Part shown: positions 1-64,000 of the stretch, in pieces
How positions within the stretch are numbered: the stretch's first letter is position 1
Layout of the letters: the number at the start of each line of letters is the position of its first letter
From: Chloroflexota bacterium
GTDB taxonomy: Bacteria; Chloroflexota; Anaerolineae; Anaerolineales; Villigracilaceae
Length of the DNA stretch: 64,000 nt
Reading direction: 5' to 3'
Assembly: GCA_029782225.1 (NCBI GenBank)
Contig: JAKOVF010000005.1
Location: 12,949 to 76,948, forward strand
Notes under the pieces: model-generated
What the model was told of the DNA's origin: nothing
Database searches by the model: none
What the model saw: the letters and a program-made list of their open reading frames with translations, nothing else
Made by a program: the position numbers and the translations under genes

Positions 1-110
1 AAGATATGAACTTCATCAAAAAGGTTTCCAGGGTTGTAATACCTATCAGTAATCTCTCCTTTTTGGATGAGACTAGACAGTGAATCTGGAATGATAACAA
101 GTAATTTCAT
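1..110 (-). CDS. Partial CDS (N-terminus only, MKLLVIIPDSLSSLIQKGEITDRYYNPGNLFDEVHI...) running off the window edge; function unknown
   Basis: Reverse-complement translation of bases 1-110 gives an open frame with the ATG at 108-110. It is not in the ORF track because it has no stop inside the window. Confidence 0.3.
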   Translation of the reverse strand, partial: MKLLVIIPDSLSSLIQKGEITDRYYNPGNLFDEVHI

Positions 111-117
111 ACGCGCT

Positions 118-852
118 TTAGAGTTTTTGCATTAATACGCAGATCTCAGTTGCAAATGGTTTGAGATAATAGCCCGCCCACATTCTTTGTTTGATACTCA
201 GATCAGCCAGAAAATTTCTTCCGAATAGATTGAATTGATTGAGGCCATAACCGAAATACCCGAGCGGAGTTAATTTAGATTTTTTCCCAAGCTGGTAGAT
301 CTCTCGTGCTGTGTATTCTCTGTAATGCATAATAGCCGACAAAATCGGCTGCTCACCTCGAAGTATTCTGATGATGTTTTCGATTCTCAACCGGTTGGGG
401 GTGCAAATCGCAACTACACCACCCTTCGCACAACTTCGCACACAGGACTTCAAATATTCGGCGGGGCGGTTAAAGTGTTCGAATACTGCAAAACTCACCA
501 CGAGGTCGTATGGCTCTCTGGGAGTAAAAACAAGAAAATCGTGTACGCTTCGCTGAACTTTGAGGTGAGGATATTCGGCATTGGCTTTAAGCACGCTTTG
601 CTCTGAATAATCAATAGCGTCGACACGCTTGACGAAAGGATACTGCACCATCAAAACGTCTTGATAGCCGCATCCACAGCCAACATTTAATACTGTGGCT
701 GGCTGAACCCGGCGAAACAGTTGCTGGATCTCAAATGTTCTAGAATAATCCCAGTCTGAAGATAAGTATGTTCCCCATTCCTCGGTGATCTTCTCATCGA
801 AAAATTGTCTCTGATCTTCAATATATTCTGGATATCGATCTTGAACTGGCAT
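118..852 (-). CDS. Class I SAM-dependent methyltransferase
   Basis: Motif I VLNVGCGCGY is followed by an acidic residue. Its length and local context fit a glycan-modifying methyltransferase. Confidence 0.75.
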   Translation of the reverse strand: MPVQDRYPEYIEDQRQFFDEKITEEWGTYLSSDWDYSRTFEIQQLFRRVQPATVLNVGCGCGYQDVLMVQYPFVKRVDAIDYSEQSVLKANAEYPHLKVQRSVHDFLVFTPREPYDLVVSFAVFEHFNRPAEYLKSCVRSCAKGGVVAICTPNRLRIENIIRILRGEQPILSAIMHYREYTAREIYQLGKKSKLTPLGYFGYGLNQFNLFGRNFLADLSIKQRMWAGYYLKPFATEICVLMQKL

Positions 853-924
853 TTACTCAACTCCTCTTAAATGTGAAACCAACAATATTGACTGAAACCA
901 CCCGGTATTCCCGACCCGGAAGAA

Positions 925-1854
925 TTAGATGGGATAGCCCCAACAAGCCAGATCCCGGTCAAGCCATACCGAAGTTCTATAGTTGCTGACAGCATAAAAA
1001 GATCGGATGAATGCTTCATCAGCTTCACTCAATATCGGTGGACGCTTACGAATTGAGGACAGTTTCCTGAATGTCAAGCCGAGTTTTCGAAGTAGTCCTC
1101 GAAGGGCAGACTGTTCTTCAGGCACCAAACTGTAAGAAGTGGAAAGCGCCTTGTTTTGGTCTGCCTCTGATAGGTCCATGGGAAAGAAGGGTACTTCTAA
1201 AAACCTACATAACCCGTGTAAAACGTTTTCCTCATCACTGGCAATCTCCTCTAGGATCATTACATGGATATTTTCTTTGCCAAAACAGGCTGCATATGAT
1301 TCAAGCAGCCGGTCATAGGCAGCAGCATAGGCTGCCGCCTTTCCCTCGAGCGTGCTCAGAAAATCGACGAAAAAACAGCGCCCAGCCGGGAAGTGTGGAA
1401 GATAATGCAGATACATAGAACGAAACCAATCAAATTGGTTCCTCAAAACAATGAGAATCCGGGCATCAGGTAAAGCATGTTTAATCCTGCGCGCTAGTTC
1501 AGCATGGTCAGGCGAAATCACCGTTCCATCCATACGGCCATTCAATTTAACTGCCCAGTGAGCAGACCATTCTGGATTGATAGAAGTAGAATAATCTTTC
1601 TGAGGTGTCTCCTTAAGAACATATCCCAAGGAAAGGCTCTCATACATGTCAATAAAACATGAGGCTGATTGTTCGTTCTCAAAAAATTTTAGATATCTCT
1701 GTTTTCGAATCTCATCGTCCGATTCGAGTTGAAAAAACCAGGCTCTACGGGTCCAATGAATACTTGGATGCTGAGTGAAATAGCTTCGTAGATAGGTTGA
1801 GCCTGACCTCATATAGCCAACGTAAACGATATTTGGTTTGGTATGGTTATCCAT
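925..1854 (-). CDS. Sulfotransferase family protein
   Basis: A 5'-PSB-like YMRSGSTYL motif near the N-terminus and a 3'-PB-like RNQFDWFRSMY motif are typical of PAPS-dependent sulfotransferases. Confidence 0.65.
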   Translation of the reverse strand: MDNHTKPNIVYVGYMRSGSTYLRSYFTQHPSIHWTRRAWFFQLESDDEIRKQRYLKFFENEQSASCFIDMYESLSLGYVLKETPQKDYSTSINPEWSAHWAVKLNGRMDGTVISPDHAELARRIKHALPDARILIVLRNQFDWFRSMYLHYLPHFPAGRCFFVDFLSTLEGKAAAYAAAYDRLLESYAACFGKENIHVMILEEIASDEENVLHGLCRFLEVPFFPMDLSEADQNKALSTSYSLVPEEQSALRGLLRKLGLTFRKLSSIRKRPPILSEADEAFIRSFYAVSNYRTSVWLDRDLACWGYPI

Positions 1855-1937
1855 AGGTATCCTCTTCGCCTGCCATGCACATTACTTAAATTAACCAAAT
1901 CAGAAGGTAAATCCAGCCACTTATTGATCTGGTCCTG

Positions 1938-2753
1938 CTACAACTTCTCGCAAACAAGAATATGCCGAAAGGCAAACAACTTCAATAACGGCAAATTACT
2001 GATCCACTCATCCAGCAGTTTACCCTTAACTCGCCGGGATAATAATTGTGTCCAGACCGGCAGCAAGAACAGCTTGAGCCATTTGGGACGATCGCCTCCC
2101 CATAATGGGAGTATCTGAAAGGTGCGGTGCTCCACGATTTTCATCCCTGCTTGATGGATCATCCTTTTCATGGCCGGCACGGAAACCGCATAATTTTGGG
2201 CCCATCCCAGTTCTTTATGGTAAGCATTGACTACGATCACATTTAACGAATACAGGTTACCCAGGTCAAGAATACATTTGCCAGTGGGTCTTAAAACCCG
2301 TGCTATTTCGCTGATCACCATGCCAACATTGGGGATTACATACAGTGAGGAAAAGGAATAAGCAAGATCGAAGGAGTTTGACCGAAATGGCATTCTGCAG
2401 GCATCGCTGCAGGCATAGCGCGTGTTTTGCAAATCTTTTGTAATTTTGTCCTTGTTGGCTTTTTGGAGATAAGGCAGGCTAAAATCCACTCCGGTGCATG
2501 TCTGCATTCTGCCGGCAAATCCCATGAGGTGCTGGCCTGTTGCGCAGCACACATCCAGGACATTTGAATGGTCGGCATAAAAGTGAACTAAATCCAAGCG
2601 GATCTTCAACAAGATATCGCTATAGGTCTCTGGAACCGGGGGCGGCAGATGGTTAATGGTGTCGACCGTATAAATTCCTTCTTTTGTGAAAAGGTCCCGC
2701 TGGTCTGACGCTTGTTGAATATCTGTGGTTTTATCTACAGGTTCAAGCTTCAT
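1938..2753 (-). CDS. Class I SAM-dependent methyltransferase
   Basis: Motif I VLDVCCATGQHLMGFA. The reading frame overlaps the downstream gene by 11 bp, consistent with an operon. Confidence 0.7.
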   Translation of the reverse strand: MKLEPVDKTTDIQQASDQRDLFTKEGIYTVDTINHLPPPVPETYSDILLKIRLDLVHFYADHSNVLDVCCATGQHLMGFAGRMQTCTGVDFSLPYLQKANKDKITKDLQNTRYACSDACRMPFRSNSFDLAYSFSSLYVIPNVGMVISEIARVLRPTGKCILDLGNLYSLNVIVVNAYHKELGWAQNYAVSVPAMKRMIHQAGMKIVEHRTFQILPLWGGDRPKWLKLFLLPVWTQLLSRRVKGKLLDEWISNLPLLKLFAFRHILVCEKL

Positions 2754-3918
2754 TGCTTTTCTTTCCCAGTAAACCAGTCAATCCCAGCAGAAGCTTTCTC
2801 ATGAGGCTGATCATCTTCCTGCCCAAGATCACCGTCGACAGGTCACGACTCGCGTTTAGCCAATTTCTGATTATTGTTTTCTTGTCCGGCATCAATTTCG
2901 CCTCCACCGGAGTCAAAACTGCCGGCGATTCAGGTTCCGGCTGCGGCATAATCAGTTCGCCTCTAAACAACCGGTGCAATTCTCCGCCAAACTTGCCTTT
3001 GAAATCGGTCAGTCCTTTATCTTTCCCTTCGGCTGCGTTGGGGAAAGCCTCGCCGGTTTCATACCATGCACACCCATCCGCTTTTGCAGCCAGGACTGCT
3101 TCCCAAAAGAGGAGGTAGTTAACACCCGATTTCAGATGTGCTGTTTCTGAGCAACCCGTGTGATAGAGCTCCGATGAAGAAAAACGCGCATCATTGTGAA
3201 ATGCAACGGGGGATCCGTCCGGAGAAAAACCTACCCAAAGGATATGATGTGAGTCTGGTTGCGCGGCGATGCCTTCGAAATACGATTTAGGGTGCGACTG
3301 GACACCGGTGCGTTGATAGGTTTCAATGTGAACGCGATAATACTCATCGACCATTTCCCTCCAGGAACATCTGCGGGCTGAATATCCGGCGGAGCGTGCC
3401 TGTTTAATTTTTTGCCTTGCATCCTTTGCCATTCCGAACCACAGATCCTCTTCGCTCTGTAGAAGATCAATGATCCGTGTATGCGTTGAAACGTCCGTAA
3501 AACCGACTTCAACGAGGGGATTCACACCCCAGCCGTTCTTCAATGAAGATTGACAAATTGGACTAATAACAACTGTTATTCGCTCTGCACAAAACTGCGC
3601 GGCTATATCCCTGGCGCGTGCCCAACATGCCTCCCATAAGCGCTGGCGAACCGCCCTTGAAGCACCAGCTGCGATCACCGGGCCGCCATGGCCCCAGCCG
3701 CTCGAAGATAATCTTTTTCCGGCTGAAATCCAATGAAGCGGCATGATAGCAACCAGTTTGCCGTTCTCACGGACGGCAAAACTGAGCTGCTGCATATTCC
3801 AAACGAGGGTGACCATCTCAAGCCATTCAGCCAGGCTGAATACCCATCCATCCTCTGAATGGTAGACAATCTCATCCCATTCCCGTGCTTTTATTTGATT
3901 AAATCCAATAAATTCCAT
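2743..3918 (-). CDS. FemAB-like / Acetyltransf_6 (BioF2-like GNAT) family protein. The real start is probably the internal MEFIGF codon at 3918.
   Basis: The ~370-aa overall layout resembles FemAB/GNAT-like acyltransferases common in polysaccharide loci. The internal ATG leaves an 8-bp gap to the upstream asnB-like stop. Confidence 0.45.
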   Translation of the reverse strand: MEFIGFNQIKAREWDEIVYHSEDGWVFSLAEWLEMVTLVWNMQQLSFAVRENGKLVAIMPLHWISAGKRLSSSGWGHGGPVIAAGASRAVRQRLWEACWARARDIAAQFCAERITVVISPICQSSLKNGWGVNPLVEVGFTDVSTHTRIIDLLQSEEDLWFGMAKDARQKIKQARSAGYSARRCSWREMVDEYYRVHIETYQRTGVQSHPKSYFEGIAAQPDSHHILWVGFSPDGSPVAFHNDARFSSSELYHTGCSETAHLKSGVNYLLFWEAVLAAKADGCAWYETGEAFPNAAEGKDKGLTDFKGKFGGELHRLFRGELIMPQPEPESPAVLTPVEAKLMPDKKTIIRNWLNASRDLSTVILGRKMISLMRKLLLGLTGLLGKKSNEA

Positions 3919-3926
3919 GGACGTTA

Positions 3927-5816
3927 TTATCCGCTCTTTATCATTGTCTCTGCTGGAGATGTGTGGCTTAACCACATACCAAGCATAAACCCCAACATCA
4001 TATCCCCAGCTGACGCTCGAAGCTTGACTCCAGCACATAGATCTGCAATAAACTGCTTCCAAGCTGAGCGATAGGACTCTGAATCTATGCCGGCCTGATC
4101 CAAAGCATCATAGGCACGAACAAATGCAGTCCGATAATTTGGATCGTCAACGATATTGTTTTGCCAGCGAAGATTAAAACCCATTCCTTTCTTGCGAGCC
4201 CAGGCAATTTCCTTTCCGACCAGTTTTTCGTAGAAAAGTTTTGGTAGATACTTATTTGTTTTGGGCGAGAAAGGATCTGCCACCTTGTATTGGTGAGGCA
4301 GCCTGGCCGCGAACTCGATCAGACGGTAGTCAAGGTACGGACTGCGGACTTCCACCTGCGCAGCAAGCCCGGAGATATCAGGCAAACGGTAATTGCTGTC
4401 ACTCGTGGAACAAAGCAAGTTCAGATACATCAACCGATCCAGAAAATTATCCACCCCCGCCTCGGTAATATCCTTCATGATCCTGTCAACCATTGAGAGC
4501 ACCGCATTCCCAGTGGGTGTAGCTAATTCCCCGGGAGAGAGACGCGCGCTGAGATTGGAATAAACATAATTTCCCCACATTCCTGCGAGCGAATCTGCCT
4601 GTTTTTTTATTCCAAAATGGCGATGAAGAAACGGCAGACGTTGAAATCGTTCCAAGTCATCCTTGCGGGCTACCTCGTCCCCGATATAACCAGTAAAAAT
4701 TTCATCCGATCCATTGCCGCTTAAAACCACCTTTGCGAGTGGACGTATGGTCTCATAAAGCCGGTGTGAATAGACCAGCGGAAGCTGTACAGACGGCTGG
4801 TCATAAAATGAATAAGTACGCGGCAGGCCGCTGAGCAAGTCCTCATGGTAGTTAAATTGAATATATCGCCAGGTCAAACCCAGCTCACGCGCGACGCGTT
4901 CCGCAATCATTGTCTCAGGGCTGGGATCGTCATCCGTGTGATAGTCGATTGTGTAACAATCCAGAGAGACATTCAATCGTCGAGCACAGAGCGCAGCAAT
5001 TGTCCCGGAATCAACGCCGCCCGAAAAGGTGAGAGCAAGCGGCACGTCGGAACGCAGACGAATGGCAATGGCATCCGTCAACAGAGTTTCGTATTCTTCA
5101 AGCAACTGAGAAAGCGAGCGGCGGCTTTTCCTGCGGAGGTCCATCTGCCAGTAGCGGCCCACTTGCGGGACCGGATTCTCGGGACTGACCCAGGCAAAGA
5201 AAGCCGGTGGAAGCGCCCTCGCTTGCTCATACACGGTCAGCTCGAGAGGAAAGCCTGCGACCAGACGGTACAATTCGATCGCACCGATAGACAGTTTGCC
5301 GGTCCAACCCGGAATAGAGCGAAAGGCATCGAGCGTAGAGGCAAAATAAAAGTCACCGCCAATTTCGCACCAAACCAGCGGCTTCTTGCCAAGCCGGTCG
5401 CGCGCCAGAAACAGTCGCTTTTTCTGCGTATCCCAGATTGCAAAGGCAAACATGCCATTTAGATCCTCGCAGACATGTTCCCCTTTCAACTTGAACCCTT
5501 CCAGAATTGCCTCGGTATCGCTCTGAGTCTCGAACCGGGCACCCATCCGCTCGTAGGCGGTGCGTAATTCTTTGTAGTTATAGATTTCGCCGTTGTAGAT
5601 GATCACATATCGCTTGCTAACATCCCACATCGGCTGGTGACCGGTTGTCAGGTCAATAATGCTCAAGCGGGAATGGAAAAAATGAAGGTTTTTCTCATCG
5701 CTCCATTCATCCTGTTCATCGCGCCCGCGATAAAGGATGCTGGATCTCATGTACCGGGTTGTTGTCTCCGGGATTCGTCCAATATCAGTTGAGATGATGC
5801 CGGCAATTCCGCACAT
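3927..5816 (-). CDS. Asparagine synthase (glutamine-hydrolysing) family amidotransferase. In a glycan locus this is probably a uronic-acid amidating enzyme.
   Basis: An MCGIAGI N-terminal Ntn Cys2 nucleophile fixes the start at 5816. An SGGVDSG PP-loop ATP pyrophosphatase motif lies in the C-terminal half. Confidence 0.85.
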   Translation of the reverse strand: MCGIAGIISTDIGRIPETTTRYMRSSILYRGRDEQDEWSDEKNLHFFHSRLSIIDLTTGHQPMWDVSKRYVIIYNGEIYNYKELRTAYERMGARFETQSDTEAILEGFKLKGEHVCEDLNGMFAFAIWDTQKKRLFLARDRLGKKPLVWCEIGGDFYFASTLDAFRSIPGWTGKLSIGAIELYRLVAGFPLELTVYEQARALPPAFFAWVSPENPVPQVGRYWQMDLRRKSRRSLSQLLEEYETLLTDAIAIRLRSDVPLALTFSGGVDSGTIAALCARRLNVSLDCYTIDYHTDDDPSPETMIAERVARELGLTWRYIQFNYHEDLLSGLPRTYSFYDQPSVQLPLVYSHRLYETIRPLAKVVLSGNGSDEIFTGYIGDEVARKDDLERFQRLPFLHRHFGIKKQADSLAGMWGNYVYSNLSARLSPGELATPTGNAVLSMVDRIMKDITEAGVDNFLDRLMYLNLLCSTSDSNYRLPDISGLAAQVEVRSPYLDYRLIEFAARLPHQYKVADPFSPKTNKYLPKLFYEKLVGKEIAWARKKGMGFNLRWQNNIVDDPNYRTAFVRAYDALDQAGIDSESYRSAWKQFIADLCAGVKLRASAGDMMLGFMLGMWLSHTSPAETMIKSG

Positions 5817-5827
5817 AAGGGCACCTC

Positions 5828-6715
5828 TTAAGCCTTGTTGGCGTCCTCGACCCAAAACCCATCCGGATATCCATACCAGGCCGGGATTCTGCCTTGCATC
5901 GTATCGCGCAAAAAGCGAACATCCGCTTCGGATAAATACTCGTGATACCCACCAACCTGGCCTTTGCGCACATGAAATGCTTCCTGCGTGCTCGCCGTGT
6001 CTCCCGTCGCAAAAATCGGCAACCCGGAGCTGGAGTAGACAAGGGTCCGGGTATGTCGATTATCCATTTCCAGCTTCCGCATATTCTTGAAATCACTGAA
6101 AGCAACGGCTTGACCTATGTAATCCTCACGGATCGGAATCTGAAAAAACTCCAGGAGGCGACAAAACTCTTCGGCGGGTTTAAATCGTAAATCCTCGTAA
6201 CGCATCAGCATTAGCTTTGGGATAGAGAGTCGTCCAGCCTCCCAGAGCTGAAGGAAGGCTACTGCTTTTTCAACGCCCTGAACCGGATTGCGAATGTATT
6301 CAGAAATGTCGCCCTGATAAGGCGGGGTTGCCTGTGTCTTTGCCTGCCAGAATAGAGAAACCAAAACGTCCGGGATATTGCGAACCAGAAGCATGACGTT
6401 CGTATGACGCCAACACGAAACGGTATTCTCCATCGTCAGGTCGGCAGCTGTTTGATAAGTCCATTCCAAATTCCCATGCGTGAACTGAATCAATGGTACG
6501 CGAGGATCGATGTATTCGAACTGGTCAAACAGCGGTAACGGTAATTTCTCATCCCGCCCTGTGAACAATTGGACATACTTGCCCAACATCACACGCAGCC
6601 AGGTTGTGCCAGATTTAGGATAGCCAACCACATAATATTCCTGCAACGCCGGGTGTATATCCTCTCGGGTCTTCCGGCCAAACCACTTTTGGAACTTGGT
6701 CAATACTCTTTTCAT
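5828..6715 (-). CDS. Sulfotransferase domain protein
   Basis: Canonical 5'-PSB motif YPKSGTTWL and 3'-PB-like LLVRNIPDVLVSLFW. The start was chosen at MKRVLTK (6715) to avoid a 62-bp overlap with wzt; this start is uncertain. Confidence 0.75.
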   Translation of the reverse strand: MKRVLTKFQKWFGRKTREDIHPALQEYYVVGYPKSGTTWLRVMLGKYVQLFTGRDEKLPLPLFDQFEYIDPRVPLIQFTHGNLEWTYQTAADLTMENTVSCWRHTNVMLLVRNIPDVLVSLFWQAKTQATPPYQGDISEYIRNPVQGVEKAVAFLQLWEAGRLSIPKLMLMRYEDLRFKPAEEFCRLLEFFQIPIREDYIGQAVAFSDFKNMRKLEMDNRHTRTLVYSSSGLPIFATGDTASTQEAFHVRKGQVGGYHEYLSEADVRFLRDTMQGRIPAWYGYPDGFWVEDANKA

Positions 6716-6737
6716 GCTACTGTTACTCCAAGACGGA

Positions 6738-8054
6738 TCAAGGGCTGAAAACTTGCCACTCCGAACGTTGTGCAAAAGATGTCTCAGACTGTGAAACATT
6801 GCTGCCGTTTAGATAATCGTCAATATCTACATTGATATGAATCGTGTCGCTGATACTATCCAGCCAGCGCTTATCATCTTTGCTTACAACCTGACCGATC
6901 GTGACCATAAGAATATAACTTCCACCCACCAGCAGCAATTCTGGAATCACGCATTCAAGGTAGCCATCTCCTGAAAGCTTTAATTCCGAGCGCGAGTGGT
7001 GTACCCCAACCGTCATGACCTGCAGGCCCGTATAGTTCAGGAAGTTCACGTTGCAAAAAGCAGAAAGATCCTCGTTCAGATGAAATCCAATCCGGATTCG
7101 CAATCCTCTCCCTGTCTTGAACTCAACCGATTCAGTCCCGTCCATATTGTGAGTGGAAATCCAGGTGAGGATCGGTTTGCTTCCGTCCCAGCGCTTGACG
7201 TTCTCCCGCAGGTCAAGATAACTGATGCGAGGACGTCCACCTTCGGCTCGAAGGCGTTCTTCATCAATCTGGTGAATATCCTTCAGGTACCTTTCGGTGG
7301 TGGCATGAGCACTTCCCCAATAAAGGATCCTGCCTCCATCTAAATATAATCCCCGGTCACATAAACGTGCTATGGAAGTAAGCGAATGGCTCACAAACAA
7401 TACTGTTTTCCCGCTTCTGGCAGCGCCCTCCATTTTATCAAGACTCCTTTTTTGGAAAGTCGCATCTCCAACAGCCAGCACTTCATCCAGAATCAGGATC
7501 TCCGGGTCAAAATGGGCGGCCACTGCAAAAGCCAGACGGACGTACATTCCGCTTGAGTAATGTTTGACCGGGGTATCAATGAATTTCTCAACCCCTGAGA
7601 AATCCACGATCTCATCAAACACCCGATCTATTTCGGCGCGTTTCATGCCAAGAATAGCCCCATTCAAGTAAACATTCTCTCGCCCGGTCAACTCCGGATG
7701 AAAACCTGTGCCAACCTCAAGCAGGCTACCCACCCGGCCATAGAGGTCAACTCGTCCACAAGTCGGGGCTGTCACCCTGCTCAAGATCTTAAGCAGGGTG
7801 CTCTTTCCTGAACCATTACGTCCGATGATGCCCAGCACCTCCCCGCGTTTTAGTTCAAAGGAAACATCCTTTAGCGCCCATAGCTCATCTAGTTGATCAG
7901 CGCCGATACGCGCCAGCCGGGGATCAAAAATCCGGCGCACCGCACGCGCAAAGGAGGTGGTTGCTGATTGAATCAGCGTATCAGGCCTCTGCTTGGCCGC
8001 GCCAATGTAATATAGCTTGCTCAGATTTTCCACACGCACCATAACATCATTCAT
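6738..8054 (-). CDS. wzt: Polysaccharide ABC exporter ATP-binding protein, Wzt/TagH-like, with a ~180-aa C-terminal extension
   Basis: Walker A GIIGRNGSGKSTLLK, an ABC signature and a Walker B ILILDE. The NBD is followed by an extra beta-rich C-terminal domain, as in Wzt proteins that bind capped glycan termini. Confidence 0.85.
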   Translation of the reverse strand: MNDVMVRVENLSKLYYIGAAKQRPDTLIQSATTSFARAVRRIFDPRLARIGADQLDELWALKDVSFELKRGEVLGIIGRNGSGKSTLLKILSRVTAPTCGRVDLYGRVGSLLEVGTGFHPELTGRENVYLNGAILGMKRAEIDRVFDEIVDFSGVEKFIDTPVKHYSSGMYVRLAFAVAAHFDPEILILDEVLAVGDATFQKRSLDKMEGAARSGKTVLFVSHSLTSIARLCDRGLYLDGGRILYWGSAHATTERYLKDIHQIDEERLRAEGGRPRISYLDLRENVKRWDGSKPILTWISTHNMDGTESVEFKTGRGLRIRIGFHLNEDLSAFCNVNFLNYTGLQVMTVGVHHSRSELKLSGDGYLECVIPELLLVGGSYILMVTIGQVVSKDDKRWLDSISDTIHINVDIDDYLNGSNVSQSETSFAQRSEWQVFSP

Positions 8055-8056
8055 AT

Positions 8057-8911
8057 TTACACCAGATCAATGAAGGTTTTTTCAACGCGATGGAAATAAA
8101 GCAAGCCTGTTATCAGCAGGCCCAGCACTAGAAGAAGAGAGATACCCATCAGCGGATAAGGCGGAAGCGGCGATCCAAGCAGCGCCCAGCGAAACCCTTG
8201 TACTACGACTGCCATTGGATTAAGCCAGTAAAGTGTGCTCACAATTCCCTGGGGCAACAGCGTAGGTGAATATGCGACAGGGGAAGCATACATCCACATC
8301 GTGGTCAACAAGGAGATTGCCTGTGCGATATCCCGGTATTGAACTGTGAGCGCGGATAGCCATACCCCGGCTGCCAAAGCTGTTAGCAGGGCAAGGAAGA
8401 TAAAAATCGGCAGGGCCACTGCCGACCAACCCGGGAAAATACCGAAACCAAATAGAATGAGAACAAGGAGAGTAAATGCGATGGCAAAGTCCACGAGGGA
8501 AATAACAAGAGCAGAGATGGTCCCAATCAATCTTGGAAAATAGACTTTTGCCGAGAGAGCCGAACCTCCCAGCAGGCTGCTGCTTGCTCCTGTCAGCGCC
8601 CGGGAGAATAATCCCCATGCAGTCAGCCCCGTCAAAGAAAAAACGGCATAAGGTATTCCCTCCGAAGGCAGCTTTGCCAGCCCACCAAAAATGAGAGTAA
8701 AGACCAACATATTGAAGATCGGAGGGATAACCGCCCAGCCCACGCCGATCGCGGTCTGTTTATACCGAACTTTGAGATCGCGCCAGACAAAGTAATAAAG
8801 CAACTCACGATATTCCCGCAGCTCCCGGAAATCGGGGAATGGCAATCCCTGAACTGGTTGAATGACGAACATCGGCTCGGAGGCCTGAGACTGGTAATCC
8901 TTTTGAATCAT
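8057..8911 (-). CDS. wzm: ABC-2 type polysaccharide exporter permease (Wzm-like)
   Basis: Six predicted TM helices and an ABC-2 permease topology. Its stop lies 3 bp from the wzt start. The start was chosen at MIQKDY (8911), which is preceded by AAGGAAAA. Confidence 0.8.
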   Translation of the reverse strand: MIQKDYQSQASEPMFVIQPVQGLPFPDFRELREYRELLYYFVWRDLKVRYKQTAIGVGWAVIPPIFNMLVFTLIFGGLAKLPSEGIPYAVFSLTGLTAWGLFSRALTGASSSLLGGSALSAKVYFPRLIGTISALVISLVDFAIAFTLLVLILFGFGIFPGWSAVALPIFIFLALLTALAAGVWLSALTVQYRDIAQAISLLTTMWMYASPVAYSPTLLPQGIVSTLYWLNPMAVVVQGFRWALLGSPLPPYPLMGISLLLVLGLLITGLLYFHRVEKTFIDLV

Positions 8912-8956
8912 GTTTTCCTTTGGAGAGGAATGAAGCAGAAGAGCAACGAGCATTCA

Positions 8957-8998
8957 GTTTTTGAATTCTCACATGAAAGGCAATCACTGTCAAGGGAT
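8957..8998 (-). promoter_or_regulatory. Conserved promoter/operator element, copy 1. Read on the minus strand it is ATCCCTTGACAG-N-TTCATGTGAGAATTCAAAAACTGAATG: TTGACA, a 17-bp spacer, then TGTGAGAAT.
   Basis: It aligns nearly base-for-base with 16047-16088. The -35 TTGACA and the extended -10-like TGTGAGAAT are 17 bp apart. It sits 46 bp upstream of the wzm start. Confidence 0.55.
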
Positions 8999-9185
8999 TA
9001 GGGTCCATCGAGTCCAAGGATTTCACTTATAATGTCAGTTGAGATCTTATAGTACTTTTGTCAAGTTGCCTGACAGTTCTGTGAGGCGGGTACAGCCACA
9101 ATGAATTTAGAATGCTAATAGATGTGGTTTTATCCATATAATAAATTCAGGGAATTTGTACTACCTCACCGTTTTGGAGGAACCA

Positions 9186-11665
9186 TGAAAACAGGAAATC
9201 ATTTCTTACTTGGCCGTGGCATTTTGGTGCTTGCACTTCTCAGCACGCTGCTCATGACCAACACGCAAAATGTACGTGCAGCCGCGCCATCCAATGACCT
9301 TTTTGATGGGGCAACGAACATCATCATCACCGGAAACTCCTTCACGGATGCGATTCAGGATGTTACCGGTACAGCAACTCCCAAGCCTGGTGATCCCCCC
9401 AATGGCGAGCCAGCCATTAGTTGCAATACGAATTATCCCGGGTTGTCAAGCCTTTGGTATCGCTATGATCCCAGCCAAAATGGCATGCTTAATGTGAGCA
9501 CAGTGGGCAGCAACTACGATACGGTAGTAGCCATCTGGCAGGGCACCACACTGGCCAACCTTGTTGCTGTTTCCTGCAATAATGACTATTATTCCCCCAT
9601 CAAGCAGTCTTTTGCCAGTGCATATGTGGAAGTGGGAAGTGCCTACTACGTTGAGGTCACTGCAGCAGGTGGGATCGGAGGAGCAGCTGCGCTAAGCGCA
9701 AACAAAGCCCAGCCTTTTGCGGTCACTGACGACTTGAGTCTCACTGTCACTTTCGATCCCGGAACCGCCGTGGGAGTGGGGGTCTATGATGACAGCCATG
9801 CAAATTGGACTTGGGGGGACGACGGAGGAGGATCGGGGGCCTGGACGCACGGTACGGGTATAACAGGTCCCTTCGCCAATACCCATACATACAGCAGCAC
9901 GGCTGGCGATACAACCAAATTCAACTTCGTCGGCGATCAATTCACCTTGTATTATACAAAAGCCAGCAATGGCGGCCACATGGAGGTTTGGATTGATAAT
10001 ATCAAAATTCAATTTGGAAACCAATTCTATCTGGACGAGAATTCTCCCACGACTCAATACCAGCAAACGTGGGCTAGTCCCACCTTGGATCCAGGCGGTC
10101 ACCAGGTATTGCTAAAAAATCTGACCGGTACCATTTATGTAGATGCGATCAAAGTAGCCTATCGAATTGCCCCGCTGGGGGATATCAGCACGGACTATAA
10201 TCCGACCTATCAATGGAATGAAGTCGCTGGCGCGACTTGGTATTATCTATGGGTAAATGGACCATCCGGCCCTGTCATCCAGAAGTGGTATCAGGCCTCG
10301 GCCATTTGCGGAGGAGGCCTTTGTTCCGTTAAGCCCAGCACCATTTTAGGCGGCGGGAATCATACCTGGTGGGTTCAGACTTGGAATAACGTAGGAACCG
10401 GTCCATGGAGTTCTGCAAAGTATTTCACTACAGCGATTCCGACCATTCCGGATCAAGCCACCTTATACTCGCCCATCGGAGATATCGGCACGAACTTCAC
10501 CCCGACTTTTGAATGGGAACAAGTCCCAGGCGCCACATGGTTTTATCTATGGATAAATGGCCCCACCGGAGTCGTGCTGAAGCAATGGTATCCAGTGTAT
10601 TCGGCCTGCAATGGTGGTACCTGTTCTGTTACGCCCAGCACTCCTCTGGCGGGAGGGGATTACACGTGGTGGATTCAGCCCTGGAACGCCGCAGGTACCG
10701 GACGTTGGAGCGCACCTATGACCTTCCATGCTGCCAGCTCAGCAGCGCCCGGTCAGGCTACTCTAACTGCGCCGACCGGAGATATCGGGCCGAACTATAA
10801 TCCCACCTATCAGTGGAATGAAGTGCTTGGGGCAACTTGGTATCGCTTATGGATTAATGGAGCAAGCGGACTAGTGCTCAACAAATGGTACCAGGCCTAT
10901 TCCATCTGCAACGCTGGAGTCTGCTCTGTCACATCGGCCGCCACTCTGGGCGGTGGAAATTATTCATGGGCGGTTCAAACCTGGAATGACGCCGGTACAG
11001 GTCCCTGGAGCATTACCGTGAATTTCATCACAGCCCCGCCGCTTCCCCCTGATAAAGCCATCCTTTATACGCCAGAGGGCGACATTGGCACGGAATATAA
11101 CCCCACGTATCAGTGGCAGGATTTCCCGGGTGCTACCTGGTACTATCTGTGGGTGAACGGATCCTCTGGGGCTGAAATCAAGCAATGGTATCAGGCCTCT
11201 TCCATCTGCACTGCAGGCACATGTTCTGTCAGGCCCAGCACCAGTTTGAGTGGTGGAAACCACACATGGTGGGTTCAAACCTGGAACTCGACAGGCCAGG
11301 GCCCATGGAGTGATCCTAAGATGTTCACAACCCCAGCCCTCACGGTTCCCGGTCAGGCCACTCTAACTGCGCCCACCGGAGATATCGGGGCAGAATACAA
11401 TCCCACCTACCAATGGAATGAAGTTTCAGGCGCGACCTGGTATTATCTATGGGTGAAGGGTCCCAGTGGACCGGTGATCCAGAAATGGTATCAAGCCATT
11501 TCTGTTTGCAGTGCCGGTGTCTGCTCTGTCACGCCCAGCACTACATTGGCTGGAGGAAGCTATCGCTGGTGGATCCAGGCATGGAACAGCGCAGGAAAAG
11601 GACTCTGGAGCGATCCTATGGATTTCACCGCCACCACGGCAACACCACCTCCTGGTGTTCCATAG
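9186..11665 (+). CDS. Secreted multi-domain protein: signal peptide, PPC (pre-peptidase C-terminal)-like domain, CBM6/35-like beta-sandwich, then 5x ~100-aa Cys-containing tandem repeats
   Basis: MKTGNHFLLGRGILVLALLSTLLMT signal peptide with GGAGGA RBS. LWYRYD...YYVEV matches the PPC pattern. The repeats share the consensus PTYQWNEVxGATWYYLWVNGxSGxVIxKWYQAxxICxxGxCSVxPSTxLxGGxHTWWVQTWNxxGTGPWS. Confidence 0.7.
10154..11653 (+). repeat. Five in-frame tandem repeats of exactly 300 bp. Unit starts are near 10171, 10471, 10771, 11071 and 11371, with about 70-85% nucleotide identity.
   Basis: Direct inspection shows ...GGAGATATCGG...AATCCCACCTATCA(A/G)TGGAATGAAGT...TGGTATTATCTATGGGT recurring with a 300-bp period and no indels. 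Confidence 0.85.
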
Positions 11666-11804
11666 TCTGTAGTGCGCATTTACATCGTAGTTCGGGATGA
11701 GATTTGCGTAAGAGTGCGGACGAGATGGGCAATTCTCTCGATATGCGGCAATGAAAATACTTTGTTAGCCGTCGAGCGGATGGTAGAATCCAAAGTACTA
11801 GCAT

Positions 11805-11843
11805 AACTGCCAGAGTTTCTATCGCTCTGGCAGTTATATTTGG
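11805..11843 (+). terminator. Rho-independent terminator-like hairpin (AACTGCCAGAG / CTCTGGCAGTT stem followed by ATATTT)
   Basis: Perfect 11-bp stem with a 9-nt loop and a T-rich tail downstream of the repeat-protein stop. Confidence 0.5.
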
Positions 11844-11863
11844 AGTGCAATCGGCTAAAACCT

Positions 11864-12835
11864 ATGAAACTGGACAAAATCAAATCAAACCCAACACAAT
11901 TCCTGATGTACGGTGTACTTGCACTGTTCGTGATCGTGATTGTGATCTGGATGCTGATCCAATCATTTTCAGGATCAAAACCCAATGCGGGGCTACCAAC
12001 TGAGACACAGGCCATAGCATCCACCTTTCAGGCTGGTACTGAGGTGCCTGGAGTCATTAACCAGAGAGGCACAGCGACATCTACCCCCGCTGGATCTTCT
12101 GGCAGCACCACCTCAGCAGCACAAACCTCCACGGCAGTTCCTGGTACTTTGTCAGCTAACCCAACCTCGAAGTCACCTGCCGTCGGGAGTCCCCCGCCTG
12201 GCGTGACTCCTGCTGCATCGGGTCAGGGAACGCCAACAGTCTCGGGTCCACAATCAAACAGCACCCCGCCCTCGGGCTCGGGCGGACAGACTGGGCCAAC
12301 ACAAAGTGGCGGGCCGCCGGCCAATGGAACTCCACCCCCGAATTCGCAAACCACCGCAACGCAAAGCGGGCCGCCTTCCAACGGAAACCCGCCTCCAACC
12401 TTGCAGGCCACTCCCACAGAAAAGGGACCTCCATCCGATGTTAATCCCCCCCCCACGGCAACACCAGTCAGCGGCGGCACCTATGATGATACGAACGCTG
12501 CCTGGCAGTACAGCGGCGGCTGGGCATATATAACCAAAGACAGTGGCCCATACAATAAGACGATTCACTCAACCGGCACAACCGGGAGCTATGCTGAGGT
12601 TAGCTTCAGGGGCACTGGCTTCACTTTCATCTATACCATAGGCCCCAATCAGGGACAGATCGATGTTTTTGTGGATGGAGCTAAGGTGGATACAATCGAT
12701 GCCCAGGGCAGTACAGTGGAGTGGCAATCTACATGGTCCAGCGGTTCACTGACCAATGCTGCACATACTGTTCGCTTCGCTTATGCCGAGGGCGGAACCA
12801 ATATTGACGTTGATGCGATAACCATCCTGCCATAA
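11864..12835 (+). CDS. Membrane-anchored surface protein: N-terminal TM helix, ~170-aa Pro/Thr/Ser/Gly-rich linker, C-terminal CBM6/35-like domain paralogous to the one in 9186..11665
   Basis: Hydrophobic VLALFVIVIVIWMLI segment followed by a low-complexity PT/SG tract. The C-terminal YDDTNAAWQYSGGW...TFIYT...VDAITIL aligns with aa ~215-340 of the upstream protein. The start at 11864 was chosen after the terminator hairpin; the ORF track gives 11840. Confidence 0.6.
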   Translation: MKLDKIKSNPTQFLMYGVLALFVIVIVIWMLIQSFSGSKPNAGLPTETQAIASTFQAGTEVPGVINQRGTATSTPAGSSGSTTSAAQTSTAVPGTLSANPTSKSPAVGSPPPGVTPAASGQGTPTVSGPQSNSTPPSGSGGQTGPTQSGGPPANGTPPPNSQTTATQSGPPSNGNPPPTLQATPTEKGPPSDVNPPPTATPVSGGTYDDTNAAWQYSGGWAYITKDSGPYNKTIHSTGTTGSYAEVSFRGTGFTFIYTIGPNQGQIDVFVDGAKVDTIDAQGSTVEWQSTWSSGSLTNAAHTVRFAYAEGGTNIDVDAITILP

Positions 12836-12849
12836 CGAATCACTTGGAG

Positions 12850-12884
12850 AAAAACAGCGCGGAGAACATCCGCGCTGTTTTTCT
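12850..12884. terminator. Bidirectional rho-independent terminator (AAAAACAGCGCGGA-gaacat-TCCGCGCTGTTTTTC)
   Basis: GC-rich 9-bp stem flanked by an A-run and a T-run, between convergent genes. Confidence 0.65.
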
Positions 12885-12905
12885 TTCCAGGCCAATGTAT
12901 TTCGT

Positions 12906-14003
12906 TCAGGACAGGAAGTCGCGTATAGCATTCACAACTTCATCCTGCTGGGTGCCGCTCAGCTCCGGGTAAAGCGGTAACGCAAGAGTTTCGCGGCTGG
13001 CCTGCTCCGCAAAGGGGAATTGGCCTTCTTTGTACCCGAATTTCCTGCAGGGCACAGATAAATGCGGCGGCAGTGGATAATATACTTCCGAGGCAATGCC
13101 TTTTTGTTTCAGGAAGGCCTGCAGCTCATCCCGCCGGTCGGATCGAATTACGTACAGATGATAAACGTGACGGCCCCACTCACATTCCATTGGCACAGTG
13201 ACGCGCAAACTGGCAAGTTGTTCGCTGTAACGCTCAGCAATCTCGCGCCGCTTTTCATTCCAGGCATCCACGTGAGGAAATTTCGCCTGCAGGATCGCAG
13301 CCTGCAGCGCGTCGAGGCGGCTGTTATATCCCACTTCCTCTGAATAGTATTTCTTCTTCCAGCCATGGGTTCTCAGCATTCGCATCCGCTCAGCCAGCGC
13401 GGAATCGTTCGTCACGACCATGCCGCCATCACCAAACGCGCCCAGGTTCTTGGTAGGGAAAAAGCTCAGGCACCCAATATCGCCTATCGAACCTGTTTTC
13501 CTGCCTTTATACTCGGCGCCAAAACCCTGGGCATTATCTTCGATCACTTTCAATCCGTGTGCCCGTGCCAGTTCCATCACAGGATCCATATCTGCTGGAT
13601 GCCCGTAAAGGTGGACGGGAATGATCGCTTTCGTCCCTGGCGTAATGCGAGTCTCGATTTCTGCCACATCAATTTCATAAGTTGATGGGTCAACATCCAC
13701 GAACACCGGTGTTGCGCCCACAGACATGACGGTTCCTGCCGTGGCAAAAAATGTATAAGCCGGGATAATGACTTCATCCCCTGCACCGATATTCAAGGCG
13801 CGCAATGCCAGAACCAGAGCATCTGTTCCGGAGGCGAGACCAATCGCGTGGTCCACGCCGAGATACGACGCGATACTTTCCTCAAACCGGGTCACTGCTG
13901 GCCCAAGGATGAAGTGACCCGATTCCAACGTCGCGTTGACCGCGGCGTCAATTTCGTTCTTGATGGAATGATACTGCGCAACCAGATCAACCAATGGGAT
14001 CAT
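12906..14003 (-). CDS. wbpE: DegT/DnrJ/EryC1 family PLP-dependent sugar aminotransferase, WbpE-like (UDP-2-acetamido-2-deoxy-3-oxo-glucuronate aminotransferase)
   Basis: Sequence pattern throughout ([28 protein letters not shown]) matches DegT-family enzymes and closely resembles WbpE. The start was chosen at MIPLVDL, giving a 4-bp overlap with the upstream gene. Confidence 0.85.
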
Positions 14004-14593
14004 TCTCCGCTTCTTTCCGGACCGACCAGCTGGTCTCGTTTCCAATAAGAATCACCACAACTGTTGCAGACAGCCCGCTCGTGCCCATCGTGAGCTGTGA
14101 ATTCAAGCTGTTCACCGCACTGACATATCCACCCGCGTAATCGAGCAGGTGAACCGTAGACCAGAGCATAGTCCGGCACATCGCGCGTGACGACAGAGCC
14201 CGCGCCCACAAAACTGTAACATCCCAGGGTCACACCACACACAATCGTCGCATTCGCTCCTATGGATGCACCTCTGCGTACCAACGTGGTTTTATATTCA
14301 TCCTTGCGGCTGACATGGCTGCGCGGGTTGATCACATTGGTAAAAACCATGGACGGACCGAGGAACACATCATCCTCCACGATCACGCCGGTATAAAGCG
14401 AAACATTGTTCTGGATCTTTACATTGTTGCCAATCGTCACATCCGGGGAAACAAGCACATTCTGACCGATGTTGCATCGCTCGCCAATACGAGCCTTTGG
14501 CATCACATGGCAAAAATGCCAGATCTTTGTGCCTGCGCCTATTTCTGCGCCTTCATCTACATAGCTGGATTCGTGAACAAAATAGTCTGACAT
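14000..14593 (-). CDS. wbpD: Left-handed beta-helix (hexapeptide) sugar N-acetyltransferase, WbpD-like, with an extra C-terminal Cys4 zinc-ribbon-like tail
   Basis: Hexapeptide repeats and long stretches ([41 protein letters not shown]) resemble WbpD-type UDP-2-acetamido-3-amino-2,3-dideoxy-glucuronate N-acetyltransferases. The C-terminus reads CQCGEQ...CNSCGD. Confidence 0.85.
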
Positions 14594-14603
14594 AAACGCA
14601 TAC

Positions 14604-15545
14604 CTACTTGTTCAACAGGGGATGGGCGCACTCATCTTTTGGCGAGATGGGGGTCGTACGAATCGCATGTGTCAACGTAATGGAAGGGCGGGCCTCGGCG
14701 ATCCCAAAGCCGCGTCCTGCTAGTGTTTCTTCATAGACGCGGGTATGGAGATCCGTAAAACCCTCGGAAAACTCAATTTCCTTGCCATCCACTGTGATAG
14801 AACGATAAGTTGTTTTGCCGCCTGCTTTCGCCGGAAACGGCAGGTCCCGGGAATCGACAGAGAGGAACCAACGCACGCGCGCGTGTTCCAGCTCGATAAA
14901 ACCTGACATGCAATTGTTATCAGAGTAGTACACCCGAATATCTCCAGAAGGGCCAAAGAGCCATAACAGGAGGTCAAAGAAATGCACTCCTATATTTGTG
15001 GCAACGCCACCTGATTTATCCGGCTGGCCCTTCCACGAGACGTGGTACCAGGGGCCGCGGCTTGTGATGTACGTCAGTTGCACATCGTGCTGGCCGCCTT
15101 CCTGCTCAAGAGACTGTTTCAGCTTGAGCAGCTCCGGGTGCACGCGCAGCTGTAAGACCGTATGGATGCGGTGCTGCGTCTCTGTCTCCAGCTCCTCCAG
15201 GGCGTCGAAGTTCCAGGGGTTGATCACCAGCGGTTTTTCGCAGATCGCATTCGCCCCAACCCGCAGGGCCAGACGGCAATGTGCATCGTGCAAATAATTG
15301 GGCGAACAAACGGAAACATAATGGACTCGGTTTTCGTCCGGACCCCGGCGCAATTTCTCCAGATGGCGATCAAAACGCTCGATCTCGGTGAAGAACTTTA
15401 CATCGAAGGAGTATTGATCCAACAGTCCTACAGAGTCCTTGGGGTCAACAGCCGCCACCAGGCGATTTCCCGTATCCCGAATGGCACGCAAATGACGGGG
15501 CGCAATGTAACCGCCCACGCCAATCACCGCAAAGTTTTTTGACAT
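14604..15545 (-). CDS. wbpB: Gfo/Idh/MocA family oxidoreductase, WbpB-like (UDP-N-acetyl-2-amino-2-deoxyglucuronate 3-dehydrogenase)
   Basis: N-terminus [37 protein letters not shown] is closely similar to WbpB-type enzymes. Tightly linked to the wbpD/wbpE homologs. Confidence 0.85.
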
Positions 15546-15566
15546 TTGATTACGGCCTTTCAGTGA

Positions 15567-16031
15567 TTAGTCTTTGGTGTTTACTTGATAATCCTGCCCA
15601 ACGACCTTCATCGTTACACCGTTTGGTGCATCGCTTAAATCAATCCCCGCCTCAATGCAAGTCAAACGCAGAATATCCGTTGCTTCATCATCGCCTTCGA
15701 GATAGACCTGCTTGACACCCTTTTGCTGCAATTCAGTAATCAGCAATTTCGCTCTCTTACGGAAGCGACTATAGACTTTCAGGGAATCGCGCGCATAGAG
15801 CAAGGCGCGCTGGGTAAAGACAGACATCCCTTCCGGGGTGAGATCGTACTTCAAACGGGTTCGGTCCAAATGCGAGACCTTTACCCAGCCTCGATGGATC
15901 AGCCGTTTGATATACCAATTCACACTGCCGACGGCGATGCCGAGCCGATCAGACAGACTGGCCTGCGTCACCATGGAGTCTTGCGCAATCTCGTTGAGGA
16001 GTTCGTATTCGTGTGGTTTTATTTCTGTCAT
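15567..16031 (-). CDS. Winged-helix DNA-binding regulator with a C-terminal domain of unknown function
   Basis: The N-terminal ~70 aa (ELLNEIAQDSMVTQASLSDRLGIAVGSVNWYIKRLIHRGWVKV) look like a MarR/IclR-type wHTH. It is the first gene of the wbpB/D/E operon and is preceded by the conserved promoter element. Confidence 0.5.
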   Translation of the reverse strand: MTEIKPHEYELLNEIAQDSMVTQASLSDRLGIAVGSVNWYIKRLIHRGWVKVSHLDRTRLKYDLTPEGMSVFTQRALLYARDSLKVYSRFRKRAKLLITELQQKGVKQVYLEGDDEATDILRLTCIEAGIDLSDAPNGVTMKVVGQDYQVNTKD

Positions 16032-16046
16032 AGGTTTGAGAATTCA

Positions 16047-16088
16047 ATTTTTGAATTCTGACATGGAAATTAAGCCCTGTCAAGGGAT
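16047..16088 (-). promoter_or_regulatory. Conserved promoter/operator element, copy 2 (minus strand: ATCCCTTGACAGGGCTTAATTTCCATGTCAGAATTCAAAAATTGAATTC). It contains the perfect palindrome GAATTCAA-TTT-TTGAATTC.
   Basis: Same layout as copy 1: TTGACA, a 17-bp spacer, TGTCAGAAT, then TTCAAAAANTGAAT. It lies 16 bp upstream of the regulator start codon. Confidence 0.55.
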
Positions 16089-16203
16089 ACCTTTCAGCGC
16101 TTGGATAATTCCACTGCCGCAACCGGGTTAAGGTGCAGGGTTGAAATTGATGGTGCACCTTGAAGTTCAACTAGATCCCCTACAGTTCAAGGAAGTTGCG
16201 GCA

Positions 16204-17280
16204 CTAGCGAAGTTGCCGGGCTAAAATTTCGCAAATCTCCCCCGCTGCCTGCCCATCTCCATATAAAGCCGGACGTTCCCCTGACGGATGCCAGTTCTCA
16301 AATGCGGCGCGAATGGCATTCTTGTCCACTCCGGCAAGCCTGTTCCAGCCGGCTTCGACAGTCTCCACCCACTCAGTCTCTTCTCGCAGGGTAATACACC
16401 GCACGCCGAGCAGGTAGGCCTCCTTTTGCATGCCGCCCGAATCGGTCAGGATGCAATCGGCATTCTCCTGTAAAACCAGCACATCGAACGCACCGAGAGG
16501 CTCGATCAATTTAACGTTTTGTGAAACGGCCAGGCCCATTTCCCCGATGATCTTGCGCGTGCGCGGGTGGACCGGGAATATGACCGGCTTCGACAGTGAA
16601 CCCAGCGCTTCCAGAATGGAAGTCAGGCGCGCGTGATCATCCGTATTCGCCGCACGATGGACGGTTGCCAGTGCATATTCGCCTTTTTTCACTCCAAGCG
16701 AACGCAGAATATGGGAATGCTTGCGCGCCAGAGCAAGATTATGCAGGAGCGCGTCGTACATCACATCGCCTACGCGGTGGACACCGTTCGTGATCCCCTC
16801 TTTGAGCAGGTTTTGAACGGCTCTATCGGTTGGACAAAATAAAAGTGTGGACACATGGTCGGTCAGCACGCGGTTGATCTCTTCCGGCATCGTTCGGTTA
16901 TAGGACCTCAGGCCGGCTTCCACGTGAGCGAGAGGGATCTGCGCCTTGGCCGCCGCGAGCGCGCCTGCCAGAGTTGAGTTGGTATCGCCATAGACAAGGA
17001 CGTAATCTGGTTTTAGCGAATCCAGAACCTCTTCAATTTCAATTAGCATTTTTCCGGTTTGCTCGGCATGGCTTCCGCCGCCGATTCCGAGATTGAAATC
17101 GGGCGGACGCATTTCCATCTCTTCAAAGAACACCTCCGACATGCCATAATCATAATGCTGACCGGTATGGATCATCACCTCATGGAACGTCCCGGCCAGT
17201 GCACGTGAAACCGGCGCCGCTTTGATGAACTGCGGCCTGGCCCCCACAATCGTTGCGATGGTTCTAGTCTTCTCGCCCAT
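16204..17280 (-). CDS. UDP-N-acetylglucosamine 2-epimerase (non-hydrolysing) family, WecB/WbpI-like
   Basis: N-terminal IATIVGARPQFIKAAPV and HTGQHYDYGMS motifs are typical of the WecB family. It is the last gene of the long minus-strand glycan operon. Confidence 0.85.
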   Translation of the reverse strand: MGEKTRTIATIVGARPQFIKAAPVSRALAGTFHEVMIHTGQHYDYGMSEVFFEEMEMRPPDFNLGIGGGSHAEQTGKMLIEIEEVLDSLKPDYVLVYGDTNSTLAGALAAAKAQIPLAHVEAGLRSYNRTMPEEINRVLTDHVSTLLFCPTDRAVQNLLKEGITNGVHRVGDVMYDALLHNLALARKHSHILRSLGVKKGEYALATVHRAANTDDHARLTSILEALGSLSKPVIFPVHPRTRKIIGEMGLAVSQNVKLIEPLGAFDVLVLQENADCILTDSGGMQKEAYLLGVRCITLREETEWVETVEAGWNRLAGVDKNAIRAAFENWHPSGERPALYGDGQAAGEICEILARQLR

Positions 17281-18403
17281 ATACTACACTCTGAAAAACA
17301 CTTTCGTACTGCTCTGTAACCCGCTCGATATTGAAATGAGCTGACTTAACGAGACTAGCCTTGCGGTAGTGCAGCAGGAGGCTCTGGTCTAATATCAATT
17401 CGCGCAACGTGCGCTCGAACTTAACAAGGTCATCAATTTCAACCAGGCAGCCGTTGTGACCATCATCCACGAGGTCGAGAAATCCGCCGATGTTACTGGA
17501 AACGATGGCAAGCCCTCTCGCAAGCGCCTGCACGCCAACCACCGGTAATCCCTCGGAAAGGGACGGCATGAACAAAATGTCACTTCGCGAGAACCAATCC
17601 AGCACATCTTCAGGCGTAACCCAGCCCGGCAAATCGAAGCGGTCCTGTAAACCACTCTTTTCAATTTCGGCTTTTACCTGCCCCATTAAAAAGCCGTCGC
17701 CGAGCATGGCACAGCGCCAGTCCAGGTCTTTGACCCTGGCGAGGACGCGCACGATCTCCAGCGGATTCTTTTGCGGAACGAACCGACCGGCAAACACCAG
17801 CTGAGGCGACCGATTGAGCCTGATCTCAGCAGGCGCGAGATGTTTCAGGTCCGCGCCATTTGGAATCACCTGAATATCAACGGGATAATGTCGCAGCGCA
17901 AGCTGACGCGTGTATTCACTGACTGCCACCGCGCGGCGAGCATGGTCCCAGATCGGATGAGTAAAGGGCAACACCCAGCGAAACCACGGATCGGTTTTTT
18001 CGGGGACGCCGCCGGGTACATCGCCAAGGTGGGCCGTCAAAACGTAGGGGACTCTGGTCAGCACAGATAATGCAAATGCAAGCGCGCCCGCGGGGACAGC
18101 AAAGTGCGCGTGGATCACATCGGGGCGAAAACTGAACATTAAACGGAGGCCAGCCCAAAGTCCCGCGAGAACGTAGGCAGACATCGTCCAAAAGCTCGCG
18201 CCGAAAAACTCCGTCCGAAACGAACGGATGCGATAAATGCTGAGTCCGTCCTTCTCCTCATAAAAAGGCAGGCCGCGCATGTGTGCGGTCAGGACGACCA
18301 CCTTGTGCCCGCGCTCGGCCAGCTTTCTGCAAATATCCTGCGCCGCGCGTCCGCCTCCACCTCCGATCGGTGGAAATTCATGGATGAGTGTAAGGATACG
18401 CAT
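17264..18403 (-). CDS. Glycosyltransferase family 4 (GT-B). Start at MRILTL.
   Basis: MRILTLIHEFPPIGGGGGRAAQ N-terminus and a C-terminal EGLPVVGVQALARGLAIVSS region are characteristic of GT4. Confidence 0.75.
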   Translation of the reverse strand: MRILTLIHEFPPIGGGGGRAAQDICRKLAERGHKVVVLTAHMRGLPFYEEKDGLSIYRIRSFRTEFFGASFWTMSAYVLAGLWAGLRLMFSFRPDVIHAHFAVPAGALAFALSVLTRVPYVLTAHLGDVPGGVPEKTDPWFRWVLPFTHPIWDHARRAVAVSEYTRQLALRHYPVDIQVIPNGADLKHLAPAEIRLNRSPQLVFAGRFVPQKNPLEIVRVLARVKDLDWRCAMLGDGFLMGQVKAEIEKSGLQDRFDLPGWVTPEDVLDWFSRSDILFMPSLSEGLPVVGVQALARGLAIVSSNIGGFLDLVDDGHNGCLVEIDDLVKFERTLRELILDQSLLLHYRKASLVKSAHFNIERVTEQYESVFQSVVYGRED

Positions 18404-18411
18404 GCAGGGAT

Positions 18412-20409
18412 TCAGTCCTGGAATGGATTTTTGCAATCGGGATTGGATGGCCGGGGGACAAAGACAACAATGTTGGTTGATACAAGAGTCTCAGAAGGTT
18501 TGTAGGCGCACAACAGCGGCGCACCGACATATTTTACCCAGGCCACATTTTCTTCCACAAACGCGCCTTCTTTTTGCGTTGTGAATTTCTGGTCTTCGGC
18601 AATGATAATGGCAAAGCGATGATTCTTGAGGTCAGCGTAATATTGCTCAAGATACGCACGATTGCCCGACATCGCCATTTCCATCAGCTCGATCTGTTCG
18701 TATTCAGAAACCAGCGGAACATTTTTGACCATATCAAACGTGAGCAGTTGACGCTCCGTGACAAACAAAACCTGGCCGTTGTTTGCAATCACATCAGATG
18801 TGACCTGCTGCAAGCGCTGGACATCTTTTTGTGCATTGACCGTATCATAGCGAGGCAAGAAGCCAATTTGCGGAAGAGCGAAACCCAGCGGGACAAGGAT
18901 GGCTGCTACCGTTACGGGCCAACTGACCTGCCCCCAGGCAGGTTCCGTTCCTTGCTCACCCGCAACAAGCCCGGCAATGATGGAAGTAGCGATCAAGGCA
19001 AGGAGGACGAGGAATGCATCCATGTTATGCAAATCACCGCCGCCGCCGATCTTCACGCTGACGACCATTCCACCGAGCAACAGGACGAGCAGCAGAGATA
19101 AAAGCGCCAGCCAGCGCAAGGGATGCAGAGATGCAAGCCTTCCGCGTATCATCTGATACAGGGCAAGGATAAGTGGCAAGGAAACGATCAATAATCCAAG
19201 CAAAACCCCGGGCGGGAAATTTTCGTTCGGCAGCAGACGATTCCACAACAAGTCGGATGTGAAGCTCGACCCGAAGCTTCGTACATCTGCGTCTCCAGAA
19301 ATGCTGATGTAGAGGAATTGCGACGCCAGGGCAGCCGCGATCCCGCTGACTCCCCAGATAAATGGAGTGATCCAGTAGTGCCATCCTTTTTGAGCGAGAG
19401 GCATTTCGAGCAGATAGATGGAAATCCCCAGCATTGCGGGAACGGGAAACCAGTTGACGCGGCTGATTCCTGCCCACAACGACGACAGGATTACGAAGAG
19501 CAAAGACCTGCCCGGGCGGCGGGCTGAGACGCCGACCAAAATCAGGATGACACAAACCTGAAGATGATAATAAACTGCGCCCTGCAGGAAATAAAGAAAC
19601 GCCCAGGCCGCAATAAATATTGACATCCACCCCTTCAACTGCAAGCGACGCGCCAGAAGAACAGAGGATGTGCCCGTCAAGGCAATCCACAACAAGGCCT
19701 GCCACATGCGGTGGAACCAGAGCGGCAGGCCTTTGATCAGAAAGGGAATGGACATCAACAGGTAACGCGAGGGGTGGAGAAACGGCAGTGCCAGATCTTC
19801 ATCATAGATAGACTTTGCAAAATAAAGGGAGGCGTAATAATGACGCGCCGCCTCGGAATAGCCTATCGAAAACGGGAAATCCGTGATGACGCTGAGATGT
19901 CCATAAATTTGATAAACCAATCCCTGCACGAGAATCGTCAGGGCAAAGAGCGCAGGCCAGCTTCGATCCGTTATCAGCTTGAGGCCCAGCGACTGGAGGA
20001 GACTCATCCAGAGAAACATCCACAAAATCGGGAAAATGCCCGGGAGGATATTTCCAAAAACAAACAGCCTTATGATCCAGACCAGCGCAAAGCCTAGAAC
20101 CAACAAGACAATGCCAAACCATCGAAAAGCCGATGACCTATTTTTGAATTCGATTTTTTCGATCCAGTGATTGCTATCATCGCGTGCGGGCCAGCGAAGG
20201 AGGAACAACCCTGCAAGGATGTTGAAGGCAAACAATAACAATACATACAGCCACTTTGAGCGCCAGAGAATGATCTCCAGCTTTGACGCCTGTTGAACGG
20301 TTCCATAAACAGCCAGCAGGCTGAGCAGGATACTCGCCCAGAGAAATGTCTGCCAAAATGTCCTGGAAGAGATGGATTTCATTCGCGTTATGGCTGTGAT
20401 GGCGGACAT
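18412..20409 (-). CDS. Large polytopic membrane protein (~13 TM plus a ~180-aa C-terminal soluble domain), putative GT-C-type glycosyltransferase; paralog A
   Basis: Multi-TM N-terminal ~480 aa with a DFPFSIGYSEAARHYY loop motif and a conserved GGGGDLHNMDA segment. About 40% identical to the adjacent paralog. Confidence 0.4.
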   Translation of the reverse strand: MSAITAITRMKSISSRTFWQTFLWASILLSLLAVYGTVQQASKLEIILWRSKWLYVLLLFAFNILAGLFLLRWPARDDSNHWIEKIEFKNRSSAFRWFGIVLLVLGFALVWIIRLFVFGNILPGIFPILWMFLWMSLLQSLGLKLITDRSWPALFALTILVQGLVYQIYGHLSVITDFPFSIGYSEAARHYYASLYFAKSIYDEDLALPFLHPSRYLLMSIPFLIKGLPLWFHRMWQALLWIALTGTSSVLLARRLQLKGWMSIFIAAWAFLYFLQGAVYYHLQVCVILILVGVSARRPGRSLLFVILSSLWAGISRVNWFPVPAMLGISIYLLEMPLAQKGWHYWITPFIWGVSGIAAALASQFLYISISGDADVRSFGSSFTSDLLWNRLLPNENFPPGVLLGLLIVSLPLILALYQMIRGRLASLHPLRWLALLSLLLVLLLGGMVVSVKIGGGGDLHNMDAFLVLLALIATSIIAGLVAGEQGTEPAWGQVSWPVTVAAILVPLGFALPQIGFLPRYDTVNAQKDVQRLQQVTSDVIANNGQVLFVTERQLLTFDMVKNVPLVSEYEQIELMEMAMSGNRAYLEQYYADLKNHRFAIIIAEDQKFTTQKEGAFVEENVAWVKYVGAPLLCAYKPSETLVSTNIVVFVPRPSNPDCKNPFQD

Positions 20410-22349
20410 TCGGGGACAGCCCGTGGTACAAACACTTGAATATTCGAGGAGTTCAACGTGAGCACTGGCTCGTACTCACACAGCAATTGATAGGCGACCA
20501 GCCGGTTCCAGGTCTCGCTTTCTTCTGCGAATTCGCCGCTCGTTGCATCCAGATTTTGTTTGCGCGCCACGATCGCTGCAAAGCGATGATTTTTCAGGTC
20601 GCTATAGAATCTGTCTAGATACGGACGATTCCCAGAAATAGCCATCTCAGTCAATGTGACCACTTCGTAATCCGGTACCACAGGTACATCGGGGATCATC
20701 TTGAAAGTCAGCAAGTGCCGTTCATAGATGAAAAGGACTGGGCCTTTGTTGTTGTAGGATTGCACCGTCTCTCGCAACTTGACCAGGTCCGCCGAGGCCT
20801 GCTTCCGGTCATATTGGATGGGAGGTAGGACTCGTGATAACGAAAACGCCACAGGAACTATCAGCATGATCATGATCAAAGATGAAGGCAGCGCTTTAAA
20901 CTCGAGCTTTCGGCCTATCTCCGCTACCACGCGTTGACTCATGAAGTAGGCAGTAATCAAGCCAACCAGGACGATGTAAGCATCCATATTATGCAGGTCG
21001 CCGCCGCCGCCGATCTTGGTGCTGACAACCAATCCACCCGCCAGAAGAATTACCAGCAATATAGCCAGCAAAAACCATCGCAAAAAATGAAGGGATTTCG
21101 TCTGTCCACGCAGAAGCCAGAAGAGGATGAGAATAAGAGGCAGAGACACCAACAGTATGCCTGGAATCACGCCCAGAGGATTTGTGGCATTGGGCCACCA
21201 ACGATACCACAGCAAGGCTGATGTAAAACTAGAACCGAACTGGGTTAAGTCCCGGTTCCCTGAAACAAAAATATAGAAAGCCTGTCCGGCAAAGGCAAGT
21301 AAGAGTCCGACCACACCATATAAGAACGGCCTGAAAAGATATCGCCAGTAATTCCCGTAGTTTGAAAAAGGCTCTTCGAGCAGGTAGATCGCGACGGCCA
21401 GCATAGCCGGGACAGGATACCAGTTCAAACGGCTCATCCCTGCCCAGAATGAAGCAATTCCCACTGCGAGCAGCGATTTCGTCAGGTCACGTGGTGTAAC
21501 CCAGGCAAGGACAATGATCACGCAGACCAGCAAGTGATAATAAACGGCGCCCTGAAACAGGAATAAAAAGAACCAGCTGCCAAAGATCAGTTTTGAATCC
21601 AGGCCTCCCCAGCGCAAGCGACGGACCAGTAGGAAAGCTGTCAGCCCGGTCAGGCCCAGCCATAGAAAGGCCTGCCATAGTCGCGAGATCCACAGCGAAG
21701 AATGACCCAACAAGAACGGGATGGACTGCAGGAAATAGCGTGTTCCATGCCAGACGGAGAGAGGCAGTCGCTCGCCGTTATAGAGCATCCTGCCAAACGG
21801 CAGAGATCCGTAATAATAACGGCTGGCCTCCGACCATCCAAGAGAGAACGGGTAGTCTGTCACAGGCTGGAGAACAAAATAGGATTGAAAAACAATCCCG
21901 TCGAGCAGGATTGTCAGAGCAAAAACTGTGGCCCAGGAAGAACGGGTCAACATCTTCAAGCCTGCTGATTGCAGAAGAGCCAGCCATAAGCAGACCCACA
22001 TGAGAGGGAAAAAGGACGGGACAGCTTTTCCGAAGAAAGCGAATTTCGCATACCAGAGCAGGGGAAATGCGCCAAATAAGAGCACGACCCCTGCAGTTTT
22101 CCAGATATTGTTAGGCGGAACAGATTCCAACCTTTCCCAGATCGGCTCACTCTTCTGGCCGCGCAAGAGCAAAATCGCACCCAGGGCAAGATTGACCGCA
22201 AAAACAGCGATGACTACCACCCATTTGTAGCGCGAGCGGATTTTCAAAAGCGCCTGAGTCTGCTGCTCTGTCTGGTAAATTGCAATGGCACTCAGGGCGA
22301 TCGAGAGCAACAGGAAGGTTTGCCAGAACCGACCGGGAGATGTCTTCAT
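20388..22349 (-). CDS. Large polytopic membrane protein, paralog B of 18412..20409 (tandem duplication)
   Basis: Same architecture and motifs (DYPFSLGWSEASRYYY, GGGGDLHNMDA, C-terminal SGNRPYLDRFYSDLKNHRFA). Nucleotide-level homology with paralog A is visible around 19015 versus 20980. Confidence 0.4.
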   Translation of the reverse strand: MKTSPGRFWQTFLLLSIALSAIAIYQTEQQTQALLKIRSRYKWVVVIAVFAVNLALGAILLLRGQKSEPIWERLESVPPNNIWKTAGVVLLFGAFPLLWYAKFAFFGKAVPSFFPLMWVCLWLALLQSAGLKMLTRSSWATVFALTILLDGIVFQSYFVLQPVTDYPFSLGWSEASRYYYGSLPFGRMLYNGERLPLSVWHGTRYFLQSIPFLLGHSSLWISRLWQAFLWLGLTGLTAFLLVRRLRWGGLDSKLIFGSWFFLFLFQGAVYYHLLVCVIIVLAWVTPRDLTKSLLAVGIASFWAGMSRLNWYPVPAMLAVAIYLLEEPFSNYGNYWRYLFRPFLYGVVGLLLAFAGQAFYIFVSGNRDLTQFGSSFTSALLWYRWWPNATNPLGVIPGILLVSLPLILILFWLLRGQTKSLHFLRWFLLAILLVILLAGGLVVSTKIGGGGDLHNMDAYIVLVGLITAYFMSQRVVAEIGRKLEFKALPSSLIMIMLIVPVAFSLSRVLPPIQYDRKQASADLVKLRETVQSYNNKGPVLFIYERHLLTFKMIPDVPVVPDYEVVTLTEMAISGNRPYLDRFYSDLKNHRFAAIVARKQNLDATSGEFAEESETWNRLVAYQLLCEYEPVLTLNSSNIQVFVPRAVPECPPSQP

Positions 22350-23263
22350 TTTGTTTCGACTGCTTCTTTTCGAGAGACAGTCATGGCTTCCATAATGCCG
22401 GGGAGGAACAATGCGCCCGGCAGGCTGGCAGTGATAAACAAGATGCGGATCAACAGTGCCAATGTAATGCCCTCGACCTTGTCGAGGCCCGCCATCTGAA
22501 CCAGGAGGAAGGAGAAGACCAACTCCTGCACGCCATATCCATTGATCGAGATTGGTAGGAGCGTCACGAAGTAAGTGAGACTCCAGATTCCGGCGATCAG
22601 CCAGTAGGAGACATTATCGTGCAACCCTGAGCTTAAAACGTAAATGGCAGCAAAAATGAACGCCATGTTGCCAAGCGTACAGGTGAGCGAAAGCAAGAGT
22701 GCGAGCGGTTTTTTGAGCCAGATTGAGAAGGCGGACAGGGTACGGCGCACAAACCCCATGATCTTTTGAAAGATGGGAGGTAACGCCATCATCTTGAATG
22801 AAAGGGTCGGAAGGACCTTCAATAGCGGGCCAATCCCTAACGGCAAAGCCAATGCCATTCCAAACATGCCAATCAAACGGTCCGCTACGAGGGAGGCCAC
22901 ACAGACGGCCCGGTCAAAGCCAAGCTGCATCGCACCGCCCAATCGCGCCAGATCCCCGCCAACAGTCGTCGGCAGGAAGTTCGAAGCGAACAAGCCGGTA
23001 AAAGTCAGCGCCGTGCTGTCTTTGATCGAAATATCCACGCCGCCAGAACGCATCAGTACATGCCAGCGCCCAACGACAAACAGCCGCGAAACCATCATGC
23101 AAGCCAGTGCCAGGAGGAATTGTTGAAACGAAACCTGCTTGATAGCGGCCCATATATCGCTCCAGTTCTCCTCACGGATCAAAAAGAGCAGCAGCAGGAC
23201 AGCCAGCCCGGTCCCGGCCCAGCGGATAACCACGCCCCTGTTTCTGGAAAGCCAGGGAATCAC
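22346..23263 (-). CDS. Flippase-like integral membrane protein (LPG-synthase-TM/UPF0104-type)
   Basis: About 300 aa with 7-8 TM helices. It is translationally coupled (4-bp overlap) to a GtrB/ArnC-like GT2, as is typical for this family. Confidence 0.45.
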   Translation of the reverse strand: MIPWLSRNRGVVIRWAGTGLAVLLLLFLIREENWSDIWAAIKQVSFQQFLLALACMMVSRLFVVGRWHVLMRSGGVDISIKDSTALTFTGLFASNFLPTTVGGDLARLGGAMQLGFDRAVCVASLVADRLIGMFGMALALPLGIGPLLKVLPTLSFKMMALPPIFQKIMGFVRRTLSAFSIWLKKPLALLLSLTCTLGNMAFIFAAIYVLSSGLHDNVSYWLIAGIWSLTYFVTLLPISINGYGVQELVFSFLLVQMAGLDKVEGITLALLIRILFITASLPGALFLPGIMEAMTVSRKEAVETK

Positions 23264-24219
23264 TGTCGCTTCTTTCCGCCCCGAATGATGGACCGCACCG
23301 TATAGGTGGGTTTCCGCTGAGACTCATGGTACGTGCGCACAAGCAACTCGGCGATCAGCCCCATGAGCATGGACTGGAACCCCAGGATGAAGAACATGGC
23401 GCTCATCTGGAACAGCGGTGATCCCATGACACTCACAGCAGAGAAAATGCGACGTAGAACGAGAATAACGAATATGACTGCACTGACGGCCATCAGTCCC
23501 AGCCCTGTACCTCCAAAAAGATAAATGGGCTTTGCTCCAAAAGCAACGAGGAATTTCACGGTGAACAGGTCAAGAATCACTTTGACCGTGCGCTCCAATC
23601 CATACTTGGTCTTTCCGGAAATACGCGGGTAGTGATTGACGGGAATTTCGGCAATCTTTGCCCCGACGGAGGCAGCATACACGGGAATAAACCGGTGCAT
23701 TTCGCCATACAGTCGAAATCCTTCAAGGGCACCGCGGCGATAGGCCTTCAAGGTGCAGCCATAATCGTGCAAATGCACGCCGGTCACACGGGAGATCAGC
23801 CAGTTCCCCACCCGCGAGGGGAAATTCCGTGTGATCGCATTATCCTTACGCTCTATGCGCCAGCCGCTGACCAGGTCATAACCTTCGTCCAGCTTGGCAA
23901 GCAACATCGGGATATCGGCCGGGTCATTTTGCATGTCCGCGTCCATTAAGATGATGGTATCCCCATTCGAATGGTCGATCCCCGCCGCCAGCGCAGCCGT
24001 CTGTCCATAGTTACGGCGAAAGACCACAACGCTGACATGCTTTGGGTCCTGCTCTGCCAGACCCTGCAGGATGGAAAGACTCTTGTCTACGCTGCCATCA
24101 TCAACAAATATAACCTCCCAAGACCGTTTTAAGCCCTTCATGGTCTTTTCAATGGCACAGAACAGGTTATCCAGGTTTCCCTCTTCGTTATAGACAGGGA
24201 TGATCAGTGAAAGTTTCAT
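23260..24219 (-). CDS. GT2 polyprenyl-phosphate glycosyltransferase (GtrB/ArnC/DPM1-like) with two C-terminal TM helices
   Basis: SLIIPVYNEEGNL, VIFVDDGSVDKS and DADMQNDP (DXD) motifs, plus a C-terminal hydrophobic hairpin as in GtrB/ArnC. Confidence 0.8.
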   Translation of the reverse strand: MKLSLIIPVYNEEGNLDNLFCAIEKTMKGLKRSWEVIFVDDGSVDKSLSILQGLAEQDPKHVSVVVFRRNYGQTAALAAGIDHSNGDTIILMDADMQNDPADIPMLLAKLDEGYDLVSGWRIERKDNAITRNFPSRVGNWLISRVTGVHLHDYGCTLKAYRRGALEGFRLYGEMHRFIPVYAASVGAKIAEIPVNHYPRISGKTKYGLERTVKVILDLFTVKFLVAFGAKPIYLFGGTGLGLMAVSAVIFVILVLRRIFSAVSVMGSPLFQMSAMFFILGFQSMLMGLIAELLVRTYHESQRKPTYTVRSIIRGGKKRQ

Positions 24220-26054
24220 GGTTTCCTTCGAAAAATACGCAGGCGCGTGTGCTCAACACAGGATGTTCCAACCGGGGTGGGAGGATACTCATCAAATTGG
24301 CTGGGATTAAAGAATATCTGCCAGCGGGGATACCTGTCCTCTTCGATCAGAAAGAACTGGGCCGTTGTTTTCCAGCTCGTATCCAGTTCAGCATTCCAAA
24401 ACCCAAACTTGTTTAACGCAGCAGGGTCACCGCCATTAATGAATGAGTAGCCGCTGTTGATCTGTGCAGGAAACATTTTGACCCGTGGAAGATACAACAG
24501 TGGAGCCGCCGAGAGACCGCCATCCCAGTAGACAACGCTGCCATCCGGGATGATCGAGCTTAAGTATGCCCCAATTTGCTCATTCGCTTCGATTACGTCT
24601 GTCCTGCAATCCGGCAGGCCTGCCTGTCCATTCAGAACAGGGGACACGATCAAGCCCAAAAGGAGAATGGCTGAAGCGTAATAACTGCCAAAAGATAGGA
24701 GGCCCGGACGGCTTCTGCGGCTCCACATATAGACGAGCAAAGTGACCAGTCCGCCAGTCATAAAACCAAAAGCCGTCGAAACGATTTTTTTGGCCGCGTT
24801 CAGCTTCAAGTCAAAACGGTTCAGGAGGATATCCTCGACCGTCACAAGGCCCGGCAAGATTCTCATCTCGCGCATTCGGGGAGCGGGGAGCCGCAAAAGG
24901 GAAGGGCCAATCTCCTCAAATGCCGAAAGTCCCATACCGGTGCAAATGACGAGAAAAACTGCAACCATCAAAACCGGGACCCACCCAGGTGTTTGCCAAT
25001 TCCAGGATTTTATGGAGATGACAAGCAATAAAATGCCGGCGATATTGAAGAACGCCACGTAAGGGCTCAGACAAAAGACGCAATAATCGCCGCCGACAGA
25101 TGCAATGGAATGCATCGCGATCAACCCCCAGAATAAAGCCAGGAGGAATATGCTTGCTCGGAAGTCCGCCCGGGATTTCCAATTCTTTAATCGAGGCCAC
25201 AGCAAAAAAGTGATGACGCTGCCAACGAGGACCGTAAAATGAAGACGAAACGTTTGAAAGAATGCCAGGGCGCGGGACAGGTTGTCAACCTCGGGTACGT
25301 ATGACGGAGAGCCCCCGCCTCCATAGGTGACCTGTGCCGGGATGGGTACCAGCGGAACCCACGTCCAGAGCTGGAGAATGTCCGGCCAATAGAGAAAGTG
25401 GATGTAAGCAACGACCAATGCTCCGCTGAGGGCCAGCCAGATCGCCTTTCGTCCATGCTGCCAGAAGGCGTACAAAGCCAGAAGCGGCAGGACCGGAAGC
25501 ATATTCTGGCGGACCATGATCATCAAGCCTGTCAGAATGCCGGCCAGAGCCAATTGCCAGCCGGACCGATTTTCGCCGAGCGAGAGCACCAGCGACCACG
25601 CCAGCAGACATGCCACCGTACTTTGCGTTGCGCCGTTGCTGTACATCTTGACCACAGCCGGGCTGAATGCCAGAACAAAGACCGCCCCTGCCGCCAGCCA
25701 CTTTCCTCCCAGTCGCCGTGAAGCGACCCATGTGCCAATCACGGCCAGGACGCCAAAAAAAATCGCCAGATAGCGTCCGGTCCGCAGGCCCGCGCCAAAG
25801 ACAGACTGCACAAAACCGGGGATCAGAAAGGCGAGAGGCGCTTTATTCGTCCAGATACCGGGATCGAAAGGGCGGTAACCACCGCCCACAAACAGAGTTC
25901 CCTTGAGAAGATATCCCGCTTCGTCCAGGTTGGAAACGGTCGTGTGCGCAAACAGTATTGCTTCGGCCAGATAAATGACCAGACCCAGCAATGCCACCGC
26001 ATCCGCAGTCCAGTTGGGCCACGCACGTCTTTGAAGGGATACCTCTTGATTCAT
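24216..26054 (-). CDS. GT-C family glycosyltransferase, ArnT/PMT-like (polyprenyl-phosphate-sugar dependent)
   Basis: Polytopic ~610-aa protein with a first-loop NLDEAGY (DE motif) as in the ArnT/PMT_2 family. Its 4-bp overlap with the GtrB-like gene suggests a GtrABC/ArnCT-type trio. Confidence 0.55.
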   Translation of the reverse strand: MNQEVSLQRRAWPNWTADAVALLGLVIYLAEAILFAHTTVSNLDEAGYLLKGTLFVGGGYRPFDPGIWTNKAPLAFLIPGFVQSVFGAGLRTGRYLAIFFGVLAVIGTWVASRRLGGKWLAAGAVFVLAFSPAVVKMYSNGATQSTVACLLAWSLVLSLGENRSGWQLALAGILTGLMIMVRQNMLPVLPLLALYAFWQHGRKAIWLALSGALVVAYIHFLYWPDILQLWTWVPLVPIPAQVTYGGGGSPSYVPEVDNLSRALAFFQTFRLHFTVLVGSVITFLLWPRLKNWKSRADFRASIFLLALFWGLIAMHSIASVGGDYCVFCLSPYVAFFNIAGILLLVISIKSWNWQTPGWVPVLMVAVFLVICTGMGLSAFEEIGPSLLRLPAPRMREMRILPGLVTVEDILLNRFDLKLNAAKKIVSTAFGFMTGGLVTLLVYMWSRRSRPGLLSFGSYYASAILLLGLIVSPVLNGQAGLPDCRTDVIEANEQIGAYLSSIIPDGSVVYWDGGLSAAPLLYLPRVKMFPAQINSGYSFINGGDPAALNKFGFWNAELDTSWKTTAQFFLIEEDRYPRWQIFFNPSQFDEYPPTPVGTSCVEHTRLRIFRRKP

Positions 26055-26234
26055 AGGATTCTACCGTTTTTAACGGGAAAAACATTCTCCACCACAAAGG
26101 ACACAAAGGTCACGAAGGAAAAAGGCTCATAGAATCGGCCGTATTCCCCCTTTGGGCACTTGGTGGCCTTCGTGGTAAGGCTCTTCCCGTTAATTACGGA
26201 AGAGCCATTCATGGGAAAACAGGCGCAGAAGATT

Positions 26235-27197
26235 CTACCCCTTTTTCAGGCGCGCCATATCCGAGTCCACCATCATCGTGACAAGATCCCTGAAAGAGAC
26301 AGAAGGCTCCCAACACAAGGCCGCCCGCGCCTTGGAAGGATCAGAGATCAGCAGGTCCACCTCTGCCGGGCGATAAAAACGCTCATCTTGAACCACATAC
26401 TTCTTGTAATCCAGGTCAAGGTAGCCGAATGCGATCTCGCAAAACTCACGGACCGAGTGAGTCTCTCCGGTGCCAACCACATAACTGTCCGGCTTTTCCT
26501 GCTGGAGCATCAGCCACATGGCCTCGACGTAGTCACCCGCAAAACCCCAGTCCCGCTGGGCATCGAGGTTGCCGAGGTGCAGATCCTTTGCCAGTCCCAG
26601 CTTGATACGGGCTACGCCGTTGGAAATCTTGCGCGTGACAAATTCCAACCCGCGGCGCGGGCTTTCATGGTTGAATAAAATCCCGGAAACCGCGAACATA
26701 TCGAAGGATTCACGATAGTTGATCGTAATCCAATGCCCGTACATTTTCGCGACGCCGTAGGGACTGCGAGGATAAAATGGCGTCGTTTCTTTTTGTGGGA
26801 CTTCCACTACTTTGCCGAACATTTCACTGGAAGAGGCCTGATAAAAACGGATCCTGGGATTGACATAGCGGACAGCTTCCAGCAAACGGGTCACACCCAG
26901 AGCGGTCACATCACCTGTCAGGGCCGGCTGATTCCAGGAAGTAGGCACAAACGACTGCGCGGCAAGGTTATAGACTTCCGTTGGCTTATATTCCTCAAGG
27001 AAGGCCAACAATGACCCCTGATCGTGCAAATCACCCTGTACAATGGTGATGTCATCCAGCAGATGTTCAATCCGCTCGAATGTGACTGTGCTCGAGCGGC
27101 GCGCCACCCCGATCACACGATATCCTTTTTTTAGTAATAGCTCAGCAAGATACGAACCATCCTGGCCTGTAATGCCAGTGACAAGTGCAGTAGGCAT
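26235..27197 (-). CDS. gmd: GDP-mannose 4,6-dehydratase
   Basis: [20 protein letters not shown]-terminus, a [10 protein letters not shown] catalytic region and a [25 protein letters not shown] region are diagnostic for Gmd. Confidence 0.9.
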
Positions 27198-27216
27198 GTT
27201 GTCTCCTGTTTCAAAA

Positions 27217-27233
27217 TTCAGCGGCTGAATTAT
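27217..27233. promoter_or_regulatory. Perfect 8-1-8 palindrome AATTCAGCGGCTGAATT between a TATAAT-like -10 and the AGGAGA RBS of gmd
   Basis: On the minus strand the sequence reads ...GCGGTATAATTCAGCCGCTGAATTTTGAAACAGGAGACAACATG. The palindrome shares the TGAATT half-site with the conserved promoter element. Confidence 0.4.
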
Positions 27234-27287
27234 ACCGCTTTTGCAGAACGTCCCGAAGGTCTTGGAGAAAATCCACCAGGAATTGCA

Positions 27288-28982
27288 TCAACCTTCGGGA
27301 GGCTGTGCATCAGCGCGGGCGCGGCGGCGATCCCGCATCCACCCTGCACCAATAATAACTAGCCAGAATCCCGCGATGAGCGCCACCATGGGGCCAAAAC
27401 TCATTTTCCCGCCGATCTGAAAATAACGGTCAGCATACCATTCACCAAAGAAGGCCAGCAGAACGCCTTCCATCAGAAGGATGCGTGTGAACCACGGATT
27501 TTTGGACTCGCGCCACGAGACCCAGGCATAACCCGCCAGAACTGACTGCCATACGAAGAGGATCGCACGATAGCGGGGATTATCCCACTGGTCGCCGCCG
27601 CCTCGTAAAGCAGCAAACAGGATCCACGTCCAGGCAATGACCGTGATCCAAATCCAGAGCTTGCGATTCTTATCGGACCCCGGTCCTGCCGCGGCCACGA
27701 GAGAGAAAATCAACACCGGGAGCAGGCTCCACCAACCCAGGGCACGCAAAACGCCGATGACCCGCCAGATGAGCGTCGTCGGCTCGATGAAAGCAGGAAT
27801 GACAACCGGCTGCAAGACTCCATACGCGACCACAAAGGGCAGATGTAACCAATCTGGAAATTGATCGAAGATCAATTGCACGCGCCCCGAGCCGCGCTCC
27901 AGTTGATACACATCCCAACTCACCGCGCCGCGCAGGAAATTGTTGATGATGCCAATCGGCGTCTCGCCGCGCAGATTGCCCTGCCGATCCAGGGCGGACG
28001 AGAGGATGAACAGCCCTGCGACAAAAACGACAGCGATCCCAACGATCACCCACCAGGGGATGCGGCCGCGCTCACTGGTGAAATAGATCCATCCAGCAAA
28101 AATGACGAGAGTGGCCAATGCCACCGCGGGTGAGACCAGCAGCATGCCGACAATGCCGAGACCAAACCAAAGTAACGCCTTTTTGGAGCCCGACGGCAAG
28201 CTGTCGGCTGCAAGAACTTGCGCCTGTACTCCAAACTTCGACCAACTGACAAATCCCCACAACGTCAACGCACTGAACAACATCAAGTATGGCTCGCGCA
28301 TGGCAGAACCACCCAGCAAAACGCTTTCAGGGTATAACGCATAAATCCAACACGCGACAACTGCAATTTTCTCTCCCCACTGTTGATTTGCCGCTTTCCA
28401 CAAAAAGGGCAGGCTCAACGCAGCCATCAAAGCCGAGAGCAGGACCAACATCAAAGGGCGGTGCGTATCGGGAGAGAGATAACGATAGATCAGCGCGCTA
28501 AACGCCAGCAAGCCGCCATATTGATCGTAGGCATAGGTCTTGCTAAATGCATCAAATATCGGCAGGTCCGAACTCGCCAGGTCCCAGGCCTGCGCATCGC
28601 GTCGGTGTGCGTCAGTGTAAACATAGCCTGCCTTATCATCCCCGCGTTCATCTTGATAACCATTGATCGGCAGCAGCAAATAAGTTGCCACTCCGCCAGC
28701 TAACCGCAATCCAAACGCCAGGGCGACCATCCAGGTAAGCACCTTCGCACTGCGAAGTCCCAGTGTACTTCTGGGAAGCGGAGGGGCAGCGTTCTTCTGC
28801 ACCGCAGCCGAAACACCCCACCTTGTAGCCAGTGTGAGCAGCAACAACGAAAGAAGAAAGAGGAAGGAGAATCCCAGCCAGCCGATGAACCGGTTGCCAG
28901 GCTGGAGGAGCGCTAAAACCGTCCCGAGACTAAGAGAAAGCGGCAAAATCCAGAGAAAATCGTGTCGAGAGAGATGTTTCAT
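27288..28982 (-). CDS. Polytopic membrane protein (~12 TM), possibly a GT-C-type glycosyltransferase
   Basis: Hydrophobicity pattern, a GYQDERGDD loop and a PESVLLGGSAMREPY segment. It is the first gene upstream of gmd in the operon. Confidence 0.35.
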   Translation of the reverse strand: MKHLSRHDFLWILPLSLSLGTVLALLQPGNRFIGWLGFSFLFLLSLLLLTLATRWGVSAAVQKNAAPPLPRSTLGLRSAKVLTWMVALAFGLRLAGGVATYLLLPINGYQDERGDDKAGYVYTDAHRRDAQAWDLASSDLPIFDAFSKTYAYDQYGGLLAFSALIYRYLSPDTHRPLMLVLLSALMAALSLPFLWKAANQQWGEKIAVVACWIYALYPESVLLGGSAMREPYLMLFSALTLWGFVSWSKFGVQAQVLAADSLPSGSKKALLWFGLGIVGMLLVSPAVALATLVIFAGWIYFTSERGRIPWWVIVGIAVVFVAGLFILSSALDRQGNLRGETPIGIINNFLRGAVSWDVYQLERGSGRVQLIFDQFPDWLHLPFVVAYGVLQPVVIPAFIEPTTLIWRVIGVLRALGWWSLLPVLIFSLVAAAGPGSDKNRKLWIWITVIAWTWILFAALRGGGDQWDNPRYRAILFVWQSVLAGYAWVSWRESKNPWFTRILLMEGVLLAFFGEWYADRYFQIGGKMSFGPMVALIAGFWLVIIGAGWMRDRRRARADAQPPEG

Positions 28983-29132
28983 ATTCCCACTTTTACCACG
29001 AAGTGATAAAAAGCATGAAATAGAGTCGCCAGCCTGGATGATAGGAATATAATTCTGTTACCAACCTGTTTGAGCTATCGAGAACTGAGCCAACTTTATG
29101 GTTACACAGCCGATCAACTTTAGGAGTAAGCC

Positions 29133-29885
29133 ATGGACAATGTTCAAACCTTCTCGCAAGGTTCGGAGCAATATGCCAAACATCGACCACAATACCCCGA
29201 AGAATTGTTCTCTTATTTGAATGAGATCGCCGACGAGCACAAATCCGCCTGGGACTGCGCCACCGGCAACGGACAGGCGGCACTTTCATGCGCCAAATAC
29301 TTTGACCGTGTTGAAGCAACCGATATCAGCGCAGAACAGCTGCAACATCGTGCAATTCATCCGAGAATAAACTATATTATTTCCACCGCCGAGCACCCGC
29401 CATTCCATCACGATTCATTTGATCTGGTTGTCTCGGCAACAGCCGTCCACTGGTTTGATCAGCCACAATTCTTCCGGGAAGTCGACCGCGTATTGAGACC
29501 CTCAGGGATTCTTGCCATATGGGCATATGGTTTCTTTGCTATCGAACCCGAAATGGACAAGCTCATTGCAAAGGAATTCATTGAACCCATTGATCCGTTC
29601 TGGGCAAGCGGCAATCGCCAAATGTTCAATGGCTATCGCGATGTAGCCCTCCCATTTGACGAGATCCGCGATCCGCCGACTTTTGAGATGCGGATTGAAT
29701 GGAATTTGGAACAGTTATTGGCGTTTTTACGAACATGGTCGGCGGTGAAACGCTATGAAGTTGAGCTGGGTCACGATCCCGTTGATAGATTGAAAACAAA
29801 GTTGGAAACAGTCTGGAACGAGCCTGAAGAAGTCAAAGTTATGAAAATGCCTGTATTCTTTAGAGCAAGCAGAAAGTCTGCGTGA
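29133..29885 (+). CDS. Class I SAM-dependent methyltransferase
   Basis: AWDCATGNGQAAL motif I, a VVSATAVHWF region and an overall Methyltransf_11-like layout. Confidence 0.75.
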   Translation: MDNVQTFSQGSEQYAKHRPQYPEELFSYLNEIADEHKSAWDCATGNGQAALSCAKYFDRVEATDISAEQLQHRAIHPRINYIISTAEHPPFHHDSFDLVVSATAVHWFDQPQFFREVDRVLRPSGILAIWAYGFFAIEPEMDKLIAKEFIEPIDPFWASGNRQMFNGYRDVALPFDEIRDPPTFEMRIEWNLEQLLAFLRTWSAVKRYEVELGHDPVDRLKTKLETVWNEPEEVKVMKMPVFFRASRKSA

Positions 29886-29898
29886 AGATACGAAATGA

Positions 29899-30336
29899 TT
29901 GAGGAAAGGATCACTGATTGTTATGTCTGCACCCAACTATCCTGTTCTTGAACTGCGCGTTGCGCTCACCACCAGCGATTATGAACGCCTGACGACATTC
30001 TATTGCGAAGGGCTTGGGCTCGAGCCTGCCGCGATATGGAACAACGGCCAGGGCCGGGCGCTGATGCTCGACATGGGCAATGCCACGCTGGAGCTTTTTG
30101 ACGAAGCGCAGGCAGCGACCATTGACGAAATCGAAGCGGAGCAGCGCATCAGTGGACAGATCCGTTTTGCGCTTCAGGTGCCGGACCTGAAGGCCGCGAT
30201 GGAGCGATTACTTGCCCACGGTGCGACGCTGGTCCATCCGCCGGTGATCACGCCGTGGGGCGATTCCAATGTGCGGCTGCAGGACCCCGATGGTATGCAA
30301 ATTACGCTATTTCAGAAAAGTGAACCGGAGAAGTGA
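29899..30336 (+). CDS. VOC (glyoxalase/bleomycin-resistance/dioxygenase) family protein
   Basis: Paired beta-alpha-beta-beta-beta pattern, CEGLGLEP, and His/Glu metal ligands (H at LAHGAT, E at LELFDE). Confidence 0.65.
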   Translation: MRKGSLIVMSAPNYPVLELRVALTTSDYERLTTFYCEGLGLEPAAIWNNGQGRALMLDMGNATLELFDEAQAATIDEIEAEQRISGQIRFALQVPDLKAAMERLLAHGATLVHPPVITPWGDSNVRLQDPDGMQITLFQKSEPEK

Positions 30337-30978
30337 ATGAGAGACAGAGTTCTCGATGAGCAAATCGAATACTATCGTGCCCGCGCGCAGGAATATGCCG
30401 CGTCCATTTCAAGCACAGTTGAAATGTTTGAGCCTGGAAGGGCCATGCTGCTCCAACTGGGAAAGTTTGACCAGATCCTTGAACTGGCGTGCGGCACGGG
30501 ATTTTGGACAGAAACCCTGTTGAGAATGGGAAGTCAGGTCACCGCCGTGGACGCCGCGCCGGAAATGCTCAATATCACGAAAGCAAGGCTCGGCGAGGAG
30601 CGGATCAAATATCAGCAGGCAGATTTGTTTCAGTGGGAGCCGAAGGGAGAGTATGACCTTGTATTCTTTGCAAACTGGCTATCGCATGTCCCGCCCTTTG
30701 CGCTGGATGATTTTCTGGATAAAGTTCGCCGCGCCATCCACCCGGGTGGATACCTTGCCATCGTTGACCAGCATGCCCCCAGCAACACCGATAAGGAAGT
30801 GGCGAAGGAGTATATCTACGCCACGCGTCCGCTGGAGAATGGACGTCAATTCACTATCGTAAAGGCGTTTTACAAGCTTGATGATCTACAGAAAAAACTG
30901 GAACGCCTGGGCTTTGAAGTCACAGTAAGCAAATTCGCAGATGTGTTCTTCTTTCTTGCCGGAAAGCGAGCGAAATAG
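30337..30978 (+). CDS. Class I SAM-dependent methyltransferase
   Basis: ILELACGTGFWTE motif I followed by VTAVDAAPEM. The stop of the upstream gene and this start are fused (TGAATG). Confidence 0.75.
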   Translation: MRDRVLDEQIEYYRARAQEYAASISSTVEMFEPGRAMLLQLGKFDQILELACGTGFWTETLLRMGSQVTAVDAAPEMLNITKARLGEERIKYQQADLFQWEPKGEYDLVFFANWLSHVPPFALDDFLDKVRRAIHPGGYLAIVDQHAPSNTDKEVAKEYIYATRPLENGRQFTIVKAFYKLDDLQKKLERLGFEVTVSKFADVFFFLAGKRAK

Positions 30979-31109
30979 TTTATCTATCGACCACTGCGGA
31001 GTTTCGACTGCCGACTGGACAAGCCACATTGGATTCAGCAATCTTGTAAGAATATTGTAAATACAGTGTCTAGGAATTAAGTGATATAAGAACACATGCA
31101 ATGATCTAC

Positions 31110-31138
31110 TTGTAAACATGGAACTTATGTTCTATAAT
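31110..31138 (+). promoter_or_regulatory. Near-consensus sigma-70 type promoter: TTGTAA, 17 bp, TATAAT
   Basis: Seen directly: ttgtaa acatggaacttatgttc tataat, followed by an AGGAGA RBS and an ATG at 31160. Confidence 0.6.
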
Positions 31139-31159
31139 CTTGAGTGCAGGAGAGCTATT

Positions 31160-31387
31160 ATGTCTAACAACCTAAAACCCTGGTTCCGCGAAGATATTGC
31201 ACGCGCAATAATGAGCATATATTTTTCATCTCTTGTTTCAAGGCCGAGAAAACAGACGAATGATGAATATAGGGCCGGCTTCGCGGCAGCATTATCAAGC
31301 CTAGCAATTGTAATGGGCATCAATCCTGAAAGTATCCTTCAGGGCGAAGATATACAACTGCTTCGCGATGTATCCAATCGACCCTAA
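31160..31387 (+). CDS. Small hypothetical protein (75 aa; MSNNLKPWFREDIARAIMSIYFSS...) in an AT-rich islet
   Basis: ORF with a strong promoter and RBS. The ORF track shows a longer version from 31118. No recognisable domain. Confidence 0.4.
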   Translation: MSNNLKPWFREDIARAIMSIYFSSLVSRPRKQTNDEYRAGFAAALSSLAIVMGINPESILQGEDIQLLRDVSNRP

Positions 31388-31391
31388 CATT

Positions 31392-32621
31392 CTACTGACT
31401 GGAATTATCTGGCAACTGTTTCTGATCTGAATTGCTGTTTTCGGCAGTTCCATTTTTGCCTTGTTTTTCCAGTAAACCTTTAGCCAGATTAGTTAGTTCC
31501 AAAGGCAGAATATATTTTGTTGCGTTTCCCTCACCCAGGCTCTTAAGCGTGTCGTAGTATTTCAGGGATTTTGTTTTTTCATCCATTTCAGTTGCCGCCT
31601 CATTAAGCATCCTTAAGGCCTGTGCTTCTCCATCTGCCTCAATTACTGTCGCTTTTCTTTGCCATTCCGCCGAGACTTGTTTGTGCATTGAATCTACAAT
31701 TTCCTTGGGCGGTTTGATCTCCCGGATCTCCATTGTTGTAACATAAACACCCCAATCCGCACTGATCTCATCGATCTTTTGCTTTAGCAGATCATTGATG
31801 CTTTCTCGCTGGTTCAACACATCATTGAACTTAAAGTGAGCAATAACAGCACGCAGAAGGGCGGTTGCCAGCAAACGGATCGACTCTTCAGCGTCAGTTA
31901 CTTTGGTTATGCTCCAAATCGGTTCTTGTATCTTCCAGTAGAATACAAAATCAACATCGAGTTGTACATTGTCTTGTGTAATACAGGTTTCATGAGGGAC
32001 TTCTTGATGTTTTACCCGTAGGTCCACGCTTTGAGGTTTATCAAGAAACGGAAGAACCAATATCGGCCCTGGACCCCGCTTTCCAATACACTTTCCTAAT
32101 CGAAAAATGACAAGGTTTTCAAATTCGGGAACCTTGCGAAACGACATGATGAAATAGCCAATTAACAACGCGATAATAAAAATGTAAATTGTTATTGCCA
32201 GAATGGTATGCAGTAACCCACTCATATTTAGCAGGTAGATTACAAAAAACAGTGTTACGAATGTGACAGGGGTTATGATCCAATAAATAAACTCTGGAAA
32301 TGAACCGAATGGATGTATATTCCATTTATCAGAATCCCTTTTAGCTTTCTTCTCATCAATTGGCTTAGGAATGTTGTATCCGAGGCTTAACAATAAATTC
32401 GATCCTTCTTTTGAGAGTCGATAACCATCGCTTTCGATCTCAACAGTTTTGTTCTTTTCAAGCAATACAATGCGATTCCAGATCTCACCCATAGGTTGAC
32501 CTATAGCTCTGGAAATCTCATGAACCGAGAAATGCTTCTTGCTGCGCAGGAACAGGAGGATCTGAAGGGATATTTGATCCAGTGAAATAACTTCAAGATT
32601 AGGTTGCATACATTCCTCCAC
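31392..32621 (-). CDS. SPFH/band-7 (stomatin-like) domain protein with an N-terminal winged-helix domain and two TM helices
   Basis: N-terminal ~75 aa look like a wHTH (SVHEISRAIGQP...VLLEKNKTVE...YRLSKEG), followed by two hydrophobic helices. The SPFH core runs LVIFRLGKCIGKRGPGPILVLPFLD...VQLDVDFVFYW...ATVIEADGEAQA. The region is noticeably AT-richer than its flanks. Confidence 0.7.
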   Translation of the reverse strand: MEECMQPNLEVISLDQISLQILLFLRSKKHFSVHEISRAIGQPMGEIWNRIVLLEKNKTVEIESDGYRLSKEGSNLLLSLGYNIPKPIDEKKAKRDSDKWNIHPFGSFPEFIYWIITPVTFVTLFFVIYLLNMSGLLHTILAITIYIFIIALLIGYFIMSFRKVPEFENLVIFRLGKCIGKRGPGPILVLPFLDKPQSVDLRVKHQEVPHETCITQDNVQLDVDFVFYWKIQEPIWSITKVTDAEESIRLLATALLRAVIAHFKFNDVLNQRESINDLLKQKIDEISADWGVYVTTMEIREIKPPKEIVDSMHKQVSAEWQRKATVIEADGEAQALRMLNEAATEMDEKTKSLKYYDTLKSLGEGNATKYILPLELTNLAKGLLEKQGKNGTAENSNSDQKQLPDNSSQ

Positions 32622-32680
32622 TATGGTTCTCCCTTAAACTATACAGCCCCCAGAAAACTTCTACAAGTACCAAATGTCAT

Positions 32681-33886
32681 TCAATCCAATTTCGGGTTTG
32701 CCCTGCGCATCACCCTCTCTTCCCTCTTCATCCACGTAAACTTCTCCACTTCTCGCTGCGCTTGGGCGCCCAGCATCAGCCTGCGTGCTTCATCTCGAAG
32801 CAAAGACTCAATCGTCAGTCTCCAGGCTCGAATTATCAATTCTGAATTACCACTTACTTGCTGGTCTCGATAAGGCAGGATAGCACTGCCTACTCGACCA
32901 GATGTTGGTTCACAAAACACCGCATTCCCCTCATTCAACACTTCCCGGATCGACGGCAGATCCGCTGAAACTATGGCGCGCCCGGCGGCCATGTACTCGA
33001 ACATCTTCATCGGGTTAATGACTTCGGCGATGTCCTGTCCGCTGCTGCCTTCCACCGAGCGGCTATAGGGCATGAGCAAAATGTCCGCGGCGGCCTGATA
33101 AAGCGGGATCTTTTCATGCTGGAGGAAGCCTGTCATCGTAACGTTCGTTACATGCGCTTCGCCCAGCTTGCCACGCCAAAGTTCCACCAACTCAGGCGTC
33201 CCACCCACCCACAAGAACCGGACCTCTGGCATCTGTTTCGCCAATTCGAACAACAGGTCCGCGCCGCGGCCGGGGTAGATGTGGCCCGTGAATCCAACGG
33301 TTGGACATTCGGGCAAATCCAACTGACGACGCGCTTCCGAGGGATCAGGCAATCCCGTGTAGCGCTCGAGTTCGACGCCGTTCGGCGCGACCAGCACCGC
33401 ATCATTCGGGAACTTGAGCTGGGTCGAACGTTCTAGTGCATTTCTCAACGCTGACGTAGTCACCGTCATCAGCTTGCGGCCGCGCGCCTTCCAGAATTGA
33501 CTCAGCCACCACGCGCCCATGCGCCCGGCCACGTCCGCATGCATTTCGAGGATGGCAGGATAGCCGAGCCAGAGTCCCAGCGCGGCAGATTGCGGCAGCC
33601 AGGTATAAATCAGGTCTGCGTGGAAGCGTCTCGCGGCAAGCGCGGCGTGGAGGATAAAGTCAAAGCGTTTGAGATGCCGATTTGACGGAAGCCATTCAAG
33701 GTCAGGAGTGGAGCGCAGACCGTAATGTGAGGCGAGGGCCTGTTTGGAAACAGCGTCGCCTTCACGAGGGGCGAACATGCAAATTTCGTGATCCAACTGA
33801 ATCAAGGCCTGTGCGACCTTCATCGCCTGGATCGAATTGGCCGTGAGGGAGGGAATCCGCGAGTTGGTGATGAGGGCGATTTTCAT
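32681..33886 (-). CDS. Glycosyltransferase family 4. Start at MKIALIT.
   Basis: MKIALITNSRIP N-terminus, typical GT-B layout, and a C-terminal GFTGHIYPGRG...EGSSGQ sugar-donor binding region. Confidence 0.75.
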   Translation of the reverse strand: MKIALITNSRIPSLTANSIQAMKVAQALIQLDHEICMFAPREGDAVSKQALASHYGLRSTPDLEWLPSNRHLKRFDFILHAALAARRFHADLIYTWLPQSAALGLWLGYPAILEMHADVAGRMGAWWLSQFWKARGRKLMTVTTSALRNALERSTQLKFPNDAVLVAPNGVELERYTGLPDPSEARRQLDLPECPTVGFTGHIYPGRGADLLFELAKQMPEVRFLWVGGTPELVELWRGKLGEAHVTNVTMTGFLQHEKIPLYQAAADILLMPYSRSVEGSSGQDIAEVINPMKMFEYMAAGRAIVSADLPSIREVLNEGNAVFCEPTSGRVGSAILPYRDQQVSGNSELIIRAWRLTIESLLRDEARRLMLGAQAQREVEKFTWMKREERVMRRANPKLD

Positions 33887-35190
33887 TTGATTTCCTGCAC
33901 GCCGCGCCAAGCCATGATACCCACCGATGAAATGTAGTAGAACGAAAGCAGGACGCCGGCACCCACAATGCCGAACTGCGGGATCAGCCAGAATGCCAGC
34001 CCAAGCTTGATGAGGCCAACAGTGAGTGTGACATAGATGGGAATTTCAGGCAGCCCCAGCGAAAGCAGCAACGGTCGATTCCAGAAGAGAGTGTAGTTGA
34101 AGACGAGGCCAACTGTGAGGGCGATCAGCGCAGGATAAGCGGCGAGATATTCTTCACCCGAGTAAATGATGATAACCCAGCGGCCCAAAAGGATGAGGCC
34201 CAGGCCGAGTGCAAGATTATATGCGAAGGAAAGCGCGGTGATCTTACGCAGGAAGTCACGCAGGCGCGGCCATGCCTTTTCCACGATGAGGCGGTTGATT
34301 TCAGGGAAGGTGGTCGAGATGAGCGGGTCGGCAGGGACGGCAAGGAAACTCACAAGGGTATAGGCGATGCTGTAATATCCTACGGCCGTTTTGGTGAGAA
34401 AGAAAGCCACCCACAGCAATTCACTCTCGCGGAAGATCTTGATGATGGTCGCACTGATGTTGGAACTCACCGCGAAGCGGATTAGTTCGCGCGGCGACGT
34501 AAGCGAGGTGAGAGGCTGCTTCCACCAGCCACCGCCGAGGGCGCGATGCAATTGCAGCTGTGCCGTAATGAACAGGCCGAGGCCGAGGATCGTTTTGCTC
34601 AACAGGTATGCAACCAAAACGATTTGCAGGGTGCCGCTCCATATATAGGCGGCCACGATGATGAGCGATGTAATGACGCTTTGTGCAAGATTAAGTGTGC
34701 CCTGCCATTTGATCCTGTCTGTGACCTGTAAAATGCCCGTGGATGTCTCTGTATTGAAGTTCGCCAGCAGGCCGAATGCGTAGAATGAAAACATCCATGC
34801 CACGCCGCTGGTCTTGGCAAAATAACGCTCGGCCAGTCCCGCCGAGAACACGACGATCAAAAACGCCAGCATGGACACGGCAGCTTCGGTCAATCCGGCA
34901 GCTTTCATAAGGGCGGAGGCCCTTTCCTTTTCCCCTTTGGCCAGATATTCGCCTCCATAGCGTACGACCAGTTCGCTCATCCGAAAGGACAGAATGCTGT
35001 TGATCGTGGATGCATACACCATCACGACCTTGAGGAGGCCCAGTCCTTCCGGCGCGAGCAGGCGTGCAACCAGGGCTCCCTGAATAACGCTCAATCCCAG
35101 GCTGAGAGTATTGCTGGTAAATAAATGTGCGCTGGAACGGAGCACACGCGTAAACAAAGGATCTGATTTGACTCTGGAGAGCAGAGACAT
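33883..35190 (-). CDS. MOP-superfamily polysaccharide flippase (Wzx-like)
   Basis: About 12-14 TM helices and a 'polysaccharide biosynthesis protein' family pattern in the N-terminal region (SNTLSLGLSVIQGALVARLLAPEGLG). Confidence 0.65.
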   Translation of the reverse strand: MSLLSRVKSDPLFTRVLRSSAHLFTSNTLSLGLSVIQGALVARLLAPEGLGLLKVVMVYASTINSILSFRMSELVVRYGGEYLAKGEKERASALMKAAGLTEAAVSMLAFLIVVFSAGLAERYFAKTSGVAWMFSFYAFGLLANFNTETSTGILQVTDRIKWQGTLNLAQSVITSLIIVAAYIWSGTLQIVLVAYLLSKTILGLGLFITAQLQLHRALGGGWWKQPLTSLTSPRELIRFAVSSNISATIIKIFRESELLWVAFFLTKTAVGYYSIAYTLVSFLAVPADPLISTTFPEINRLIVEKAWPRLRDFLRKITALSFAYNLALGLGLILLGRWVIIIYSGEEYLAAYPALIALTVGLVFNYTLFWNRPLLLSLGLPEIPIYVTLTVGLIKLGLAFWLIPQFGIVGAGVLLSFYYISSVGIMAWRGVQEIK

Positions 35191-35211
35191 GAAGGAAATT
35201 ATAAACGGTCT

Positions 35212-35247
35212 AAAAAATCTCCGAGTTCCTTCTGAACCCGGAGATTT
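35212..35247 (-). terminator. Rho-independent terminator on the minus strand after the epimerase gene (AAATCTCCG stem, T6 tail)
   Basis: Minus strand reads aaatctccgggttcagaaggaactcggagatttttt. Confidence 0.6.
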
Positions 35248-35254
35248 GCCTTTA

Positions 35255-36241
35255 CTATAGCGTCAGGACTTCCTTTGCCCATTCACGTTCTTCGTTATAC
35301 CAGGCAATCAGGTTGGCAATTCCCTCCCGCAAGTTGACCTGTGGATTCCAGCCGAGCATTTCGCGCGCCTTCGACACGTCTGCCTGATTGGTGAACATAT
35401 CCGCCAGATTGGGCGGTCCATACTGGACTTTGGCCTGCTTGCCAGTCAATTCTTCGATCATCTCGACCAGTCCATTAATCGTGACAACTTCGTGGCCGCC
35501 AAGGTTGATGATCTCGTAGCCCAAAGGCTTGAGGGCGGCAATCGTCCCTCGTGCAATATCGTCCACGTAGGTGAAGCCGCGCGATTGTTGGCCGTCCCCA
35601 TAAATCCTGACCGGTTCGCCTTCCGTGATCCACTTTACGAAGCGGAACATGGCGAGGTCCGGGCGGCCCGCCGGGCCATAGACGGTGAAATAGCGGACAA
35701 CAGTCACATCGATGTCGTAGAGATGATGATAGGAGTGGGCGATCGCTTCCGCCCCTTTTTTGCTGGCCGCGTAAGGCTGCATAGGTTCACTGCTGGAGGC
35801 GGTTTCAGGCGTCGGGTAGGGAGGATTCGCCCCATAAATGCTGGAAGTGGAGGCGAGCACGAATTTCCTGCATCCATGTTGGCGACAGATTTCCAGCATG
35901 TTCAGCGTGCCAGTCACATTGGATTCGAGAAATACCCAGGGATCTTCCACGCTGTAGCGGACGCCGGCGCGCGCAGCGAGATTGATCACGCCGTCAAATT
36001 TCCGGTCTACGATTGCCGAATGGCGATTGATGATACCGCGTTCAGAGATGTCATCGCGGATAAACTGGAAGCCATCCAGCGCCTGCAGCTTTTTCAGGCG
36101 ATGTTCCTTCATACGGGGGTCGTAGGCGTTGTTCATGTTGTCAATGCCAACGACCGTATGTCCCTGCTCGATCAGCATTTGCGAAGTGCGTGCGCCGATA
36201 AAACCTGCCGCGCCTGTGACCAGATAATGTCCCATCGTCAT
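35255..36241 (-). CDS. NAD-dependent nucleotide-sugar epimerase, UDP-glucuronate 4-epimerase-like
   Basis: YLVTGAAGFIGAR Rossmann motif, DNMNNAYDPRMKEHRL and a YAASKKGAE catalytic YxxxK, with the overall pattern of GalE-like UDP-uronate epimerases. Confidence 0.75.
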   Translation of the reverse strand: MTMGHYLVTGAAGFIGARTSQMLIEQGHTVVGIDNMNNAYDPRMKEHRLKKLQALDGFQFIRDDISERGIINRHSAIVDRKFDGVINLAARAGVRYSVEDPWVFLESNVTGTLNMLEICRQHGCRKFVLASTSSIYGANPPYPTPETASSSEPMQPYAASKKGAEAIAHSYHHLYDIDVTVVRYFTVYGPAGRPDLAMFRFVKWITEGEPVRIYGDGQQSRGFTYVDDIARGTIAALKPLGYEIINLGGHEVVTINGLVEMIEELTGKQAKVQYGPPNLADMFTNQADVSKAREMLGWNPQVNLREGIANLIAWYNEEREWAKEVLTL

Positions 36242-36320
36242 CTCCCTGTCAAAAGCGCCGGAGTGTCGAAATGTCAGAATGTCGATCCGACACTTTTGAC
36301 ACCTGACACTCCGACACAGA

Positions 36321-37643
36321 TTAAAGTCTCACAACCTTATCGCTATTCTTTCCGAGTTTTCCTGTTGCATTCCGTGAGTCAAAGACGAATTTCGCCGCGT
36401 CAATGATCGCCTTGTAATCGTAGACCGTGTGGTTGGTCACGATGACCACGGCATCTGCCTCCTTCACGGCCTGCATCATATCCTTGACCGAGTCCATGTG
36501 CCAGCCATCATATTCATGATGAATATGCGGGATGTAAGGATCATGATACTGTACCTTTGCGCCTTTTTTCTGTAGCAGGCCGATCACATCCAGCGACGGT
36601 GATTCGCGGACATCGTCAATATCGGGCTTGTAAGCCGCGCCGAGCACCAGGACCTTGCTCCCCTTGAGAATCTGGCCGCGGTCATTCATGGCATCCAACA
36701 TGCGGGTCACAACGTAACGCGGCATGTTCGTGTTGATCTCAGATGCCAGCTCGATGAAGCGCGCATTGTAATGGAAGGATTTCATCTTCCACGAAAGATA
36801 AAGCGGATCGATCGGGATGCAGTGTCCGCCCAGGCCAGGACCTGGTGTGAATTTCATGAAACCAAAGGGCTTCGTAGCCGCTGCATCGATCACCTCCCAT
36901 ACATCCACCCCGAGGCGTTCGCACATGATCGCCAATTCATTGACCAGACCGATGTTGATCATGCGGAAAGTGTTCTCCAACAGTTTGGACATCTCCGCTG
37001 CTTCTGCAGAAGAAACCGCATGGATATGCTGGATCGCGCCGGCATACCAGGCCGCGGCAACTTCGCTACAGCTTTCCGTAATGCCGCCCACAACCTTCGG
37101 AGTGTTAAGTGTGGTGAAATCCTCGCGCCCTGGATCGACGCGCTCGGGCGAGAATGCCAGGAACCAGTCCTCGCCCACGGTCAAACCATTGTCCGTGCCA
37201 AGTTTTGGAAGGAGCAGTTCCCGTGTCGTGCCTGGATAGGTGGTGGATTCAAGCACAACAACCATGCCCTTGTGCATGTACTTCGCCAACTCATCCATGG
37301 CAGAGATGATGAACGACATATCGGGATCGCCCGTTTGACGCAGCGGCGTCGGCACACAAATGCTGACCGCATCCATTTGCTTGAGCACCGAGAAATCAGT
37401 GGTCGCAGTCAAATGGCCGGATTGCACCAGCCTGGTGACTGCCTCAGTCTTCACGTCCGGGATATAGGATACGCAATTGTTCAGCGAATTGACCTTGCGC
37501 TCATCTGGATCCACGCCTGTAACGTGGAACCCCGCCTCCCCAAACACGACAGCCAATGGCAGACCAACGTACCCAAGTCCCAGAATGGCAATACTGGCTT
37601 TCTTTTCTTTCAGGTTACTGATGAGTGTTTCTTTCGTAGACAT
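36321..37643 (-). CDS. UDP-sugar 6-dehydrogenase family (WbpA/WecC-like). Start at MSTKE.
   Basis: IAILGLGYVGLPLAVVF NAD-binding motif and a catalytic Cys region GGHCIPID. The internal start is supported because a repeat-element copy occupies the upstream in-frame extension. Confidence 0.85.
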   Translation of the reverse strand: MSTKETLISNLKEKKASIAILGLGYVGLPLAVVFGEAGFHVTGVDPDERKVNSLNNCVSYIPDVKTEAVTRLVQSGHLTATTDFSVLKQMDAVSICVPTPLRQTGDPDMSFIISAMDELAKYMHKGMVVVLESTTYPGTTRELLLPKLGTDNGLTVGEDWFLAFSPERVDPGREDFTTLNTPKVVGGITESCSEVAAAWYAGAIQHIHAVSSAEAAEMSKLLENTFRMINIGLVNELAIMCERLGVDVWEVIDAAATKPFGFMKFTPGPGLGGHCIPIDPLYLSWKMKSFHYNARFIELASEINTNMPRYVVTRMLDAMNDRGQILKGSKVLVLGAAYKPDIDDVRESPSLDVIGLLQKKGAKVQYHDPYIPHIHHEYDGWHMDSVKDMMQAVKEADAVVIVTNHTVYDYKAIIDAAKFVFDSRNATGKLGKNSDKVVRL

Positions 37644-37649
37644 TTTTTC

Positions 37650-37795
37650 CTTTTTGATGTCATGGCGAGACGGTGCTTTCCCGAAGGGGTCCAAGCAATC
37701 CCCAATTTGGCAAGAGGGAGCTGCTCAGTGAGATCAGCCCACTTAGCGAGAGATTGCTTCGCACACGGTCCTGCGTTCGGTGCAGGGACGTGCGC
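37650..37795. repeat. MITE-like imperfect-palindromic repeat, copy R4
   Basis: Left arm tgtcatggcgagacggtgc...ccaagcaatcccc and right arm gagattgcttcgcac...gcgctcgcaatgacataattaac. These align with the copies at ~38455, ~50520 and ~61030. Confidence 0.6.
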
Positions 37796-37813
37796 TCGCA
37801 ATGACATAATTAA

Positions 37814-38452
37814 CTAGAACAAACTTAACTGCTTTGGCTCTTCCTTTGGTGTTTCTTCTATTTTCACGGCAGGCGCAGACCTGCCCATGCCGGTCCGTGC
37901 TTCCTTCAACAGTTCAGGCAGTTTCGCAAAATCACCCAAAATGGCCGGCTTGAGCGCAGCCTGGTGCAACGCGGCAGCCGGGTGGAACATGGGGATCACA
38001 TAGCGGTCGCCTACTTTTCGCATCTGCCCGTGCACTGCACTGATCTTTGCGCCGGGCAGAAACTTGTTCATCGAAAAGCGGCCCAGCGTCACAATGATAC
38101 TCGGATTAATGGCGTTTATCTGCGCTTCGAGATAAACATCACAGGCAGCAAGCTCTTCAGGCAATGGATCGCGATTGCCCGGCGGGCGGCACTTGACTAC
38201 GTTCCCGATCCAGACATCGGCGCGGGTTACACTGGCCTGTGCCAGTAATTGGTCAAGAAATTGCCCGGCTGCCCCTACAAACGGGCGTCCCTGTTCATTT
38301 TCGTGGAAACCCGGCCCTTCTCCAATAAACATGATCTCCGCATGGGTCGGACCCTCGCCCGGCACAGCTTTCTTCCGCGAGCGATGAAGCTCGCATTTGG
38401 TACAAACCGAGACATCCTTTGCAACCTGTGCCAGTACTTCCTCAGGGGTCAT
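37814..38452 (-). CDS. Uracil-DNA glycosylase, family 4
   Basis: CTKCELHRSRKKAVPGEGPTHAEIMFIGEGPGFHENEQGRPFVGAAG is the hallmark family-4 UDG motif region. Confidence 0.85.
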   Translation of the reverse strand: MTPEEVLAQVAKDVSVCTKCELHRSRKKAVPGEGPTHAEIMFIGEGPGFHENEQGRPFVGAAGQFLDQLLAQASVTRADVWIGNVVKCRPPGNRDPLPEELAACDVYLEAQINAINPSIIVTLGRFSMNKFLPGAKISAVHGQMRKVGDRYVIPMFHPAAALHQAALKPAILGDFAKLPELLKEARTGMGRSAPAVKIEETPKEEPKQLSLF

Positions 38453-38454
38453 AT

Positions 38455-38640
38455 CATACCTCCGTTTTCATCTGTCATTACCCCGCGTGCTTCCCCGCAC
38501 CATCCTTTGGTTGGCAGTGAAAGGCGGGGCTTTCAGCAGGGTTGCGAGGGCGTTAGCCAGAAGCATTCCCCCATGAAGGAGGAGATTGCTTTGTCGCGAA
38601 GAACGCTCCTTGCAATGACGTGAGCGTCATCAAAATCGCA
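38455..38640. repeat. MITE-like repeat, copy R1. Its right arm appears to overlap or extend the rimI 3' end.
   Basis: Left arm ...gggttgcgagggcgttagccagaagcattccc and right arm gagattgctttgtcgcgaagaacgctccttgcaatgacgtgagcgtcat, with an internal ccccgc/gcgggg hairpin insert. Confidence 0.55.
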
Positions 38641-39059
38641 TCTTCGTCATTATCCTTGTAATAGTGCGGCCTGCGGCCGGTCTCGACAAATCCATATTTG
38701 CGGTACATGGATTGAGCAGCGACGTTGTTCTCACGCACCTCCAGAAATGCGGTTTTTGCGCCCTCATCCCGGGCAAAGATTAATGCAGAGACGAGTAATT
38801 CCTGTGCCACACCCTGCCTGCGATATTCAGGCTTCGTGGCGATCGTGGCAATGTGCGCCTCATCCACGATCAACCACAGCACCAGCATTCCGATCACAGC
38901 CCCATCTTCTCCCTCAGCCACCCAGCAGCGCGCCGCAGGGTTATCCGTCAGCTCAAACCGGAACGAGCGTTCCGGCCATGGCAGGCTAAAAGAGGCACGG
39001 TCGATCGCGATGACTTGTTCAAGGTCATCAGTTGTCATCTTGCGAACACGAAATTTCAT
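38553..39059 (-). CDS. rimI: Ribosomal-protein-alanine N-acetyltransferase (GNAT), RimI
   Basis: GNAT motifs (VIGMLVLWLIVDEAHIATIATKPEYRRQGVAQELL). Position in a tsaE-tsaB-rimI arrangement, with an ATGA overlap with tsaB. The last ~20 aa are likely read-through into the repeat element. Confidence 0.75.
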   Translation of the reverse strand: MKFRVRKMTTDDLEQVIAIDRASFSLPWPERSFRFELTDNPAARCWVAEGEDGAVIGMLVLWLIVDEAHIATIATKPEYRRQGVAQELLVSALIFARDEGAKTAFLEVRENNVAAQSMYRKYGFVETGRRPHYYKDNDEDAILMTLTSLQGAFFATKQSPPSWGNASG

Positions 39060-39724
39060 GCAGGTGGCGCCCCCGCAACATGAAGATATATTGGCGCAAG
39101 CGAGGCAATCTCGTCCGCTTTGCCATCCTTCCAGCGCATCCACGCCAGTTCGGCCAGGATCGCAGGACGACGCATGGAGTGGGCCGGTGAGGCCAGCAGG
39201 ACATTGACGCGTTTCCGCGCCAGCCGTTGACGATCATCCGCAGAGAGTTCTCCCGCTACATGAGTTGGACTTTCGATCTCATCGGCCAGCTCATCCGCCG
39301 TCCCGCTGCGCGCGGGACCCTCGGCCTGCCAGCCGTTCTTCGAGCTTCGGTACCAGCCAGTAGCGATCCGCCCGCGCCCGGCCTGCAGCACGACCACCAG
39401 TGGATACTGGCTGACCGGCTGCTCTGCGGCGACGATATCCATTGTCGGAATGCCGATCAGCGGAAGATGACGCGCGAGGGCCAGTCCTTTTGCGAGGGCC
39501 AACCCGACTCTGAGACTCGTGAACGAACCCGGCCCAATCGCCACCCCCAGGGCGCTGACCATCTCCATCGAAACACCGGACCGTTCCAACAGTCCCGCCA
39601 GAGCCGGTGCCAGTTGTGTGGTGTGATGCTGTCCGCTGGTCCACACCATTTCCGCGAGGACTTCCGTCCCATCGTAAACAGCCAGTCCCACCTGTGCGGT
39701 GGATGTATCCAGGGCGAGTAACAT
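39056..39724 (-). CDS. tsaB: tRNA threonylcarbamoyladenosine biosynthesis protein TsaB (YeaZ)
   Basis: MLLALDTSTAQVGLAVYDG N-terminus plus GPGSFTSLRVGLALAKGLA. Confidence 0.85.
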   Translation of the reverse strand: MLLALDTSTAQVGLAVYDGTEVLAEMVWTSGQHHTTQLAPALAGLLERSGVSMEMVSALGVAIGPGSFTSLRVGLALAKGLALARHLPLIGIPTMDIVAAEQPVSQYPLVVVLQAGRGRIATGWYRSSKNGWQAEGPARSGTADELADEIESPTHVAGELSADDRQRLARKRVNVLLASPAHSMRRPAILAELAWMRWKDGKADEIASLAPIYLHVAGAPPA

Positions 39725-40221
39725 CAGCTTGCTCCAAACATAGTCCTGCGGATTTCGTTCAACAGGCTATCATAGTGTTTGCCGCTGGCCTTGAAGACCA
39801 TCTGGCGGTGTTCATCGCTCATATAGTCGAAATGGACCCAAAGCTTGTTCGTGGGGATCAGACTGCCCATTCGCTCCGGCCATTCGATCACCAGCGGGCC
39901 CTGCTCGAGCATGGATTCAAGGTCGAGTTCCTCCGCCTCAGGCACAGAGTCAAGGCGATAGGCATCGAGATGAAAGAGCTGCTTGGCATCCGCGCGGCGA
40001 TATATGTTGACGAGGATAAATGTGGGGCTTGAAACCAGATCGAGCGACCCCCAGCCTTGAGCCAGTCCCTGGACAAATGTGGTCTTGCCGGCACCCAGAT
40101 CGCCCTGCAAACAGACAACATCCCCAGCGTGCAAGGTGCCGCCCAGACGCATCCCAACGCGCCGCGTCTGTTCAGGACTGCGGCTGAAGAATTCAAGCGT
40201 GTGGGCATCGAGGATGGGCAT
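39724..40221 (-). CDS. tsaE: tRNA threonylcarbamoyladenosine biosynthesis ATPase TsaE (YjeE)
   Basis: Walker A GDLGAGKTTFVQGL in a ~160-aa protein immediately upstream of tsaB. Confidence 0.85.
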   Translation of the reverse strand: MPILDAHTLEFFSRSPEQTRRVGMRLGGTLHAGDVVCLQGDLGAGKTTFVQGLAQGWGSLDLVSSPTFILVNIYRRADAKQLFHLDAYRLDSVPEAEELDLESMLEQGPLVIEWPERMGSLIPTNKLWVHFDYMSDEHRQMVFKASGKHYDSLLNEIRRTMFGAS

Positions 40222-40241
40222 GTTCCCTCAAATTCTACTCC

Positions 40242-40272
40242 AAAAATAAAAGACGCATTACAAAATGCGTCT
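40242..40272 (-). terminator. Rho-independent terminator after the MGDG-synthase-like gene (AGACGCATT/AATGCGTCT stem with a T-run on the minus strand)
   Basis: ccaaaaataaaagacgcattacaaaatgcgtctcg has a perfect 9-bp stem with an adjacent A/T run. Confidence 0.6.
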
Positions 40273-40353
40273 CGTCGAATGTTTAGTTTTTCTTCAAGCA
40301 GGCAAAAGACCCTGCGATATTTTCTTCTGCCACAGGAAAATATTCGTTTGAGT

Positions 40354-41520
40354 TTATTCGCTCGATATATCTGTCGCTGCGACCCGCTCCAAACCTAACC
40401 GTTCCCCAATGGAGCGTGCAATGGCGCGAGCCGAGTCAGGACGCGACGCGTGCCGGGCATTCTCCACGATCCGGGCATATTCCTTCGGGCGCACGATCCA
40501 GCGTGTGAGTGCGCGGACGACAAGATGAGGCTCCGGCGCAAATATTCCTGCCCCTGATTCTTCGACGAAGGTGACATTGCCATCTTCCTGGCCCGGCAGT
40601 TTCGCGTACATCACAATGGGTACGTTGGCATTCAGCCCCTCGGTGAGGGTCGCGGCGCCGGCCTTTGTCACGAGGATATCAGCGGCACGCATAAAATCGG
40701 GCATGGCGCGTGTGAACCCATAGACGATGGTTGGATTCTCCCACTTGTAGTTATCAAGATAATTTTTCAGGCGCTCGTTCCGCCCGGCAATGATGATCAG
40801 GCCAATGTCCAGGCCGGATTCGTCAATGGCGCGCGCCGTCTTTGCCAGCGGGCCCATTCCCTCTCCGCCGCCTACAAGCAGAACGATGGGCTTGTCGAGG
40901 GGCCAGCCAAGTTTCTCGCGTAATTCCCGTTTGTTTCCCGCGGGCTGACAGTAACGGTCCGCCACCGGAAAACCCACTACTTCCAGTCTCTCGGCCGAGA
41001 TTCCCAGTTCCAGTCCGCGTTGACGCGCTGCTTCAGAAGGGACGAAGATCTTGTCGGCGCGTTTGTCGAACCAGAGTGCGTGTGTTGTGACAATATCGGT
41101 GACTACGGTGAAGAAAGGAGGTCGAATCCAGCCGAGCGCTTTCAAAACAAAGGTATTGGCAAAAGGATGGACCGTGACGATCAAATCTGCAGGGTGACCC
41201 TTGACCATGGCCTTGATCGAGCGGCGGACATAGGGCCAGACAGAGGCCGTGATCAGCCGTACGCGTGCGCCTCCATCCGTTGCATAAAAGGAGGCTTCCC
41301 ACAGCTTCGGCGCCTTGACCATTTGTGGATACAGGTCCGGCATCTTATTTAGAGGAAGCGGTGCATAATCCTTGAAGGCATCCACCATTTCGGTGGTTAC
41401 GGCATCATCATACTCAAGATATAAGGCCTCGATAATGGCTTCGGCAGCAGAGCGATGTCCCCCTCCCGTATCAGAAAAATAGACGACAACATGCGGAGAT
41501 TTACTGAGTCTGTTGTTCAT
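40354..41520 (-). CDS. MGDG synthase / UgtP-like diacylglycerol glycosyltransferase (GT28)
   Basis: N-terminal VVVYFSDTGGGHRSAAEAI and a C-terminal LVTKAGAATLTEG region are typical of the monogalactosyldiacylglycerol synthase family. Confidence 0.7.
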   Translation of the reverse strand: MNNRLSKSPHVVVYFSDTGGGHRSAAEAIIEALYLEYDDAVTTEMVDAFKDYAPLPLNKMPDLYPQMVKAPKLWEASFYATDGGARVRLITASVWPYVRRSIKAMVKGHPADLIVTVHPFANTFVLKALGWIRPPFFTVVTDIVTTHALWFDKRADKIFVPSEAARQRGLELGISAERLEVVGFPVADRYCQPAGNKRELREKLGWPLDKPIVLLVGGGEGMGPLAKTARAIDESGLDIGLIIIAGRNERLKNYLDNYKWENPTIVYGFTRAMPDFMRAADILVTKAGAATLTEGLNANVPIVMYAKLPGQEDGNVTFVEESGAGIFAPEPHLVVRALTRWIVRPKEYARIVENARHASRPDSARAIARSIGERLGLERVAATDISSE

Positions 41521-41713
41521 TTTGTTCGTGTTTCGTCAGGTTTGCCTTCATCCGTTTCGCCAGTTCACGGCGGGTGAGCATGACCCGCCTGCCACAGCCC
41601 TTACATTCCAGGCCAATGTCCGCGCCAAGACGCACAACTGTCCATTCGAAGGAGCCGCATGGGTGTTGTTTGCGCAGGCGCAGATGATCGTTGAGCTGCA
41701 AGTCGGGAAGCAT
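41501..41713 (-). CDS. Small zinc-ribbon protein (DUF951-like)
   Basis: 70 aa with CG...C..CGRRV spacing. Weak family recall only. Confidence 0.35.
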   Translation of the reverse strand: MLPDLQLNDHLRLRKQHPCGSFEWTVVRLGADIGLECKGCGRRVMLTRRELAKRMKANLTKHEQNEQQTQ

Positions 41714-41815
41714 TTCAGGAATATGTAAGCAGGGTAGCAGAGGAATTATACCGCCTCGGCCATATTGAATTGTGATAAACTAGCCCCGACCTTCAACCAT
41801 CCTGCGAGGGAATCC

Positions 41816-42367
41816 ATGTCGAATCGTGAAACCTATTCCATCGAAATTGCCGGTATCAAGCGTGATCTTCGTTTATTTGAGATCAAACCCGGCCTGCGAA
41901 TTGCCATTCTCAACATTCTGGGCGATACCGAACTTGTCACGGCCTGTGCGCGCGAGCTTGGGAAGAAGCTTAAAGATGTAAGTTACGATGTACTAGTCAC
42001 AGCGGAGGCCAAATCCATTCCGCTGGCCCACGCGTTATCCATCGAAACAGGCAAGCCCTATATTGTCCTGCGCAAGTTATACAAACCCTATATGGGCGAC
42101 GCATTGAAAGCAGAAACGCTGTCCATTACCACCGGGCAGCCGCAGATTCTGATTCTGGATGAAAAAGACCGGGAGATGATGAAAGGGAAGAAGGTCGTGA
42201 TCGTAGACGATGTCATCAGCACCGGATCCACGTTGCAGGGGATGCGCATGCTCATGGACAAAGCCGGTGCCGCTGTGGTTGGTGAGGCCGCTATCCTGAC
42301 CGAGGGAGACCGCGCCCAGTGGATGCACATCTATTCATTGGGGCATTTGCCGTTGTTTACCGATTAA
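41816..42367 (+). CDS. Type I phosphoribosyltransferase family protein. Start at MSNRETY.
   Basis: PRPP-binding motif VVIVDDVISTGSTL. A GAGGGA RBS precedes the start. Confidence 0.6.
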   Translation: MSNRETYSIEIAGIKRDLRLFEIKPGLRIAILNILGDTELVTACARELGKKLKDVSYDVLVTAEAKSIPLAHALSIETGKPYIVLRKLYKPYMGDALKAETLSITTGQPQILILDEKDREMMKGKKVVIVDDVISTGSTLQGMRMLMDKAGAAVVGEAAILTEGDRAQWMHIYSLGHLPLFTD

Positions 42368-42397
42368 TGTGCAGGGGCGACTCGCGAGTCACCCCTC

Positions 42398-42637
42398 CTA
42401 CGAAAACAATTTTTGTTTTTGCGTACGCGCCATCTTTTTGATGGCGCGTTCTCTTTTCATAGCCGTGCGCCGGTCGGCCTGGGGCTCGAGATAAACCAAT
42501 TTGACCGGCCGCCTGCTGCGGGTGTAGCGCGAACCGATACCCCTGTTATGCTGGGAAAGACGTCGCTCGGGATCCGTTGTCCAGCCCGTGTAATAAGTCC
42601 CATCCGCGCATTCGAGGATGTAACAAAAGCAGCTCAT
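42398..42637 (-). CDS. GIY-YIG nuclease superfamily protein (UPF0213/YhbQ-like)
   Basis: CFCYILECADGTYYTGWTTDPERRLSQHN carries GIY...YIG and conserved Arg and Glu residues. Confidence 0.8.
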   Translation of the reverse strand: MSCFCYILECADGTYYTGWTTDPERRLSQHNRGIGSRYTRSRRPVKLVYLEPQADRRTAMKRERAIKKMARTQKQKLFS

Positions 42638-43617
42638 TCTTTTTTCTTAGGCCGGGAAAACAGGCTCCCAAACAAACGCTCTGAAAGAGACTGCGCTTCG
42701 ATGGTGCCGCTTGCGGCTTGCAGCCAATCCGAGCTCGCACGCTCATCGAACCAGCGTTCACGACCCGTGCGTGCCTTCTTCAGATATTCAGTCACAGCAC
42801 TTTCATCACCGCTTTCGATATTCTCGCGCAGATCAAACAAGGAAGTAATAATGCTGTTCAATTTACTTGTCATCATCTCGCGATTCTGCATGATCGCCAT
42901 GCTCAGAGATTCGGCATCGTCCTGGTCGATCATGGCGGCAGTGCTTAGAGCGAAAGCGCGACCGGCGACCTTGCGTGCCTCCTGCCAGCCAGGTTGACCC
43001 ACTGTTGCGTTCAGCAGGGATGCAGCAAGGAGCTGAGGCAGGATATGCGTGGAAGCGGCCAGGCCGTCCGATTCGAGCATATCCGCAAACAGCGGCATGG
43101 CTCCCAATAAACGGACAAAGCCTGCCGCCAGTTCAACAGCTTCTCCGGGTGTGCCAGCCGGCGCATCGATCATGAACAGGCCGCGTGAGAATAAGTCCGC
43201 GTTTGCGGTTTGCAAGCCAGAGCCAACTTTGTTGAGGAATTCGGGGTTGATCGCCGGGACGAGTCCCACATAATGACGGCCGGATGGCAGATACTTCTTT
43301 GCCCACCTGGCAACTTCCGATTTGATGGGAGCGGTATCCAGGATCAGCGCACCGTGGGGCACATCCTGAGAGATGTAGCGCAACGTATCCTGAACCTGGC
43401 TCAGCGGCAGGCACAAGACAACGATCTGCGAGCCTTCGACAGAAGCCGGTAGATTGAGAACAACCTTGTCTACCGCGCCCTTCTTTTGGGCTTCACGCGC
43501 AGTTTCCACATTCTTGTCGTGTCCTACACGGAAGATGCTGTCCTGGTGCGCGCCAAGCGCCAGACCCATTGAAGCGCCGATCTGCCCAAGACCGATAATC
43601 GTGATCTGTGTCGCCAT
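42634..43617 (-). CDS. tyrA: Prephenate/arogenate dehydrogenase. Start at MATQITI.
   Basis: ITIIGLGQIGASMGLAL Rossmann motif plus the PDH family pattern. A GAGGA RBS lies before the internal ATG; the longer ORF in the track has no RBS support. Confidence 0.75.
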   Translation of the reverse strand: MATQITIIGLGQIGASMGLALGAHQDSIFRVGHDKNVETAREAQKKGAVDKVVLNLPASVEGSQIVVLCLPLSQVQDTLRYISQDVPHGALILDTAPIKSEVARWAKKYLPSGRHYVGLVPAINPEFLNKVGSGLQTANADLFSRGLFMIDAPAGTPGEAVELAAGFVRLLGAMPLFADMLESDGLAASTHILPQLLAASLLNATVGQPGWQEARKVAGRAFALSTAAMIDQDDAESLSMAIMQNREMMTSKLNSIITSLFDLRENIESGDESAVTEYLKKARTGRERWFDERASSDWLQAASGTIEAQSLSERLFGSLFSRPKKKE

Positions 43618-44134
43618 TATTATCCTCGCAAATCTCAGTGCTCCACGAAAGTTGGAGGAATACCCGAAAACAGGGGGCGGGCCTCTCGCAGTCGTTTCGC
43701 GATCTACTGAATTTTGGATAACGGGATTATACTGCCGAGTCCCCGCCTCAATTTCCGCGACAGAGAGCACATCGTTCGTGATGGCCCGGCCCTCGAAATG
43801 GTCCCCGCTTTAAAGTGCGAGAGCCACGGACGCCGACCGTGGCTCTCTATTGAAAGGAGGAGAAGAGAAATCACCTTACGAACGTAACTTTATCATGCTT
43901 GTCCGAAAAGTACTTGACGCCAAATATACGATTACCCTACGTTTATGCGATAACTTGCATCGTTGTAAGCGTCAAACTAACAAGCGCCTTACAATCCTTT
44001 TTGCGATGAGACCCTGCGCTCCCCTGGTTTGGCTGCAAATGCGCGAAATATTAAGGAATGTTTGAGCCTTTGCACTGTATAATAATAGAACAAAAGTTTC
44101 ATTTTTTCCACTCACAATTTATAGAAGGAGAGAG

Positions 44135-45163
44135 ATGCCTACCTACGCGATTGAAACGCAGGACCTCGGCCGCGTGTACAAGATCCGCGGGAACAAGAAG
44201 GAGAAGCAGATTCGCAAGGAACTGGTCGCTCTGGAAAATGTCAGCCTGACGGTGGAACGCGGTGAATTGTTTGGACTGCTTGGCCCGAACGGCGCCGGCA
44301 AAACGACCCTGATCAAGATCCTGACCACGCTTCTCGCCCCGACCTCGGGCATGGCGCGCGTCGCCGGCCATGATGTGATCAAAAACCCGGAGCTGGTGCG
44401 GCCGCGCATCAACATGGTCTCCGGTGGAGAGTCCTCCGGCTACGGCCTGTTGACGGTACGCGAGAACTTATGGATGTTCTCGCAATTTTACGGTTTGCCT
44501 TCCAAGGAAGCCAATGAGCGCATTATCGAACTGCTCAAAATGGTTGGACTGGAGGACCGCATCCACACCAAATCATCCGACCTTTCCACCGGTCTGCGCC
44601 AGAAAATGAACATCGTACGCGGATTCATGACCGACCCCGATGTTCTGTTTCTCGATGAACCCACCCTCGGCCTGGACGTGGGCGCCTCGCGTGATGTCCG
44701 TAAGTTGATCCGCGGCTGGCTGGATGCGGATAAGTCCCGCACGCTTCTCCTTACCACCCACTATATGGTCGAGGCTGAAGAGCTGTGTGACCGCGTGGCG
44801 ATCATCAACAAGGGACGCGTGCTGGCCTGCGATACGCCGGCCAACCTCAAACGCGACCTGCAGCGCGATGCGATCTTCGAGATCGAAACCACTCCCCTCA
44901 ACGGGCTGGGCAGCCACATGATCGAGAGCCTGCCCGAGGTCCGCAAAGCTGCGCTGACCGAGATCGAGGGCGGTGCGAAGCTGGAACTGATCCTCCCGGA
45001 AGAATCCGCGCTGGCGAATGTCATCAATGTCCTTACTCAGAAGCATGTGAAGGTCATGCGCCTGAGCAAGCATGAGCCGACGCTGGAAGATGTCTTCATG
45101 GAACTGGTTGGCCAGAAGATGGAAGATGTGGAAAACGAGGAGGAGCCGAATGCAGACCAATAA
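44135..45163 (+). CDS. ABC transporter ATP-binding protein (ABC-2/DrrA-like)
   Basis: Walker A GPNGAGKTTLIKIL, signature LSTGLRQKMNI and Walker B LFLDEPTLGLD. A strong AAGGAGAG RBS precedes the start. Confidence 0.85.
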   Translation: MPTYAIETQDLGRVYKIRGNKKEKQIRKELVALENVSLTVERGELFGLLGPNGAGKTTLIKILTTLLAPTSGMARVAGHDVIKNPELVRPRINMVSGGESSGYGLLTVRENLWMFSQFYGLPSKEANERIIELLKMVGLEDRIHTKSSDLSTGLRQKMNIVRGFMTDPDVLFLDEPTLGLDVGASRDVRKLIRGWLDADKSRTLLLTTHYMVEAEELCDRVAIINKGRVLACDTPANLKRDLQRDAIFEIETTPLNGLGSHMIESLPEVRKAALTEIEGGAKLELILPEESALANVINVLTQKHVKVMRLSKHEPTLEDVFMELVGQKMEDVENEEEPNADQ

Positions 45164-46007
45164 GGTACTGGCGTCATCAGCATTCGAAAAAGCAACGGGC
45201 TGGAAACTGTTCTTGAAGACCATCCTGGCCCGTTCATATCCGCGCGTGATCGGGATGCAGCGCGAAAAATCGTGGCTGTTCTTCGATGTATTTCTGCCCA
45301 TGCTGGCAGTCGCGGCGTATGTTTACGTATACCGTGCCATCGGCGCGCCGGAAGAATATGTTGGATTTGTGGTGGTCGGCGGCGCGATGACCGCGTTCTG
45401 GATGAACATCCTGTGGAGCATGTCGAGCCAGCTATATTGGGAGAAGGAACAGGGCAACCTGTCGCTGTACATCATGGCGCCGAATTCGATGATGGCGATC
45501 CTGCTCGGCATGGCTCTGGGTGGGCTGGTCGCAACCGCATTGCGCGCTGTTGCGATCATCGTGATCGGTTCCATCCTCTTTCATGTCCAATACTCGGTGA
45601 GCAGCTTCACGAATCTGATCGTGGTGTTCCTGCTTGCAATGACCGCGCTCTACGGCATGGGCATGATGAGCGCGTCGCTTTTCCTGCTCTTAAGCCGGGA
45701 AGCCTGGCACATTGCCAACCTGGCACAGGAACCGGTCTATCTTGTGACGGGTTTCTACTTCCCGATCAAATCGTTCAACTTCTGGATCGCGCTGGCCGCG
45801 TCCTTTATCCCGCTCACACTCGGGTTGGACGCGATGCGTCAGTTGATCTTTCCCTCCGGCGCAGCACTTGGTTTTCTGAACGTAACCGTGGAGATCGCGG
45901 TGCTGGTTGTCCTTTGCATCTTCTTTGTCGCGGGAGCCAAGTTCCTGCTCGATTACATGGAAAAGCTTGCCATCCGCGAAGGAAGATTGACGGAAAGCCG
46001 CCGCTAG
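45150..46007 (+). CDS. ABC-2 family transporter permease
   Basis: Six TM helices. The start at MQTNKV overlaps the ATPase stop by 14 bp. Confidence 0.7.
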   Translation: MQTNKVLASSAFEKATGWKLFLKTILARSYPRVIGMQREKSWLFFDVFLPMLAVAAYVYVYRAIGAPEEYVGFVVVGGAMTAFWMNILWSMSSQLYWEKEQGNLSLYIMAPNSMMAILLGMALGGLVATALRAVAIIVIGSILFHVQYSVSSFTNLIVVFLLAMTALYGMGMMSASLFLLLSREAWHIANLAQEPVYLVTGFYFPIKSFNFWIALAASFIPLTLGLDAMRQLIFPSGAALGFLNVTVEIAVLVVLCIFFVAGAKFLLDYMEKLAIREGRLTESRR

Positions 46008-46096
46008 CCCTCATCCCCAACCCTTCCCCCGAAATGGGAAGGGAGTCCCCTCTTCCTGCGGGAGAGGGCTAGGGTGAGGGCATATTAGGAGATTTT

Positions 46097-46951
46097 ATGA
46101 ACCGCTCCGAAACTGCTCGTTCTTTTACCATGGCTACCTGGCTTGGCTGGCAGATCGAATCAAACTGGACTGACCCGTTTCTGTTCGCCATATATGTCAT
46201 CATCAAGCCGCTATCTGCCGCGGCCATCCTGGTTGTGATGTATTCGCTCATTACCGGCGGCAATTACAACTCGCCGCTCTTTCCTTACATCTACTTGGGG
46301 AACGCCTTTTATACCTATGTTGGTGCAGTGATGGTTGGCGTTTCCTGGGCCGTGATCGACGACCGGGAGCATTACAAAACGCTCAAGTATATGTACATTG
46401 CACCGATCAAGATTCCCTTTTACTGGCTGGGCCGCGGCGTGGCGCGCTTTCTGATAGGAACCGTCGCAGTTTTCGTGATCCTGGCTGCAGGCGTCTGGCT
46501 CCTGCACCTACCGCTCGACCTTACCAGGGCGAACTGGGGATTGTTCATCGTTTCCTTATTCATTGGCGTGTTGATGCTTGCCATGATGGGATTGATCCTT
46601 GCCAGTGTGACACTTCTGTTCGCGCATCATGTTGGCATGATCGGCGAGGCAGTCGCTGGCGCACTCTACCTCTTTAGCGGCGCGATCTTCCCACTCGAGG
46701 TGCTGCCTGCCTGGCTTCGCCCGATCGGCTATGCCATGCCTATCACCTACTGGCTTGAACTGATGCGGCGATCTCTGATCGGCAGCGTGGCCGAAGCTTT
46801 TCCCACTCTCGCGCGGTTCAGCAACCTGCAGTTGCTGGGCATCCTGACCGCGCTGACCGTCGTGTTCGCGGTCATTGCAGTCTTCACCTTCCGCTGGTGT
46901 GACTATCGCGCCCGCGAGCGCGGCTTGATTGACCGCGTCACAAATTATTAA
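46097..46951 (+). CDS. ABC-2 family transporter permease (second subunit)
   Basis: Six TM helices and similar topology, downstream of the first permease. Confidence 0.7.
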   Translation: MNRSETARSFTMATWLGWQIESNWTDPFLFAIYVIIKPLSAAAILVVMYSLITGGNYNSPLFPYIYLGNAFYTYVGAVMVGVSWAVIDDREHYKTLKYMYIAPIKIPFYWLGRGVARFLIGTVAVFVILAAGVWLLHLPLDLTRANWGLFIVSLFIGVLMLAMMGLILASVTLLFAHHVGMIGEAVAGALYLFSGAIFPLEVLPAWLRPIGYAMPITYWLELMRRSLIGSVAEAFPTLARFSNLQLLGILTALTVVFAVIAVFTFRWCDYRARERGLIDRVTNY

Positions 46952-47039
46952 GCAGAGGCCCTCGCTACCCCGGCAGGCGGGGCATGAGTGCGATAAAATG
47001 GACACGCGTTCGCGTGTCCTTCTTTTTTCGGAGGAAATC

Positions 47040-47570
47040 ATGTCTCGAGATCCATCTGCCTCCCCGATCTATCTCGGCGAATTAAATAACACTCCCCTTG
47101 GAGATTTCCGCCTCGCGGCCTCGGACTTCGGCCTGGTCGCCGTTGAATGGGCAGAATCCCAACTCGAGTTTGACGCGTACTTGTACAAACTAAAACGTCC
47201 CTGCCAGCCGAATGTAAAAAAGATCGCCCCTTATGTAAAGGAACTACGTGAGTACATCGAAGGCAGGCGGACTGCATTCACCATCCCCATCGACTGGACT
47301 CTCTTCCGCCCGTTCCAACGCGAGGCTCTTCAGGCCGTTTTTAGAATCCCCTATGGTGAAACGCGCACCTACAGTGAAATCGCGGAGCAGATCAATCGTC
47401 CGCATGCCCCTCGCGCGGTCGGCCGCGCCAATGCGACCAACCCCATGCCTCTGGTCATCCCCTGTCACCGTGTCATCGGCACGGACGGCAAACTCCACGG
47501 CTACGGCGGCGGGGAAGGATTACCTACGAAGGAATGGTTGTTGAAGATGGAAGGCGCGGTGATTACTTGA
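47040..47570 (+). CDS. ogt: Methylated-DNA--protein-cysteine methyltransferase
   Basis: IPCHRVIG active-site motif with a preceding TYSEIAEQINRPHAPRAVGRANATNP helix-turn-helix region. Confidence 0.8.
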   Translation: MSRDPSASPIYLGELNNTPLGDFRLAASDFGLVAVEWAESQLEFDAYLYKLKRPCQPNVKKIAPYVKELREYIEGRRTAFTIPIDWTLFRPFQREALQAVFRIPYGETRTYSEIAEQINRPHAPRAVGRANATNPMPLVIPCHRVIGTDGKLHGYGGGEGLPTKEWLLKMEGAVIT

Positions 47571-47603
47571 AGTGCATTCGAATGACTTCAAGCATTACAT
47601 GAT

Positions 47604-47641
47604 AAACTCGGGCATTAACCAAAACCCGAGTTTATTTTTAT
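47604..47641 (+). terminator. Rho-independent terminator after ogt (AAACTCGGG/CCCGAGTTT stem then ATTTTTAT)
   Basis: Seen directly in the sequence. Confidence 0.6.
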
Positions 47642-47657
47642 CTGGGAAAATACACCC

Positions 47658-48173
47658 TTGAACATCCTCCTCGAACTATTCTGGGTATTCTTAAAAGTCA
47701 ATCTGTTGAGTACGTCCGGGCCTGCTTCGGTGGGATTGCTTTATCACGAGGCCGTTGGCAAATTTGTCACCGAGGCGCAATTCGTGCAGGCGGTTGGTTT
47801 CTCAGCCGTACTTCCTGGAAGTGACGCCTTGCAGCTTGCCATGTACGTTGGGTATGCCGCGGCTGGAATCCCCGGCGGATTGGTGGCGTTATTCGCATCC
47901 ATTCTGCCTCCTACCCTCATTATCCTCGGCGTGACCATGATCCTGCACCGATTACGCCGCGAAGCCTGGATCAGCAGTTTCATCACCGGGCTGACCCCCG
48001 CAATTTCCGTGCTGATGATCTTTACAGCCTGGAAGATATTTCAAAAAGGCGGGGCCATCGGCTGGCAGGGCTGGCTGATCGGGATTGTCTGCCTGATTGC
48101 GATGTGGCTGAAAGCACCTGAACGTCTTGTCGTGCTCATTGCAGGAATAGTTGGCGTGATTTTCCTTCGATGA
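47658..48173 (+). CDS. chrA: Chromate transporter ChrA, short (half-size) subunit 1
   Basis: KVNLLSTSGPASVGLLYHEAV..AVLPGSDALQLAMYVGY is the CHR family signature. About 170 aa. Confidence 0.8.
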   Translation: MNILLELFWVFLKVNLLSTSGPASVGLLYHEAVGKFVTEAQFVQAVGFSAVLPGSDALQLAMYVGYAAAGIPGGLVALFASILPPTLIILGVTMILHRLRREAWISSFITGLTPAISVLMIFTAWKIFQKGGAIGWQGWLIGIVCLIAMWLKAPERLVVLIAGIVGVIFLR

Positions 48174-48712
48174 ATCGATCCAATTTCACTGTCTGGATAA
48201 AATTATTATGGATGTTCCTCAAGGTGAATTTGCTTTCACCTTCCGGCCCGGCTTCCGTCGGCCTGTTATACAGGGAAGCCGTTGGAACAATCATGACGGA
48301 GGAACGCTTTGTCGAAGCGGTGGGCTTCTCGAACGTCCTGCCCGGAAGCGAAGCGCTGAAGCTGGCGATGTTCGTCGGCTTTGCGGCAGGCGGAATCCCG
48401 GGCGTGTTCACAGCACTGCTGGGCGCGGTCCTGCCACCCACGGTGATGATGTTCATTTTGGCAACGGTGCTTCAAAGGTTCCAGCATGAAGACTGGCTGG
48501 GCGGCTTTGTAGCAGGGATGAGTCCCGCGGTGGCCGCGTTGATCATCGTGGTGGCCATCGAACTTCTGCGCGTCGGCCAGACCAAAAAACTTGGTAAACG
48601 GACTCTGCTCATCGCCGCTCTCAGCGCGGTGGCCTTCTATTTTGAAGTCCCATCACCGTTTGTCCTGTTGGGCGCTGGGATTTTGGGCGTGCTCCTGTTT
48701 CGTAATGGATAG
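48170..48712 (+). CDS. chrA: Chromate transporter ChrA, short subunit 2
   Basis: Paralogous signature KVNLLSPSGPASVGLLYREAV. It overlaps subunit 1 by 4 bp (ATGA). Confidence 0.8.
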   Translation: MNRSNFTVWIKLLWMFLKVNLLSPSGPASVGLLYREAVGTIMTEERFVEAVGFSNVLPGSEALKLAMFVGFAAGGIPGVFTALLGAVLPPTVMMFILATVLQRFQHEDWLGGFVAGMSPAVAALIIVVAIELLRVGQTKKLGKRTLLIAALSAVAFYFEVPSPFVLLGAGILGVLLFRNG

Positions 48713-48716
48713 CAAA

Positions 48717-49565
48717 ATGAAACTTGATCTATTAATTGCAACCAACGGCTTCAAGGGGACCTGGCCTGCCATTGAATATGGCGCGTGGCTGGCGCGGACT
48801 CTGCCCGCTAAAGTTACGCTTCTGGGCGTGACCGAGCACCTGAGTCCCGCTGCGATAGACGACCACCACCCTTTGGAGGATGTCTTCGCCCGCGCCGTGG
48901 AACTGTTTCAGCAGAACGGCGTGGAATACACCCTCGAAGTTGAGAACGGGCATGCCGAGCAGATCATCCCGCTCAAAGCAAGCGAGAGGGATTTCATCAC
49001 AGTCCTTGGCCCGCTGGGGCGCCCACAGCTGCGACGCTGGTTGATGAGGCGCTCGATTCATTATTTGATGGAACAGATCAAGGGACCGATTCTATATGTT
49101 CCTCAAGCGTGTCTGCCTTTGAAGAAGGTCTTAATCTGCTTTGGCGGCCTGGGTTATGAAGTGACGGCTGAACACCTGGGTGTGCAGATGGCCATGAGGA
49201 GCCACGCTGAAATTACGCTGTTGCACGTTGTCCCGCCCGTAGACATGGAATATCCCACCACGCGCGTCGAGCGCGAGCACTGGCAGAGTCTTGTGGAAAC
49301 AGACACGCCTGTGGGCCGCAGCTTGCGTGAAGCGGTGGAGTTTGCGAAAGCCAACGGGTTGACAGCGACTGCTAAATCGCGTCAGGGAAACGTGGTGGAA
49401 CAGATACTGGCTGAGGTGCGCACGAACGACTATGAGCTGATCTGCATGGGTTCTGCCTATAGCGCCAGCCCATTGCGGCAGATCTATACTCCAAATGTCA
49501 CCGCCGAAGTGACTGACGCCGGGATTTGTCCGGTGTTGACGGCAAGATACAAAAAAGAAGCATAG
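48717..49565 (+). CDS. Tandem universal stress protein (UspA) domain protein
   Basis: Two alpha/beta Usp-like halves (VTLLGVTE..., ITLLHVVPP...). Start at MKLDLL, directly after the chrA stop. Confidence 0.65.
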   Translation: MKLDLLIATNGFKGTWPAIEYGAWLARTLPAKVTLLGVTEHLSPAAIDDHHPLEDVFARAVELFQQNGVEYTLEVENGHAEQIIPLKASERDFITVLGPLGRPQLRRWLMRRSIHYLMEQIKGPILYVPQACLPLKKVLICFGGLGYEVTAEHLGVQMAMRSHAEITLLHVVPPVDMEYPTTRVEREHWQSLVETDTPVGRSLREAVEFAKANGLTATAKSRQGNVVEQILAEVRTNDYELICMGSAYSASPLRQIYTPNVTAEVTDAGICPVLTARYKKEA

Positions 49566-49580
49566 ACTTCGCTTCCAAAA

Positions 49581-49610
49581 GCAAAAATCCGCTTTTCGGC
49601 GGATTTTTGC
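49581..49610. terminator. Bidirectional rho-independent terminator (GCAAAAATCCGC-ttttc-GGCGGATTTTTGC)
   Basis: Perfect 12-bp stem between the convergent usp and folP genes. Confidence 0.7.
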
Positions 49611-49633
49611 TTCATCTATGAATATGAAACTGA

Positions 49634-50518
49634 CTACACACGTCTTACCAGCGCATCCGTCATCTTTGCCACGCGGGCGATTTGCACCACATCATGCACA
49701 CGGACAATGTCTGCGCCGCGGGCGATGCCGATGGCAATCGTGGCGGCTGTCCCTTCAACGCGTTGATCGGCAGGCAGGTCGAGCGTGAACCCGATAAAGG
49801 ACTTGCGCGAGGGCCCCAACAGAACTGGATATCCCAAAGCCCGGATTTCGTCTAAACGGTTGATCAGCTCGAGATTATGAGTTACCGTCTTGCCGAAGCC
49901 AATTCCGGGGTCCAGAATGATGCGGCCGTCAGGAATACCAACTTTATGTGCGATCGCGACACTGTCCATCAGCTCGCGCTTTACATCTTCGATTAGATTT
50001 TGATATTCAGAGCCGATGTAGGCATTCCCGAGTTTCTCGCGGACTTCCACACTGGCCGGGTTACTGCGATTGTGCATGAGGATTACAGGGACGCGATATT
50101 TTGCAGCAACCTTTCCAAGCTCAGGGTCCGCGCGCAAGGCCCAGACATCATTCAAGATCTGCGCGCCTGCCCTGAAAGCTTCCACTGCCACGCTGGCTTT
50201 ATAGGTATCAATGGAAATCAGTGCGTCGGGAAAATTCTGCTTGAGCGCCTGAACCACCGGGATGACGCGCTCCATCTCCTGCTCGGTCGTGACAGGCGCG
50301 GACCCCGGCCGAGTGGATTCGCCTCCCACGTCGAGAATGTGCGCGCCAGCATCGAGAAATTCCTTTGCCTGGGAAAGAGACACCTCAACGGCCGGTCCCT
50401 TTGCGATGATGCCATCTCCGCTGAAACTATCCGGCGTGACGTTGAGAATGCCCATCACATAGGTGCGGGAACCCCATTCAAAGGTGAAATTGCCAACCTG
50501 GAGGGAAGAGGATTTCAT
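49634..50518 (-). CDS. folP: Dihydropteroate synthase
   Basis: VMGILNVTPDSFSGDG N-terminal motif and the Pterin_bind pattern throughout. Confidence 0.9.
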   Translation of the reverse strand: MKSSSLQVGNFTFEWGSRTYVMGILNVTPDSFSGDGIIAKGPAVEVSLSQAKEFLDAGAHILDVGGESTRPGSAPVTTEQEMERVIPVVQALKQNFPDALISIDTYKASVAVEAFRAGAQILNDVWALRADPELGKVAAKYRVPVILMHNRSNPASVEVREKLGNAYIGSEYQNLIEDVKRELMDSVAIAHKVGIPDGRIILDPGIGFGKTVTHNLELINRLDEIRALGYPVLLGPSRKSFIGFTLDLPADQRVEGTAATIAIGIARGADIVRVHDVVQIARVAKMTDALVRRV

Positions 50519-50519
50519 G

Positions 50520-50640
50520 GAAGAGTATCGTCATTGCGAGCGAGTGCCAACAAGCGAAGCAATCCCCAAATCAACAAGACATTGCTTTGTCGTGCTACCG
50601 CATTCCTCGCAACCCCGCCGTAGGCAGGCGGGGCAATGAC
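50520..50640. repeat. MITE-like repeat, copy R2 (most complete: 11-bp terminal inverted repeats GTCATTGCGAG / CTCGCAATGAC)
   Basis: cgtcattgcgagcgagtgccaacaagcgaagcaatcccc ... gacattgctttgtcgtgctaccgcattcctcgcaa[ccccgccgtaggcaggcgggg]caatgacattaag. The arms are mutually complementary. Confidence 0.65.
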
Positions 50641-50641
50641 A

Positions 50642-51064
50642 TTAAGGGATCTGATCTAAGGGACGCCCAAGCCAGGCCTCTGCTTCATTGATATCAGTAA
50701 AAAGCTTCATTGCAGAGGCTGTTTCAGGCAAGGCCATCGCGGCCACGTTGCGAATCGCATTTGCCACCTGATTATCTGCGACGACAACCGCTACACGGAT
50801 ATGGCGCGCAGAGGGATCGCTATTCGCCTCCACAGCCATGCGGATCGCTTTTTCGGGAATTTCCTTCACCGCGCGTAAATCGTAGAGGTTGCGTGTTCGA
50901 CGGTCCACCCCCAGGAGGTGTTCGAGTGCGAAATCATGCCAGTGTTGAAGCGTCGCGTCAGAGAGGTCAGTGAACGTAAGGGTCATTCCGCCATCGCCGC
51001 GGCGTACAACGGTGTAGCCGATGCCAGGAGCGGGGCTAAAGTTCAGGGGTTTGGGTTGAGTCAT
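50642..51064 (-). CDS. Hypothetical protein (140 aa), possibly STAS/SpoIIAA-like
   Basis: Open frame with typical codon usage. No confident motif. Confidence 0.3.
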   Translation of the reverse strand: MTQPKPLNFSPAPGIGYTVVRRGDGGMTLTFTDLSDATLQHWHDFALEHLLGVDRRTRNLYDLRAVKEIPEKAIRMAVEANSDPSARHIRVAVVVADNQVANAIRNVAAMALPETASAMKLFTDINEAEAWLGRPLDQIP

Positions 51065-51145
51065 AGATCGCCTCCGAAGTGCAGTTGGTCTCTATTTCAT
51101 TATAACAACACATGAGGCTTTGAGATATGGAGGACTAACCTTGTT

Positions 51146-51718
51146 TTACTGAATCGACTCGATGAAGGTCTGGATCAAGTCGTCATCCCAGCGGTCGGTG
51201 GTGCCCTGGAACATCAAAATCGTCGGGCCTTTGTCACCCTTGAAAATCGCCATCCATTGCCGGAACTGGACCGTGCTCGATGAAGTGGTCTCGCTAATGG
51301 TGACATTGACATCCTCCCCGCGAATGACCTCTATACGCTGCTCAACGACTTTCATCTGCATGTTCGGCTGGTTGTTCTGCTGACTGAACGCCCGCTGCAT
51401 CTGCTCCTGGCTCATGGATGTGCCTCCAGTGAATTGCATCATCATGATCATTATATCTGTGGAGGCGGATGAAGTGGGTATGAGCGAGACCACATCGTAA
51501 TTTAGAAAGGACATGCCCATATTCAGCTCATAACCATCAGGGATATCAAATTGAGCAATGCTGTCGCTGACCCTGGCGATATCGGTGGGATCCGTCTTGA
51601 AGGTGTTCTTGACACGCGATCCGATCTCACGGATGACCAGGAATGATGCGACCGCCGCGCACATACAAAGTCCCGCGACGATGCCGACGCCAATCCAAAT
51701 CTTGTTGTTCTTGTTCAT
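51146..51718 (-). CDS. Hypothetical membrane-anchored protein (N-terminal TM, Met/Gln-rich middle)
   Basis: N-terminal hydrophobic helix IWIGVGIVAGLCMCAAVASFLVI. No recognised domain. Confidence 0.3.
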   Translation of the reverse strand: MNKNNKIWIGVGIVAGLCMCAAVASFLVIREIGSRVKNTFKTDPTDIARVSDSIAQFDIPDGYELNMGMSFLNYDVVSLIPTSSASTDIMIMMMQFTGGTSMSQEQMQRAFSQQNNQPNMQMKVVEQRIEVIRGEDVNVTISETTSSSTVQFRQWMAIFKGDKGPTILMFQGTTDRWDDDLIQTFIESIQ

Positions 51719-51736
51719 CGCGTATCCTCCTCCAAA

Positions 51737-52573
51737 TCACTCTGAACGCGAATTTTGTTGTTTCCACGCCACATAGATGGCCGCCAGCATATCGTCCGAG
51801 TTCTGAACTGGATATTCGCCAGTTGATTCGCCCAGCTTTTCCAGGAGCGTGTTCAGAATATGACCTGCCAGCTGCTGGCGATTGGTCAACTGGCCGCGGC
51901 GCAGCAGGTATTCTTCGATAATCTGGATATCCTCCGTCTTGAGGCGATCCATCGGGAAGGAGAGCGGAGCCGTGCTGTTTGTGGTAACAGCGCCGAGTGT
52001 GCGCTGACGGTTTGCAGTCAGTTCCTGTAATTCGCTCGTCTTCTTTTCATGGACCACAACGGTCCCGGCCGAAAGGTCACCGAGGCGCCGTGAATTGTGA
52101 GTGACGAACATCGTCACCACTCCCACGCCGTAGGCCACGGGCAGCAGGTCAATCGTGCGGACCAGATTGCGGATCACCACCTCGGAGGCAGAGACCGGCG
52201 TCCCGTCCACACGGATCACACGCAGGCTGACCAGGCGTTTGCCCGGGGTTTGTCCATTCCAGAGGATCTCAAAGAAGATATAGTAGCCCCAGTAAAAGAC
52301 AAAACTGAGTAGGACCAGGATGCCGAAAACCCAGTAGAGAACCTTTGCATCGGATGAACTGCCTGAGGAATCCAGCAGTGAGAAACCTGACATCCGAGAC
52401 AGGACCCACAGCAGAGTCCCAAAGACAATCACCTGTAACAGGCCAATGATGAACGTATCCACTAGGGCTGCCAGGAAGCGCGACCCGATCCCTGCCACCG
52501 AATAATCAAAGGTGACATTTTCAGGAGTGTCGATTTTCAGAGTGTCAAACGAATTGGTCATGTGTATAATCAC
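51737..52573 (-). CDS. RDD family membrane protein
   Basis: GIGSRFLAALVDTFIIGLL ... GQTPGKRLVSLRV are typical RDD motifs. Confidence 0.7.
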   Translation of the reverse strand: MIIHMTNSFDTLKIDTPENVTFDYSVAGIGSRFLAALVDTFIIGLLQVIVFGTLLWVLSRMSGFSLLDSSGSSSDAKVLYWVFGILVLLSFVFYWGYYIFFEILWNGQTPGKRLVSLRVIRVDGTPVSASEVVIRNLVRTIDLLPVAYGVGVVTMFVTHNSRRLGDLSAGTVVVHEKKTSELQELTANRQRTLGAVTTNSTAPLSFPMDRLKTEDIQIIEEYLLRRGQLTNRQQLAGHILNTLLEKLGESTGEYPVQNSDDMLAAIYVAWKQQNSRSE

Positions 52574-52623
52574 GGAATGAAATCGGACGGCGGGAATTTT
52601 CGCTCACTCCCCAGGAAGAAGAT

Positions 52624-53592
52624 ATGAATCCAGATGAATTTTACCAGTCTCGCAGGCAGGAATGGGAACTCTTAAGTACGCTCGTGGAGAGCGGAGGAAA
52701 AGATATTCATCGTCTTTCACCGGAAAACATCGAGAAACTGGCCAGCCTGTACCGCGCGGCCAGTTCTGACCTCGCGCTGGCGAAGCGAGATTTTCCGCGT
52801 CACCAGGTCGCTCAGTATCTCAATCAACTTGTCGGACGCGCTCATGCCATGCTGTATCAGGGTGAGCCGCTGGCATGGAACCGCATCCGCGACTTTGCTT
52901 TGGCGGGTTTCCCGCGCCTGTTCCGCGAAACCCTGGCTTTCACCACAGCCGCGTTTCTCATGTTCATCATTCCGGCGGTGCTGGCAGGTGTAAACGTCGC
53001 TTCTTCCCCAAAGACAGCCCAATGGTATCTGCCCGCAGAAGTCCAAAGCCTGATCCCCATCGTTGAAAACAAGGAACTGTGGATTGACATGCCGATCGAG
53101 CAGCGCCCCTTTATCTCAGCGTTCATCATGCAGAATAATATCCGCGTCTCGATCCTTGCCTTCGGCAGCGGATTGACCGGCGGTCTGCTCACGCTTTGGA
53201 TTCTGATCGAAAACGGATTGATCCTGGGAGGCTTGTTGGGGCTGACCACGTATTATGGGATCGGCTTTGATCTCGCCACCTTCGTCATTGGACATGGCGT
53301 GATCGAGTTGAGCGTGATCTTCATGTCCGGCGGCTCAGGCTTGATGTTGGGCTGGGCCATCCTTCATCCCGGCTTGATGCGGCGCCGTGACGCGCTCGCG
53401 CTGGCGGCGCGGAACTCGATCAAGTTACTGGGCGGTGCTGTACCGTGGTTGATCGTAGCCGGAACCATCGAAGCATTTATTTCCCCTTCAGAAACCATCC
53501 CCTGGCCGGTCAAGTGGGCAGTCGGTATAGGCAGTGGGATCATCTTCTATAGCTATTTGTTTCTTGCAGGGCGCGAGAAGAAGCGACATTAG
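52624..53592 (+). CDS. Stage II sporulation protein M-like (DUF95) membrane protein
   Basis: Cytoplasmic N-terminal helical region followed by about 6 TM helices. It sits in a neighbourhood with DUF58 and MoxR, as is typical for this family. Confidence 0.55.
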   Translation: MNPDEFYQSRRQEWELLSTLVESGGKDIHRLSPENIEKLASLYRAASSDLALAKRDFPRHQVAQYLNQLVGRAHAMLYQGEPLAWNRIRDFALAGFPRLFRETLAFTTAAFLMFIIPAVLAGVNVASSPKTAQWYLPAEVQSLIPIVENKELWIDMPIEQRPFISAFIMQNNIRVSILAFGSGLTGGLLTLWILIENGLILGGLLGLTTYYGIGFDLATFVIGHGVIELSVIFMSGGSGLMLGWAILHPGLMRRRDALALAARNSIKLLGGAVPWLIVAGTIEAFISPSETIPWPVKWAVGIGSGIIFYSYLFLAGREKKRH

Positions 53593-53742
53593 TGTCACTC
53601 TCCCAAAGGACACACCGTACTTGCGCTCGGTGCAAGTGTCGGGACGATGTGAGGGAGCGTATGCCGCGACCGAAGAGTCTGGTTCATCAGAGCAGAGATT
53701 CTTCGCTTCGCTCAGAATGACATACCAGTGCTCAGAGTGACA

Positions 53743-55053
53743 TCACAAAATCATCCTCCCCTTCAATTCCAGGTACCGATTGATGACTGCCATCGAAAGC
53801 TGATTGGCAGGGACATCCAAGGTCAGTACGCCGCGCTTGCGTAATGTGTCTAGAATGACTTTCCTTTCATCCAGCATCTGCCGGGCCGTCGCGCGCTGAT
53901 AGACTGTGAGGGAATCATGCGGCTGTTGCTCCGAGGCTTTGTGCACATCGGGGTCGCTGATCGTCACCACCAGCGGCAAACTCGAACGGGCCAGCAGCGA
54001 CACCTGTGCCACCAATGACTCCATGCTGGCGCCGCTGCTCAAATCCGTAAAGATCACAATCAGAGCGCGGCGTCTCTGTTTGGCCGCAAGATAGGTCAGT
54101 GCCTTGCGGTAATTGGGCTCGATCTGCTGAGCATCCACGCCATATAAAACTTCCAACATGCGATAGAACTGACCGCGTCCCTGGCGCGGCGCGAGATAGT
54201 GACTCACGTCATCCGCAAAGCTCATCACTCCCACACGGTCACCCTTGCCGGTTGCTACATAACCGAGCAATAAAACCGCGTTCACTGCATAATCCAGCTT
54301 GGCGATATCCGCCACGGGCGATTGCATCATGCGGCCTGTATCGAGCACGGCCATTACATTCTGGCTCCGCTCCGTCTGATACTGGATCGTCACCGGGCGA
54401 TGACGCCGCGCGGTCGCCTTCCAATTGATACGGCGATATTCGTCGTCAGGCAGGTACTCGCGCAGCCGCTCGAACTCGGTCCCTTCGCCGAACATGCGCG
54501 TGTTCCGCAGACCAATTTCCTGCAGGCGATTGCGCCGCAGCATCAGGTCATACTTCCGCACATCCATCAGATTTGGGTAGACCTTCACGGGATTTGCGGC
54601 TTTGACCCTACCCTGTCTTAAAACTAATCGCAGCGGGCCCAGCCAACGCAGGCTGATATCCCCAAATTGATAATCGCCTCGTCTCAATGGTTGGACATGG
54701 TAGATGCCTTCCCAGGCACCGAGCGGCTGGGCTTCTCCACTCAACAAACGCGTCTCGATTCTGAATTGCTCGGGCGCTTCATCGCGGACCGTGAAACTGG
54801 TCCCGCGTCGAGAACGATTCCTCAAGTTGATGGTGACCGGATTATCCACACCCAGTGACAGTTTGGTGTCGTGAAGACGCGCCACTTCAAATCGATCCAC
54901 GCGGCCTGCCAGATACCAATCCATGTAGAACAACAGGATGACAAGTAACGCGTAAACCCAACCGACCCATTCCATCGCTTTGAACCATGTGCCAAGCGCG
55001 ATGATGGGCGCGGCGAGCAGAAGAATCAGGATAGCCCGCGTGGTGGGAATCAT
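53743..55053 (-). CDS. DUF58 domain protein (vWA-like partner of MoxR)
   Basis: N-terminal TM pair and a vWA-like core (VMAVLDTGRMM...). It is immediately downstream of the MoxR gene with a 3-bp gap. Confidence 0.7.
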   Translation of the reverse strand: MIPTTRAILILLLAAPIIALGTWFKAMEWVGWVYALLVILLFYMDWYLAGRVDRFEVARLHDTKLSLGVDNPVTINLRNRSRRGTSFTVRDEAPEQFRIETRLLSGEAQPLGAWEGIYHVQPLRRGDYQFGDISLRWLGPLRLVLRQGRVKAANPVKVYPNLMDVRKYDLMLRRNRLQEIGLRNTRMFGEGTEFERLREYLPDDEYRRINWKATARRHRPVTIQYQTERSQNVMAVLDTGRMMQSPVADIAKLDYAVNAVLLLGYVATGKGDRVGVMSFADDVSHYLAPRQGRGQFYRMLEVLYGVDAQQIEPNYRKALTYLAAKQRRRALIVIFTDLSSGASMESLVAQVSLLARSSLPLVVTISDPDVHKASEQQPHDSLTVYQRATARQMLDERKVILDTLRKRGVLTLDVPANQLSMAVINRYLELKGRMIL

Positions 55054-55055
55054 GT

Positions 55056-56012
55056 TTAGCGGGGAACCTCCACTTGTGCCAGCAACCGGTTGATGACTGA
55101 ATCCGCGTCCAGGCCTTCGATCTCGGCCTCAGGTTTGAGCAATATGCGATGACGGAAGACTGGCGGCACGATGAACTTGACATCATCCGGCGTGACGTAA
55201 TCCCGTCCCTGCAAGGCGGCAAACGTTTTGCAGGCCATCAAAACATGGGTCGCAGCCCGGGCGGAGGCGCCCAGCACGAGGTCCGGTGAGCGGCGGCTGG
55301 CGGCGTTGATGTTCGCGATATAGTTGAGAATCCCATCCTCCACGGTCACCTGCTGCACAAGCTTCCGTATCGCAACAACTTCCTTCGAGGTGATGACTTT
55401 GTTTAGCCCCGCGGCTTCGAGATCGTGCGCGTCAAATCCATGATGATAACGGCGTAGAATCTCAACTTCCACTTCCTGAGGAGAATAAGGAACAAGCACC
55501 TTGAACATGAAGCGGTCAAGCTGAGCCTCAGGCAGCGGATACGTCCCTTCATATTCGATGGGGTTCTGCGTGGCAATGACCATGAATGGCGCATCGAGTA
55601 TGTGACGCTCGCCTTCCAGGTTGACCTGCCGTTCCTCCATCGCCTCCAGCAAAGCAGACTGTGTCTTGGCCGGTGCGCGGTTGATCTCGTCGGCGAGCAG
55701 AAGTTGGGTAAATATCGGTCCCTTCTTCAAATGGAAGAGGGATGTGTTCATATCGAAGACGCTCGTGCCGAGGATATCGGAGGGCATGAGGTCGGGCGTA
55801 AATTGCACGCGCGTGAACTGGGCCTGCACCATGTAGGAAAGGGTTTTCGCCATCAATGTTTTGGCTGTGCCCGGCACGCCTTCGAGCAAAACATGTCCAT
55901 TGCTGAATAAGGCCACAACAAGAAGTTCAAATGGTTCTTCCAGACCAACAAGGACTTTCCCCGCTTCCGTCCGCAGGTTTTCAAATGTGTTCTTCAAATC
56001 TGTGATGTTCAT
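55056..56012 (-). CDS. moxR: MoxR family AAA+ ATPase
   Basis: [18 protein letters not shown] Walker [24 protein letters not shown], and a MoxR-specific C-terminal region. The start at MNITDL is preceded by GGAGGAG. Confidence 0.9.
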
Positions 56013-56182
56013 TTGCATTCTCCTCTTCCATCCATGACCGGTGGTCGAGTAGGGCGTGGCGCAACCTGCGAAGCCCATATCGAAACCACCGCGTTCTCAG
56101 GTTAAATTCGCTGCTTGATTGCAACAGTTGGTCTCGATATGCCCCTCAAAGAGCATTCGGGGCTAAAAACTCGACCAACAGA

Positions 56183-57325
56183 TTATTTCTCCATCCACTT
56201 CGCGGTCTCTGCCGCGAGTTTAACGATCTCACTTTCAGCGGGATTTTTCTGCGAGAGCTGCTTCAACAAGTCTGTCAGCACGGGGATATCCAGTTCAGGG
56301 TTGAGACGCTCCAATTGATGCAAATATTCTGCATCAGGCAGCGATGAGTCAAGCCGGTAGCGTCGGCCGAGATGCCGCTTCAGGTGGTGATGATATTGCT
56401 GCAGGACGGCATTGCGATGTCCTGCCTTGCGGTTGAGGTTTGCAATCGCCGTGACGTGTTCCAGTGGGCCGCGGCGCTTGATCTCGTGCGGCAAGGGAAT
56501 GGGCCGCCCGAAACCGCGTCCACGCAGGAAGAGAGCCACAAAGATCACGCCAGTGACAAACAAGAGCGCATGTCCCGGTGATGTACCGCGCAGCCATTGC
56601 CCTGGCCCAATAATTGTGCTGCCTTGCACACCGTGATGCCAGTCATCCAGCCAGGCAACTTTCGGTTTTTGACTGGCAAGCGCGAGCAGATTCAAGACCA
56701 ATTCGGCATCGGCGTCATTCTTCAAAGCCAGGTTCGAGAATGGATATGGTGTGGAGGAAAGGACGACCCGTCCCTTTCCCTGTTCGAAGGAGACCAGGAT
56801 CGGCAGATCATTGATCGCAAGATGGGTGACGAAATCTGTCCGCTCGGAAAACAGCGCGTAGTCCGGGCTGAGCGGGATCGGGTCCGTGAGAGGCGGAGAG
56901 GAAAGCAGCGGTGTTTGCACGGTCAATTGATCGCGCTGATTCGGCTGGAAGCCGATCTCAAAATGATAGTGACCGAATGCCTGATATGACGATAAAGTAT
57001 CGCCCGCTAATACCAACGTCCCACCGGCCTCCACCCATTTGTCGACCAGGTTCCATTCGTTGTCGCTGATCTGCAATGCCGGTTCGATGATCAGGATAAT
57101 ACCCGCGTTCTGCGGCGGGTTGAAGGTGGTCAGAGGCTCATCCAGCGTTTGGATGCCAAGCTCATTCAACCAGAGCTTGAGCGCCAGCATCCCATCCGGG
57201 TTGGAGGAGGTAGCAAGATAGGGTATCTGCTTGCTTTTGGTCTGACGGAGCGCGGCGGCCGCAGTGACCAATGCCAGCAGCAGGAACAGCCCGATCGCCA
57301 GCCAGGTATCGCGGGAGAGCCTCAC
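56183..57325 (-). CDS. DUF4350-like protein (N-terminal TM/signal, periplasmic domain)
   Basis: Position in the conserved MoxR-DUF58 neighbourhood with 4-bp gene overlaps. Family assignment rests on context and architecture only. Confidence 0.4.
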   Translation of the reverse strand: MRLSRDTWLAIGLFLLLALVTAAAALRQTKSKQIPYLATSSNPDGMLALKLWLNELGIQTLDEPLTTFNPPQNAGIILIIEPALQISDNEWNLVDKWVEAGGTLVLAGDTLSSYQAFGHYHFEIGFQPNQRDQLTVQTPLLSSPPLTDPIPLSPDYALFSERTDFVTHLAINDLPILVSFEQGKGRVVLSSTPYPFSNLALKNDADAELVLNLLALASQKPKVAWLDDWHHGVQGSTIIGPGQWLRGTSPGHALLFVTGVIFVALFLRGRGFGRPIPLPHEIKRRGPLEHVTAIANLNRKAGHRNAVLQQYHHHLKRHLGRRYRLDSSLPDAEYLHQLERLNPELDIPVLTDLLKQLSQKNPAESEIVKLAAETAKWMEK

Positions 57326-58326
57326 TGCTTCTTCTCCTTCAACTCTTCGACGCGATCGCTGTAATGCTTGAAAGTATCATCGTCCAACGAGTGATAGCCG
57401 TACCAGACTTCGTCGAAAACCTCGATCACTTCGCTGAGAGGCTTCTCCAGTTCCGGCGAGTTTGAAATGCTCCGCAAATATTCGCGGTTCGTTTTCGATC
57501 GGTCGTATCGAAGCACGCCTCGCTCATCCAGGAGCAGCAGCGACGAAAGATAGAGGAAACGGACCGCCGAGCGATAGTCACCGCCGCGGGAAAGCGCCTG
57601 TGCTTTTTGAAAAGCCGACTCCGATGTCAATAGCTCTTCGGCGATATTCTCTTCAGCGAGCCGCGCGTCGTTGATGAAGTCTACGAACAGCGTGCGGAAC
57701 ACAAAGAACAACACCACTACCAGAGCAATTACCGCAACCGCATAAAGCAGGGAAGGCGACCCGGGGATGCGAATGCTTCTTCCCCCGAGAATTTTGTTCA
57801 ACCATGCAAGCAATTGATTGAGAATTCGGTTCAAAAATTCGGTGAGTGGATTCGCGCCCGCCTCTTTCCATTGGAACTCCGGCCGGGCCATTACTTCATG
57901 CAGCGATTCCAGATCCTGCGCGGTAAAGACCCTCGATGGATATTTTTCGTGAGCATCCAGAAGCGCCTTGAAGATATCGGAAATGTGCTTGATATCCGGC
58001 TGCGTCGCGTTCAGCATCGAGAGCAGATAACTGTTATCGAGGGTGATGACCTGTCCACTATCCAGCGTGACCGAATCGATCGCGGTCCATCTGCCAGCCA
58101 GGCTTACCAGTTCCGGTACGATCTTCGCATCCGGCGAAACGTTCAGTCCGGAAACGACTTGCTGGGACTCTTTGACCAGGTTCCAGTAATCCGACTCCGA
58201 AATCACATCGCTTCGATCTGGAAGCGGGTCTCGTTTAGGAGAGTCTGCCAGCGCCGATGAGATTCCGCCGGCAAAAATAAAGAGAAGAAGCAGGGGGATG
58301 AAAAATCGCCTGAGGATGGATCTCAT
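57322..58326 (-). CDS. DUF4129-like protein (signal peptide, internal TM)
   Basis: Context and architecture only. Confidence 0.4.
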   Translation of the reverse strand: MRSILRRFFIPLLLLFIFAGGISSALADSPKRDPLPDRSDVISESDYWNLVKESQQVVSGLNVSPDAKIVPELVSLAGRWTAIDSVTLDSGQVITLDNSYLLSMLNATQPDIKHISDIFKALLDAHEKYPSRVFTAQDLESLHEVMARPEFQWKEAGANPLTEFLNRILNQLLAWLNKILGGRSIRIPGSPSLLYAVAVIALVVVLFFVFRTLFVDFINDARLAEENIAEELLTSESAFQKAQALSRGGDYRSAVRFLYLSSLLLLDERGVLRYDRSKTNREYLRSISNSPELEKPLSEVIEVFDEVWYGYHSLDDDTFKHYSDRVEELKEKKQ

Positions 58327-59387
58327 AGAGGCGAGATAGCCAGAAAAGCACCGGCCAGCACAGTGACAAGCAAGATGTAAATTGCCACGAAGCCAAGCGT
58401 GAGCAGGACGAAGTACCCAACCTCTGTCCAGGTGATGAGGCTCGTCTGAGGGGCTGCAGTGATCTCCGGCAGAAAGGCCGCGCCGGACCCTTCGGCTGGG
58501 ATACCGGAGGTTTGCAGCGCCAGGTCCAGCCCTTCAGAGCGAGTGCGCAAATCAAAGTAGACAACGGTGACCGCGGTCAACTGAAGCGGCAGATACAACA
58601 GGCTGAAGACCATGGTCACCAGAGCCTGAATGATGGTTGAAAGCAGCGGATATGAAACACTCGATGCGCGGGGCAAAATGATCTGCAGTACGAAGCCGGC
58701 CAGGGCGGTCGGCCCGGTGATCACAATTTGGCTGAAAAGATACAGGATGACTGCAAAACCAACGATCCACCAGAAGCGGCTACGTGCCAGGTTCCATGCC
58801 CGCTGCAGAGAGTCCCATGCGCCATGCCTTTCGAGGACGATCACCGGCGCAATCAATGGAACAACAATGGCAAACAGGAACAACAAGATGCCCGGGCCAG
58901 TAAACCATCCTACACAAGGGATAATTGACCACAGGCCAAGGACAACTATGAAAAGGCCCGCCAGCAGGAGAGTAAGCAGCAGGCGCAGCCAGGAACCGCC
59001 CAGGCTTTTATAAGCGCCAAAAACGTCTATAGGCTTGCCAACGTAGTTATTGGCCACGGCACGCGTCAATGCGGCGGTTGCAACACCCTGAACAAAAATG
59101 AACTGGAGCAGCGACGTGAACAGGCTGCCCAGGATTCCCAGCCAGTAGGAGGGGTTAAAAAACGGATTGGTCGTTGTGCTGTACGGGTCGAAGTTCAGCA
59201 GCAATGAACTGGTCATTAGATAGGACATCGTCGTCTGCAGGATGATCAGCGGGATATAGGGGATGGCCAGGATGCCGATAAAGTTCGCAAAATTATTGCG
59301 GTACAGGCGGATGGCCTGATCGAGGATCTCAGGCAGAGAGAGCGGTCTTAATACCGGTGAAAACGAAGTCGTCATTAAACCCTCCAA
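58323..59387 (-). CDS. Polytopic membrane protein (glycerophosphodiester-phosphodiesterase membrane-domain-like), first gene of the MoxR cluster
   Basis: About 7 TM helices, translationally coupled to the next gene. Confidence 0.35.
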   Translation of the reverse strand: MEGLMTTSFSPVLRPLSLPEILDQAIRLYRNNFANFIGILAIPYIPLIILQTTMSYLMTSSLLLNFDPYSTTTNPFFNPSYWLGILGSLFTSLLQFIFVQGVATAALTRAVANNYVGKPIDVFGAYKSLGGSWLRLLLTLLLAGLFIVVLGLWSIIPCVGWFTGPGILLFLFAIVVPLIAPVIVLERHGAWDSLQRAWNLARSRFWWIVGFAVILYLFSQIVITGPTALAGFVLQIILPRASSVSYPLLSTIIQALVTMVFSLLYLPLQLTAVTVVYFDLRTRSEGLDLALQTSGIPAEGSGAAFLPEITAAPQTSLITWTEVGYFVLLTLGFVAIYILLVTVLAGAFLAISPL

Positions 59388-59471
59388 ATTGCGATATAGT
59401 TTTCTGTAATTTTTGGCATCACTGGGTCATGCATCAACGCAAATTATAACCCGCCTGCATCTTGAAAACTC

Positions 59472-59948
59472 TCACTTCACGAGCTGAATCCCGCTCGTAT
59501 CGCATTCGGCCAGCATTTCGCGAACCGTCTTCTTGAATTCGGGGTGAACGAGGTCGGGAGCAATATCATTCAACGGCACCAGCACAAAGGCGCGCTCATG
59601 CAGGCGAGGGTGAGGGATGGTCAGCCCCGATGTTTTCACCACAAAGTCATCGAAGAAAAGCAAGTCGAGATCGATCAGGCGTGGTCCATTTTGGAAGGTG
59701 GGTTCGCGGCCAAGCACCACTTCCAGGCGCTTGAGATGCCGAAGCAGAGGCTCAGGCTCAAGATAGGTCTCCACTTTAGCAGCTTGATTCAGGAATGATG
59801 GCTGATCGGTGTATCCCCAGGGTAGAGTCTCGTAAATGTGGGATTTCTCCAGCACGGTCATTTGCGGTGTAAAAGCGGTGAGCGCCGCCTTGAGGTTTGT
59901 CAGGCGATTACCAAGATTGGTACCGAGGGCGATATAGGCTGTGTGCAT
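59472..59948 (-). CDS. folK: 2-amino-4-hydroxy-6-hydroxymethyldihydropteridine pyrophosphokinase
   Basis: AYIALGTNLGNR N-terminus and a ~158-aa HPPK pattern (ETLPWGY...IDLDLL). Confidence 0.85.
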   Translation of the reverse strand: MHTAYIALGTNLGNRLTNLKAALTAFTPQMTVLEKSHIYETLPWGYTDQPSFLNQAAKVETYLEPEPLLRHLKRLEVVLGREPTFQNGPRLIDLDLLFFDDFVVKTSGLTIPHPRLHERAFVLVPLNDIAPDLVHPEFKKTVREMLAECDTSGIQLVK

Positions 59949-59982
59949 ATTTTCCCCGAAGTCTGGAGACTTCGGACTCCCA

Positions 59983-61020
59983 TTATTTCACGATATTCAC
60001 AAAATCAGCAAAGAGACCGTAGGCCGTCTCCTGTGGGCCACCGCGCATGCCTTCGCGCTCAGAAACGGTGATCGAATAATCGGGGAGCACGTCCGTGACA
60101 AAGGTGACGCCGGTGGAGGAGTTCACCATGCCGTATAAGGGTGACGAGGCATCGACCAGTTCCGGTGCGACACGTGCGTTGATCTTATCGCCATCCCGCT
60201 CCGCCGAACAGACCAATTTGTACCGTTTGCCTTGCATCTTCGCAGATTCGATCATCTCCGGCGTGAGGTCGCGGATACCGGTGCGTTCCACCTGCTGCGG
60301 CGTGAATGGCGTGTCCATTAGCACGGTGATGAGCGCGGCCACTTTGATGGCCGCATCCCAGCCGTCGACATCGTTGGTGGGATCCGTTTCGGCGATGCCG
60401 ATGTTTTGACAGAATTTGACTGCATCCTCATAGGATTCGCCTCGTTCCATGCGGGAAAGGATGAGGTTGGTCGTTGCATTGAGGATGCCCTTGAACGAGT
60501 GCAGGTCTGCCGCAGGCATGGCTTCGCGGAACACCGAAAAGAGCGCCGCGCCGCCCAGCACCGTGGACTCAAACAGGAAGCGCTTCCCTTTGGATTTCGC
60601 CAACGCGGTCAGCTCGTGATACCCGTGTACCACCGGGCCTTTGTTCGCCGTGCTGACGTTCATGCCCATCTCCAGTGCTGCGCGGATATGGTCAATGGCG
60701 GGCAGACCTGTGGAATGATTGACCGGCGTGTTCTCGAACATGAAGTCCGCGCCGCAGTTTTTGATCAGGTCAATGTTATCGGTCGCGGTGAGCCTGCCGA
60801 GGGATGAAATGTACTGCCCGGCCTCCACGGCTTTGACGCATTCCATGGCGTCCAGGCCGGTCGGGTCCATGGCGGAGCCATGTTTGCCGGTAGCGATGCC
60901 GGTCGTCGCGAAAGTGATGTCATAGTTTTCTTTGAGCAATGTGCGTTTGCGCTCCAGCAAACGGACGAGCGAACGAGCGACATTGCCGAAACCGATAAAT
61001 GCAAGTTTTACGTGAGGCAT
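59983..61020 (-). CDS. hom: Homoserine dehydrogenase (short form). Start at MPHVKLAF.
   Basis: VKLAFIGFGNVARSL NAD-binding N-terminus and a catalytic region matching the Homoserine_dh family. The upstream in-frame extension in the track is occupied by a repeat element. Confidence 0.75.
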   Translation of the reverse strand: MPHVKLAFIGFGNVARSLVRLLERKRTLLKENYDITFATTGIATGKHGSAMDPTGLDAMECVKAVEAGQYISSLGRLTATDNIDLIKNCGADFMFENTPVNHSTGLPAIDHIRAALEMGMNVSTANKGPVVHGYHELTALAKSKGKRFLFESTVLGGAALFSVFREAMPAADLHSFKGILNATTNLILSRMERGESYEDAVKFCQNIGIAETDPTNDVDGWDAAIKVAALITVLMDTPFTPQQVERTGIRDLTPEMIESAKMQGKRYKLVCSAERDGDKINARVAPELVDASSPLYGMVNSSTGVTFVTDVLPDYSITVSEREGMRGGPQETAYGLFADFVNIVK

Positions 61021-61029
61021 GATTCTCCT

Positions 61030-61185
61030 TATGTCGCACCTGCACTTGCATGCAGGTGCAAGTGTTGCGAGGGCGAAGCCCGAAGCAATCTCATGTTTAA
61101 TGCATACTTTATCAATGAATCTCTGCCATTTAACGGGAGATTGCCTCGTCGGGAAGAGTGTCCTCCTCGCAATGACATTAAACAG
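61030..61185. repeat. MITE-like repeat, copy R3 (with an extra CACCTGCA/TGCAGGTG hairpin and an AT-rich insert)
   Basis: Left arm tgttgcgagggcgaagcccgaagcaatctc and right arm gagattgcctcgtcgggaagagtgtcctcctcgcaatgacattaaac. Confidence 0.6.
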
Positions 61186-61891
61186 GCGGATACGGAAACG
61201 CCCGTCGATCCCTCGGCTGGTTTGGAAATTTCCTGGATCTGAGCAGGGCCTTTGAGCGGGCGAGCAGCGCAGTGATCTCGTCAGGGCTGAGATAGGGCTC
61301 GAGCAGCGGAGGCAGTTCCGAGGTCCGCGCAAGAAGCGAGAGAGTTTCGCTCGGGATGGGTTCGCCGGCAAAGTCCCACAGCACGGTCCGCAATTTATTC
61401 TCCTCATGAAAACAGATCCCGTGATCTATCGCCCAGAGCTTGTGCGTAGTCTTCCCAAAGAAGACATGACTCCCCTTGCGGTCAGCATTGTTAATCAGCA
61501 GGTCGAATAAGACCACGGGCCGGAGCAGTTGCCTGTCGCTTTCTGTAAAGTTGAAGTAATGATATTCGGGATCGTAATCGATGAACTGTTGAAGCGAGCC
61601 AGCGCCATAGGGACCTTCTTCGCGAATGGTCGTGAATGGGACAAAATGAAAGCCGAGCGTTTCACTCACGATGTACGCCGCCACTTCGCGCAAGGCCAGT
61701 GTGTTTTCAGGAAAATCCCACAGCGGCTGCTCACCGCGTGAGGGTTTGTAAACCGCATCATAGTCCACGCCTTCATGATGGACGTTCACCAGAAAGGTGT
61801 AATTCGAGCCAAGCATGAAACGCCCGGTGATCTCAAAATCGCCGTGCTGCAGGGCGGATTGGAGCTCTTTGGAGGAGTGGGGGTTGAGCAT
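61178..61891 (-). CDS. SCO1664-family protein (PI3/4-kinase-like fold)
   Basis: About 237 aa with a kinase-like D..N catalytic loop (DLLINNADRKGSHVF) and a WAIDHGICF 'DFG-like' region. Adjacent to a DUF3090 gene. Confidence 0.55.
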   Translation of the reverse strand: MLNPHSSKELQSALQHGDFEITGRFMLGSNYTFLVNVHHEGVDYDAVYKPSRGEQPLWDFPENTLALREVAAYIVSETLGFHFVPFTTIREEGPYGAGSLQQFIDYDPEYHYFNFTESDRQLLRPVVLFDLLINNADRKGSHVFFGKTTHKLWAIDHGICFHEENKLRTVLWDFAGEPIPSETLSLLARTSELPPLLEPYLSPDEITALLARSKALLRSRKFPNQPRDRRAFPYPPV

Positions 61892-61985
61892 TTTCGATGC
61901 GGGTCACGATAAAGTCTTGATCATGTGGAGAATGCCCCTTATCGATACCAACAGGAAACGTCAGATCACGCGTCCTGCAAGATCC

Positions 61986-62525
61986 CTAAATTGGGTCTGA
62001 AGGCATATGCCCGTTTTTCTTGGGACAAAAATGCCCTTCCGGCTCCATCGGCTGGCCACATTGCGGGCAGACCGGCCGGCCGCGCTGGACAACCTCCGCG
62101 CCCCAACGCGCCATCTTACGGATCTGCTCGCGCGAGCACCAGAAGCGCACTGCCGCGGCCGATTCAGGGTCGGCATCTTCGGGAAGCAGCTCCTTAGTAA
62201 AGATGACCACCTTATCGCGTTCCTTGTCGTACCCGAGCCCAATCTCACCCACGCGGAAGAGCGGATCGACCGGCGGGTTGATATGCATGGTCTCCTCCAC
62301 AAAATCGCCGGAAGGCTCATCGAGCATTGGGTTCTGCTCGCTGATCTGGGAGAGGAACTGTTCCACCCCAATGGACAAAGACTGCAGCTGTGCTTTCTCG
62401 ATGATGACCGTGATCGTACGCTGGTCCTGATAGGCGTGAAGATAGAATACACGTTGTCCGGGCTGGCCGATGGCATCTGCCGTGATGTGGTCACATGGAT
62501 CTACGTCAATTTCAAAGCGGGGCAT
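61986..62525 (-). CDS. DUF3090 family protein (C-terminal CPQCGQP...GHFCPKKNGH zinc ribbon)
   Basis: Family-typical C-terminal CxxCGxP...GHxCP motif. Partner of the SCO1664-family gene. Confidence 0.6.
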   Translation of the reverse strand: MPRFEIDVDPCDHITADAIGQPGQRVFYLHAYQDQRTITVIIEKAQLQSLSIGVEQFLSQISEQNPMLDEPSGDFVEETMHINPPVDPLFRVGEIGLGYDKERDKVVIFTKELLPEDADPESAAAVRFWCSREQIRKMARWGAEVVQRGRPVCPQCGQPMEPEGHFCPKKNGHMPSDPI

Positions 62526-62589
62526 GGGAAACCTTCACAAGTATGTAAAAATAGTATACCAGAAGCTCATTGTAACGGGAATAAGACAC

Positions 62590-62660
62590 CTGTAGTTTTC
62601 GTCTGAGCGAAGTGCAACGAAGTCGAAGGCCACTGTTGGAGCCGTGCTTCGACTGCGCCT
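62590..62660. repeat. Degenerate fragment (R5) of the MITE-like repeat family in the divergent intergenic region upstream of the mutase
   Basis: gagcgaagtgcaacgaagtcgaagg is comparable to R2 gagcgagtgccaacaagcgaag, with a short cgaagtcgaag/cttcgact stem. Confidence 0.35.
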
Positions 62661-62761
62661 ACGCCTCCGCTCAGCGCGAAGTAAAGGGATTCACCCCATT
62701 GACTTCATGGGCCGGGCAGTATAATTAAACGGTACGTGATCTTCTGCCAAAGGAGAGGCGA

Positions 62762-64000
62762 ATGTACGACAAAAAAGAACTGGATGAACTAAAAAACTCG
62801 CTCGAAAAATGGGAGGAAACAACTTTACGCAAAACACTCGCGTCCATGCCGGAACGACAGGATAGGTTCATCACAACTTCCTCTGAACCGATCAACCGAC
62901 TCTACACGCCGCTTGATGTGGCGGATATGGAATACGCTTCCTCTCTTGGACTTCCGGGAGTCTACCCTTATACGCGCGGAATCCACCCGACGCTTCACCG
63001 CAGCAAACTCTGGACGATGCGCATGTTTGCCGGCTTCGGCACCGCCGAGGAGACGAACAAACGCTTCAAATACTTACTGGAACAGGGCCAGACCGGGCTG
63101 AGCATCGCCTTCGATCTCGCCACTTTAATGGGCTACGACACCGACCAGCCCGAGGCACTTGGCGAGTTTGGTAAATGCGGCGTAGCGATCTCCTCCCTCA
63201 AGGACATGGAAATCCTGCTGGACGGTATCCCGCTCGACAAGGTCTCCTCCAGCATGACGATCAACTCCCCGGCTGCGATCGTCTGGGCCATGTACATTGT
63301 TGCCGCGGAAAAGCAGGGAGTGCGCGCCGATCATTTGCGCGGCACGATCCAGAACGACATCCTCAAGGAGTTCATCGCTCAAAAGGAATTCATCTTCCCG
63401 CCGGAGCCGTCCATGCGGCTGGTGGTGGACACAATGCAGTTCGGCGCAGAGTGTGTGCCTCAATGGAATACGATCTCGATCAGCGGGTATCACATCCGTG
63501 AAGCTGGCTCGACCGCGGCGCAGGAACTTGCATTCACATTATCGGATGGAATGGAGTATGTCCGCTGGGGCACGGCCCGCGGCATGGATGTGGATGAGTT
63601 CGCGCCGCGTCTCTCGTTCTTCTTCAACGCCCACAATGACTTCTTCGAGGAAATTGCCAAGTATCGTGCAGCACGTCGCATCTGGGCGCGTGAAATGCGC
63701 GAAACCTTCCAGGCCAAAGACCCGCGTTCCTGGCTGCTCAGATTCCACACGCAGACCGCCGGAGTCTCGCTCACCGCGCAGCAGCCGGAGAACAATGTGG
63801 TGCGCGTCGCACTTCAGGCCCTGGCTGCAGTCCTGGGCGGGACGCAATCCCTGCATACGAATTCGCTCGACGAAGCACTGGCCCTTCCGTCTGAACATGC
63901 AGTCACCATCGCCCTGCGAACCCAGCAGATCATAGCGGAAGAGTCAGGGGTATCGAACACGGTCGATCCGCTCGGAGGCAGCTTCTTCGTCGAGGCCCAG
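62762..64000 (+). CDS. Methylmalonyl-CoA mutase family, large-subunit substrate-binding (TIM barrel) domain; 5' partial, continues beyond the window
   Basis: Self-translated: [40 protein letters not shown] and [19 protein letters not shown] are hallmark MCM motifs. AAGGAGAGG RBS, with TTGACT...TATAAT upstream. It is absent from the ORF track because it has no stop in the window. Confidence 0.85.

Follow-up and report, generated by a model that had tools for sequence, protein, structure and literature searches.

Our analyses make it likely that a dispersed repeat in a 64,000-nt stretch of an Anaerolineales genome (Chloroflexota; the whole stretch is hereafter called the window) consists of heads-out doublets of a hairpin unit, that this unit belongs to the CGTC-tagged REP superfamily and is the cognate repeat of one clade of Ssn nucleases, and that the doublets are relatives of a cassette in which two units bracket an ssn gene. 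An earlier, sequence-only reading had described a dispersed REP-like or MITE-like family with nested inverted repeats, and it was right in kind: the elements are inverted doublets of hairpin units, they occur in many genomes and they are insertion-polymorphic among relatives.

Each of the four copies in the window is a heads-out doublet of a 30–55 nt unit, with a total length of 112–147 bp and 15–51 nt between its two units. Doublet A (37659–37805), with the udg stop at 37814 on one side and the ugd start at 37643 on the other, comprises a unit(+) with its foot weakened to ATGGC (37659–37700), a loop (37701–37751) and an intact unit(-) with a long apical hairpin (37752–37805). Doublet B (38474–38619) is fused onto the 3' end of rimI and ends 22 nt short of the udg start. 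Its unit(+) is divided into a head, GTCATT (38474–38479), and a remainder (38542–38568) by a nested 62-nt hairpin (38480–38541), and is followed by a loop (38569–38583) and a nearly intact unit(-) (38584–38619). Doublet C (50529–50640) is flanked by the stop of a 140-aa ORF at 50642 and the folP start at 50518. It has an intact unit(+) with a CGTC tag (50529–50564), a loop (50565–50579) and a unit(-) (50580–50640) with a nested 21-nt GC hairpin (50613–50633) interrupting its head. Doublet D (61033–61176), between the stop of a 237-aa ORF (61178–61180) and the hom start (61021), begins with a head GTC (61033–61035), a nested 29-nt hairpin (61036–61064) and the remainder of unit(+) (61065–61090), continues with an AT-rich loop (61091–61138) and ends with an intact unit(-) (61139–61176). 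Four copies had been placed at roughly these positions before; reading the sequence confirmed them and refined their limits. Because of the nested insertions, a MAFFT alignment of the four copies was uninformative and they were aligned by hand.

All four doublets fill stop-to-RBS gaps between co-directional genes on the minus strand (udg/ugd for A, rimI/udg for B, the 140-aa ORF/folP for C and the 237-aa ORF/hom for D). The placement given previously, 5' intergenic, therefore holds as to intergenic and fails as to simply 5'. The proposed ORF extensions are real, since rimI runs 22 codons into B and the long ugd and hom ORFs begin within A and D, and the copies can indeed be used for choosing the true gene starts (37643 for ugd, 61021 for hom).

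The shared arms reported for the family, GTCATTGCGAG..GAAGCAATCYC on the left and the complementary GAGATTGCTTYG..CTCGCAATGAC on the right, are present at all four copies. Allowing at most one mismatch, the 12-mer head GTCATTGCGAGG matches the window 4 times (0.57 expected) and the inner box GAAGCAATCYC 11 times (3.5 expected). The whole-unit pattern, with both boxes and at most one mismatch in each, retrieves five window units versus none in 20 dinucleotide shuffles, and its head-less version seven versus 1.6; the eighth unit, the right one of C, was picked out by eye only. Perfect 11-bp termini, described earlier for one copy (R2), are uninterrupted in no copy: A pairs at 10 of 11 positions, and in each of B, C and D a nested hairpin interrupts one of the two heads. 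Copies had also been said to carry different internal GC hairpins. Of these, some are nested mini-hairpins, which recur elsewhere, and the long GC hairpin of A is the variable apical hairpin of its right unit itself. A supposed degenerate fragment at 62590–62660 contains neither box and belongs to another repeat family; accordingly, we rejected 62600–62676 as a member, this being a doublet of the TGAGCG..GTCGAAG family (2 matches versus 0.09 expected). The single-box matches at 21451, 39102, 45633, 47732 and 63841 lie inside genes and are due to chance.

About 200 units with both boxes kept, taken from 120 genomes among the matches listed, follow a single plan, YGTC-ATTGC-GA-(variable mini-hairpin spacer)-GAA-GCAAT-C, that is, a YGTC tag, a 5-bp foot ATTGC/GCAAT, a purine-rich GA/GAA internal loop, an apical mini-hairpin and a C after the palindrome. 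Conservation ends at -2 and +3: it starts at position -1 and stops three bases past GCAAT. The commonest spacers are C-GNA-G triloops with GC closing pairs (CGAAGC, CGCAGC, CGTAGC, CGGAGC), and others display compensatory changes (GAGC-GAA-GCGAC, GAAC-GAA-GTGAC, GGGC-GAA-GCCCC, CCGC-GCA-GCGGC). Among the 14–20 nt spacers, 47% have a stem of 4 bp or more, versus 9% of shuffles. The left unit of D fits this plan, with GA-GGGC-GAA-GCCC-GAA. The unit is also found singly and in tandem, and 85 of 105 adjacent unit pairs in the genome loci are heads-out, like the window doublets.

The window doublets fold far better than shuffled sequences as DNA (z -1.1 to -4.9), and the hairpin folding predicted earlier for their transcripts is strong (sense-strand RNA -48 to -60 kcal/mol, z -3.2 to -5.2 versus shuffles). 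Single short units folded no better than shuffles with standard DNA parameters, which do not include sheared G.A pairs and GNA triloops. Such stable RNA folds, at sites that all lie between the stop and the RBS of co-directional genes and are almost certainly transcribed, would suit doublets that were primarily RNA elements, namely intercistronic hairpins selected as mRNA stabilisers, decoupling signals or terminators, with the association at the DNA level being secondary. The REPs of E. coli have RNA-level effects of just these kinds. Nevertheless, we regard this explanation as unlikely. Searches of Rfam in gathering and E-value modes matched no family, the hairpins are followed by no U-tract, and what is conserved is short sequence boxes, not pairing. 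C-GNA-G triloops and G.A-rich stems typify stable single-stranded DNA hairpins rather than RNA ones. An RNA function would, moreover, leave the bracketing of a nuclease gene by the unit in many phyla unexplained, and SsnA, the one characterised member of that nuclease family, shows no RNA binding (PMC11893778). If the doublets are instead DNA elements related to an ssn cassette, they are still probably transcribed as strong intercistronic RNA hairpins because of their place between cistrons, as a side effect of position, and any effect of these hairpins is plausibly secondary.

Another cluster in the window, absent from the earlier list of copies, lies between convergent genes at 53594–53741 and is of a sister type, GTCATTCTGAG..GAAGAATC. 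It consists of a degenerate partner that starts at 53594, 1 nt past a stop codon, an intact unit(-) TGTCATTCTGAGCGAAGCGAAGAATCTC (53697–53722) and an extra head GTCACTCTGAG (53731–53741). Units of the type found at 53697–53722 flank a GIY-YIG gene on a Planktothrix plasmid, which makes a third protein-repeat pairing. The unit types that we distinguish are ATTGCGAG, ATTCTGAG and ATTCCCGCG; the units of the four window doublets are of the ATGTCATTGCGAG type.

The distribution of the unit extends far beyond the Anaerolineales. A scan of 185,579 species-representative genomes with the pattern GTCATTGCGAG-N(4-34)-GAAGCAATC recovered at least 120 loci. Among the matches listed, the unit is represented in 12 or more phyla as well as on numerous contigs of viruses. 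The hosts among these matches include Proteobacteria (Bradyrhizobium, Sphingomonas, Micavibrio, Rickettsiales, gamma- and deltaproteobacteria, Helicobacter rodentium), Bacteroidota and Ignavibacteria (Pedobacter, Mucilaginibacter, Flavobacterium, Prevotellaceae, Ignavibacteriaceae), Cyanobacteria and relatives (Nostoc, Microcoleus, Melainabacteria), Chloroflexota (Chloroflexus, Anaerolineales, Thermoflexales), as well as Patescibacteria, Zixibacteria, Planctomycetota, Latescibacterota and Sporomusa. Queries of the literature with the unit sequence or with peptide strings returned only noise.

The evidence that ties the unit to a protein comes from these other genomes, as the window itself contains no ssn gene within its 64 kb. 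In a planctomycetotal locus (L068), a 96-aa GIY-YIG ORF lies between two units in inverted orientation. This link was found by a motif scan prompted by the literature, unlike the unbiased clustering of ORFs around the units in 120 loci, which gave generic families only and no recurrent neighbour. The L068 protein has PF01541 as its sole Pfam match and more than 8000 homologs, about 70% identical across Planctomycetota, Anaerolineales, Deltaproteobacteria and Marinimicrobia. We picked 80 metagenomic loci solely by similarity to this protein (59–73% identity): a unit occurs at most 150 bp from the ~95-aa GIY-YIG gene in 80/80 and on both sides of it in 68 (the background of the relaxed unit pattern is about 2 per 64 kb). 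With the strict pattern, a unit is near the gene in 64 of 69 loci and on both sides in 43. Most commonly, unit(+) ends 0–50 nt upstream of the start codon and unit(-) begins 4–6 nt past the stop, so that the ssn gene stands in for the loop of a heads-out doublet. Further examples of unit-flanked ssn genes are those of L206, L207 and L141. Long direct repeats, sought as an insertion signature of the cassette, were seen in one case (L068, 116 bp) and are not general.

SsnA of Neisseria meningitidis provides the closest point of comparison. This 94-aa single-domain GIY-YIG nuclease binds the Neisseria NTS repeat, CGTCATTCCCGCGMAVGCGGGAATCYRG, as single-stranded DNA and cleaves a few nucleotides upstream of it, being inactive on double-stranded DNA and on RNA; the three bases (GTC) 5' of the palindrome control cleavage and the C after the palindrome controls binding (PMC11893778). 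In a chromosome-sized N. gonorrhoeae record of the plasmid collection, we found a 94-aa ORF with Y6, Y17 and E64 amid 16 NTS repeats. The L068 protein is 44% identical to this gonococcal SsnA ortholog over a gapless alignment, with its Y9, Y20 and E67 spaced as Y6, Y17 and E64, and an Anaerolineales homolog (P0058) is 40% identical to it. Judged by these alignments, the unit-flanked protein is a true relative of SsnA with a single GIY-YIG domain.

The repeats correspond as well. Motifs related to Ssn (SRM) flank ssn genes across bacteria, and the arrangement NTS-ssnA-NTS is reminiscent of an insertion sequence (Chenal et al. 2025, Nat Commun, PMC11893778). Like NTS and SRM, associated with SsnA (GIY-YIG cd10448), our unit combines a (C)GTC tag, a palindrome starting with AT, a C directly after it and a CYRG-like tail, and brackets a ~95-aa single-domain GIY-YIG gene; its flanking of Ssn-family genes is known from loci in other genomes. 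The GTC and the post-palindrome C that are critical for SsnA are both kept in this unit type. Among the ~200 units, GTC never varies and the base at -1 is C in 62% of cases and T in 34%, in agreement with the HGTC tag of SRM, and GCAAT-C, with the C expected of an SRM, occurs in seven of the eight window units, the right unit of C having a G. There are nonetheless clear differences. The foot is ATTGC/GCAAT here and ATTCCCGCG/CGCGGGAAT in NTS/SRM, our unit adds a GA/GAA internal loop and an apical hairpin of variable length, the usual arrangement here is unit(+)-gene-unit(-), and the hosts here include Chloroflexota, Planctomycetota and Patescibacteria. The published SRM pattern, HGTCWYN(0-2)YYVSBRHN(0-5)WNVSBRGN(0-2)RNCYNB, does match NTS but finds no match in the window or in the canonical units with 6-nt and 12-nt spacers.

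The second known system to which the unit relates is the CGTC-REP superfamily, defined by a CGTC/TGTC tag, an AT at the start of the stem and short C-rich tails (Di Nocera et al. 2013, PMC3733652); our unit may be one of the four CGTC families of that study. The study describes these REPs as mostly dimers located just downstream of ORFs that "apparently lack a dedicated transposase", and counts Neisseria dRS3 and Rickettsia RPE-4 and RPE-6 among the members (PMC3733652). Our unit shares with them, as so described, and especially with CGTC-3, the tag, the AT at stem positions 1–2 and the short C-rich tail, in addition to the mostly dimeric organisation foldable into one large hairpin and the position between unidirectional or convergent ORFs, just past coding regions. 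The tag, AT start, dimers and location downstream of ORFs were all found in the window family. CGTC-3 and our unit further share GTCATTGC..GCAATC, as deduced from the CGTC-3 peptide VIAGLDPAIH. The stem sets them apart: perfect 8–9 bp stems with 4–5 nt loops characterise the CGTC REP families as described, whereas in our unit a variable upper hairpin is set on a 5-bp foot, with an internal loop between them, so that this trait of the superfamily is lacking. In addition, our unit flanks an Ssn-family gene, while Di Nocera et al. found no enzyme associated with CGTC REPs (PMC3733652). Neisseria dRS3/NIME and Rickettsia RPE-4/RPE-6 can add peptide segments within ORFs, as doublet B does on RimI, but they are other sequence families from other hosts.

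The sequence-only reading had suggested a cognate transposase, possibly with IS200/IS605 TnpB-type ends. Neither suggestion is supported, since ORF clustering around the units in the 120 loci gave no recurrent transposase and the gene flanked elsewhere encodes a single-domain GIY-YIG nuclease of the Ssn family. These results also make it very improbable that the doublets are classical REPINs moved by a REP-associated tyrosine transposase (HUH/Y1, IS200/IS605-related). The architecture is admittedly the same, with a tagged hairpin unit in intergenic inverted doublets, of which REP/RAYT is the textbook case (PMC3116915, PMC6006769). However, the tag is YGTC here and not GTAG/GTGG, and the gene flanked is a GIY-YIG nuclease in all of the 80 metagenomic loci rather than a Y1 gene. 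For CGTC repeats in general, Di Nocera et al. saw no flanked tyrosine transposase (PMC3733652). REPIN-RAYT remains a good analogy for the relation between our doublets and the ssn cassette: in both, a non-autonomous doublet of hairpin units exists alongside a gene flanked by such units, recognition of single-stranded DNA hairpins is presumed, and persistence is long with remodelling in situ. The enzyme (HUH/Y1 versus GIY-YIG) and the tags differ. Moreover, REP sequences have been described as species-specific (PMC6006769), whereas the sequence of our unit is conserved across phyla. REPIN-RAYT systems are mostly inherited vertically according to the abstract of the RAREFAN preprint.

Relatives of the window organism link its doublets to the cassette and reveal turnover of the sites. 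The names of Udg homologs place the window within the Chloroflexota and the Anaerolineales. In an Anaerolineales MAG (L206, GCA_016928525.1), ssn lies between hsdR and hsdM, with ATGTCGTTGCGAGG..GAAGCAA doublets on both sides. Doublet D of the window aligns lengthwise with the ssn-flanking doublets of L206 and L141, including the apical hairpin GGAGGGTGCT..CCCGAC and the AT-rich loop TTAAATGG..GAT. The odd left head of D, GTC-[CACCTGCACTTGCATGCAGGTGCAAGTG]-TTGCGAG, occurs at the same position in L141 with 96% identity and is found also in L203, a recurrence which suggests that variant unit heads may be copied between loci.

Comparison of insertion sites among relatives, proposed earlier as a check, showed orthologous sites that are empty, filled in other ways or remodelled. 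The relatives keep the gene order tsaE-tsaB-rimI-udg-ugd. In one of them (L204), whose Udg is 84% identical, the rimI and udg genes share an ATGA overlap and no unit is present in the 52-nt udg-ugd spacer, so that sites A and B are both empty there. Three closer ones (L202, L203 and L205, 87–90% identity) carry at site A an orthologous doublet with the same box-proximal sequence and other loops, relative to which doublet A of the window has an extra hairpin nested in the apical loop; at site B they have either a partial doublet or repeats of other families. At site D, L331 (flanks with 79–88% nucleotide identity) has a clean doublet with four intact boxes and no nested hairpin, whose hairpin tips, loop and junction distances differ from those of the window copy. 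Neither the window junctions compared with relatives (sites A, B and D) nor the flanks of 83 doublets displayed target-site duplications; in the latter, the extensions are complementary and not direct. If the doublets were conventional MITEs, bounded by terminal inverted repeats and mobilised by a DDE transposase that makes such duplications, this could account for the inverted repeats formed by the outer 11 nt of the two arms and for the element length of 112–147 bp. Yet no direct duplications lie beside the doublets, no DDE transposase recurs near the units in the 120 loci clustered, and the apparent terminal repeat is one half of a unit that folds on itself and is also found alone or in tandem arrays, all of which leaves this explanation hardly credible. 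A search for a joining activity or an excision footprint of the units found neither.

We therefore favour the interpretation of the window copies as members of an Ssn-associated system. They are non-autonomous, REPIN/MITE-like relatives of the unit-ssn-unit cassette, because they have the same ends with merely 15–51 nt between them. The full form of the element would be unit(+)-ssn gene-unit(-), and the window doublets would be to this cassette what a REPIN is to its RAYT gene or a MITE to its IS. By analogy with SsnA, units are probably recognised as single-stranded DNA hairpins: a unit would fold once the DNA becomes single-stranded and then be bound by a host Ssn homolog, which would nick a few nucleotides 5' of the GTC tag. 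A heads-out doublet would thus present exactly one recognisable unit on each strand. In the window, five heads are intact and three split among the eight units, and the foot of one unit is weakened; a good Ssn substrate is likely to be provided by no more than one unit of each doublet. More speculatively, nicks made by Ssn might drive the spread and the replacement of units. To our knowledge, Ssn proteins are known solely as nucleases.

A bolder extension seems to us possible, though we would bet against it: the cassette and the gene-less doublets might form an autonomous/non-autonomous pair that represents a new class of prokaryotic mobile element, driven by a GIY-YIG single-stranded DNA nuclease and passed on by horizontal transfer among more than 12 phyla and onto viral contigs. 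In that case, the window copies would be its MITE-like offspring, and the nested hairpins and swapped tips traces of nick-initiated repair or templated replacement. If true, the driver would be a single-domain GIY-YIG nuclease acting on single-stranded DNA and not a DDE, HUH or serine/tyrosine recombinase.

As kinds of system, CGTC REPs (2013) and Ssn/SRM (2025) are already known. What is added here is a unit type, ATTGCGAG..GAAGCAAT, that is built as a two-tier hairpin and not matched by the SRM pattern as published, together with its close pairing, in many phyla, with a single and highly conserved Ssn clade, and the doublets in Anaerolineales, with comparative evidence for their turnover. 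Since the SRM pattern misses a widespread unit type, counts made with it would exclude this type. The repeat also accounts for spurious or extended ORFs, of which it is a very common source; here these are the 22-codon tail of RimI and the false N-termini of Ugd and Hom; peptides such as VIASEAKQS and DCFASLAMT in metagenome proteins presumably derive from it. The Ssn clade offers a new and well-defined candidate recognition sequence, which may matter insofar as site-specific single-stranded DNA nucleases are of biotechnological interest. The Anaerolineales thus join the hosts of the Ssn/hairpin-repeat system, and the protein-repeat pair, the ssn gene in loop position and the empty, filled and remodelled sites provide material for testing Ssn-driven mobilisation.

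Not every palindrome in the window belongs to the main hairpin unit. The site at 62600-62676, which the sequence-only reading had called a degenerate fragment of the main repeat family, holds a palindromic doublet of a distinct CGTC-tagged family (CGTC-TGAGCG..GTCGAAGG, a loop and the inverse), for which the window contains two unit matches versus 0.09 expected. In three relatives with conserved tsaE-tsaB-rimI-udg-ugd gene order (L202, L203 and L205), this family occupies the rimI-udg spacer and the repeat itself provides the stop codon of rimI. Loci of Tannerella (L039) and Aquidulcis (L066) contain the family as well. Units of a sister type, GTCATTCTGAG-CGAAGC-GAAGAATC, form a cluster between convergent genes at 53594-53741; the cluster has its first base 1 nt past a stop codon and includes an additional orphan head at 53731-53741. 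The same unit type flanks a GIY-YIG gene on the Planktothrix agardhii plasmid NZ_LR882964.1.

The window carries other repeats. A 300-nt (100-codon) repeat present in five tandem copies with 62-70% identity (10148-11638) is presumably a repeated protein domain. Two copies of a 51-nt direct repeat (82% identity), 7 kb apart at 8948-8998 and 16038-16088, include a palindrome centred on GAATTC and may represent a shared regulatory or promoter region. Finally, a 118-nt direct repeat with 75% identity (18977-19094 and 20941-21058) is accompanied by further collinear matches at 1964-1970 nt spacing, an arrangement suggesting adjacent paralogous genes.

Beyond the window, cassettes in which units bracket ssn, the gene of a single-domain GIY-YIG nuclease, are located within defence loci. 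In an Anaerolineales MAG (L206, 2501-2797), the type I restriction genes hsdR and hsdM stand on either side of one such cassette; another lies between an MmeI-type restriction-modification gene and the DISARM gene drmA on a Planktothrix plasmid (L330, 998-1282). In the Planctomycetota MAG locus L068, the unit-ssn-unit cassette is flanked by a 116-bp direct repeat with 99% identity (4877-4992 and 5436-5551); because no comparable flanking duplication turned up in the other ssn loci, the repeat arose either as a one-off event or through an assembly artefact. A 2.17-Mb Neisseria gonorrhoeae record classed as plasmid in PLSDB (NZ_CP119140.1; locus L329, 1880778-1884044) contains an unannotated 94-aa SsnA ortholog and 16 NTS repeats, the Neisseria repeat of SsnA, within 1.5 kb. 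The unit is also found on at least 120 viral contigs from IMG/VR (L209-L328), some of which may be prophage or host DNA. Among those listed, no ssn gene adjoins the units, 125 of 221 units are unpaired and, counting the listed matches, all units lie on one strand in 8 of the 20 contigs with at least three.

In three of the four window doublets, one unit, and only one, carries a nested GC-rich mini-hairpin, which always separates the GTC tag from TTGCGAG: 38480-541 in doublet B, 50613-33 in C, where a TTG duplication flanks the insert, and 61036-64 in D. The D insert is found again in the ssn locus L141 and in L203, and a similar sequence occurs at window positions 53611-53640. Such inserts at a single spot could reflect an insertion hot spot or the propagation of a variant head; alternatively, long perfect palindromes may be selected against.
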